Source: Fimbriosthenelais zetlandica
Taxonomy: Eukaryota
Assembly: GCA_977030845.1 (NCBI GenBank)
Contig: OZ365116.1
Coordinates: 20,212,001-20,276,000 of the forward strand
Reading direction: 5' to 3'
Length of the DNA: 64,000 nucleotides
Shown: positions 1 through 64,000 of the stretch, piece after piece
Numbering within the stretch: the first letter of the stretch is position 1
Layout of the letters: the number at the start of each line of letters is the position of its first letter
Notes under the pieces: generated by a model
The model's database searches: none
What the model was told of the DNA's origin: nothing
Seen by the model: only the letters and a program-made list of their open reading frames with translations
Position numbers and translations under genes: made by a program

Positions 1-1084
1 AAAGGACATCATTTAAAGGTGAATAAGCGCCATTAATAAAGTCAGGGTTTTCAGATTCGCAATCAAACTCATGTGGTACCATACCTTTTGGGCAATCGTA
101 ATCACCCTGACAGTCATAGACAATAGCATATGAATTTTTCAGGGAACAGGTTGTGTTTGATAATTGAGTGACTCTTAGCTGTGGGAGATGGTCACCATCA
201 TAAAGCTTTTTTCCAGTTTTCAGATTGCCTCCTTCACCATTGACAAGTATGTACTGGGGAACAACATTATAATTGTTCTGCACGGTCTCGTTCCCATTGT
301 CAACTGTTGGGTTTACAAAGGAAAGGCTGTCCCAGGTTTTAAGCACAGTGCAATTGACAGCATCAATGAAAAAAGATGGCCTACTTATCTTGCCAGGCCT
401 TTCTATTCGATAGGATAATCTGTAAGCCAGCATGGGCGTCACGTCTTCATTTAAACCTTCTACAAACACAACTAGGTCAACATCATTCTCCTCATCAAAT
501 GTCACCTCGGTTCGTAGGTGGCCTCGGTAACTGAGGGCACATTCTAAAGCCTTATTTGCAGATATTGACGGTAAAACTGAGGGTAAATCTTCCTCAATGC
601 CCTCCACTAAGTGACCTTTGACCTTACCAATCTTTTCACCATTCTTATCCACCTCCAACACTACAGCCTCACCCACCACGGGTAAACCTTTGTAAGTCTC
701 CACTAGTTTAAGCTTCTGCCTCCCTGAAGGTTTGTTCATCAGGGATTTAAAGTGTAAGTGTTCTCCTCGGCCAAGGTCGACTTTAACAGCAGTATGGTCC
801 GTGTTTATACCACCCTGACTCCCACCAATTGATCGTTTGTTCAATACGTGATGGCTTTGTTGATGAACTTCGATTCGTTTGGCACCATTAGAAACTATGG
901 TTTGAAAATAAATTCAAAGAGTGTCAGTGATAAAAAGATATCTAGATCCTAGAACAACAAACACGATTTATGTCAATCAAAAATATCAAAATACTGCCAA
1001 TATGACGAACAAAATTATGTCCTAGTTATAGAATTTACCTTGTAAGTAGAGCAGCAAAAGACAGGCATATATTGTAGAAAACAT
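1..1084 (-). CDS. M4 (thermolysin/vibriolysin-like) metalloprotease paralog B, 5' part; runs off the left edge of the window
   Basis: Not in the ORF track because there is no stop codon inside the window. Exon 1 is 1039-1084 (MFSTIYACLLLLYLQ, signal-like, donor G|GTAAAT, phase 1). Exon 2 is 894 to <1 after the acceptor CCATAG. It translates openly as ...KLVETYKGLPVVGEAVVLEVD...LAYRLSYRIERPGKISRPSFFIDAVNCTVLKTWD...GEGGNLKTG...INGAYSPLNDVL, collinear with the propeptide and catalytic N-domain of the 2002-4678 gene. Confidence 0.88.
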
Positions 1085-2001
1085 ATCGGATGATATATAG
1101 AGTCTGACCCAACACACGCAGCTAAACCAATAATGTACATACAGGAGTTGGATATGATCGGTGGGAAGTCAAATTTCTGGCTCCTGTCCATTCGAACAAC
1201 CCCAGATCACATATGTCCCTCAACCATCCTCATTCGATATAATACAATAACATCCCCAACAGGAGAATTTGGCAGGAGTGTTTGTAATACTCGGAAGTAA
1301 GTAGAACAAAGGGTCGTATTTAAAGTCGATTATTGTATCATCAATATCGATGTGTCACGTGTGGTAGTAGTGAACAGGGTTGTCCAATCCACGATTTGTT
1401 TCACCAATAATTGCATTATATATATCAAAGAAAACGACCATATTTTCATAATATATTGGAACATTTATTTGAATCAAGTGAATAGGTTACATAATCATCA
1501 TGACATAATTTGCAATTACATCTTAAGTAGGCCTTGTGGCAATGCCTCTACACTGGCTAAATGATAGTAAAATGACATTGTGGAATTTAACAGTAATATG
1601 TTCGAGATCATGCACAAACAATTGGTCCTTTCTCATCTTGATGAAATAAGTTCAACTAGACGTACCATTGTAAATTATACGTCTTTGATATTGGTTATTC
1701 AGACCATTATAATTGAGTTCATTGAGCATCAAGGTGTTCAGGCTTATTGCTTTTGATTAGAAAGTTAGTGAGCTTCAGCTTTACCACCGAGCAAAGCGTA
1801 CATTCTAACCTTCACATTAGAGACCGTCTTTGAACCTTCATAATGGAAGCCTTGTACTTCAAGATGATATTCACCATCTTGTGGGCGGCATAGGAATGCT
1901 GGTCCACCCAGAGTTCCAATGGCATCATACTCGTGTGAAATGCCATTTGGTCGTTGACCGTGTTTGATGTAGAAAGTAAGCCCTCCTTGTGGATCAGCAA
2001 T

Positions 2002-4678
2002 CTATGCCTGAAACATGACCTGGACTTTGTTGTCTATGAGAGTCTGTGGCATTGTGAAGGTGTAATATGAAGGCTCGTCTGTATTCAGGGTTTGCTCATC
2101 CATGATGGTCTGTACTGGTGTAAGAACCAGGAGAGTCACAGCAAGGTCATCAAAGGCAGTGAGAGAGATGGTACAAGGTGCCGCCTCACCACATTGTCCT
2201 GGTGTAGGAACAGTGAAAGTATCAGGCAGTCTACCGTGAGGAGCTCTTACATCGAACTTTACAGTACCAGCAGATACAGACATCTCAAGATCATAAACCT
2301 GATCTAGACTAAAGACAAGCTCCTTGACTGGTAAACCATAGGGATTCACTTTAAAGTTCATTGTTGTGTTGGCATCTATATTGATAGGTCCTGGTAATGT
2401 TGCAGCACCATCGTCAGAACAAGGAACAACACCAACTGCTAGGAAAGCATTGCTCACATCGGTGGACTTTAACTTTAAATCTTTTGCAGCTGAAACTACA
2501 CCACAAGCTGCCTCAGAAAAACTAGTTTCCGGTCCCCAGTAAAGAATATTAGCAAGAAGAAAGGCATGGAAGCTTTTCTGTATGTCCCATCCCTCAGTTG
2601 TGGCTAAATTGTAGAACGCCTTATTAAAGATACCACTACTTGAATGACTGTCCACTCCATAGCAATAATCTCTTAAGTGTCCAATAGAGAACCCATCCTT
2701 AGAAGGGTCCTTGAAATAGCGAAAAGACTTATTTGGAGATTTAACATCAGAGTAGCCAACATTCCAATCTACTTCTCCAAACAGGAAGTACTCAGAAGTT
2801 TCACCGGCCATGTCACTAAAGGCTTCACTAACAGCTCCAGACTCCCCGTCATTGTATAGCTCTGAATGAGCTGATGTTAGACCATGAGCCATCTCATGAG
2901 CCACCATATTAAGGGATGTCAAGGGATGAACAGCTTCACCTCCATCACCAATTAAAAGCTGGTCGCCATCCCAGGCAGCATTCTCCCACCTGTATCCATA
3001 CCTGACTAGAGCCTTCCATTGCTTCTTCCCTTCACTTCCCTTCATGAGGGGGTCACTCATGTTATACCAGTCACGAAGCATCTTTGCTGTAGTTCCAATG
3101 TGGAAGAAGACATCATTCATCGGTGAATAAGCACCATTGACAGGTTGAGCAACATCACCTTTCTCACAGTGGAACTGGTGCGGGGTCATCATTGAAGGTT
3201 CACAGTCAAAGCTGCCATTACAATTATAGACAAGAGCGTCACCATTTTCCAGTTGGCATGTACCGTTAGGCCACGCTAGTACTTCCAGTTTTGGGAGGTC
3301 ATACCCATACAAGTACTCTCCCACCTTATCATTGCCACCAATGCCGAACACTTTCCTCCTTGTAGCTACAGGGACATCTCTGTCGCCCGCCGACATCCTA
3401 CCATATCGTGTAATGGAGGCAAAGCTCATTGCGTCCCAGTGTTTAATTATCTGGCCATTTTGCGCATTGAGAATAAATGTTGGTTTTGAAATTCGTTGCC
3501 TCGTTTCAATTCTGTATGAGAGTTCATAGGCAAGGACAGCTTTCAAGTTGGCTCCTTGTCCAGTAACATAAATGACGAGACGGGCATCTCTATCAGGATT
3601 GAATTTGATTACTGACATGTCATCTTTAGCCTGCTGGACTGCCAATTGTAGGGCTTCGTCAGGATTGAAAAGAGGTTTGGTTAGAGGCAAATCGTCTTTC
3701 AAGCCTTTGACCAAACGACCCTGAACTTCACCAGTGAATTTATCATTACGATCAAGTTCTAGCACGACAGTCTCACCAATCACTGGCAGACCCTTGTATG
3801 TTTCCATCATCTTGACCTTGGTATGACCTTCTGGGGTCGTAAATTGGGAGGTGACCTTGAGATGTTCATCTGGAGCAAGTCCCAGCAAGGTCTCAGGAGC
3901 ATGGTCATTGGCTGTACGGAGTGATCGACGAATCCGATGATGTTCTAGGTTAATTCTGACCACGGCGATCACATCAGATACCATAAGAGCTGATAAAACA
4001 AGCAAGAAAAGCCATCAGAATAACGTCAGCTTAGGTAAAAATGGGGATGAAATTCGACTATGCTAATATACTAGGGTAAAGACCAACGGACCAGTTAAAG
4101 TCAAGGATGTGCAGAATTAAAATCACACTAACAGAAACCATATTTATGTATCAGTTAGGTTGCATTTAGATATTTCATTTCATGTGACTTTCTAAGTGAT
4201 GGATTATACCATGGGAAAAATTCCCTGTCAGGTCTTTGAGTCTCGCACAATTTGCCAATATTAGAACCCGCATTATTCCAGCAGTTAGGCCTATATGGGG
4301 GAATTGCCCTAGCTGCACTCCTCGTCTATAGTGGTTTATAATCATGTTACATATAAGATGGTTGTATAACAAGCGAATATACTGCTCTAGAAAAACACTT
4401 GACTCTGGATTGTTCTATATACATCACTCAGCTTCAAACATGGCAGGCTATTCTTGACAAAAACCTAGACATTTTGCTAGTATTTACATAAATATGGTCT
4501 TTTTCCATTCTGTTAAGCAATTATGTCAGAAGACCGACATATTATACAAATGTCAAAAATATGTCATAGATATATGTATCTATAAAACATGGCGTTGTTT
4601 TGTAAAGGACGATGAATGGAGCATCCACATATAAAAAGGTTTACACTCACCAGTAAATATACAGATGATTAGCTTCAT
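2002..4678 (-). CDS. Secreted M4 family zinc metalloprotease (signal, FTP/PepSY-like propeptide, M4 catalytic domain, C-terminal beta/PPC-like domains); 671 aa to the TAG at 2002, frame continues to 1765
   Basis: Exon 1 is 4651-4678 (MKLIICIFT, donor G|GTGAGT). Exon 2 is 3989-2002 after TTTTATCAG, giving MKLIICIFTALMVSDVIA. Motifs: WENAAWDG, the HEXXH zinc motif AHEMAHG, third ligand EAFSD, catalytic His in DSHSSSGIFNKAFY, and NGAYSPMND, all matching thermolysin/elastase/vibriolysin signatures. Confidence 0.93.
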
Positions 4679-4813
4679 TGTGGATGGTGCAGTTTGGCTG
4701 GAGAATATGGTGAATCTATGTGTCTATCTCTCGTCCGTTATCTCTTGAGGCAGTCTATTGAGTGACAGTTCTTCCTTGTTGCTGAATGACCGGAGAGACT
4801 AATGGTCACCAAA

Positions 4814-4819
4814 TTTATA
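4814..4819 (-). promoter_or_regulatory. Candidate TATA box of M4 paralog A
   Basis: TATAAA on the minus strand about 140 nt upstream of the ATG at 4678. Confidence 0.4.
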
Positions 4820-6299
4820 CAAAACCAACCCCACCTCATATCGCCCACTAATTTATATGACGTGGTTAGTAAACGCAATTTCTTACTAAGCACTTCCTGT
4901 CAGGGTATCGATGGCGTCTGTCTTAATCACCCTCATCTAACCCTCATCTAATCAAAACTCACAAAAACACATCAACTCATTATTATCAGGCACAATATTA
5001 TGCCACTTCATTAAAGATTTTTCAATTTAGTCCAGAAATAGGCACCCGCATGTTAGAGACCATGCTGGTGTCATTGACGTCATTGGGAGTGTGGTAATTG
5101 GTATATTGACTAAATGTTTGACTAAAGTAATGTTTTGCTGACGACATTTATGAGTCGTGAGTACCTCTGACAAATTTTGAAGTTTGTCATTTGTTTGAGT
5201 TGATGAGTATAATAATTCCTGGTATCCCTATAATCCATTTACAGGGTAATATTATGACTCCATTGAGGTTTGGGAAGGGTTGTGGGTTGAAAATAACTGT
5301 AAATATAGTTTTATATCTTGTCTTCCTCTCTATATGTCCTGCTCAACAACTGTCTCTAACCATCATCTGTCAGTAGATACAATTCTACAGGATGCTCGCT
5401 GAGAATTCACACACTTAACTCAAAACAAACACCATGAGAAAGTATTGTTTTCATCGATATTTGCAACACATATATAACCGGTATATAACCAAAGATTGAC
5501 CCCTCATAATAAAAGCGACAGTAACTAGACCAACGTATTAGTTAAAACAGAGACCCTATATGAATATAAGGTATCTGGTTATACGAATTAAAACAGAATG
5601 AAAGGAACAAGAAAATGTCAAACACACAGCTTGAAGTCCGGAATCTATCAAGCATTGACATGAAAAACAAACAGAGTTCTGCATTAATGTATTTACCAAT
5701 GCATAAGTCATCAGCCACACCCCATCGATGTGGAGTATGACAAGAAAAAAATGAATATGAATGGTCATGTATCCCGATCCCAAATGAAAGGCATCTTTTT
5801 CTATACGCTTTTGCTTGCAGGTGTTTCAAAATTTTAACGTAACATTGACCATAGCAAATAGATGTGTTGGATTCCAAAACCAACTTTCAGTTTAAAACGT
5901 AACTGTGATGAGGGAAATGTGGCATTAGAGCCATGTATGCACCTGTGGTTACAAATGCAGGCGTCACTAGGCAGGCAGCATCAGCATCAGCCCACCAAAT
6001 GCTATACAGCAAGCTGGAGGAGGGACAAGGTGACAAGCATACGACAGACTCTGAAGCAGTTGGTGAATCAGTCAAGGAGATCAAATTTTTAACAAAGTGA
6101 CCCTCTGATATCCATCTTGAAAAAACAGCGCGCCTCTGGACTACAGAGTACCCCATGCATATAATGGTCATAGATATTGCACTCAGCCATTGGATTTAGA
6201 CAGATTATCTCCTTCTGGGCTTATTATATACCGAAGGTGAGTGTTAAACGAAAGAAACCTTGTGTTTAATCACTTTTTACTTTCATAAAGTTATATGCC

Positions 6300-9200
6300 A
6301 TGCACCTTTTCAAACACCATGCACCTTTTCTTCGTTACACTTTCAGCATGGATCATATAACTAATGACGTTACTCAAACAACTGCTGTAGATACGACTGC
6401 ACCTGTCCTGACCCATGACATCCCAAAAGTGGTGATAAGCAATGCTCCCACGACCACAAGACGTTATGCCACAGTCAGATGGTACATAGAGTCTGACTCT
6501 GATGATGGTACGTAACAAGCATCCTCATCTATCATGACGGATATCTCTCATATTATCATTAATCTAACTTCATCTATGTCCTTGTTTTAGGGGTGGGGTC
6601 TCTACAGCGTGAACCTTCAGGTTCCCTTAAGCAGGCCCTGAAGGATGACTTCAGTAGACGCTCATCACTGACGTCATCGAGTATCTCTGACAGTGACCTC
6701 TATGACACCGACCTCGAGGATGTCCCAGACTATATTAACTCAGGTGAGCTTTATAATGACTCACTATCGTGGCATTTCCACTTAGTTTACTTTAATGCAT
6801 ACATCTTTTGAACTTGGAAATCTGATGCACAGCCATATTGACCATCCTTCAATAAACTGTCAGCACCAGAGAGGGACTTGGCCCGGTCTTCTGGTTGGTG
6901 GGGAATATTTTGGCAGTGAATGAGAGGTAATGATATGGGGCGAGTGAAAGTTACTGGCAGAGGTGACTGTCTCTGCCTCATCAGATCAATGACTTCAGTT
7001 TTTATAACTGGATTACCATGGCAACACGCCTTTCTATTGTTTACTATTGATGGTCGCTTTTATCTATGGACAGCTAATCTCTATTGATGAGTGTTTGGCT
7101 TCTCTTTTTCAACTTCTTTCATTTGATAAATTTTTCATCTCTTTTGCGACGATTATGATTTGAAGTGGAAGACTTGATGTATGACGTATGAATAAGTAAA
7201 GTAAACACCGTGCTATGGGGACTAGTCCGTACATATTATACAGATAAATAGTTGATGATTAAAACGTTGGCTGAAAATTTGTTGGTTGAAAATTCATGGG
7301 TGTGAGGGGGGGGGGGGGGGGGGGGGGTGTTCGCTGGCCTGAATTAAGGTGCAATCCTAGTGTATAAATGTAGCTGGGACAATTTCAGGAGAAGGGAGTA
7401 AGGGGCTCTTCATGAATGTCCTAATTTGATACCCTTATCCATCCCTAACTGCAAATTCTAATAGAACCAGCTTTGTCCCAGACTGCTGTATACTTTATCC
7501 ATAATATAGGTCCCTGTAAATTACATGCAATGAAGGGACATTATATGAAGCATAAATATCTAGAACATTGCCATAAATGGTTCTAATTCTCATGCCATCC
7601 ATGGACGTGTAGCTCTTAAAAACAATCCACTCCCGCCTCATCCTTTATAGAGGATGGTTTAGTCCGTCTATGTCAGATGCTTTGAAACATTTTCCTAAAA
7701 ATCTGATCAAATGATTTGAGAGTGACTCTTTGGCTATCAACATAATGTCTGTATCCAAATCTCAGTGTGTGCACCTTATCGATTATTGCGGGCCATGGAT
7801 CACGAGATTAATGTATTTCACCAACAACACCAGTAAGTGCCTGCAGCTAATGCCTCCAACACTGATTCTCAGGGGTTATAGGTGGGGAGGGGCGTGTAGA
7901 AGAAAATAAAATAAATCGACAATATTTAACTTTAAAAAAGATAGTGTATAATAGAAAATTGTTCTCCGAAACTAATCGGACATTAACAGCCCCCTTCTGG
8001 GCATGCAATGACAATGCGCTCAGTCAGTATGAGTGCCCCCCTTTTCACCGAGAGTTTATAGATTGCAGTGGCGACTGTTCATGTCACAAGCCAGTGATTT
8101 TGACTGTGAGTAGGACATGGATGACTTAACATTGAGGTCTGGCCACCAAACATTCGCTCATAAAACGTCAATACTCAATAATTCACAATGAGATATATAC
8201 AACGGCATTCATGATTATCATATTCATGTCCTGATAGCATCATGTGTCAATTATAACATCAATGTTCAATATGAAACTTAAACTATACTCTTTCTTTTTT
8301 CAAGTTGGGATTGTTCCAACTGATCCCAATCCAGAGGTGGGTAACATGACTTACTTGACGTCATGTACTGAGCACATGGCGGTCCCGCAGTCAGCTGTAG
8401 CAGACAGTCTGAGCAAGGAGCAGCTCAATGTGGCCGGGCGCAACATGGGTGATCGAGATATTATACCGCTAGCCAAGGCCCTGAAAGTATAAAATTACAA
8501 TTTATATAACTACCATGATGTACAGTAGAAGTACCTTATATATCAATACTTTTTTCGGCAATTAAGTCATTTCAATTGTTCATAGACAATGAGTTAATTT
8601 CCTCTAGTATTATGGTGATATTACTCTCGATTATGTCTCCAGTGCATGGGGGCACATTGTGAACCAGTATGGACATTAATAATGATTTACTTAATGATAT
8701 TCTCATACAGAATAATCATCCAGGGCATGTGATAAATATAAACTGGTCTTTGCCAACACCAACAACCCTATGATCATCATATACCGCACAAAAATTGTTA
8801 TCTTTTCTTTGTATGTATATACACATAAATATCATGAAGGCAGCAGATAAGTGTGACAGACTACAGGTCTACTCATTGCACCTCATTTACCATATAAAAG
8901 TGACTGAAAACTTAATGATAACTAATTAACTATATCTAGAAAAATGATGCATAACATTTTGGTATTTGCAGTTGAATGCATCATTAAGTGAATTAGACTT
9001 GTCTGGAAACGCTATTGGCTATGCCGGAATGGTTGAGCTCTCAACAGCCTTGAGAAAGAACATCACCATAGAAGTATTGGTAAGTGTATCTCTGTTGGTC
9101 CTTTTGATCAAAATTCATACACAAATCAATAACCATTGTAGAGTTTAACTAGACATGTACAATGAAAAGACATGCAATTCAAATATGATGCGTGCACAAG

Positions 9201-11799
9201 CAGTCATCAAGTAATATATGGCCAAAAGAAACACCATAGCAGTGATATGATAAACTGTTCGATATTAATATACGACACAAAATTCAATTTACTTTGCATC
9301 GTTTTCAAAACGATGAACAGAATCTGTCTGGCAATAACATAGGGGTGCTTGGAGCTGCCGCACTGGCAGAAATGATGCAGCACAACTCAGGAGTGAGAAG
9401 ACTTGACATATCCAGTGAGTGTACACTAAAATTTCAACCCGTTATCAACCTTATAGTGCTATTCAGCCTCATATGAACAACATAATGAATTAGGATTGAT
9501 TACTTATTGACCAAAAACTTTTCCAGATAACCAGTTAGAAGATGAAGCGGCAAAGTTCCTGGGCATTGGGATTGAGGTAAAGGGTAAAGTATAATAGAAG
9601 ATCGTCGATTATTAACATATAGCGAATCAGCGAACTAACGTGCGACTATCGCATCATGATGTATATCAACCCATGCAGGTCTTAGTCTACAGATGTATCT
9701 TTATCTTCAAGGTGACTGTAAGAATTGAAGATTTGAATCTAAGTGATAACAGATTTGGAGAACAAGGAGGACTATATCTGGGAGTTGGATTGCGTGAGTA
9801 AAATCCTACTTTGGTAGATAAGGTCAGAAGTGTATGCGGCCCGTGTAACCACAAGTGAGGCTTTTTAGCCTCAAAGCAAACGATCCACATTTTGGGTTTG
9901 TCTCCTTATAATTCTCCCCGTTTTACTTAGAGAAAAACGAATCGATCAGGAGTCTCAATATTGCATGGAACTCACTACGCTTGAAGGGAGCCGTGAAAAT
10001 GGTACAAGGTGTGCAGGTATGTGATCATCCAAAACTTGCAACATGAAATTTCTTTAGTTATTTTTACATATATTAAATCAACAATAAAAGGATCTAATAT
10101 TGTTGATATTTCATGAAGGAAAACATGATGACGACCAGTGTGGATGCGTCCTATAATGGGTTTGGGTATGATGGTGCATTGGCTGTTCAACGCCTTCTAG
10201 TGGAGAGTATTTACATTAAAGAGCTGGATCTGACAGCTAACAGGTTGGATTGGAGATGTGCTGAACTGCTGGCAGAGGGCCTCAAAGTCAACAGTAACCT
10301 AGAGATCCTGAAGGCATGTAATATTCCACATTATAACCTATAGATACAGCTCCTATATACCTTAACATATACTATACCTAGTAGGGGAAGGTATGACACA
10401 AGAAGGGCAGTTGAATGTTAAAATTAATTGTTGTAATTATGTCAAATTGAAACAGATTGGCAAGAACCCTTTAACAACAACAGGGACAATGGACATCATT
10501 GATGCAGTCTCTTCTCCTCTATGTGGTCTCCGAATTTTGGACATCACGGTCAGGCCATACTTAAAGAGCTACATTACACCTCACTTTTCAAAAAAATAAT
10601 TACCATCCCAAGTTCGAACTACCATAAGTGGATACATTGAAAGTTTTGTATTAGAGTATGAAAGGCTACTAATACACATGTTGATTTGTGACTGCAGGAT
10701 GTACCAGTTCTAAGGGATTTCGTAATGATTGCGGAGACATTAGCAGAAATCCGTGATTTCTCCTACATCCACGGTGGACTAGTGAGCTCACCTGACTTCT
10801 TAGGCCGCAGAGACAGTAAGCATTCAACACTCTTAAATCACTGCGTTTGAGTTACCAACTTAGTTTTGGTAAATAGTGGTATTTAATGGTATTGCTTTGA
10901 TATATTTTAGTAAGGAGAATTGATCCAATGCAGAAGCTGAAGGACTTCATGGTAGACTGGGGAATTCGGCCTAACGAATTGTACAAAATCATCAACAAAA
11001 AACAAAGGATTGAAATGGAACCAGATGAGTTCGTTAACAGTCTAAAGGTATTATAAAAGTTATATCAATTCATTTACAGTCAACCCCCAGTTTTAATACC
11101 ATGATTTATGTTGATTGACTATGAAAAAATGATAGTGAAAATCCCTTTGGTTCATATTCTTATCTTACAGAAAGTTGGCGTCCCTGTGACTGAAGATGAG
11201 TTTTCTGACATTATAAAGAGGATGGATGAATTAAACCAGAGGAATACAGATGGAATTTCCTATACGTATGATAATTCTGTACCTCGAGCTATAAGCAATG
11301 ATTTATTACTTATTGCACTAATGTTAGATAGGAGATTGTTCATGTTAAACCTTTGTCTATTGACAGGGAACTCCTCAGTGGGATCAAGGCTCAGGAGAAA
11401 CGTGAACGGATCACAAAGATGAGAGAACGTGACCAGAAGATTCTCCGTGAGATGTACCACAAGCGAATCCTCCATCCTCAGCTTCCACCTTTAGCTGATG
11501 ATAAACAAGTCATAGATGTTGACAAAAAGTTTCAACTACTTTTACTGGAACAATCAAAGTCAACAAACCTTCCACCAATAGACCTGAATACTAATTTAAA
11601 GATAGGAGGAAATGCTGAGGAAAGTGGGAAGACAATGGAACTTTATACCTCCATGAGTAGTCAAGACAAACCAGAGTCAAGACAAAAAGCCCCCAAGGTC
11701 ATGTCAATGACAAGACCAATTGGAGCAAAATCAAAAGGTTTTGGGGAGAATTATAAAAAGAAGAGACGGAGGAAGAAGAAGAGGACAAGCAAGAAGTAA
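6300..11799 (+). CDS. LRRC74A: Leucine-rich repeat protein, LRRC74A-like (RI-type LRRs, EF-hand-like C-terminal region, basic tail); 14 exons, 677 aa
   Basis: Exons 6300-6507, 6591-6743, 8305-8486, 8972-9079, 9321-9414, 9527-9576, 9712-9793, 9931-10016, 10119-10313 (GC donor), 10456-10548, 10698-10815, 10911-11047, 11171-11265 and 11367-11799, total 2034 nt in frame. LRR units include LSELDLSGNAIG, NLSGNNIG, IEDLNLSDNRFGEQGG, LNIAWNSLRLKGA and LDLTANRLD. YLTSCTEHMAVPQS resembles the LRRC74 N-cap. The start could instead be the ATG near 6348. Confidence 0.8.
7306..7327. repeat. poly(G) tract
   Basis: About 22 consecutive G in intron 2 of the LRR gene. Confidence 0.9.
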
Positions 11800-12086
11800 T
11801 AATCTAAATAGTAAAGATAAGACAAAATATGTGATTGTACTGTGATATGCAATTAAAGCCAGCCAATAAAAGATACAAATTCAGAATGATCAGAGAAATC
11901 CAGAGTGAAATGTGCAGTTTAGTTTCTCTGATCAGTCTCTACTACATGTATACAAGAACTAGAATTGGACACACTGTCGTGTGTTGTATCGAAGGCTATT
12001 TGTCAATTTAGATTTTGTAGACCAATTGGAGCAAAATCAAAAGGTTTTGGGGAGAATTATAAAAAGAAGAGACGGAGGAAAAAGAA
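11713..12086 (+). repeat. ~68-bp direct repeat: 11713-11780 (end of LRR CDS) copied at 12019-12086
   Basis: AGACCAATTGGAGCAAAATCAAAAGGTTTTGGGGAGAATTATAAAAAGAAGAGACGGAGGAA occurs in both places, then one mismatch. Confidence 0.92.
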
Positions 12087-12330
12087 TACTTGATCAAATT
12101 GTACATATGGACTATTCCTGACGATATTTGTCTGCTATATTAATTGTGCATTTGTAGGTAACGTAGAACATTCTTTTCGAGCATTGTTTACAAATTTAAA
12201 ACCAAGTGACTAGTATAGTCGAAGGCCTGAATAGCCTTCGACAAAAAGTCAAATACATTGCTAATTTTTAAAAATTAATTTGGTGTTATCATTGGAAATT
12301 CATACTGAATTAAAATTCCTGCTATTATTA

Positions 12331-14625
12331 TCACTTTTTAGTGGCCATGTCCTTTTTGAGCAGCGCTAAAGCAGCCAGTCTTGTGTCTCGCCATTGCATC
12401 CTTTCTGCCAGTTCAGTAGTGGGTATGACAGCTTCCATGGCAGCATTGACTTTCTCAGCTGTCTCCCCACTCCACCTGGGAATGGCACCAAAACTGTCAG
12501 TTATGGTGTGAATGTTTTCCCCATATCGTTCACAGTAGTTTTTCATTCCTAAAAGAGACCGATTCATTTCTTTTTTAGAAGATATTAATTCAGAAAAGAG
12601 AGACATCAAGGTATGCAAGACAAAAAGAGCTACTGACCATTTGCATTGAGGTGGCATGCTTGAAGAGGACCAACAAATGCATACCGCATTCCTAAACCAT
12701 CCTTCATGACTGTATCAAGGTCATATACACTGATTACATTGTCCTACAAGGTCATTAATAAGGAGAGAATTAATGACTGTTGAGGATATTCCAAGAGCTT
12801 CAGAAGTCAATGGCATTAAAGTTGAAACACACGGAACAATCTTTGCAAACTACATCAATAACTAACCAAGACAAATGCTAATGATAGGACATTGAGAACT
12901 GCATTGGAAAGATAGCCACACCTGTACTAGTCTCCAACACTCATTCATCAGAGCGTACTGAAGTCGGTTAAGGACAAAACCCAAGCATTCCTTCTTGATG
13001 AATACTGGCACCTGGCCTACTTCCTCCATCAGGTGCATGGTGCGCTTCGTGATTTCAGGACGGGTGCCTGGTGCAGGGCATACCTCTACAAGAGGTGTGT
13101 AGAAAGGAGGATTACACTAAATGAAAAGAAAGAAAAGAAATCCAAAAATGTAGTATATATTAAAGTTGAACTAGCTCAAATGGAATCTTTCATCATGTAA
13201 CATAATCAGGGGTGAGTGAAGTAGTATGAATGTGATTCATGAGGTGGCAGCAACTGCATGTAAGAGCTTAACATATCTTCATCCTCCACCAATAGGTATC
13301 CTGATAAAGCTGCACTATACATGAGTAAACATTATCTGAAAAAGTGGATCAAAAGTCAGGTTCCCAACAAGAGATATGTACTCACAGGGTGACAGACGAT
13401 AACCTGGTCCTTGTGCTTGATGTCCTTGGTGAAGGTAGAGATGGGCATGGAGGAAGTAGAGCTGGAGAGGATAGCGTTATTACTACACCACTCATCAACC
13501 TGCTTAAACACATCTACCTTCATCTCAAACTGCTCCGGTACACACTCCTATAGTAAAACAAACATGCAGGCCAAGGCCTTTACTATGGTACAGATCTAAG
13601 TTGTCGTTGGGCTCTATAGCGTTAAAATATAGTTATAATATTGATGACATATCCTAGTTAGAAGTAGTACCCTCTATTACCTGTATAAAGAAGGCGGCAG
13701 TGACAGCTTCCTGCAGACTGTTGGTACCTGAGATGAGAGATAGTTGTTCATCTACACTCAGAGTGCCCCTCAATAAACCCTTTACTTTCAGGTCTTCCAA
13801 CTGTACCTGAAAAATCAAAGACAAGATTCTTTAGATTCTCTATGGAAGTTCTCTCAAGACTGAAGTAGTCAATTTATCGAAGAGGATCTGCATGGAATAA
13901 TAGAAAGTATAAAAGAAACATTAAAAGACATTGTGCATGGCTCACCTTGATATTGTCAAGAGCTGTTGATATTTGGTGAGGAAGTATGTCATACATTGCC
14001 ACGCTGTAGCCAGATGAAGCAAAAAACATGGCGAAACTTCGTCCAATGAGGCCGCTGCCGACAACAACAAATTCATATCATTCTTTGCAGCGGAGATAGA
14101 CATACCGCAATTCTCAAAATCAATCAAAACTAACATGATGCAAAGCAGCTCCCGTTTAATTTAAGTAGAATGTCCAGAAACAGCTAAGGCAAGGTGTTGA
14201 GAGATACAATGACATATTTAAACAGTAGACCTACATGATAAAATTGGTCTACCTAAGAGATAAGCAACAGATAGGAAATCACCTTTGCCCAAATATTTAT
14301 AACATATAACAACCCAAAAATAGCGTCAAAAGAACCGATTTTTTTTTTTACAGAATATCCACGCCATTACAAATTTTCCACATACAACATTATACAAAGC
14401 AACTGTAAGCTCAAAAGTATACTTCCATATGAAAGCTATTCCTTGTAAAACTCTATAGTAAAATCTAACAAGGACTAAATCCATCAATATTTAGAATCTT
14501 TCGGCGTTGTCAAAAGAGGAATTTGGTGAAATATCAAAGTATCTCATCTAATATCACTTGTTAGCTCACCTGCCGATAATGGCGACCTTTTCATTCTTAA
14601 TGGTAGTAACATTTCCCTCAGACAT
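12331..14625 (-). CDS. CRYL1: Lambda-crystallin homolog / L-gulonate 3-dehydrogenase; 7 exons, 323 aa
   Basis: Exons 14570-14625, 13946-14054, 13681-13806, 13386-13547, 12922-13116, 12638-12743 and 12331-12548, all GT-AG and in frame. Motifs [81 protein letters not shown] and WRD match CRYL1. Confidence 0.96.
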
Positions 14626-17600
14626 TGTGAGATACAGCCTCTGCAGTCTACAGTAACGCTATGGAGTGTGACATTCACTATGACCTCTTATCTCTAATTC
14701 TAATTCTCTATCCAGAGGGAAGCACTATAAATACATTAATTTAATAAGATCTATTGAACTTGGCCCACAGAGAACTGGTTGTAAAGGATTTAATAACAAA
14801 TTAATCCTATAGAATATAAGACGGTCACGTTCCTCATTCAGTATCAAGAAGCTACAAGGACCAAACGGCAAGGATGGACCCGGCATAACTCAAGTAGAAA
14901 TCTCTACTTGGCCACCGTCACAAAATCATAAATCCCTTGTCAATTACCCTCCTAGGATCCATAAGCAACATGCATATTTCATGTATTATTGTCTATATTA
15001 CCCTGGTGCCATGTATGTCTTGATACGGATCTAATGTACGTCCATCAGCAATAATACAACGCTTCTTATAAGACCCCCTATATCCATTGATCAGAACACT
15101 GGGCCTGCTACAATTTCAGACCTTCATTTCGCTGTAAAGATAGCCTGTCTAAAGTACTGTCTATCCTGGGTAATATTGATGAGTTGTCATAGTCACAATT
15201 CAGTCAGGGCAATCAACAAAAATATGTTATATTTCTCGATTAATAGTTCTCTTTTTATATTTTATTGTGTAGTGCATAAAATCAATTTATACCAATTTGT
15301 ATTCCACCGAGATTTTCACCATTTTCATTTCACAAAATAAATTCCTTAAGATGCCCATATGATTCATATATTTGAGGAATGCATCCAGGTATAGCTCTTG
15401 CTACTGCTCACAGATGGAAACTGCTTAGCGGGAGAGCTGGGAAAATGTACTTAAATCATGTTTTAATGTGAGCAAATTTGGTCAGGAGGTCTTCTTTGAA
15501 TAATTGAGGGGTCTGATGTGACAGTTCCTCACTGGCCTACCATTAACATTCCCACAAACAATCATTAGAAGCTAACTAACTCACTGGTCTAATTGGGTCA
15601 TGGAGGCTATATTTGCTTCCAGGCAGCCCACCCATTGCATTAATAATACTTGTGACCCACACCCGAATATAGAAAAGGACATCTAATATCATATCTAAAA
15701 TTTAATGTTAAACATGTAATAAAGTCATAGGACATTAAACCTTATGCCTCAGTAAGAGTGTGAGAGTATATGAACCAATCCATTCGTGCATGGCTGCGTG
15801 ATCTATATGATTTATTTATAGTAGATAAGGTGACATTTCCTATAATTAACAATGTGCAGAAAAGGCATTTATATCATGATGGTGACATCTCGGATAGCAC
15901 GAGAATGAGCACCAATTCAAACTCAATAAATAAGTACCCCCATAGCCAATAACTATCCTTCTTTCACCCCATAAAATCAATACGAACTATGTTTGCCCAT
16001 GTAAGCCAAACTTCCAACAGACCTAATACATTTCAGAAATGAAGTAGTACACATCAAAATATACACAACTAATTACTTATTCTGAAAATGACTGAAAATG
16101 CAGATCAACCCAAAAGTCCCTTAGAAGATAGGCAACCCGAGGTAATGAGAGAACTGGGATGGGAGCAAACGAAAACACAGACAGAGGGCATGAACTTAAC
16201 TGAGTAGAATACAGACAAGTATGGACAGAGTGGATCTTAGGAATATAACATTGACTATCGTTCATGTTGGTCACACTAGAAGGGACAAGGGGAATAGATA
16301 TATAATAAATATAAATTTGCATAAAATATAAAATATCTAGGTTGATTAAAGTAATGTAAATTTGAACAGCGCTCTTGAATCTGCAATTGCATGGAAAGAG
16401 CGCTTAACAAATGTGGTATATAATATAATAATATCAGGACTAATGAACTAAATAAACGTGCATATAAGGCATTATTATGGTAGATAAGTGTACCCACTTG
16501 AGAAAGAAGACTCATTAAAGTATAATCACAGAGAATTTAGTCCACTTCCTCTTTGTGGGTAATGGTTCCTTATCATGTTAATGAATATTTATAGGTATGA
16601 AGGCATGGTATATGTAGAAAGCATTTTTCATTACAGCTCAGTTCTGACTCCCAAGCATGAAGCATGGAGATACTTTGGTACAGGAAAATGTATAACCTAT
16701 TCAATTCAGAACTGACTTATTCGTCAGAGAAAGTAAAGGTGTAAACCAAAAATGCTTCATCCATATTGTATATCATTCAAACTGGGTTGAAATAATTCGG
16801 CTCTAACATCTTAATCGACAAACCAAATGGACTACCTCGCAAAAGATAGTTTATCTCAAATTTTCTGAAAGTTTAATGGAAGGTGGGAGAGATAATTCAA
16901 TGTGGAGGAACTCGTGGATTAATGTGCCTGTTTATATTCCACTTACAACCCTATACCATAGCCCATTCACACACGATGAAGGTCCCACGCGACCATAGGT
17001 CATTTTGCGCCCCTGAAACTTTCACGACCATGTGTCCAAAGATGTATTTTGTCATTAAGCATCTCTCATGGGTGGGTCCTATTGACATCAATGTTTCACA
17101 TGAATTATGTTAGAACCCATGTAGCGAGAAAGCATAGAGAAAATGATTTTGGTTGTGACGTCGAATTAATGCAATTCGCGAAGATACCTGGGGTTTATTG
17201 TGGAAATCTCTCAGGGAGTCCGCATCTGACGGAGCGCAGTGACCTTTTCTATAATGGAGAACTGCAATCACTATAAACATTAACATAACACAGGGATGGC
17301 CCATATCAACCATCTTACTGTTCCCCCACTCCATCAGGTCTGGTACAGCAGAGGATCGTATGTATAACCAAACAGTCATCATCAATCCTATACTGTCATT
17401 TTCCTATCAATTCCAGAAACGACTATAACTAGTGGTAACAAAACATCATGGCATTTCCAATGAAGCAATTGAGGCGAAAATCCAATGATTACAACTGATT
17501 CATTTATCCTGATACAGTACTTAGAAAACCTCTGATAAAGTTTCAGTTTTGAAGTCCTTCCTGCATGCGATGGAAAAGGAGACTTGGTTGGTCAATGTAC

Positions 17601-17922
17601 CAATGGGTATTAGAGTTATCACAGAGACACCGGGACTCATATTTCAAAGCCTAAACTCATGAAATGTTGTCCCTATGATTATGTTTTTCCATCACCTTTT
17701 TCATACTCTAAAAAACTCATCACCTCAATATGGTATTCTAATGATATTCTTTCTCCTTTACGGTTCACCTTTCTTCTGTCCCCTTTTTATGGTTTCCTAG
17801 TATTCTAATATGGAGTTCTCCATATTTGAAAATACAAGTACATAGTATATGAATGAATGTTTACAACACCCAATGGAGTATTCACATATTTCAACAATGG
17901 GAAAACCATGTTTTAAAAACGG

Positions 17923-17956
17923 CCTGATATAGTTTGACACCTGATATAGTTTGACA
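17923..17956. repeat. 17-bp tandem duplication
   Basis: CCTGATATAGTTTGACA x2. Confidence 0.85.
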
Positions 17957-18229
17957 AATGTATCATGTGGAATCATTGGTTATGACAATATCCAGTGGGA
18001 TTCTTGGCAAATGATATTCAGTGGCTACAGAAACTATTTCAACCATGGCGTAATCCGCACAGGGGAGGAATATGGAGTTAGAAGCCATTATATGACGCGT
18101 GGAAGCAATAACTTCCATTGTCATTCAATATATCAATTACATCAGAGGTTAAATTGAATTTCTGGGATAAAAAGCCTAAAAGGGTGTTGAGGGAATTTAT
18201 GTGGGTGAGAAGACACCTACACATAGGTA

Positions 18230-18415
18230 TGACGTGAGAGGTAGGGTGAGATGTGATTGGATGGTAGGATATGTGCGTGGTGAGTGCGCCGTACGTGCTG
18301 CGTGTTTTATAATGTGACGCGGCCAGGCAGAGCGGAGTGTGGTGCGACAAGAAGGAGAAAGACTCAGACCAGGAGAGATTCAACCAAACTATACCACCAC
18401 CAGCTCTCCACTCAG
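18230..18415 (+). promoter_or_regulatory. Probable promoter and non-coding first exon of the Cys-peptide precursor gene
   Basis: TGACG half-sites near 18230 and 18315, TTTTATAA near 18305 within a CpG-rich patch, and a strong donor CTCAG|GTACGT at 18415/18416. The next good acceptor is TTTTTTTCTAAG|19395, just before the ATG at 19418. Confidence 0.55.
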
Positions 18416-19417
18416 GTACGTTACGTCTCTTACATTTCTTTTTCACTTCTTCATGTAAAACAAGGGAGAAAAGTCATTGGACTATCTACACAACTTTTTT
18501 TAAACATTTTTCCCCATTGCCTTGGAGTTTCGTGGAGATGAACCAACTTAATTTGGGGTTACTGCTGATTGTAATGTTGACAAAACTATCATTATATTTT
18601 CTTAAATTTTGCACATAATTGAAAAATCAGACGAAGGATAAAATGAAGAAGGATAAGACTTGTTATGTCGTTTGCATTGTCATTTGGGGTCACATACAGC
18701 AATTTGGTTTCTTGGGCTTTAAGAAAGGGCGTTCTTTCAAAATGTTGCCATCATTTACCATTCGCTTTAGCGGAGATGTTCAGGCAAGATTTTATTCTAA
18801 AAGATGTTGCGAACCCACCACTGTTTGCACAGTCCATAACTGCAAACAAATTTGATGCATTCAGAATTAATGGTGAAAAAATCGTCATATTTGTCAAATT
18901 TCCGACAAACCACTTGATATTAGTACGTGCTTTGAGCCAAATGACATCAGAAATTATTTCCAATTCTATCATACATGACTTTTTGTTTGAGACAATAATA
19001 TTTTTTTCCTATAGAATTGGAAAATGCATCGCATTACAAGGTATAAGTTTGTACATAAAACTGAAAAGCATGTCTGGCCTGAAGTGACAACTGATTACAT
19101 CATTTAAAACGAATTATTCTCCTTTTATCTTAAAGGTCGTGAAAAAAGGAAGGGGACCACTGGTAGCTCAAACAGGGCAGGGACGCGGCGGGCGGCGCCG
19201 AGCTGCATTGGCGCAAAAAAAAGAGCAGGAAGAATGGAAAATACCTCCAACTTCTGATGTACAACTACCCACAAGCTTGGAATGAGCCCAGACCACAACC
19301 CCAGCGACTTGAGAAACTAGTGAAAATTAAAAGAAATACTGCCTTTGTGTTGCTGACAAGGCACTTCAAACAAATCGTCATATTTTTTTCTAAGACGCTG
19401 TAATTGAAAGAATCAAC

Positions 19418-22400
19418 ATGAGGACGACTGCGTTTTTGCTCTTCATTTTTCTGCAAATTCTGATGCCAGGTAAGAAGTTTTCTTAAACGCAAATGTTTAC
19501 TGATATTATTGATATTACTGGTCCAACTACATGTGAAACTAAGCATCACATTTTGTATGTCTGTGCCGATTGATATGATAATTTTCCAAATTACTTGCTG
19601 AGTAAACCATTAAAATCAGTCAGTGAAAGTCATTCTAAAGCATGGTCTGATAAACATATTAGAATATCTGACGATTTACAATGTTGGACATGTAAGCACA
19701 TGCCTCCTGCCATGGACTATAAACTTAATTTGCCTCCTTAACAGGATGCTGAGCGAACATGATAATAAGGCTATTTTCTATCTATGACACTACATAAATC
19801 CAGGGGCTATTTTTTAATTGGCAAATGTTTCTTCTGACTATTGGCAAGATGCTTTGATGGAATGATATTGATAGGACATCATTGTGTCCTTTGATACAAT
19901 GGCTTTCGGGTTGTTGGCAAAAGCAAGTCAATTTGAACTGACTTTACAAAGTTTTCAAAGCAGACATCAAAGCTTTACGTGATAAAAGCAATGGGGATTT
20001 CCTGCACGTTATTCAAATCACATATTGCATTACAGGCAACTGATATTCTGAAATAAATATGAAACATTTTCAAGGCATGGCTCCACATGCAAGGGTGGCA
20101 GGAGTGACATACATATCGGTCAAAAACTGTTGTTCATTCAATGGCACCCCCCCCCCCCCCCCCACCAATATGCAACCGGTCCTGCCAGAAATACATCGCA
20201 TTTCAAAGAGATTGTTTTTGAAATACGAATCCTTTAATTTAAGCCAATCTAGTTGAAAGGCCTTTTGCAGGCCATCGAGCTCAAGGACTGCATTTGAGAG
20301 AATGCTTGCAGTGAAAAAATCTAGAGCTTTGTGTACAAGTCTAAATGGGGGTGAGATCAATGATGGAATGAAGCTTATTAGCAGGGTGGATTGTCTATAT
20401 TGATGACATTAAGTGAGTAACTTCCTGTGACAACTACATGAACGTATTGAACATAACAACTCCAAATTAAAACCATGACGTATCTGCTGACATCTTTCAT
20501 AAATCGAAAAAAAAGGTATAATGAAATACAATGCCTCATAGGAAGATGTCCCCAGCTAATATGGTACTCTAAAATTTATCAGACATTTTGGAAAGGATAA
20601 ACTTTCAATTCCTATTATGACTGCTACCAATCATCAGTTAATAGAGTGAGCCATTCTCTATGACTATCTGTAGATAGGTAGTAAATATTCAATATGCAAT
20701 ATCCCTCAATGACGCCAGAGAATGGTAGAGATATTGCCATGAATTTCGCCACATACAGCCTTGATCACCGTTTGATTTATTATTCATAAACTGATGATGA
20801 TATAGGAAATATCTCACAATGGATTCTACATATTCTAGATTGGGGTTGAGAATTCATCCATTAAAGGGACAGAAGTTTGAAATGTATCTGACCTGTCACG
20901 CATTATGCTCTTTTCTGTATCCGATACGATACAGGATTTAATGAAATATTAATAATTCCTGCGATGAGATAGTTGCTATATTTCTGAGTGTCAGACGCAC
21001 TACAGACTGGAGCATTCTCACATCAAAAGTTTAGTACAGAAGGATCTGCTATCTATAGGTATAGAATCCTTTGAACCGATATTTGTTTACTTTGAAACCT
21101 ATTGTCACAACCTTCAAAGTCAATCATGATACAGACTCACTCAACTTCACCAGTTTGCTGAGTTGTTTAAAAAATCTGTCTTGGTCTTTTGGTTGACAGA
21201 TTCAAGAGTTTTGATCGGGAATTGCTCAAATAACTTTTTTAATGAAATCTTAAAAATAAGTTTTCAGTAGTAGAGACGCTGATCATTTCATCACGCCACG
21301 CTACAAAAATCAAAAGCTCTTCTGAAAGGTACTTCTTAAAATGTAGAAAGCTTCTCAAGAAAAATTTCCCCCTTGTCTTATCATTGGCTAATATAGCTTC
21401 TTGTGAAATACAGCCCAAAATATCATAGCCATAAGTATAAGCAGACCTTCTTCAGAGTTCAAGATGATCCTCATGAAACTAAAAAAAAGATTGATATTTT
21501 ACAAAATATGGTCTATTAAGGCCATTTTAACATGGCTGAGTTATCAGACGGGCCTGTTAGCAGTGATGGATGTGCAGCTTGACTACACGAGCTGGGCTGT
21601 CACTCCACTAGAACTGAGGGTTCCAGGTGGGGTTTTTTGTTTGTGTAACAGACAGAGCTGTCTACTTAGTGTGGCCACTTTTCAATAATTAATCTACTTC
21701 GTCTAAAGACACACAAACATTATATTCTATTCGAAAGATACTATTTGTTCTCTGAATTGTTACGTCCTATTTTTCTCCAGTTGCTGTTGTTGCAGCAACA
21801 TGCAACTACCGACGTTGAATATAAAGGATAGATGAGGAAACATGGTCTGATTTTGATGAACTGATTCTTTGTCTTATTATGGTGCCTTCGAAAATGTGAA
21901 TAACAACATCACGCTAATGTAGGGTAACATCATACAATGTGTTTCATGTGGAAGATATTTAAAAACAAGACAACGCATACACGATTCCTTCTATACCACT
22001 ACTTGAATATGCAAGTATGGAATCAGAGGTAGGCCTACATGGTCATTAAATATGAACAAATAAAAATATCAATGTACGTGTTGTCGTCTTGTATTATTGG
22101 GGCATTCAATGAATGTAGGATTTAATAGTACTTGTGACCATCAAACTTTACTGAAAACAATCCTACTTTTCTTATACTACAAATCTCTTCAAATATGTTT
22201 TCACTTGGAACTATGTGATTCCTGACTCATGCCAATATCAAATTTAAAATGAGAAGGATCAGTGTTTTATGATGCGTATTATTAAAAGTCATCTCTCCCC
22301 GATGGTCTAATTCACCTTAAGTAATAAATTAAAGCAATGAGCGACAAATTGGAATCAACTTAGAACTGTCAACATCGCGTGAGAGCATGCTGGGCGTGTT

Positions 22401-25400
22401 TTTATCATGACTATATAGTGCCTGGCCTTTGGGGGAAGTAGTCCCTGTATCCCCTTAATTCCCATCCTCTCCTCCTACCATCCACCCACCCATACCTACA
22501 TGCAAACTTTATCATCATCATCATCCATGCTACCAACTCGCTGATCACGCCAATCAGTTTAAATGCTATTTACATTCTTTTTACCTTGCTGCAAAACGTA
22601 CCTCCCCCACTCTGTTTCCCTATCAGTCCGCATCACCCTACCCTTGCTAATATTGACTAAACCTCACCCTTCCTCCTGATTGCTATACTGCTCATAAGCT
22701 TTTGCTGGTTTTCACCCCATTTCCTAACGCTGAATGTTGGGTCAGTTGAGACGAGTAAATTGACAAGCAAGCTTTGGTAGGATAGAGATGGGACAGGTAG
22801 AGACCTATATGCTCTGTGTCCGGGTGATTAGGAGAGAGGAGTCAGGGGAAAGTTTACACAAGTAGGCTATTCCATACAATGGCTGTTATTAGCCCTGTTT
22901 AAGGTTACGTTCCTGTCAATTGATTTTAACACAATCCATGTATAATGCTAGGATAACAATACACCCGTTTGTCCTATCTCATCCCTCATGCATATTAACT
23001 GGTGCCAGCAATTCATTTCGATGCAAAGTAAAACACTAAACGAGATGTCTTTCTTTAAAGCAAAATTTAGAGGTGCATCCAAAATGATTATGTATAATTT
23101 CATCTAAAGTAAGTTCCCTATCCTCACTCTCTGCCACATGTGCACACATTGTAAACAATTAGATTGGACTCTTAGATCCAGATGCAATATCTGAAAGGGA
23201 CGATATCCCAATTCAAATATACCTAATGCTTCCATTAGCGACCACTGACGTATACGTATGTACCCAGATTCAGAGGGGACAGGTCGGCAGCTGGGGTTGG
23301 GTCAGTAGGAATTTTCACTTCACTAGGCAAGACAAAGCATCAGTCACCCCTTCACTCACTTCTACGAGGCTTAGTAATTATATGGGAGGAGAAAAACTGT
23401 TAACAATAGAAAAAAATGATCTTATTGTTTTACACAATAGTGCAGAATTAAACATAATATCAAAGAATGACAAATAGTTAAACAATTTCGGTAATTTGAT
23501 TATTAAAATAAGGAGTCTAAATATAGGCAATGACACCTGAAGGCTTTATAGCCAAATCTGGTTCATTTAGCGTTGGAGTTGAGATGAGGAGAGGGCTTGC
23601 CTTCAGGAATGGGTCTAAGTAGTTTCAAATACTAACGAGGACGTATTGTCTTCCTCAGCCACCAAGTATTATTTCTCGGTCGATTTACTCCAATCGCCTC
23701 GGGCCCATTTATTAAAGCACACAAAATAGTCCCTCATTAACAGCTTTAAACTTAGCCGTTGTTTACTATATATTTAGATTTTATTCCAAAACCAACGAAG
23801 TAACTGTTCCCAAATATTTATTTTCTGTCGGGAATTTGCAGTATATCTGTACATACACATCTATAGCTATTTAGTTTAGGTAATAATTTGATCCGAGCCT
23901 TTGAAAGGAAGTGAAAGGGAAGGGAACAGAAACAGAGGTTTATCCCATATATGGCATCTGGGACACTGACTAGTCAAGGCTTGTATTGACCTTCTCCTTT
24001 ATTACCTCATTGGAATTTCAAAACCAGAAGGCAGTGTGAGACAATGTGTGGTGGAAACCTCCAGAGATTACTATCATTACACATTAGGTCTGAATCATTA
24101 GTACTTAGGACATGTATGGTAGGGACTGCCAGGTGGGCCAATAATGCACAAACATAGATCTATATGCACCGAGTAAAATTGGCAGGAACCATATGAGAAA
24201 TGGCTGACGGTGGTTTGTTTTCTACATATATTATGGGGACATAATTGTTCCTATATGATCTGGTCAGAATGGGTCATAAATGGGTGTTATCAGTATCGCT
24301 TTATCAACCTAAAAAAAAGAGCACTGACTATTAGCTACATCATTAGCTATCCATAGAACGAGGTTTTGTTCATGTTCCCTTTACATCATTTGTCACTTTT
24401 TAAAGGTAATTGATTTAAATTCATCAAATTATCTCACTGCCCATGAACAAGTGCCACTTTGGAGTAACTTTTGTTATAAAATAGATTGATTAAAAGCCTG
24501 TAGTGTCTGACCATGTCCCCGGGACAGCAGTCCCTCCAGGCATCTAACAGCACAAACCCATTAATCAAGATTCACTGCAGTTTCCCCTATCGTTACTCCA
24601 AGATATATCACGTTAGAAAATGTATATGTAATGGTCCCCACTATGATTCCATTGTGTGCTTCCACACATTTCAGGATAGTGCTGTATCGGAATGGATATT
24701 AAAAGCAATTACATAAAACAGTAGAAGAGAGAATTGAACGCATAGCCGTTGATACGTATCGGCAATACCAGTTGTGGATAGGGTCCATCATGATGGGTGT
24801 CATTAATATACTGTATTAGTGGGCATCATCTTCACTAACATTCAATGCATTGTGTCATATATAACCACGGCAGAAAGCATGGTAATCAACCTTTCCTGAC
24901 ACCCATCTAAATACAAAAATGCATTAATGATAATGAAACCAGGAGTGATAGAATGGTAATTTGTGGAAATACAATGAATAACAACAGTTGTAAACCAGGA
25001 ATTGCTCAACTCAGGCCATCGACATATCACAAATTGAGACATTTAACAGGATTGAGTCAGTCGTTATCTTTGTCAGTAATCTACATAAGTATCGGAAGCC
25101 TTATCCTGCAGCAAATAGGATAGTGTTGAGGTAGTTAAATGAATGCAAAACTTAAACTCACTCCCACTTATTGAAATGAAACTTGTTCAAATATATTGTG
25201 TGAGAAAGTAAGAGAGGGAAGTCTTTCTTCCACATTATGACATTATGATTTGAGCTATGCAGGTTCCATCAGTAGAGCTGTAATTAGTTGTTGCATTGAA
25301 GGATGTTCTAAGGTAAAAGACAATCATCAAAGATGTAACAAGGCTAGTTCTAGCACGTTTCAATCTTCCGCCCATTACCCTGCCATTCCCCTACACTTTG

Positions 25401-37900: not shown

Positions 37901-39393
37901 TTCAGTTCCACAATGGAGCAAAATAGAACTGTCTATTCGTGACATTGCTCTATGTGGGTCAATTCTAACACAATTTCCCCGGCAAATTAGGAGAGTTTCC
38001 ATTTATTTCGGGTAAATGATGATGGGATATACTGCCCTCACCATAATAATACTATAGATAGCATGGTTTATTCTATATAATTGAGGAATGATTGCAATAT
38101 ACCACTCTCCATGGACCCATCACATTACTTCTCCATGACAGAATGTATGAAATTGTATTTGCAAAAAGTATTAAATTGTGGTGCATTATGTCAGGACATA
38201 ATAAAGGTTGATGGTACAAAATAAATTGATGCATTTTATCACGAAATGCTTGTGATTCATGGTCTTTCCTGCGAGGCACTACATTATTTTCATTCTTCAA
38301 TTGTCGTGCAATCAAGGGGAAAAAGCATATGCTTGTAGATATATGCAGCTGTTATCTATTGTGCGTCTCCTCATGGATTTATGGGAGTAGGGAGGAGAGT
38401 GATAGCAGATGTACACCTAACATTCCTAGAAGCCTCTTAGCCAGCTGTACATTGGTTATACAGTGTTTAGATAAGATTTGTAAATAAAACACGTTCACTA
38501 GGACTCTGTTGTTCCTGCAATATGACGAGCTTATCCAGACACAGTGTGAGATGCTGAACACACTCAGAGGACAGAAGGAATGCTTGAGAAATGTTCCTAT
38601 AACAGATAGCGGAAGAGCTCAATTTTTCCGTGGGTTGCTCGGGTGTAATTTGCCCATTGAAAACTACTCTCAATCCTTTGCCTAATCCACATATCTAATT
38701 AACCTTATTGAAATGGTCAATTGAGTGAATATCTTCTAGAATTTGATCAATCAGTGCATTACTCTGTCACTGTCAGTCAGCATACATAGACCCAGTACTA
38801 TACGTTTCTATTTCAGGTCACTTCAGGCGTCAAAGCCGATAGAACCCTGTCTTCCACCTACCCTTGTTTTTTAAGCCTCGTGTAATAACACCCAAACACC
38901 AGAGCCTGCAGTGCATCCATCCTACCTAAGCCAGCCCACACCATTATTCACCATTGACCTTGTCATTACCCACAGCCGTCTGTGTTCCTGCTGTCCTTAC
39001 CTCACCCTATCTCACCTTCCTCTCAGACCAATGGAAAGATTTTAAAATGATAAGAGTTTTAGGTGGGTAACGATGGATGTTCATTGGGAGCTTCAGTATA
39101 GTAACTGTTCAGGCTATTGTTTAGACTAATGAGCGAAAAAGTGGCTACACTCATTTGATTTTTGGTCAGAGGCCAATGATAAAAGTCAATACAAAAAATA
39201 TATTCATATTCATATTGGAATTACAAACAGATTTAAGTATTGAAGTAAACGTGAATGTTATTAGATAAAGTTTGAGCATACATATGAAGGTAGAAGAGTT
39301 TAGAAATGTTAGTTGGATCTTACCTGTCTTGCCCACTCCTGCGGATCCTAGGATGACTAACTTGGCGCGTGTGAGTCTCACTCGTTGTGACAT
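34906..39393 (-). CDS. RERG/RASL12-like small GTPase; 4 exons, 209 aa
   Basis: Exons 39324-39393, 35586-35642, 35419-35495 and 34906-35331, in frame. G1 GSAGVGKT, RFIGEYDPN, DTAND, KWADGYILMYSLTDRESF, G4 GNKRD, no CAAX box, and a basic C-terminal stretch, as in the RERG/RASL11/RASL12 group. Confidence 0.9.
36210..36310. repeat. Polypyrimidine/polypurine low-complexity tract (CCCTTCCCTCTC-like units)
   Basis: About 100 nt almost purely C/T on the + strand with recurring CCCTTCCCTCTC. Confidence 0.8.
36529..37452 (-). CDS. Rhodopsin-class 7TM receptor with intronless CDS, orphan and motif-degenerate; ~307 aa; nested in intron 1 of the Ras-like gene
   Basis: Seven hydrophobic segments. KNPTHWLV after TM1, IALDLVLSKLHPGRY at the DRY position, TWVLS in TM4, ECL2 Cys (AYCY), TLPMEI in TM6, AVIPYLW in TM7 and C-terminal CSCC. 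The likely start is the ATG at 37452 following the acceptor TTTCCAG near 37479; the ORF-track start at 37500 is a GTG. Confidence 0.82.
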   Translation of the reverse strand: MHFLDVRDSEGEDAPVNVAVVVVYVVTTIVALLGVLLLLALIFCKEEHRKNPTHWLVISGMIGLLLKLLVANPIIIDSTKRNHVTLPSCAAAIFTNSLPVLPYTFVFIALDLVLSKLHPGRYARKKFVIGFIIATWVLSLIVGIITVTVSERPAIARHNGGAYCYSTPIGHSDKFITPLIQCPPILTLFILACILLPCCCRKEHQSLDGESTDLKKYFLLVWITLIVTMIMTLPMEIMSMLFRVMNMPNEAFYAFMVFYYVFITYKAVIPYLWVLLLPDIRPFLSKILCSCCKGKEDDEKRKLVSIQ

Positions 39394-42300
39394 GACTGAT
39401 GGTGAAGGGTGAACATCAGTAAACCAAATCTCAGTCTCACCCACCACGCAAACACACCACGACTTGTTTCTGCTTCACGATCTTAAACACACGCGGATCA
39501 TCCCTGGATGACTTCTCTACACAGCGCTAATCACTCCCATCTCATATCCCAGATGGAAAGTCCAAATATTGCTGACTCGAACACAAAACCATTCAACAGT
39601 CCAATATTAAATCCTTTGTGTTCGGGAAGAGTATCTTGTGTCTTTCTACGATAATGTACTTGGTCCCAATGTAATTATGAATTCTGCCTTCCGATAAAGT
39701 ATCTTGATAGCTCGACTGCATAAAATTAGTAGATGAGAATAAGACAAAATCAAAGGTTATATATCCACAGAGAAATTTCTATGAAAATCCTTAAGAAGTA
39801 TTCCCGGGCACTTGGCATGTTCTGGCACAGAGAAGATGATAACAAGGAAGTGATGATTCTCAGAATGTTGTCAGAAAGTTACAGAGAATATCCTCCGGAA
39901 AAGTAAAAACTGATGGAGAATATGGCAATGTCCCACATTCCATACAATGCAATATCTTAGTGGCTTCCACTGCTCAACATTCCAGCCACTTTCTATGCAT
40001 GGATTCCAAATAATGGCTCCTCCCAGGCTCCTCTATAGATAAGAACACAATCTCCTTTTTTCCATTCAGCTATAAAGGACTGCCTCAGGTTTGGTTCCCA
40101 GCTAGTTTCTATCTTATGTGAAACTTGCTCATTTATAAGATCAAGTAGGAGGCAGTGTTTGAGGCGGCTGCTGGGACCACCAGCTTCCCCTTACTCCCAC
40201 TTCTCAACCAGTCTACAGACATAACCTGCTATTGCCCAATCTCTCATTACAACCAAGAGCAACTCAGTGAGTAAGGGAGAAGATCCTTAGACCTCTGTAT
40301 ATATGTTGTGAGGGCATGAGTTGTTCCCTGGCCAGCCTGCCAGCATGCCCGAGTTGCTCATTCAGCTTTATGGTGGGGTGAGGGGATCGAGTGCATTCTC
40401 ACACTACCACCTACTGCTCCTCACCCTCCTCCTACTGCTCAACTCCCAAACACTAAATACAAGTACAGGTCTCTCTTCTAGAATTCTATTGATCCTATTG
40501 GGCATCAAAGGATATATTATTTTTAGTATTGCAATGCCTAGGTTCAATATAGTATGCACTGTTGACTCTGGTTTCTTGCTCATAGACAAATTTGCAAAGA
40601 CAAAATATTCATTACAATATCTCAGCCCGAGTCAACCCTGATATTTTGAATATGTTCTAAAATAGGTCCACCGGGTCTTAGGAATGGCTTGATAGACAAC
40701 ATAAACCATTTACAAATGGAGAAACAATCAGAAGGATGGGAAATCAAATATTTCCAAACTTGCGTGAAAAGGTTTCAGGCCCATAGCATTGATGGTGCTG
40801 CCAGAAACATGGTGAGAAGGCTGACTGCAGCAATGACCAAGTAATTCGTCAAGTGCAGAGAGCGATGATGGATGATGGATACTAGTTTGCCTTACATAGT
40901 GAGAGTTGTCAGTCTGTTCCCAACTGAGATTCTTACTATCTATATTCATTTAATAATAACAACAGACACCCATAACAGCACTAAAGGCGATAGGTCTATG
41001 AGTAGCTCAAAAAGAACAGAAATGCAGAATAAAGAATTGGTAGGCACTCTACCCTCAAGGTTTCACAGTGCCAAGAGCAACATTTTCACCCCGTTTCTTG
41101 GCAGATGGACTTATACCAACTTTGCACCAAGTTTTGGCAAGTAAATGACCTGGATTCTGTACATTTTGTGTGAACGTCATAATAGAGTAATGGTTGCACT
41201 TTAAGCCTTGTGCTAGCCCTTGCCCTTTATTGACAGTATTTCATCAGAAGTATATTTCGAAACTTCTCATAGATCAGAAGTATCTTGTGCAAGTACTGGA
41301 AAGGGACTGAGGGGAATGGTAAAACAGATAAATAACATAGCCTGGGGATTCAGCAAAACAATCTCAGATGACTGGTTAAGAGAATAACATGGATCCTACA
41401 AGACTATGGTACTCAGATGACTTTGAGTTTTTATGAAGGTCTTAAGCTTCTCGAGATGGAATATTCCTGAAAGGTCAAAGCATCAATCATGCTCTTTAAA
41501 ATTTACAATGTGTTAAACTCAAGTCACTGAAAATCGCTGAGCTGAGATCTTGCATAAAAGGGCACACCAAATGAAAACATAGAAAGTATAATCCATGAAG
41601 AGTTTATATCTTGATGCATTATGTAACAAAGCAGCTACCGTATAGTACTAGAAGTCCACTAGAACGGGTTTTAAAATCGAGAACTAAAATGGATTTGGAA
41701 GTAGTACTTAGGTGAAGAAAAGTGCTTGGCTGACAGGCTGCAGTATGTACGACTACAGTAGGTGATCGAGGAGAATATCAACACTTTCTTTTCAGTTAGT
41801 AACTTTCATACCGTGATCTAATCCCCATCACATTCACACACCATCAATATGCTCAACTACCTTCCTACCGGGTGTTTTTCTACCATTGGTTACCATTACA
41901 CGTGTAGTAAAAGATAAGACACCTGTATGGAAAGTCTAGCGGTCTGAAACCTCCTGTCAATGTCACTTTCTTTTAAGAGGCAAGTGAAATACTGCACAAT
42001 AAAATACTCATCTTAGATTGGAAAATATCATTAACCATAGATATATTGGTGGGTAGAAAATGAGTGGAAGTGGCCAACAGTCCATTGCAAATCAATGTGC
42101 CTTCCCGACTATATTTTCTTTCTCTGTAACCTTTAGGATAATTGCTTTGGTTACATACACCCATCAACACTTTCCCGCCTATTACCCATCTCAATTGATG
42201 GAGGGAGCCAAACAAATTCTGAATATTCTTACCCGAACTTGATGGATACTCTTAAAAAAATGCTGCCATGAAAGATAAACATGTCAGTTTGGAATTCTCT

Positions 42301-42947
42301 CAGCAAATATAGACATATTTGTAACGTTTTATTGGGAAATTTATGATGGATTATTATTGAGAAAACTTTGCCCCAGCATATCAGGTATTTACCTAACCTT
42401 TGGTACAATTGCTCGGTCTTTGCAGGGAAATGTCAATGTGCATCGTTTCTCATTACAATACTGACAACTAAAACATCTGGATAGGAAGTTGCAAAGCCTT
42501 GTTACCTATTTACGTCTAGTCATTCTCAATAACACTTCCCCAAGCAAATTATTTATATAATTATAAATAAATGCTATATCGTTTAGCACGTACTGTTGAG
42601 AATGAAACACAACACTAGAGCAATTGTGCCGCAATCGCTTTATTGAACGTAATGCTGTGAGTTACACAAAGGTGTGTTATTTCATGCCATTAAAATTCTC
42701 CTTGTCACTATTACAGATCATATTTAGGAGCAGGCAGTCATCCTCAGTGGGGTCGTCAAAATTACAATTATAGGAAAGATTTGAGACATTAAATATGGCA
42801 ACTGATTGTGTCAAGTATCTTTCAAACACCGAATCCAACCAAACTTCTTAAAAATCCCTTCAGTTCAAATGAATTATCATCTAAACATACATCACATCAT
42901 TCAAGTTCCAATCCCATCTCTAAGTGAACACATGAGAATGCCTGTAC

Positions 42948-44518
42948 TTATTTACTGACAGTGACAGCTCCTCCTGAGCTTTCTGAAGCTAAGGTTGAGC
43001 CAGTCTGGGACTTACTGTAATCAGAATACCAGGCTGTAGCTACAGGAGGAACACAGGGGCAACATTTACTCCAGGTATCCTGTGCTGCAGCCTTAAAGTT
43101 AGTGCTCAAGAAACTGTAGAGGAAGGGGTTAGCCACACAATTACCATACTCGAGGATACGAGAGACAAAAACAAAGACCACAAACCAGTCTTCATTCCCC
43201 CACTGGGGCAGCTGAGGAGAGACATATAAGAGCATGAGAACGTTAATAGGCAGCCAAGTAAAGCCAATAATAAAGACTATAGTAAAGACCATCTTTGTCA
43301 CACCCCTCCGTTTCTTCATGGCATCTGGGTTGTTATTCATCATAGCACGACATTCAGGTGAGTTTAACTTACGGGCTATCTGGAAGTACAGTACTCCAGC
43401 CGCCACCACGATGGCGAAATAAAAGATGACTACACCTGACAGATGGTACCAGAAGATGAAACTGGTACCAGGCACCTCAGAACAAACGATATATTCTGTA
43501 CCATTGTGTTCAAAGGTGCGATAAGGTTCAGCGAAAAGAGGGCGGAGAAGACTACGTCCAAATGCAATGATGTAGACAATGCTGAGGACAAGCACTGCTT
43601 TCCATCTTGGCCAAGTGTCCTTTGCTCCAAAAGGCTGGGTTATACCCACAAATCTGCAAGACAAAAGTTGAGACATTATGGTCTTGTTGATAAACAGTTT
43701 ATCAATATAATTTGGCTTGATCAGAAAAGATTGTTAAAGATCCATACCGGTCATAACTCATGATGGCTAATGTGAGGACTGTGATGGTGGGGCCTGCACA
43801 TCCAGCAATCTGCACAATCCAGCACACCTCATAACCAAAGATCCAGCTCTGAAAGTAGTCAATAGTGTGACTATAAATATCATAATCATCCTATCAGACT
43901 CATCTATCAATCGTCATTTCTTTTCCTTCATATATGTTGATAGGATAGATAACACGTGTATTATACTTGCCTTAAAGTAGTACGCTGAACTGACAGTGAA
44001 TGGCATACAGAAGCAGAGGATGATGAGATCACCCACTGCTAACTGTGCTATGAATAGGTTGGTCAGGTTGTGAAGTTTCTTATTGGCAGCTATGGTTATG
44101 ATGACGAAGAGGTTAGCTGAAAGCAGAATGAAAACTAAATTAGTATATATGTCTAATGGTTTTATACTGTTGGTTTTAATCTCATAGTTCAAGCAATCTA
44201 CATGTATATGAAACATCAACTGGTAAATCCAGAAGTCTTTCGTCTTCGCTAACAGACACCAGGTGGCCTCACTGGCAAGGCGAGTGGTTCGATTCATAGC
44301 TTTGGTAGTGCTAGGCCTACATGCGATGGCCTACCGTAGTGAAATGAAGATTGTGACAATGAATTTGCTAATAAATCTACACAAACTTTTAAAAGATACT
44401 TACAAAATGTGCCAATGATGGAGAAGATGCCATAAGCCACCATGGTGCCAGTAATAAAGCCTTCACCAAGGTTGGACTGGACACCAGTGTCCAAGTAAAA
44501 ATTTGTAGCAACATCCAT
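42948..44518 (-). CDS. Neuropeptide GPCR, allatostatin-A/galanin/kisspeptin-receptor-like; 4 exons, 355 aa
   Basis: Exons 44404-44518, 43971-44116 (GC donor AAG|GCAAGT), 43748-43848 and 42948-43653, in frame. Motifs TNLFIAQLAVGDL, CMPFT, WIFGYEVC, MSYDRF, VTKMVFTIV, TWLPINV and NCVANPFLYSFLSTNFK. The subfamily assignment rests on motif resemblance only. Confidence 0.85.
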
Positions 44519-45922
44519 GTTGCCTCTAATGTGGACAGAACTTCAAATCTGAAAATTATTAAATTGGGCAATTGTAGTTCATAGATGATTCAAGAATATC
44601 AGAAGTATTGAGAGGGAAGGAATTCAATAATTTCTCAAAATATTGTACCAACCTTATAGGGAAACGTCCTGAAGAAATGTTGGCTTGTTACCCAGAAAGG
44701 GAATTATCCAAATGAGTTGCTGGTCGACGGAATTTATATATGTAGATTACCTACCACACCCTGTTGAATCCATATATACCCTGGAGATACCCAGGGATGG
44801 ATTCATTTCACAGAGTTCATTGAAAAGAGATCTGTAAGAGGTTCTTAGTCTTTCTGAACCCCATCAGAAGTGCCAGGGGCAAAATTTGGATAGGATCATG
44901 TTCTGATGTTCACTCAAAGAATCTACCAATGACCCAAGGCATGAATATGAACATCTTGCCCAGGATTAATGTCTCAAAGTTGTTCAGCACATCAGCCCAA
45001 AGCATCATGCTCTCTCATCTATACATGTGCAACGAACATCATACAATATGACATCCTTGTCCGTTAGTACTTGTCTGTACTAAGGTCAGCCGAATTGCCA
45101 CACCAAAATGGTGGGACCCACGTATAAATTGAAAACCAATAAAGCAATCGGAGTGGGAAAGCCAGTAAGCACGAAACACGAGTATCTGCTGCCAAAGTAT
45201 ACTTTAGTAGGTAAATCACTAAAAAGCAATTGACAAAGGACAATTCAACATCAGGCTAAAAGCCGGTAGAGGAGGCATTGGGTGCCAAAACAGGACAAGA
45301 CCATATAACATGCCGAGAATGAGCTAACCATGACGACCTTTCTGTGGCATTCAGGCCCGTGTGTACCCAGGAATATGTTGGTTGGTGTCACCATTTTGGA
45401 AAATATTTCATTATTGGTGGTTCGCCATGATTTGAGGTAGGCTTGAGGTATCTACGGGGCTAATTTTGAGTTCAGCCCAGTAGTTTTTCTCTATCTTGGC
45501 GGTAGATGTAGACAGGTGCTGCCATCTCGTATCAGACTTGACTAGGATTGGAGGATCATTCAACTAACGTTTCACGGTTAAACTATTTCAAACTTTTTCA
45601 ATAATAATCACATATATTCAGAAATGAATATTTGTTATATTTAATTTTATTTTTATTAGCAAAGATAACAGATAATACAGCTGAGACATTGCACAACAGC
45701 GTTTAGAGACACATTCAGGACATGGAGTTTAATCATTTGTGATCAAAAGGGCATCTTATGTATCGATCGATAAAATATTTACAGCAATTAAAATAGCTTA
45801 AGGCTTCATCACAATAGGCAGTGTTAGATTGTCTACAAGGTTAAGACTGCTACAGTTATCACACCTGGTTATCAACAAAAAGATGGAAGCTAGTCTAATA
45901 TAGTTTATAAGAAACACAAGTC

Positions 45923-46817
45923 TCAGTCTTTGTGTGATATCACAAGCATCAAGATGAATGGAATGAATGTCAATTTACTGGTTAAAGAGGAAGCTTCATT
46001 ATGGTTCATCTCCTTCAGGTATACGAATTTCCTACCTTGCTTTATTTCTCTGTCAGTCACCATGTACTTAGAGCAGGGCATGATGAGATACCTGGGACTA
46101 AATGGTTTCCCAGTCCGACCAGTTAAATAAGTGCCATAATTGACAGCAGCAAGTGGTTTGATCTGATAAATGGTACCTTTCACACCAGCTATCATTACAG
46201 CCCTCAATCTGTCTTTGTGTGCAATCTCTGGCTGTGTAAGCTTAGTGGGAAACCGTGGCCAACAGCTCATGTACCCACCCTTATCTGATTTCACAAAATA
46301 CAAGGTCTCTGAAGTGTTCTTCCCATATCTCAGTAACTTCTCGTAAGCTTTGCTTAAGAAGTAAAATATGGGGTCCACTAACTGATCCCCTAAAGGATCT
46401 GTGTCGTTCATTTTGTAGCCTTTTAGTGTAGCCCTGCCATAGGCCACCAAGACACGGGCTTCCATCTCATTGAGGACAGCAGGTGGATCTACGACATCTA
46501 TGTTACCCTCTGTCCATGCCTTCTTTACTGGGTGAGTGTTTCTGGCAGAGTCCAGTGCATTTTCTAACTTGGCTCTGTAGTGTTTATACATGTCTTCTCT
46601 GTTGTTGTAATGTTTACATGGTTTGTTGATAATGGCCCTCTCATCTGAAACACAGAGAAAACTCTATTCGTACATACCTCTGCAATAAATTGTTATGAAA
46701 ATTTCATTTGAAAATAAGTTTGAATAATATTTTACCTTCGAGGCAGACTGAGTGAGCAGGATGTGGAGAGAAGAGGCCAAGCAGGAGGAACCTCACAGCC
46801 AGTCCTAGCAGGAACAT
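45923..46817 (-). CDS. Secreted, probably GPI-anchored ecto-ADP-ribosyltransferase (ARTC)-fold protein lacking catalytic residues; 2 coding exons, 267 aa
   Basis: Exon 46736-46817 (signal MFLLGLAVRFLLLGLFSPHPAHS, donor G|GTAAAA) and exon 45923-46644 (acceptor TTTCAG), in frame. Collinear blocks recalled from vertebrate ART1: PPAVLNEMEARVLVAYG ~ PPLGFRDEHGVALLAYT; PIFYFLSKAYEKL ~ TLHFLLTEALQLL; GGYMSC ~ GGFASA; GTIYQI ~ DTFFGI; RYLIMP ~ EVLIPP; KFVYLK ~ ARIYLR. The C-terminus is hydrophobic after NEASS. Confidence 0.72.
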
Positions 46818-49449
46818 GATGCTGCACTCTCACCCAGCACACTCAAACTTAAACCCACATTAGTCATAGGTTGGTGATCTGAAACTAAAATAAAACTATT
46901 ATATTGACGACATCATCCATCTTAATATCAATTATTTAATGTTACTCAGTTTTTGAAATGTCATTATTACATTACCCAAATACTTTTATTCCTGGTACAA
47001 TCCTAGATAAGGATTTTAGCAATTAAGTTTCCCCATAGTGAGTGCCAAGGTAAAGTACTGTAGTAGTGTATTGTATGTGGAAGGTTTAAAGAGTTGGCAG
47101 TGAGAGAGGAGGTAGTCAGTGGAAGAAAAAAACTGAGGGTTTGTGATGCTTGGCACCAAAGTTGGCACACCAAGGCTTTAGGCCAGATGGCTGCTGAGAG
47201 CAGAGGTACCGTAACGCCATGTTCCTTACATTCATTGGAAATGAGGGAAAGGGACAGAAAGTTGGCAGACTTCACAGGGGTTCCATGAGGAAGGGCAGGT
47301 TAAACACCAAGGGTCATTTCTTATCAAGGGCGTGGTAAAATGTTACAATAGAGGTGCTATATCTGGGGAAGGGGAAATACTAAACAGGGATTCAAAATGG
47401 ATATCCCACATAATGAAATATCGGAAGTCCTAATGGAAATACACTTTCCCATAATTGATAATACATACTAGATGTATATACAAATAAAAGCCTTTGAGTT
47501 TCATAGAGTGAAGTGTACTGGATGAACTGGCATTCATGTTAAACTAGGTATGTATCACGAGTAAGAACCAGTTGAGGACTTGAGTGACATATGCAATTCC
47601 AAAAATAATGCAATCAGATGAATTTGAGACAATCCCATGTCCTACTACCATACCATGTGCTCCATCTAGAGTCAGAGAAGCATATCATGTACCTAGTCTA
47701 TAGAACCAGATGGTACTGATAGAAGTTGGAAGTGAGCAGTTTCTCAGTGTTTTCCACTACCCTTATCAAACACCAATCTGAGGTATTTTTGTGTATTTTG
47801 GGACAGAATCCAATACACCCACGGGCTTTGAAGAGCCTTCTTCCATGCAGATGGTCTGTGTTGCTAAAGTTTTTCTACCAATGAGCAATGCAGTAGAGGA
47901 AAGCATAAAAACCTTCTTTGCTGCCTTTCCCAGATCCTTCCGCTAGGATTTAAATTTCAAGGCCTGTCTGGTTACACCTCAATATGACAGGCTCTCTGGC
48001 CCGTTCACCTAGGCAATGGTAGAACTAACGTTACATGAGGGGCGACAGCACACAATCTCATCCACTTATGCCCTCTAACCTTTGTAACCCTTACAATCAA
48101 GGTTTCGCCATCACAACACCAGGCAAAATTATATTTTAAATAATATATGAAGATGAGATTTAGAAGCTTGAAAAATGCCCTAAAATGTCATCAACATGTT
48201 CACGAACACTCTGCACTAACTGCACAGTCATGAACATTTGGATAAATATATTTGTACACGCTCTAAGGTGCTATTACCTTTTTATAAGAAATCATTTCAC
48301 GCCCTTTTAATCTACTGGAAGGCTGTTCACTGAACTTTCACCTTCTAGTCCCAGATTGCCCTGTGAGGAGCCTTGCACCAGTCCTCTATAAATAAACAGT
48401 TTCTTTGGGCCTTTTTTTCTCCCCCCTGTAGGTGCCTGGACTTCCTCTTGCAGTTACTTTCAAATGGGAAGTTGAGCAACATCCTGCACGATTTGCTGCC
48501 TGGATATCTTATCTTGAAAACAGAGCTTGAGATTCCAGTTGAGCAGTTGATAACAGAACTAGAGATTGTAGTTAGGACTGATAACATTTTAACTGCTCGG
48601 GATTGCATCCTAAGGGTATTTTCAAGAGATTCAGATTGCCAGCCTTTACGTCCCATGTTGATCATTAAATATAGACTGGGAGGAAAGACTGTCCTAAAAG
48701 ATAAGACAGTTTGAATAGAAAATAATCTTCTCAAAGGCAAAGGTAATATTCTAGGACAACCATGATGAACCTTTGTGATAGCAAATTGAAAAAGATCTAA
48801 CAATGATCTGAATTTACTCAGCTTTGGTTAACCTCCAGTTTACTCATATCCAACATTTTCTGTCAGTTCAAGTTTAAAATTAGAGGGAGAACCCCTAACA
48901 GACAGTTGTGTTTAGGGTGGAGAAGGGAAGCCAGTGGTAAAGGGTTCACACGGGTCAGGGCAACCCGGGGTTGTTATCATATCCAAGTAAACTGAAACCC
49001 GCGAGATGTGTTACGTGAGTAATGAAAGAACTCCAGGGTACACAAAATGTAGACTTTAGTTAGTTAAGACAAGCAAAACAAGCGTGAAATGTGGAAGACA
49101 AGAGCAAGAAAGCAAAACTAGTTGCATTATACAACTAGGTAGGTATAGCATAGCATGTAAGTACATATGATGTTTGTTGTTCCTATATACTTGACCCCAC
49201 TAAGCAAGTAAACTAGGAGGGTGGAGGGCGGTTGAACTTATGTTATAATCATTTTAAACTGGCAGTTCATCTTCCCATCAAGTTCCCTTCCTAGTATTAT
49301 CATTTAGCTCGATGAAAAAGTTTGGAATTACAGTGTTTCACTTCAGCATGTAAAAGAAAGATGAACGGCTTAAGTGTTTCTCCATTTGCTGCTGTTTTAC
49401 CTTTCAGCAGTCCTCTTCACTAGTCAGCATGTCTAGTTTTTTTCACTGT

Positions 49450-50400
49450 CTGGTTCGGTTTCATATATATTTTAACTTGTGGACTTGTTCATTATGGAAT
49501 ATTCTGTTATAATAGCAGGTATCACACGTTTCCTCGCCACAAGTTCAATATTTTCTACAGGGCAGCTATTTTTCTCTTCATTTTTGCTAAATATACCTTC
49601 CAAAGATTAGAGAATGAGTTGGATATCTCTAGACCGTGTGGGATTAGTCTCAAATATACTTTAAATTCTTGGAAAAAAACTTTGTGCCTCAATCCCCATT
49701 TCGTTAAATTCGTGATTACATTTTGGGATTATGGAGGTGAATATTCCAAAAGCTAGCTTACTGTGGCTTCAGTGCTCCATGTCCGACACTAACTGGTTGC
49801 ACCTGATAGTTATAAATATCCTACATATAGGAAACGTTCAAACTTCAACACCCGTGCATTTTTCTATTTCCAAAAACAAGCTATCAAAAGGTTATCCATC
49901 ATGCAATAAAACTGATGTATAACAAATAATTCAGATTTTCTTCTGAATAGTTTAATATGTTAACTAGGAAATCATGAGAAGGAGAGAGTCCCATCTGGAT
50001 AACTCCATGTTCGAAGACAGGGAACATCACAATGGCGTTTCAGAGCCAAGAGCAATATTCTCTGAATACTCTCAGGCCTTGATAGATCCCTTTGAATAAC
50101 ACATATTGCAGAAAACATCAGTTGATGGAAAGAAGTGTACGGCAAAGAGATAAAACAAGCTTTGCTGTTTGTCTGGTCTGAAGAAATGTTCGTAGGAACA
50201 GACAAATGGACTCGTGTGAGAGGAATCTTGAAACTGACTGGGAAAAATGTGTGAAAGAAGTAACATATAACATGATCCCAATTAACAATTGGCAAGCTAA
50301 AAACAGAGTTATGACAAATAGTTTCCTCAAGGAAATGAGAATATCTTATCAGCACGAGGCAAGGTATATAGAAGCAAGCCTTCAGTAATGATGTCTACCT
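49450..50400 (+). mobile_element. Decayed CR1/L2-like LINE, RT C-terminal half
   Basis: Ordered degenerate motifs across broken frames: GQLFFSSFLLN (like QG..LSP.LF), MEVNIPKA (like LxVNxxKT), DSYKYP (like SYKYLG), NFNTRAFFYFQKQAIK, and KEIKQALLFVWSE (like EIKxLL...FVW). Confidence 0.42.
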
Positions 50401-53400
50401 CAGCTGATAAGGTCCTAGACAAAAATAAAACTAATATATCAGCTTCTTACATGATGAAATCCCAACTAGAAACCCTTCTTTATAATTATCATGTCTTCAT
50501 TTTGATTTTATGCCATGTCACAAGCTAATATATATAATTTCTGTCTGAAAGAAGTACCCAACACTAACAGGGATTAACTAAGTGGGATTTTTAATGGTTG
50601 CAAATAGCCTTCAAGTTTGACTGATGGTTGAGGCAGGCCCATGGAAACTGAGAGCGCCTTATTGGTATTCCTGCTCTGAACAACACCTTGTAAAACACAT
50701 CAAAAATCTAGCAGAGCATCAAGAACAAACAAAAAAGTTCTTTTTCACACAATGATCAGACTAGATAGAGTTGCTCTAACTGGCTGGAGTTACTCTAACA
50801 GATGTTAGTGTATGTGGGTCACGGATTCCTGGATGTCGGAATTTTGAAACTTACACCCCACAAACAACAGGGTTCCAATCGCCAGACATAATTCAACAGT
50901 TATGGACATTTGCCCACCTGATAATTTATATCTAAGCAGGTGAAATAAGCCTGCTAGCTGAAGGGCAGGAATCAAATAGAGAGAGCTATCTCCTCATATA
51001 ACCTGCCTGAATCAGGCCCCCGAGTCCAAACTCACACAGGGTGCGTAAAAGAGAAATCAGGTAATTGAAAGCAGCAAAGATGATGGAAAAATAATATTTA
51101 GATGCCACAATCTGGAGGCAAAGCCTATAACTACATCTGTATATGATTAGATTCAGCTGTAATAGATGTAGTGTCTTATGGTCAACAGCTGCCTCACTAC
51201 TCCCAAGACTAAAATGGTGGTGAAATTAAAAAGGATATAGGAAAATAATCTTTTATATGGTGAGTGCACTCAAGTGAGTATGCACTTCACATTTATCGAA
51301 TATCTATCTGTAGATCCATGCATATAAGTATTAATGATTATTTTCATTTTAATTCCACTTTATAAAAGGGAGAATAGCATCCTGCCTCATTATGAAACAA
51401 TCCAATGAGAACAGGTGAACATGTACACAATGTTTCCACAACATGTGGGAAAAGGCAATGGTCGTCCATCATTGTTATTGGGTCTGAATCTGTAGCGAGG
51501 AAAGCACGAGTGCATCAAGAATACCTCTGTCATGTTGCCATCATTGGTGAGATTTCTGAAGACTACCAGGCATCATGAAGAGGAGATAATTTAGAAGCTG
51601 GCAGAGAACAAGTAGGCTTACTCTGACAATAATTCAGCTTTGGCTCTCTGCTGCAATTATTTGCCGCCATGCTGAGTTGCTTAAGGTCGTTGGGATGGTA
51701 TAAAGGTCAGAGTTTTTGAGGGGAACATTGTATGGATTCTTGTACATAAGAAAAGGAAGTCAGCTACAAAGGGCAGTCAGACCTTTGGTACCTTCTCTAA
51801 TATCGGACATCAAGCCTTCCCTTAAGTCACGCAATGCTGTATGTAGGTCCACCAGGATCACTATACTTATTAAAGGAAGATCCTCCAGAAGTAATTCTTA
51901 AGTTAGTTTGTAACTTTGGACATTTAGGGGTTTTTTGTACATAGTGAAGGAAGATTTGAGCCTTGAGTAACGCTCATCAATTACATTCATAACATAGACA
52001 GGACCCTTTATCCTGAAAATTGGGGTACATTCAGTTATTAGAAATTCTACAACCTGTCACGCAATTCAAGTTCATCACTGATCAGGAATCAATTTCTTTG
52101 TCAGTTTTAGGGTACTGAGGGACAGATTTGTTTCTAAGTATCGAACAATCAGGTCTAAAACCCAAGACACCTGTGACCTTTGAGAGATAGCTGGGTATTC
52201 TAGGGTAAAGAGAGGTGGTGAGAAGTGAGTGGACAAGATGACAATCTTCCACCTCCACCAGGATCTTTGACTTAGCCTAACATGCCAAAAGTCATCAACA
52301 CATCAAAACTGGTATCATCCATCATTAACAACTGATCAATCAGTTAATGTATACCTTCCAACGTTTTGACAGAGGAAGCATTTGTGACCGCATATTTACA
52401 CTCCTGACAACATTCATCCACGAGTTTCACTGACTAGCTCGTTCACCCACATGGCAATTGAAAGTAGCTTTCAAGAAAATAGCATGATTTAAGTAATGTA
52501 GGCAACATGGACAAATAATGAATGACTACCAAAGGTTCTGCCACAGAGAGAGGGTCCTATAAAACCGGAGTTTGTAACAACTAGGCTAACTCCACTTCTG
52601 GATAAAGTTAGAAAAAAAGAGTTTTGGCATCAGTTGTTTCTTATCCGTGATGTATTTCGACTCCAGACTCCCGCTTCCTTCATGCTGTGGCAATAAAATC
52701 ATGCTCACAGGCATTCTGGCTTGGAGGATAAATGTTTTCTCAGGAAACAAGAGAGGTGTGAGGAAATGGCTCAGAACAAAGGCAATGGAACATGTCACAC
52801 CTGGGACAAAAATGCCATACATGATGAGGCATAGGGGAGGTGAGGCAGCTATATGCTGGTACTCTAGGCTTTGATGGACTCTGGAACTCTTCAACTGAAT
52901 ATAATATACTCTCCATAATTCCCCCTAAAACTGGCATTCATTTGGTTAGAAAAGTACAGTTTATATAATATGGACAGATACCATATTGCCAAACATTATT
53001 TTGATGTACCGGTATGCCTTGAAGCGACTTCATGGTGAACCTATATACAGATATATCACGACAAGAGGTTAGTCCGGGGTCAAGCCTTCCAAGTCATGTA
53101 AATCTTGGTGTCACTCATGAAATATGGACATACTTATACCACAAGTGCCTCAAAGTCTCATTATAAGAATAAGGCCTGTAACAAGCAGAGTAACTCCATG
53201 GATGCAAGCATTCCATGGGACATTTAAAAAAAAAATTTCGGTAGTATATGTCCATAGAATGGAGGGGCAGGACTGATAAATTACCACATAAATGTACGGA
53301 AAGGGGTGTAAATTCTAGCTCAGTGGGTTTTTTTTTGGAGTGAGGTTCCAAACTGGACCTAATGAAATTCATGTGCGCAGTTGGGTGTGCATATAGCTCT

Positions 53401-55396
53401 AGGCAGCTTAGAGAAACCATAGATAAGAGCAACAGGAGTTTTCCACACAAGTGCAGCCGCATACATGGGTCGTAAATCCTCAATATTTAGCCCTTCTGTG
53501 GTAATGTATCAACCTCAGACATAAAGTGCACCGCCTTAGGGGGCTGGAGGTCTGTTAGGCTTTACTTCACTTGAAGCTAACAGTGGGATGGTCTGCAGGG
53601 ATTGTCTATAGTCTATATGTACCCTATCAACTCGGGGCTGTTTGGGTGAACAGTCAGCCATGGTCAACACACATTAATCACAAAACACCAGTTTACATCT
53701 TTTTAGTAAATTCGCGATGCTGACATTGACCATATCGAATATATGATTCATGGGAGTCCAAAGATCACATGCCAACCGAACTAAATAAATCTGCTGCACC
53801 GTCAACACTTATCTCGGCATGGAATTGGGGAAATCAGGAATTGCCAGCCTTAATTCCTCCATGCTGGGTGTATATTGTAATATATATACACAATGGATGT
53901 AGACGTAAGGACTGAAGGCGTGTGATAACGTACCAGTACGTACCATCTACATACACCTGCCGGTCATGCTTTTACTACACAACTAGAGAACATACCGGTA
54001 CCTCCTAGAAAAAGCCCTCTTATGTCCACACTGTTAAAAAATCACTCATGTTTTGTAATAGAAGCTAGGGCAAAAATGGAGGTGAAAAAAACAAACCTTG
54101 GATATTCTCTTTCATTTTTTAACAAAAATAAGACTTCCGTTGTGAAATCCAAGCTGGAAATCTATTAAAGAAAATGAAATGGAAGTAGAGCTTCAGTATA
54201 TCAACGTAGGTGGCATTAGTGGGTTTGGGGAAGGAAGCATCCGATATGAATTATAGAGTATAGGGCTCATGAGTTAGACCTGTCCCTTCTATCTATATTC
54301 ACCTGCTAATAAATTCTAGATAACTTAAAGCCTCTAGGGTTCCTTCTGCCCTTTATTACCAGCCTTGAAGGTTAACACCTCATTACCTACTGAAGGGATG
54401 GATGATTCCGATTTAACTTTTTTCCCTGGTAGGCAATTGTACTGCGATGAAATGCACCAATTGACTGAATTAATAAAGTATGTATCCAACGAGTATAGAA
54501 TGTATACTCGCTGATGGATTTTAAAATATAACTTTGTTGATGACTAAGAAGGGTCCCAAAATATTCCCAAGAAACTCTGTGTTTCAATACTTGTAGATGG
54601 GGAATAGGTGCTCATGACAGCGCGGGTCACACAGCAGTAAAAACCATCATGAATGAGATGTGCTCAGACCAGCTCACGGGCAAGTGTAAGAAAGCAGCAG
54701 TGAGCGGACTAACATAGACAGATAGAGGATGGAATCCAGCAAAAATATAAACAAGCAGTCACAATCCTCTCAACATCCCCTTTCAACATCCAGCTTTGAA
54801 GATCCAACACTACCTATAGTTTATACTTAAACACTATATTTTCATTATCACACGTGGCGCTGAGCACATAACTAACGATGATTAACAAATAAATGTAAGT
54901 GTTTCTGACCAGCCTCTTACTCTAGAAAACTTAGACTTCGTCCATATAATATAGTCAATTTTATGCTGCCAATTCTGAACTAGAACTAATGAAGCTATTC
55001 TGAGCTTTGAATTGTTAGGAAATTAAATGAACTAATGAAATTAAAAATGCCTCACACAAAGAAACAATAATATATCAAACAAATAATATAAATAATGTAG
55101 TATATTCCTCCCTCTAAAACTCAAGAACATAGACCTGTACAGTCTACTACAATTTGTGAAATAATAGAAAGCTTATGAACCATCGAGCAATGACTGGGGT
55201 GTAAATTATTGCTGACAGTCTCTAGCCCAGAAAAGTACCCCAAAATTTCTAAGACCCACAAGATGGGTTAGAATCAAAGAACCTGTACATATTACCTGTA
55301 TAAGATACCTGTACAAAAACAAAAGATATCAAAGGTACATACTGTAAACAAGGTAGTAGTGGCATTATCTGGATATAGTACCACCAGGTATCTTAC

Positions 55397-55740
55397 CTTG
55401 AGGGACCCGTTACGAGGCAGGAGTAGTAGTGGCCTACTCACAGCTGAGGGGGAGTAAAGTCTCACTTGATGGTCGGAGTGGGGGAGTAGGAGGAAGCGGA
55501 AGCGGGTGAGCTAGTGGTGTTTGTGGTGCTGTTGCCAGTGGTGGCGGTGTAACAGCGTGTGTTTCTCGGCTCTTATGAGCCCCTCTCTGAGTTTGTGAGG
55601 AGTTTCTCAAGTCATGAGATTAAGTACGGGAGTAAGCTGCTAGTAGACCTCAGGGAAGTTGACAGTATTGGTGGGTGGGGGTGTAAGTTGGTGTGTAAAC
55701 GTGTGTGTATATATCACGTTGTGATGTTACTTATAAAGTT
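55397..55740 (-). promoter_or_regulatory. Probable promoter plus non-coding first exon, transcribed leftward
   Basis: TTTATAA near 55730-55736 on the minus strand, a C-rich leader of about 300 nt with no ATG-initiated frame open to the donor that I could find, and a strong donor CAAG|GTAAGA at 55397/55396. Confidence 0.5.
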
Positions 55741-56207
55741 GTTCATGTTTGTATTAATAATGTTTTTCATTGGCGTACCTTTTTCCATCTAAAACCACCT
55801 TGGACCTAATCACCCACCAACATATAACATGATCTGACTAATATTGGTAGGCACACATATTTAATTCAGCAAACAAATACCCCATGGTACCAGGAATAGA
55901 AGTAGTAAAAGAAAATTATGAAATATGAAAATACCAATTAAATATACAAACCTGGGTTAAAATGACGAGGAGAGTTGACTGGTCATTGCGCCCATGTCGC
56001 CACTAATTATGAGTAGACCCATCTGATGGATGGGTTACAAAAGAAGCCTGGGCGCGTGATATGGCTGGCCTCCATCACAAGCTATTCATCATACCAACAT
56101 GATGGGGCACACCAGGCTCGGTATTTTTATCCCATTTTTCATTACGCCAAATATTGCGGAACGGTATTCGGATTGTAAAGAGTACCTGCTTGTTTAAACT
56201 ACAATGT

Positions 56208-56648
56208 CAGGGCTCAAGCTAGACCTCAAAGGATAGGAAAGCAGCATTGGGAGGGGTGTAATTTTGTTGGGTTATATCGGTTGAATTATTGGCCACTTGT
56301 CGGCCTACTCACAGCCGAGCGTCTGTGGCGTGTGTAAAAGCTAAGACCCGTCCTGTGCCTCGAACCCGCCTAGCGGGTGGCATGTTCTGAATACACACTT
56401 TATAGGCTACCTCTGTAACAGTATGTATTTAGCATATTTTGTAAACTGGTAGCCATTTTATCACCGATAATATAGCTTTTACCTCCACGCTGATTCCGAC
56501 CATTGTATAACAACGCTTTAGTCTATGGCTATACAATGGCCAGATTCAAAACAAGTAGTCAACTTTTTAGCCAACTCCAAGGCGATAGTCGCCAACCAAT
56601 TATTTTATTCTTAATTGGCGACAAATGCGAAAGGTAGCTGGAGCCCTG
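56208..56648. mobile_element. MITE-like non-autonomous DNA transposon (~441 bp)
   Basis: Imperfect TIRs CAGGGCTCAAGCTA and TAGCTGGAGCCCTG, flanked by the direct repeat AATGT (56203-56207 and 56649-56653). Subterminal hairpins GGCGATAGTCGCC and TCGCCAA...TTGGCGA. Confidence 0.6.
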
Positions 56649-57029
56649 AATGTATTCTGCAGATCCGCGCGAATAGTTATATTAATTTTCTCAGCAAAAG
56701 TGTAGCGAAATGATTAATGGTAGCATCCACGGGCCATTTATTTTCACATAGCATGCATTGATATGGTGTAATATATTCATTTATCTCAGTCACACTGCAT
56801 ATTGTAGTTCATGTAATGGGTCCATCATCAACACAATCACATTTAAAGCGCCTCGTCGATGACCAAATAATAGACAAGTCTAGCAAGTAGGTGCCGACAA
56901 CCACAGTGGCTCACCAAATCCATCATATATGTGATTCACTGGTAGTCCATTTTCACTGTCACTTCGGTATTCTCAAAAATGTCATAATTTATATACACTG
57001 TAAATTATAATCTAAATTAGCTAAAAGCA

Positions 57030-58178
57030 CTAAGAGCCTTTCTCCGATTTCTTTCGTTCGTCCTCGGCGATGATATAATTAATAAGTTCCCGCACGGTTT
57101 TAAAGTCACTTTTTCCAGGTTCTTTGCTTTTAGGTAATTCAGGCATTTTGGACTGAATTGTAGCGGAGAATTCATCCATCTGAACAAAGAGAAAAGTCTT
57201 TGGTACACAGAGCAAAGACAAAATCATGAACATTGATACGTGATGCCCACAGTGCAGTTCACTAAGGAAATTTGGCATTACATATCTATGACCAGTACCT
57301 GGTTTTTACCATCTTATCACTATATCCTTAAAAGCTAATAACACTTTACTTAATTTCTAATAAGAATTGGGCAAGCAAAAAGACATGAACTTACAGATTT
57401 AGACCCTGTTAACTTCCAAACCCCAAAGCACAATAAACCAACGCCTCCTATGGCCCAGAGCGTGCCATAACCAAGTGCTCGCATTGCTAGAGCACCTCCA
57501 CTCTCTGGTATTGTCCGTGAACCAACAAATCCCTGAAAGAAAAGAGAAACATTTAATGAAGTTAATCAATCAAATTAAATAAATCATTGACAGGGTAATA
57601 CATGGCGGTAGTAAAAGTCACATGGTCCCCGCTTGAAATAGAAGTAAATATGACACAAATGAAGTAGGCCGAGCCCGAGTTATTTCACTTACCGTAGAAA
57701 ACATATTTGGATCTTTCTTCTTTGCGAGGCCTAATGCATAGCCGAAACCAGCGGCTAGTGAAACCACACCGACTCCACCCAGAAACAGTGTACCTGCAAG
57801 GCAGACATGTATACACTTAGTATTTTTGAAATAAATAGAAGTGATATATACAGCAAGATATAAACATATACGCTTTTATTAGAGAGTCAAATCACTACTG
57901 TCATGACCAACGAAAGGGAGGTATGACACGCCCATTCATTCATAGATACGGTAAACACAAGCTTGCAGTGCCTATGCTATGCCTATGACCTTAGACTACA
58001 AGCGATAATTTGCAATTACCAACTAAATTTAAACGGTATATTTAGTAAAAACATGAATATAGGGATTACCTGCTACTCTGGATTTTCGTCTTGCCTCGTG
58101 TAGTGCCGTAACAACCGTCTGTTCGCTGTTTTCGTGCTGTGAATTCCGCACATGGTCTTCACTGTCACTGTCAGCCAT
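57030..58178 (-). CDS. TMEM242: Transmembrane protein 242; 4 exons, 165 aa
   Basis: Exons 58070-58178, 57693-57793, 57395-57532 and 57030-57179, GT-AG and in frame. Motifs GTLFLGGVG, LAKKKDP, PESGGALAMRALGYGTLWA, GVWKLTG and FSATIQSKMPELPK. Confidence 0.93.
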
Positions 58179-58390
58179 TTTGTACAGAACTGTGTATTGT
58201 GATGTTCACCGACACAATGTTTATTCAATCTTCAATTCTATACAAAGCTTACTTTGAAAATGTCTCACATAATTATTTGATCACTCTGTAGTAATACTGA
58301 CTTCGAATGTGTCGTGTTTCATGTGCAAATGCGTTTTAAATATTCTTCGGCACCGGTCATTATTTCTGCGACACCGACTCCAATTTCAAG
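58179..58390. promoter_or_regulatory. Bidirectional promoter between TMEM242 and PCNP
   Basis: Only 212 bp separate the two divergent start codons, and the region has locally elevated CpG. Confidence 0.7.
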
Positions 58391-60674
58391 ATGGCGGACT
58401 CGAGGCGGCCGCGGAGCGATCTCAGAGGTTAGATTTTCGTTTTTTAACTATTGTAGCTCATTTTAAATAACAGTGGTTTATCTTACACGTATACACAACA
58501 TCAAGGCATGTCTGTAGATATATTTATGGTGGTTTATTTTCGGTATATACGCTGCGATCTCAAAAACTGCGTCAGCCTCAGCCTCAGGACTCCAGTCACT
58601 GTGTCTGAGTCAGTAGACCGAGAGGCTCGGGAGGGGCTCTAACCCGAGTAGGCAGCTGCCGAGCAGGGTCAGACCAGTTCATGGCAACTTGAATGCAGTG
58701 CCTACTTAGTCTATATTGATGTATACCCCAGAAATAACAAGATAGCCAACGAAAAAGTGTGCATTGGATGCTATAGATCAGCATAATATGGTCATAGACA
58801 GGGATAGCCTATAGTAGGTATATACTTAAATTCGGAAAGAACATGTTGAGCATAATAATTATGTAGAATAATAACGTAGTACATTGCAGGTTTCGTGTTT
58901 TATTTCATGTTAATATGGATATATCAATATCTACTTTGTTAGATGACCCAGCAAGGTCATCTACCTTTATCTTAAATCATTGAGCTAGAACCAGTGAATC
59001 AACTGTGTTCTTTAATGCTCGTTTTAGATAGGAAAACAATTAAACCTCATTTATATTTTAGTATGAAAGTTGCATGGTCTGCAACAACAAAAACCGAAGT
59101 CTATATATAAAGCAGTTTTTTCACTTAGCTCTGGCCGTCATAATACCGTTCACTGTACATACATGCCGCCAGGTGAGAAAAGCCTGAACTAAGAGTCTAA
59201 GACTCAGCTAAAGATGGCGCTGCTGCAGCTCTCGTGTCCTATGTACATACAATCGTCTTTAGTTTCCCACCAAAAGAACAGACAGTAGTGGATACGTTTT
59301 AAAAAAGAAATATATTATATTGGTTATTATCAATGTCTAAATATTACTTGACATAAGTAAGTGGTAGCCTACTTGGGTAATTAGTTTAGACTCGTGTGCT
59401 TATTCTTTTATCTCATCATTCCCAGTCTTTACCCAACAGAAGCTGGAGAGAGCCGGAGAAGTCGATGGGACAGATCATCAAAGGAGGGCAGCCGCTGGGA
59501 CAGATCAAGCTCTCAACGATCAGACAGGAGTTACAAGGACAGGTCCCCCGAGCGTAGTTACCGGGACAGATCGCCCGCCGACGACAGCCGATACCAGAAC
59601 AGATTATCAGGACATAAGACGAGTAATCGTGACTCTGAATATAGATCTGATAGACAGAGAATCCGTGAACTCACTGAGGATATTGAGGAGAGACAAAGAG
59701 AGGCAAGGCGCAGCAGTGAGAAGGTATCACAGAATGAGGAACCAAGTCAGACTAACCCCACTGATGACCCCATTGAGAGAATGTTCCGGGAGTATGAGAG
59801 GGGTATGATGGTGAAGCCTGCAGCAGCCGCTGACCCAGGCCCAGTGTCTTACGGCATTCCACAGTTAGCAGCGTACAATGACGTGGATGACAGGAGGAAA
59901 GACTCAGGTGATGAGGATTTAGATGGGAAGCCCTTACCTGAGGCAGAACCCACCCCAAAGTTCACAGGGTTTGGTATGTTCTCAAAGAAAGATGTAGCCG
60001 GCACTAGTACAGAGGTTCCTGTCCCACCAAAAAAACCTATGGCCCCTATCAAGATGTCCCTAGGAGTTCAGGTAAATAATCTATAAAAAATTATCTATGA
60101 TTTCAGTAAGCATAGGTTAATAACTAACTATAATTGATAACCTTTCAGTCACTTTGAACATAAATTTTGTATTAAAATAAACAATTACCCCCTTTTGTAT
60201 CAGGTGATATAATTATAACTGTTCTGTTTTCGCTCTCATTACAGAAGCCCAAAGCTCCACCCGCCTTAAAGAAAACTGCGGCTGTAGCAAGTATTTTCGG
60301 CGAGGACGATGATGTAAGTTCAACTAGGTTTCTCTTCTTTTGTGCTGAATTAATTATAATGTGTAAAATATTTATATTTGACTTAATTTTCTAGAGTGAG
60401 GAAGAAGAAATGCCTGCTGCTGCAAAAATGCGAATGAGAAATATTGGAAGGTAAGCATGGCATCAATGACTCAACTTTATAAACAGTTTAGCACATCATC
60501 TGCTGCTGCAAATAAATCAGCTTAAAATGACATAAGATTGAGATTTAATAATAATATTTCAGAGAAACGCCAACCGCTGCCGGACCAAACTCCTTTGGAA
60601 AAGGTCGCTTGGGCTTCTGTGATCGCCAGAAAATTATCGCCAGAGAAATCCAGAAGAAGATAGAAGATGTGTGA
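58391..60674 (+). CDS. PCNP: PEST proteolytic signal-containing nuclear protein with an extended RS/RD-rich N-terminal region; 5 exons, 301 aa
   Basis: Exons 58391-58427, 59440-60071, 60245-60313, 60395-60450 and 60563-60674, in frame. The C-terminal half PIKMSLG...[48 protein letters not shown] matches PCNP. Confidence 0.92.
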
Positions 60675-61908
60675 TCATAAACATAGTTGGGGGGTGGGTC
60701 TCAGAATTACTGAATCTGAAAATACTGTTGGAAATTATTAGCTGGATGGACTTAACGTCCACTGCCGTATTAGTCATGTTCACTCTCACTCTGGATGTAA
60801 TATTAATCTCGATTTGTCCTATGCACAGTCCTACTGGTTCGTAGTAGACGTAATTTGGAAAGATAATGATACTAAATGATAGCAGGGAACTTGAAATAAG
60901 CATGCCGTTATTCATTCAACCAAATACTATATCCAGTTTCCTTGAATCACTTGAGACCTACGTGATTAATCCATGCATTGATTCTTTATGCAGGTATTAT
61001 AGTACAGGCACTTACAATAAGTGCCTGCATTTTTTTAATTTTAATATTTTAAAACTTTCTCTTTCTCTGATAAAACCTTCAATGACCTGTTATTAAGGTA
61101 AGCTAATTATTGCCATGGACCAGCACTTGCTTGTCCACTATAACATCTGACAGCTGTTCATAGCGATATTTATGTGTATATATAATGACTTGTACTGCAA
61201 TAGCGGAATTAAAAATTCTCGTATAGAAAGTCTGTTTGTTTTGAAGTATTCCTTTAGGATTAGGTGCAGCTGAATTAAAAGATGTCCTTGTAGGCCAGTC
61301 AGCTCTGGGAGATCATGTTTTCAACTTACACAGGGACATCAAACATTTTTCAAAATATTTATTAGAAGGCAAATACATAACTAGACAGTCAAAAGTGAGT
61401 GTTTCACAATCTTTAAAAGAAGAATTATACATGGAGTGTTCATAAATGTACCGGTACATTAACATATATACTTCAGAAGTGTTTATCACTTCTCTGCTAA
61501 ATGGAAAATTAACTGTAACAAATGACGAGAGTGAGGTAAAATAAATTGACAACACTTCTCAATAATCATTAACCACAACACATGAGAACAAGGTCGCTGA
61601 CTGGAAAATCCATTGGGAAGCAAGTCACTAAAGAGAACGAGATCGATTCTCTTCATAAAATCTATGCATAGTATTTATCCGGAGTGGAAAGAAAATCTGG
61701 AAAATACAATCCTGAAACGGACTTACAATATACCAAATATCAATTGATTTAATGTTTTGTTAAAGTATAAACGTACTAACAAGAATTGCTCAGCCTGTGG
61801 ATGAAACTATTGTAGTCAACCTACGTTGCATTGCTTGATTTCTTGTCACGTAGTAATTAACATAAAATAGTGCAGAGTAATAGACTAGAAGTGATCTACC
61901 CAGTGTAG

Positions 61909-62317
61909 TTAACAGGGCCTCTTATTACCATCTCTTTCCTTCTCTCGTAACAGTTCATCCCTCTTTTGTTTCTCATAACGTTTGACCTGCCAATAGAGGA
62001 AACAAATCAGTATAAAACATCTTTGAAGTTTGCGGTAGGAACATACCCAGGATGGGTCTGATAATTATCAAATTTAAATAGAATTGATTGGGAAAGTGAG
62101 TGAGGACGCACCTTTTCTACAGCCTCGTGCATGGAGAGTCTGCCCTCCTTGACTAGCAGCATGAGCTCTATCCTGTCCTCGTCAGGCATGGTGATTTCAC
62201 TAGCATTCAGATCTCCCTCGTACTGTTTGTATACATACTTTCTAGGCGGCTTCTTCCTGAACAGTCTTCCTAGTGTTAAACCCTTCTTTCTCAAGTCTAT
62301 TTCACCCAAGGGATATT
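61909..62317 (-). CDS. SASH1: SASH1-like exons (partial gene entering from the right)
   Basis: Exon 62112-62317 (acceptor TTACAG, donor AAG|GTGCGT) encodes ASEITMPDEDRIELMLLVKEGRLSMHEAVEK, close to the recalled SASH1 segment [29 protein letters not shown]. The next exon from 61986 (VKRYEKQKRDE...) either ends at TAA 61909 or splices at 61929. Confidence 0.65.
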
Positions 62318-63225
62318 CTGTAAGAACAAGGAGAAACAAAGAGATCAATGAAACTCAAATACATGTACTGACTAGTAAATGCATGAGCTGCTTTCTAGAG
62401 ACATTATAGAACACATTGAAAACATTTCCATTCCTACACAAGGTGGCTGGTTATTCGTGGAAGTAATCTGAACTATAAAATATGTAAAGGGAAGTCCCGG
62501 GTGGACTATTCTGTCTAGTCTAGTGCTGACTGTGGGTGAGATTTTCTCACTGGGAATATTCTGACTATATTTTTGATATAATCCATGAGCTAGACTGCCA
62601 TCTCGGTCAATAAGGCATCTCTAGATATATTCGCAGCAGAAAATATTCACAGTTCTACTATATATGGGAATTCTCTTATAAAAATCTCCACTATATTCCT
62701 ACATAACCGCAGTGTAGTTTTTAGAAAGAAATACATATATGAAATGAAAACATATTTTTAAAGCCCAGATATGAGGTACAAGAGATGGATGTCCTCTACA
62801 GTGCTTTAGGTAGCGTACATTAAGATTCCATTAATCTTATTAGGGACGTCCACATGGACACTGCATTAGGAGCACATCAATATAACAAAGAGAGACAAGA
62901 ATACAATGTCAAATAGATCCTTACATTCTAGAAAACTGGAGAATTGTCTCTTTTTATTGCTACAAAACTATCATACATTTCAGATTCTATTGCCTGTCAT
63001 TGCCAAGCTACTGCCTCCAACAAAGTTTCTCCAATTTAATTGGTAGCATTGTTTGGTTTGCATAAGCCCGTGTTAATGGAAGTAACAGAATTGGGAATCG
63101 ATCAAATGATTTGATAAATTCAGGGATCCATCAATAACAATAATTCCCACTTCACATTGTTCCGTCCTATCACCGGAACCCACCCCTCAACTCCCCTCCA
63201 ACCCCATCCCCATCTACATTGTCAA

Positions 63226-63243
63226 CCCCCCCCCCCCCCCCCC
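63226..63243. repeat. poly(C) tract
   Basis: About 18 consecutive C within a C-rich patch. Confidence 0.9.
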
Positions 63244-64000
63244 AACCCACACTCTAAGCACGGACTTGATTCGCTAGTAATCAATCCTCGTCACTCACCC
63301 GGTGCTTTGCTGGAGAATTGAAGCTCCTTCCTCTTCACCAATAAAAGGGACATTTTTAAGGGACGAGCAGCTCATTGCCATGCATTAGAGGGACTGGGTG
63401 AGCTTTGAAGGGGAATCTCTCTGCTTTCCTTTGATATAGAAAGGTTTCACTTTGCTTATTCAGACTCACACTGAGGGCTAGCCATAGCAGCAGTAGCTCA
63501 TATGAGAAAAGAACGACAGGCCATGCATGTTTTATGTCAATCAGATTCCCCATGAGTTTATTCCCACGAAAAAAACACAAGGCTTGTTCAGGAGTGACTA
63601 TCACATCGTCCACTATATCTTCTACTCTTTTTTCATATATTTGGTTCTATTTTCTCTATAAATAGACAGGAAAAGGTCAATATATAATCCACTCTTGCTG
63701 AGGTGGAAACCAGTCTAAAAGGATCTTTGCCCTTTTCATATATTCCTGATGATTATGAAGGAAGGAAAGCCAGCCATCAGGTCTAATATAAGTTAATTCA
63801 TATTGCAAAGTGGTAATGTTCCCAGTTCTCATTATTTCTCGGGGGAGGGTCTAACTCAGTTATGAGATTGAACCAGGCTCCAGACCTCTGCTACGCGGAA
63901 ACTATACACGGTTTAAGTCAAAGCCTTTCAGGGAACAGAGAAAGTATTTATTATCTATGTTCACCACTGACTTTTCATTACTTGTCAGCATTATACTACT

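What the first reader, a model, noticed from the sequence alone, without database searches (positions are those of the whole stretch)
1..4678. Tandem bacterial-type M4 metalloproteases domesticated in an animal genome, sharing one signal-peptide intron
Seen: two tandem minus-strand genes with thermolysin/vibriolysin architecture; copy A has all zinc and catalytic residues intact. Each has a phase-1 GT-AG intron within the signal-peptide-coding region, and copy A is otherwise a single ~2-kb exon, whereas neighbouring host genes have 3-13 introns. Established: family M4 is predominantly bacterial. Inference: an old horizontal transfer, then intron gain, then tandem duplication and strong divergence, possibly for digestion, defence or matrix remodelling. 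The introns and the physical linkage to ordinary animal genes argue against contamination.
Basis: partly seen in the sequence, partly recalled or inferred. Interest (0 to 1): 0.8.

Follow-up and report, generated by a model that had tools for sequence, protein, structure and literature searches.

The report
Ancient bacterial-type M4 protease gene pair
Two neighbouring genes in this invertebrate genome encode secreted zinc proteases of a type otherwise almost confined to bacteria, but they belong to an old family shared with brachiopods and molluscs, so this is not a recent or private acquisition.

Summary
Two tandem minus-strand genes encode pseudolysin/vibriolysin-type M4 peptidases. Each has a short first exon and a phase-1 GT-AG intron inside the signal peptide. 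Copy A is otherwise one exon of about 2 kb.

Two corrections:
- Copy A has an in-frame TAG (2002-2004). It cuts off a conserved 78-codon tail.
- Copy A lacks the tyrosine that helps stabilise the reaction intermediate (Asn379). Zinc ligands, catalytic Glu, His and Asp are intact.

The interpretation needs rescaling. The family is not private to this genome. Relatives occur in Lingula, Aplysia, Lymnaea, a chiton and the cephalopod Argonauta. In a careful tree the animal sequences form one clade (93/81). An AU test does not reject that clade. The nearest bacteria are Pseudomonadota, at only 32-38% identity.

The signal-peptide intron has an acceptor at the matching place in all 9 genomic loci examined, including the annotated Argonauta gene. 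It therefore predates the split of these phyla. The A/B duplication predates the split of three species.

Most likely this was one very old bacterium-to-animal transfer followed by vertical descent. The donor is unresolved. No RNA or DNA runs were listed, so splicing and the TAG remain untested in this species. I found no paper on the family.

The parts
4651..4678 (-). Copy A exon 1: start codon, 9 codons and the first base of a split codon (N-terminal part of the signal peptide). Donor GTGAGT follows.
3990..4650 (-). Copy A intron, 661 nt, GT-AG, phase 1. GC is 0.35 against 0.45 in exon 2.
   Evidence: Acceptor at the matching place in orthologue L002 and in 7 further loci.
2005..3989 (-). 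Copy A exon 2 up to the in-frame TAG. It holds the rest of the signal peptide, the propeptide (FTP 3733-3864), the catalytic domain (Peptidase_M4 2872-3327, Peptidase_M4_C 2428-2862) and the first C-terminal beta-sandwich domain.
3925..3936 (-). Furin-type dibasic site RIRR, followed by Ser, about 10 residues after the predicted signal-peptide cleavage.
   Evidence: R-x-K/R-R lies in the first 90 residues of 11/25 animal against 3/128 bacterial relatives.
2884..2898 (-). HEMAH zinc-binding motif (H364, E365, H368). The third ligand E388 is at 2824-2826.
2851..2853 (-). Asn379 at the position of LasB Tyr155 / thermolysin Tyr157. The tyrosine is lost in the A-type lineage only.
2644..2652 (-). 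D446 and H448, equivalents of thermolysin Asp226 and His231.
2002..2004 (-). In-frame TAG where the orthologue has a sense codon.
1768..2001 (-). 78 further in-frame codons: the conserved tail of the second PPC-like domain. It is followed by TAA at 1765-1767.
   Evidence: (pN 0.25 against pS 0.69 versus the orthologue)
1464..1469 (-). AATAAA, a candidate polyadenylation signal of copy A.
1039..1084 (-). Copy B exon 1: start codon, 15 codons and the first base of a split codon. Donor GTAAAT follows.
895..1038 (-). Copy B intron, 144 nt, GT-AG, phase 1.
   Evidence: Acceptor at the matching place in orthologue L003.
1..894 (-). Copy B exon 2, cut by the window start. It holds the propeptide and the first part of the catalytic domain (297 open codons).
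   Evidence: (64% identical to P0002)

Best explanation
The two genes are paralogues (A-type and B-type) of an old animal family of secreted, pseudolysin/vibriolysin-like M4 zinc endopeptidases.

ORIGIN. The family most likely arose from a single transfer of a complete bacterial pre-pro-peptidase gene into an early lophotrochozoan ancestor. The gene brought its propeptide, catalytic domain and PPC-like C-terminal domains. It has since been inherited vertically and duplicated repeatedly.

EARLY CHANGES. A short host-side first exon now supplies the start codon and the first half of the signal peptide, through a phase-1 intron. Many members also gained a furin-type dibasic site just after the signal peptide. 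The exon-capture origin of exon 1 is inferred.

LIKELY WORKING, inferred from the family:
1. The protein is secreted as a zymogen.
2. A proprotein convertase trims it at RIRR.
3. The FTP/PepSY propeptide folds and inhibits the catalytic domain, then is removed.
4. Zinc held by H364, H368 and E388 hydrolyses peptides, with E365 as the base.

PECULIARITIES OF THE A-TYPE. The A-type lineage has replaced the transition-state tyrosine, so its rate or specificity probably differs. In this assembly copy A also carries a recent or allelic nonsense codon. It removes most of the last PPC-like domain but leaves the protease domain whole.
For: FAMILY AND FOLD
- Pfam domains are above their cut-offs.
- AF2 model has pLDDT 83.7.
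- Foldseek matches MCP-02, PlM4P, ProA and LasB at TM 0.96-0.98, and the MCP-02 propeptide chain.
- The whole architecture matches Pseudomonadota M4+PPC clusters at TM 0.75 over 548 residues.

BREADTH
- Named members: Lingula anatina (3), Aplysia californica, Liolophura sinensis, Argonauta hians, Lymnaea stagnalis.

ONE ANIMAL CLADE
- Careful IQ-TREE (108 rows x 457 columns): 35 animal rows are one side of a branch, support 93/81, found in 93% of bootstrap trees.
- On a second data set with 29 named bacteria, the tree with 33 animals held together is 68 lnL units better than the free quick tree, p-AU 0.97.

BACTERIAL SURROUNDINGS
- The outgroups, and every non-animal row whose organism or genomic context was checked, are bacterial.
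- The best bacterial genomes (Aeromonas, Rheinheimera, Microbulbifer, Shewanella, Vibrio, Chromobacterium) reach only 32-38% identity.

SHARED INTRON
- A phase-1 acceptor lies 11-13 codons (6 in B and its orthologue) before the conserved R-R-V/I-D/N motif in 9 of 9 genomic loci. These include the annotated two-exon Argonauta gene and members of the basal and mollusc subclades.

OLD DUPLICATION
- win_A groups with P0001 and P0005. win_B groups with P0002 and P0004. Each branch has 99-100 support.
- The same A-then-B order occurs in L001.

SELECTION AND EXPRESSION
- pN 0.17-0.32 against pS about 0.7 in every segment, including the part after the TAG.
- Relatives are expressed: TSA transcript P0111 and an mRNA-like metatranscriptome contig L091 with an uninterrupted signal peptide.
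Against: - No transcript or read evidence could be obtained for this species. The splice junctions and the TAG are therefore unverified.
- The position of the animal clade relative to bacteria is unstable. It is sister to P0127 and P0126 in the careful tree. It forms a basal grade outside the Pseudomonadota clade in the FastTree and quick trees. No donor can be named.
- Identities to bacteria are low (32-38%). Very old vertical descent with many losses is not excluded.
- Most clade members are unnamed ENA or Logan contigs. I cannot show that the family is absent outside Lophotrochozoa.
- The furin-site enrichment counts related sequences, not independent events.
- Copy A has a nonsense codon, Asn for the catalytic-site Tyr, and Ser for the conserved Asn before E388. 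It could be losing function.
Confidence: 0.68

Rival explanations
1. Ancient vertical inheritance. An M4 peptidase was present in early eukaryotes or early animals, was lost almost everywhere, and survived in lophotrochozoans. No transfer from bacteria to animals took place.
For: - The animal clade is deep and has long branches. It spans at least two named phyla besides this genome's own lineage.
- It is not robustly nested inside any one bacterial genus or family.
- Identity to any bacterium is at most 38%.
Against: - Every named member of the clade is a lophotrochozoan.
- All large Atlas clusters with this fold are bacterial.
- The literature calls M4 'almost exclusively' bacterial (PMC7851659).
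- The complete bacterial pre-pro-catalytic-PPC layout is kept, including the start of the propeptide right after the signal peptide.
- The genes are nearly intronless apart from one 5' intron, unlike typical old animal genes.
Confidence: 0.14
2. Copy A is a decaying pseudogene. The nonsense codon and the lost tyrosine mark loss of function, and only copy B is a working gene.
For: - In-frame TAG at 2002-2004.
- Asn379 in place of the near-invariant Tyr, and Ser387 in place of the near-invariant Asn.
Against: - The Tyr loss is shared with P0001 and P0005, whose frames are open. It is therefore an old feature of the A-type kept under purifying selection (pN 0.17 in the catalytic domain).
- There is only one stop and no frameshift in about 2.2 kb.
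- The 78 codons after the TAG still show pN well below pS, so the stop is very recent, allelic or a sequencing error.
- C-terminal PPC domains of bacterial vibriolysins are dispensable for catalysis. This last point is from general knowledge and was not tested here.
Confidence: 0.15
3. Contamination or misassembly: bacterial DNA joined to an animal contig.
For: The protein family is bacterial in type. No reads spanning the junctions could be examined.
Against: - GT-AG introns with polypyrimidine tracts split the signal peptide.
- GC is 0.45 in the exon and 0.35 in the intron, inside a window of 0.36-0.42.
- No bacterial genome exceeds 38% identity.
- Orthologous tandem genes lie on Mb-scale contigs of other animals, and in annotated mollusc and brachiopod genomes.
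Confidence: 0.01

Closest known systems
Pseudolysin (LasB) / vibriolysin (MCP-02, hemagglutinin-protease) / Legionella ProA: the pseudolysin-like branch of MEROPS family M4
   Same: - Same fold: TM 0.96-0.98, rmsd 1.2-2.4 A, 37-43% identity.
- Same zinc site: HEXXH plus Glu in xEAFSD. Same Asp/His pair.
- Both pseudolysin disulfides (Cys30-58 and Cys270-297 equivalents).
- FTP-type N-terminal propeptide and beta-sandwich C-terminal domains.
   Different: - Encoded in an animal genome, with a spliceosomal intron in the signal peptide.
- Furin-type site after the signal peptide.
- Two extra cysteines in the N-terminal lobe (C256, C262).
- C-terminal domains too diverged for the Pfam PPC model.
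- Copy A lacks the Tyr155 equivalent.
Predicted 'elastase-like', 'neutral protease-like' and uncharacterized M4 proteins of molluscs and brachiopods in RefSeq/GenBank (Aplysia XP_005102004.1, Liolophura XP_064608632.1, Lingula XP_013384835.1, Argonauta GAB1607520.1, Lymnaea CAL1533503.1)
   Same: - Same clade in the tree.
- Same signal-peptide intron followed by one large exon in Argonauta.
- Tandem duplicates also occur in Lymnaea.
   Different: - Only 28-37% identical to copy A.
- The Lymnaea gene has 7 exons and no propeptide in its model.
- These entries are automatic predictions. I found no paper describing the family.
Other bacterial enzymes acquired by animals through horizontal transfer and then given introns and eukaryotic secretion signals (for example the arthropod cases reviewed in PMC4943190)
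   Same: A bacterial-type secreted hydrolase is integrated in animal chromosomes, gains a 5' intron and signal peptide, and undergoes lineage-specific tandem duplication.
   Different: The transfer here would be far older: it predates the split of brachiopods, molluscs and this lineage. No donor lineage is recognisable any more.

Membership tests
MEROPS family M4 (thermolysin family), pseudolysin/vibriolysin-like branch | Peptidase_M4 (N-lobe) and Peptidase_M4_C (helical lobe) domains above the Pfam gathering scores | tested here: met
   Copy A scores 68.2 and 88.6 bits against cut-offs of 22.4 and 24.4. Copy B shows only the FTP domain and the start of the N-lobe inside the window.
MEROPS family M4 (thermolysin family), pseudolysin/vibriolysin-like branch | Glu-zincin metal site: HEXXH plus a third ligand Glu 20 residues after the second His, in the (N)EAFSD motif | tested here: met
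   H364, E365, H368 and E388 in copy A. These are invariant in 32 animal relatives.
MEROPS family M4 (thermolysin family), pseudolysin/vibriolysin-like branch | Transition-state His (thermolysin His231 / LasB His223) with its partner Asp | tested here: met
   D446 and H448 align with the LasB D-V-H.
MEROPS family M4 (thermolysin family), pseudolysin/vibriolysin-like branch | Transition-state Tyr (thermolysin Tyr157 / LasB Tyr155) | tested here: not met
   Copy A has Asn379, P0001 has Asn and P0005 has Gly. The other 29 of 32 animal relatives have Tyr. The B-type orthologues P0002 and P0004 have Tyr. Copy B's own residue lies outside the window.
MEROPS family M4 (thermolysin family), pseudolysin/vibriolysin-like branch | Thermolysin fold of the mature enzyme | tested here: met
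   AF2 model pLDDT 83.7. Foldseek TM 0.98 and rmsd 1.2 A to 3nqx and 7ecc.
MEROPS family M4 (thermolysin family), pseudolysin/vibriolysin-like branch | N-terminal FTP/PepSY propeptide acting as intramolecular chaperone and inhibitor | tested here: met
   FTP scores 30 bits against a cut-off of 21 in A, and 22.3 against 21 in B. The model matches the MCP-02 propeptide chain 3nqz_A at TM 0.76. Presence is shown. The chaperone function is not testable here.
MEROPS family M4 (thermolysin family), pseudolysin/vibriolysin-like branch | C-terminal PPC (pre-peptidase C-terminal) domain(s) | tested here: inconclusive
   No Pfam PPC hit. The model aligns over residues 3-650 with bacterial M4+PPC clusters at TM 0.75. 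The post-TAG tail aligns weakly with the PPC of P0127, E 0.003.
MEROPS family M4 (thermolysin family), pseudolysin/vibriolysin-like branch | Zinc-dependent endopeptidase activity | not testable with these tools
   Needs recombinant protein and an activity assay.
Gene acquired by an animal from bacteria (horizontal transfer) | Physically integrated in host chromosome, with host-type gene structure | tested here: met
   GT-AG phase-1 introns. The same contig holds split Ras and GPCR exons. Orthologues lie on Mb-scale animal contigs. No read-level check was possible.
Gene acquired by an animal from bacteria (horizontal transfer) | Animal sequences form a clade nested among bacterial sequences | tested here: inconclusive
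   Animal monophyly has 93/81 support and is not rejected by the AU test. The outgroups and the Pseudomonadota clade are bacterial. The attachment point shifts between analyses, and the one closest row (P0127) is of unknown origin.
Gene acquired by an animal from bacteria (horizontal transfer) | Absence from other animals and from close outgroups of animals | tested here: inconclusive
   All 7 named animal species are lophotrochozoans. Most clade members are unnamed contigs. No taxon-labelled survey of animals could be run.
Gene acquired by an animal from bacteria (horizontal transfer) | Expression in the host | not testable with these tools
   No runs were listed for this genome. Relatives are expressed: TSA transcript P0111, and the mRNA-like contig L091, which lies inside the clade; L006 (P0127), of unknown origin, is also mRNA-like.

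The most novel reading that the evidence does not exclude
A single transfer of a Pseudomonadota-type vibriolysin gene into the stem lineage of lophotrochozoans, probably before the Cambrian, founded a secreted protease family spanning several phyla. The family is so far undescribed in the literature I could search. Conversion to an animal gene can still be read in the sequence. A host-derived first exon is grafted by a phase-1 intron onto the remaining half of the bacterial signal peptide. A proprotein-convertase site was added after it. One paralogue line (A-type) has since dropped the transition-state tyrosine while staying under purifying selection, which suggests a changed activity.
Probability: 0.5. 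Interest if true: 0.6.

Novelty: new member of a known kind. Interest (0 to 1): 0.45.

Why it matters
Well-supported transfers of bacterial genes into animals that are old enough to be shared by several phyla are few. This family would give a datable example, older than the brachiopod-mollusc split.

Its steps of conversion to an animal gene are still visible: a captured 5' exon that completes the signal peptide, a convertase site, and tandem expansion.

It also gives animal biologists an unstudied class of secreted zinc proteases in molluscs, brachiopods and worm-like lophotrochozoans. Their roles in digestion, defence or matrix turnover can be tested directly.

For this window alone the result is modest: two more members of a family already present as automatic predictions in public databases.

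Tried and rejected
RNA AND READ EVIDENCE
- Two searches for public runs holding this DNA listed none. Read laying was therefore never used. The junctions 4651/3989 and 1039/894 and the TAG could not be checked.

WIDER HOMOLOGUE SEARCH
- A profile search of the word-indexed protein database with the 32-sequence animal alignment returned essentially the same hits and no new named animals.

NAMING THE WINDOW'S ORGANISM
- A search with a neighbouring GPCR exon found only unnamed ENA contigs.
- Rfam and tRNA scans of the window found nothing.
- The 'annelid' label comes only from other agents' notes. It is consistent with P0111, but I did not verify it.

STRUCTURE DATABASES
- The AlphaFold DB cluster search hid the organisms, so it could not widen the taxon list.

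LITERATURE
- Nine searches found no paper on animal M4 peptidases or their transfer.

EXON 1 AND SYNTENY
- Exon 1 of the orthologue in L002 was not found within 2.2 kb upstream.
- No synteny beyond the M4 genes appeared between the window and L001.

REJECTED IDEAS
- Contamination.
- A transfer private to this species.
- Programmed readthrough of the TAG. I see no favouring context, from my own knowledge of such contexts, but this cannot be excluded.

TREE CAVEAT
- The FastTree and quick trees placed animals as a basal grade. The AU test showed that the short search had missed a better tree with animals united.


Full report
WHAT IS IN THE SEQUENCE

The minus strand of 1-4678 holds two genes. 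The window contains no N.

Copy A:
- It starts at ATG 4678. After 9 codons and one base comes a GTGAGT donor.
- The 661-nt intron ends in a pyrimidine-rich tract and AG at 3990.
- The frame then runs open from 3989.
- The spliced N-terminus reads as a normal signal peptide, followed by V-R-I-N-L and R-I-R-R-S.
- Pfam finds the FTP propeptide motif, Peptidase_M4 and Peptidase_M4_C, all above their curated cut-offs.

Copy B:
- It starts at ATG 1084, with 15 codons and one base, then a GTAAAT donor.
- Its 144-nt intron ends in AG at 895.
- An open frame runs from 894 to the window start.
- Only 297 codons are visible, so copy B's active site cannot be judged.

A and B are 42% identical. An AATAAA lies at 1469-1464, about 300 nt after copy A's final stop. 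That leaves about 380 nt before copy B's start codon.

TWO CORRECTIONS TO THE OBSERVATION

First, copy A's frame is interrupted by TAG at 2004-2002.
- It continues for 78 more codons to TAA 1767-1765.
- This tail is 56% identical to the C-terminus of the orthologue P0001, which has a sense codon at that place.
- It still shows far fewer non-synonymous than synonymous differences: pN 0.25 against pS 0.69.
- The stop is therefore recent, allelic or an error. The same reader noted it separately (s1-204003).
- It falls inside the last beta-sandwich domain. That domain aligns weakly with the PPC domain of P0127.

Second, copy A lacks one catalytic-site residue.
- Alignment to Pseudomonas pro-elastase LasB shows H364, E365, H368, E388, D446, H448 and both pseudolysin disulfide pairs in place.
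- The position of LasB Tyr155 is Asn379.
- Among 32 animal relatives, 29 have Tyr there. The three exceptions are copy A, P0001 and P0005, which are exactly the A-type lineage.
- This lineage is under purifying selection (pN 0.17 in the catalytic domain). The loss is therefore an old, retained feature and not decay.
- From memory, this tyrosine contributes to transition-state stabilisation in thermolysin-like enzymes but matters less than the histidine. I did not verify that here.

WHAT KIND OF M4 PEPTIDASE

- An AlphaFold2 model built on the 32-sequence alignment has mean pLDDT 83.7.
- Its catalytic part superposes on vibriolysin MCP-02, PlM4P, Legionella ProA and LasB at TM 0.92-0.98 and 37-43% identity. 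Thermolysin itself is more distant, at 23-24%.
- The propeptide matches the MCP-02 propeptide chain.
- The whole protein aligns over about 550 residues with bacterial M4+PPC cluster models, TM 0.75.
- This is therefore a complete pre-pro-catalytic-C-terminal gene of the pseudolysin/vibriolysin type.

WHO ELSE HAS IT

An exhaustive profile-free search gave 6926 hits. The top of the list is a set of about 34 sequences that share features with copy A.

Those that carry names are all lophotrochozoan animals:
- three Lingula anatina proteins;
- Aplysia californica 'elastase-like';
- Liolophura sinensis 'neutral protease-like';
- Argonauta hians;
- Lymnaea stagnalis.

One more, P0111, is a complete transcript in a transcriptome labelled Siedleckia nematoides. 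That organism is a gregarine that lives in a polychaete, so the transcript may come from the host worm. This reading is my inference.

Most other members lie on contigs of 0.1-7 Mb from ENA assemblies, without names.

The two closest sequences come from one sequencing run:
- P0001 is 63% identical to A.
- P0002 is 64% identical to B.

A second species (ERZ25767047) has an A-type gene followed 2.7 kb later by a B-type gene on the same strand. This is the same order as in the window. A third paralogue lies about 25 kb further downstream.

Other agents of this scan regard this genome as probably annelid. I could not confirm that independently.

PHYLOGENY

Careful IQ-TREE analysis used LG+C20+F+G4 by PMSF, on 108 rows and 457 profile-aligned columns.
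- The 35 animal rows form one side of a branch, with support 93/81, found in 93% of bootstrap trees.
- Inside it are a mollusc subclade (100/99), separate Lingula lineages, and an 18-row subclade (support 86/64) that holds the window genes.
- A groups with P0001 and then P0005. B groups with P0002 and then P0004. Each of these branches has 99-100 support.
- The A/B duplication is therefore older than the split of these three species.

Placement relative to bacteria is less secure.
- In that tree the animal clade is sister to P0127 and then P0126.
- P0126 sits in a bacterial gene neighbourhood and groups with Colwellia and Alteromonadaceae.
- P0127 is a 2.3-kb mRNA-like contig of unknown origin, with eukaryote-like untranslated ends and two canonical PPC domains.
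- With 29 named bacterial genomes added, a quick tree instead drew the animals as a basal grade outside a Pseudomonadota clade.
- An AU test showed that the tree with the 33 animals united is 68 log-likelihood units better. The quick search had missed it (p-AU 0.97).

My conclusions from the trees:
- One animal clade is favoured.
- It is surrounded by bacterial sequences.
- The donor cannot be named.
- The best bacterial genomes reach only 32-38% identity.

In every genomic locus I could read, a pyrimidine tract and AG lie in phase 1 a few codons before the conserved R-R/K-V/I-D/N motif that opens the propeptide.

| Locus | Gene | Codons before the motif |
|---|---|---|
| window | copy A | 11 |
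| L002 | A orthologue | acceptor at the same site as copy A |
| L001 | A-type gene | acceptor present; distance not measured |
| L001 | B-type gene | 11 |
| L004 | Argonauta | 12 |
| L089 | mollusc subclade | 13 |
| L090 | basal subclade | 13 |
| window | copy B | 6 |
| L003 | B orthologue | 6 |

- The NCBI model of the Argonauta gene has exactly this structure: a 46-nt first exon, an intron of about 2.1 kb, then a single exon.
- The 5-codon offset in B and its orthologue is best read as a small deletion or acceptor shift in that line.
- An mRNA-like member of the clade (L091) and the TSA transcript P0111 show an uninterrupted signal peptide of the expected length.
- Bacterial relatives start their propeptide with A-E/Q-R/K-I/V right after their own signal peptide. 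The second half of the animal signal peptide may therefore descend from the bacterial one, with exon 1 supplying a new start. This last step is inference.

A SECOND ANIMAL-SPECIFIC FEATURE

A furin-type R-x-K/R-R site lies within the first 90 residues in 11 of 25 animal members with complete N-termini. It occurs in 3 of 128 bacterial ones (Fisher p = 6.5e-8). Copy A has RIRR; copy B has only K-R. The sequences are related, so the p-value overstates independence.

LIKELY MECHANISM AND ROLE

- Shown: gene structure, domains, metal site, fold, clade membership, purifying selection.
- Inferred: secretion, convertase trimming, propeptide-assisted folding and autoprocessing, and zinc endopeptidase activity. 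Also inferred is altered kinetics or specificity in the A-type.
- The biological role (digestion, defence or matrix turnover) is open. I lean to an extracellular digestive or degradative role because of the vibriolysin-like architecture and the tandem expansion, but at low confidence.

NOVELTY

- The family is present in public databases only as automatic predictions.
- Nine full-text searches found no paper on it.
- The window genes are new members of a known kind: bacterial-type enzymes in animal genomes.
- The broader point, an old transfer spanning several phyla with a conserved captured first exon, would be worth a dedicated study.

Noticed in passing
window 2002-2004 and 1765-2001: An in-frame TAG interrupts copy A inside its last PPC-like domain. 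The 78 codons behind it are conserved and still under purifying selection.
   Followed up: yes
window 2851-2853 (Asn379); P0001, P0005: The A-type lineage alone has lost the Tyr equivalent to LasB Tyr155 / thermolysin Tyr157. In copy A and P0001 an aromatic residue sits one position earlier. Copy A also has Ser for the near-invariant Asn before the third zinc ligand.
   Followed up: partly
window 3925-3936; N-termini of P0001, P0107, P0109, P0111, P0112, P0115, P0120, P0174, P0276: A furin-type R-x-K/R-R site shortly after the signal peptide is common in the animal family and rare in bacterial relatives (11/25 against 3/128).
   Followed up: partly
L006 (P0127), 1-2294: This mRNA-like metatranscriptome contig encodes an M4 peptidase with a eukaryote-style 5' end, ATTAAA near the 3' end and two canonical PPC domains. 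It is sister to the animal clade in the careful tree but lies inside the bacterial clade in the quick tree. Its organism is unknown.
   Followed up: partly
L001 5786-6311: The A-type gene of the ERZ25767047 species is interrupted by about 525 bp where copy A of the window is continuous. This could be an extra intron or an insertion. The gene caller split it into two ORFs.
   Followed up: no
L092/L093 10001-12082 (P0108): A third M4 paralogue lies about 25 kb downstream of the B-type gene on the same contig and strand in the ERZ25767047 species. It is present on two contigs that look like haplotypes. A third member may therefore lie left of this window.
   Followed up: partly
L005 10001-21453 and 30288-31453: The Lymnaea stagnalis M4 gene model has 7 exons and no propeptide. 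It sits next to a second M4 gene. The family has gained introns and tandem copies in gastropods too.
   Followed up: partly
P0111 / P0272 (EukProt EP00918, TSA GHVU01225025): Complete M4 transcripts filed under the gregarine Siedleckia nematoides fall inside the animal clade next to the window's subclade. They are probably transcripts of the polychaete host in that data set.
   Followed up: no
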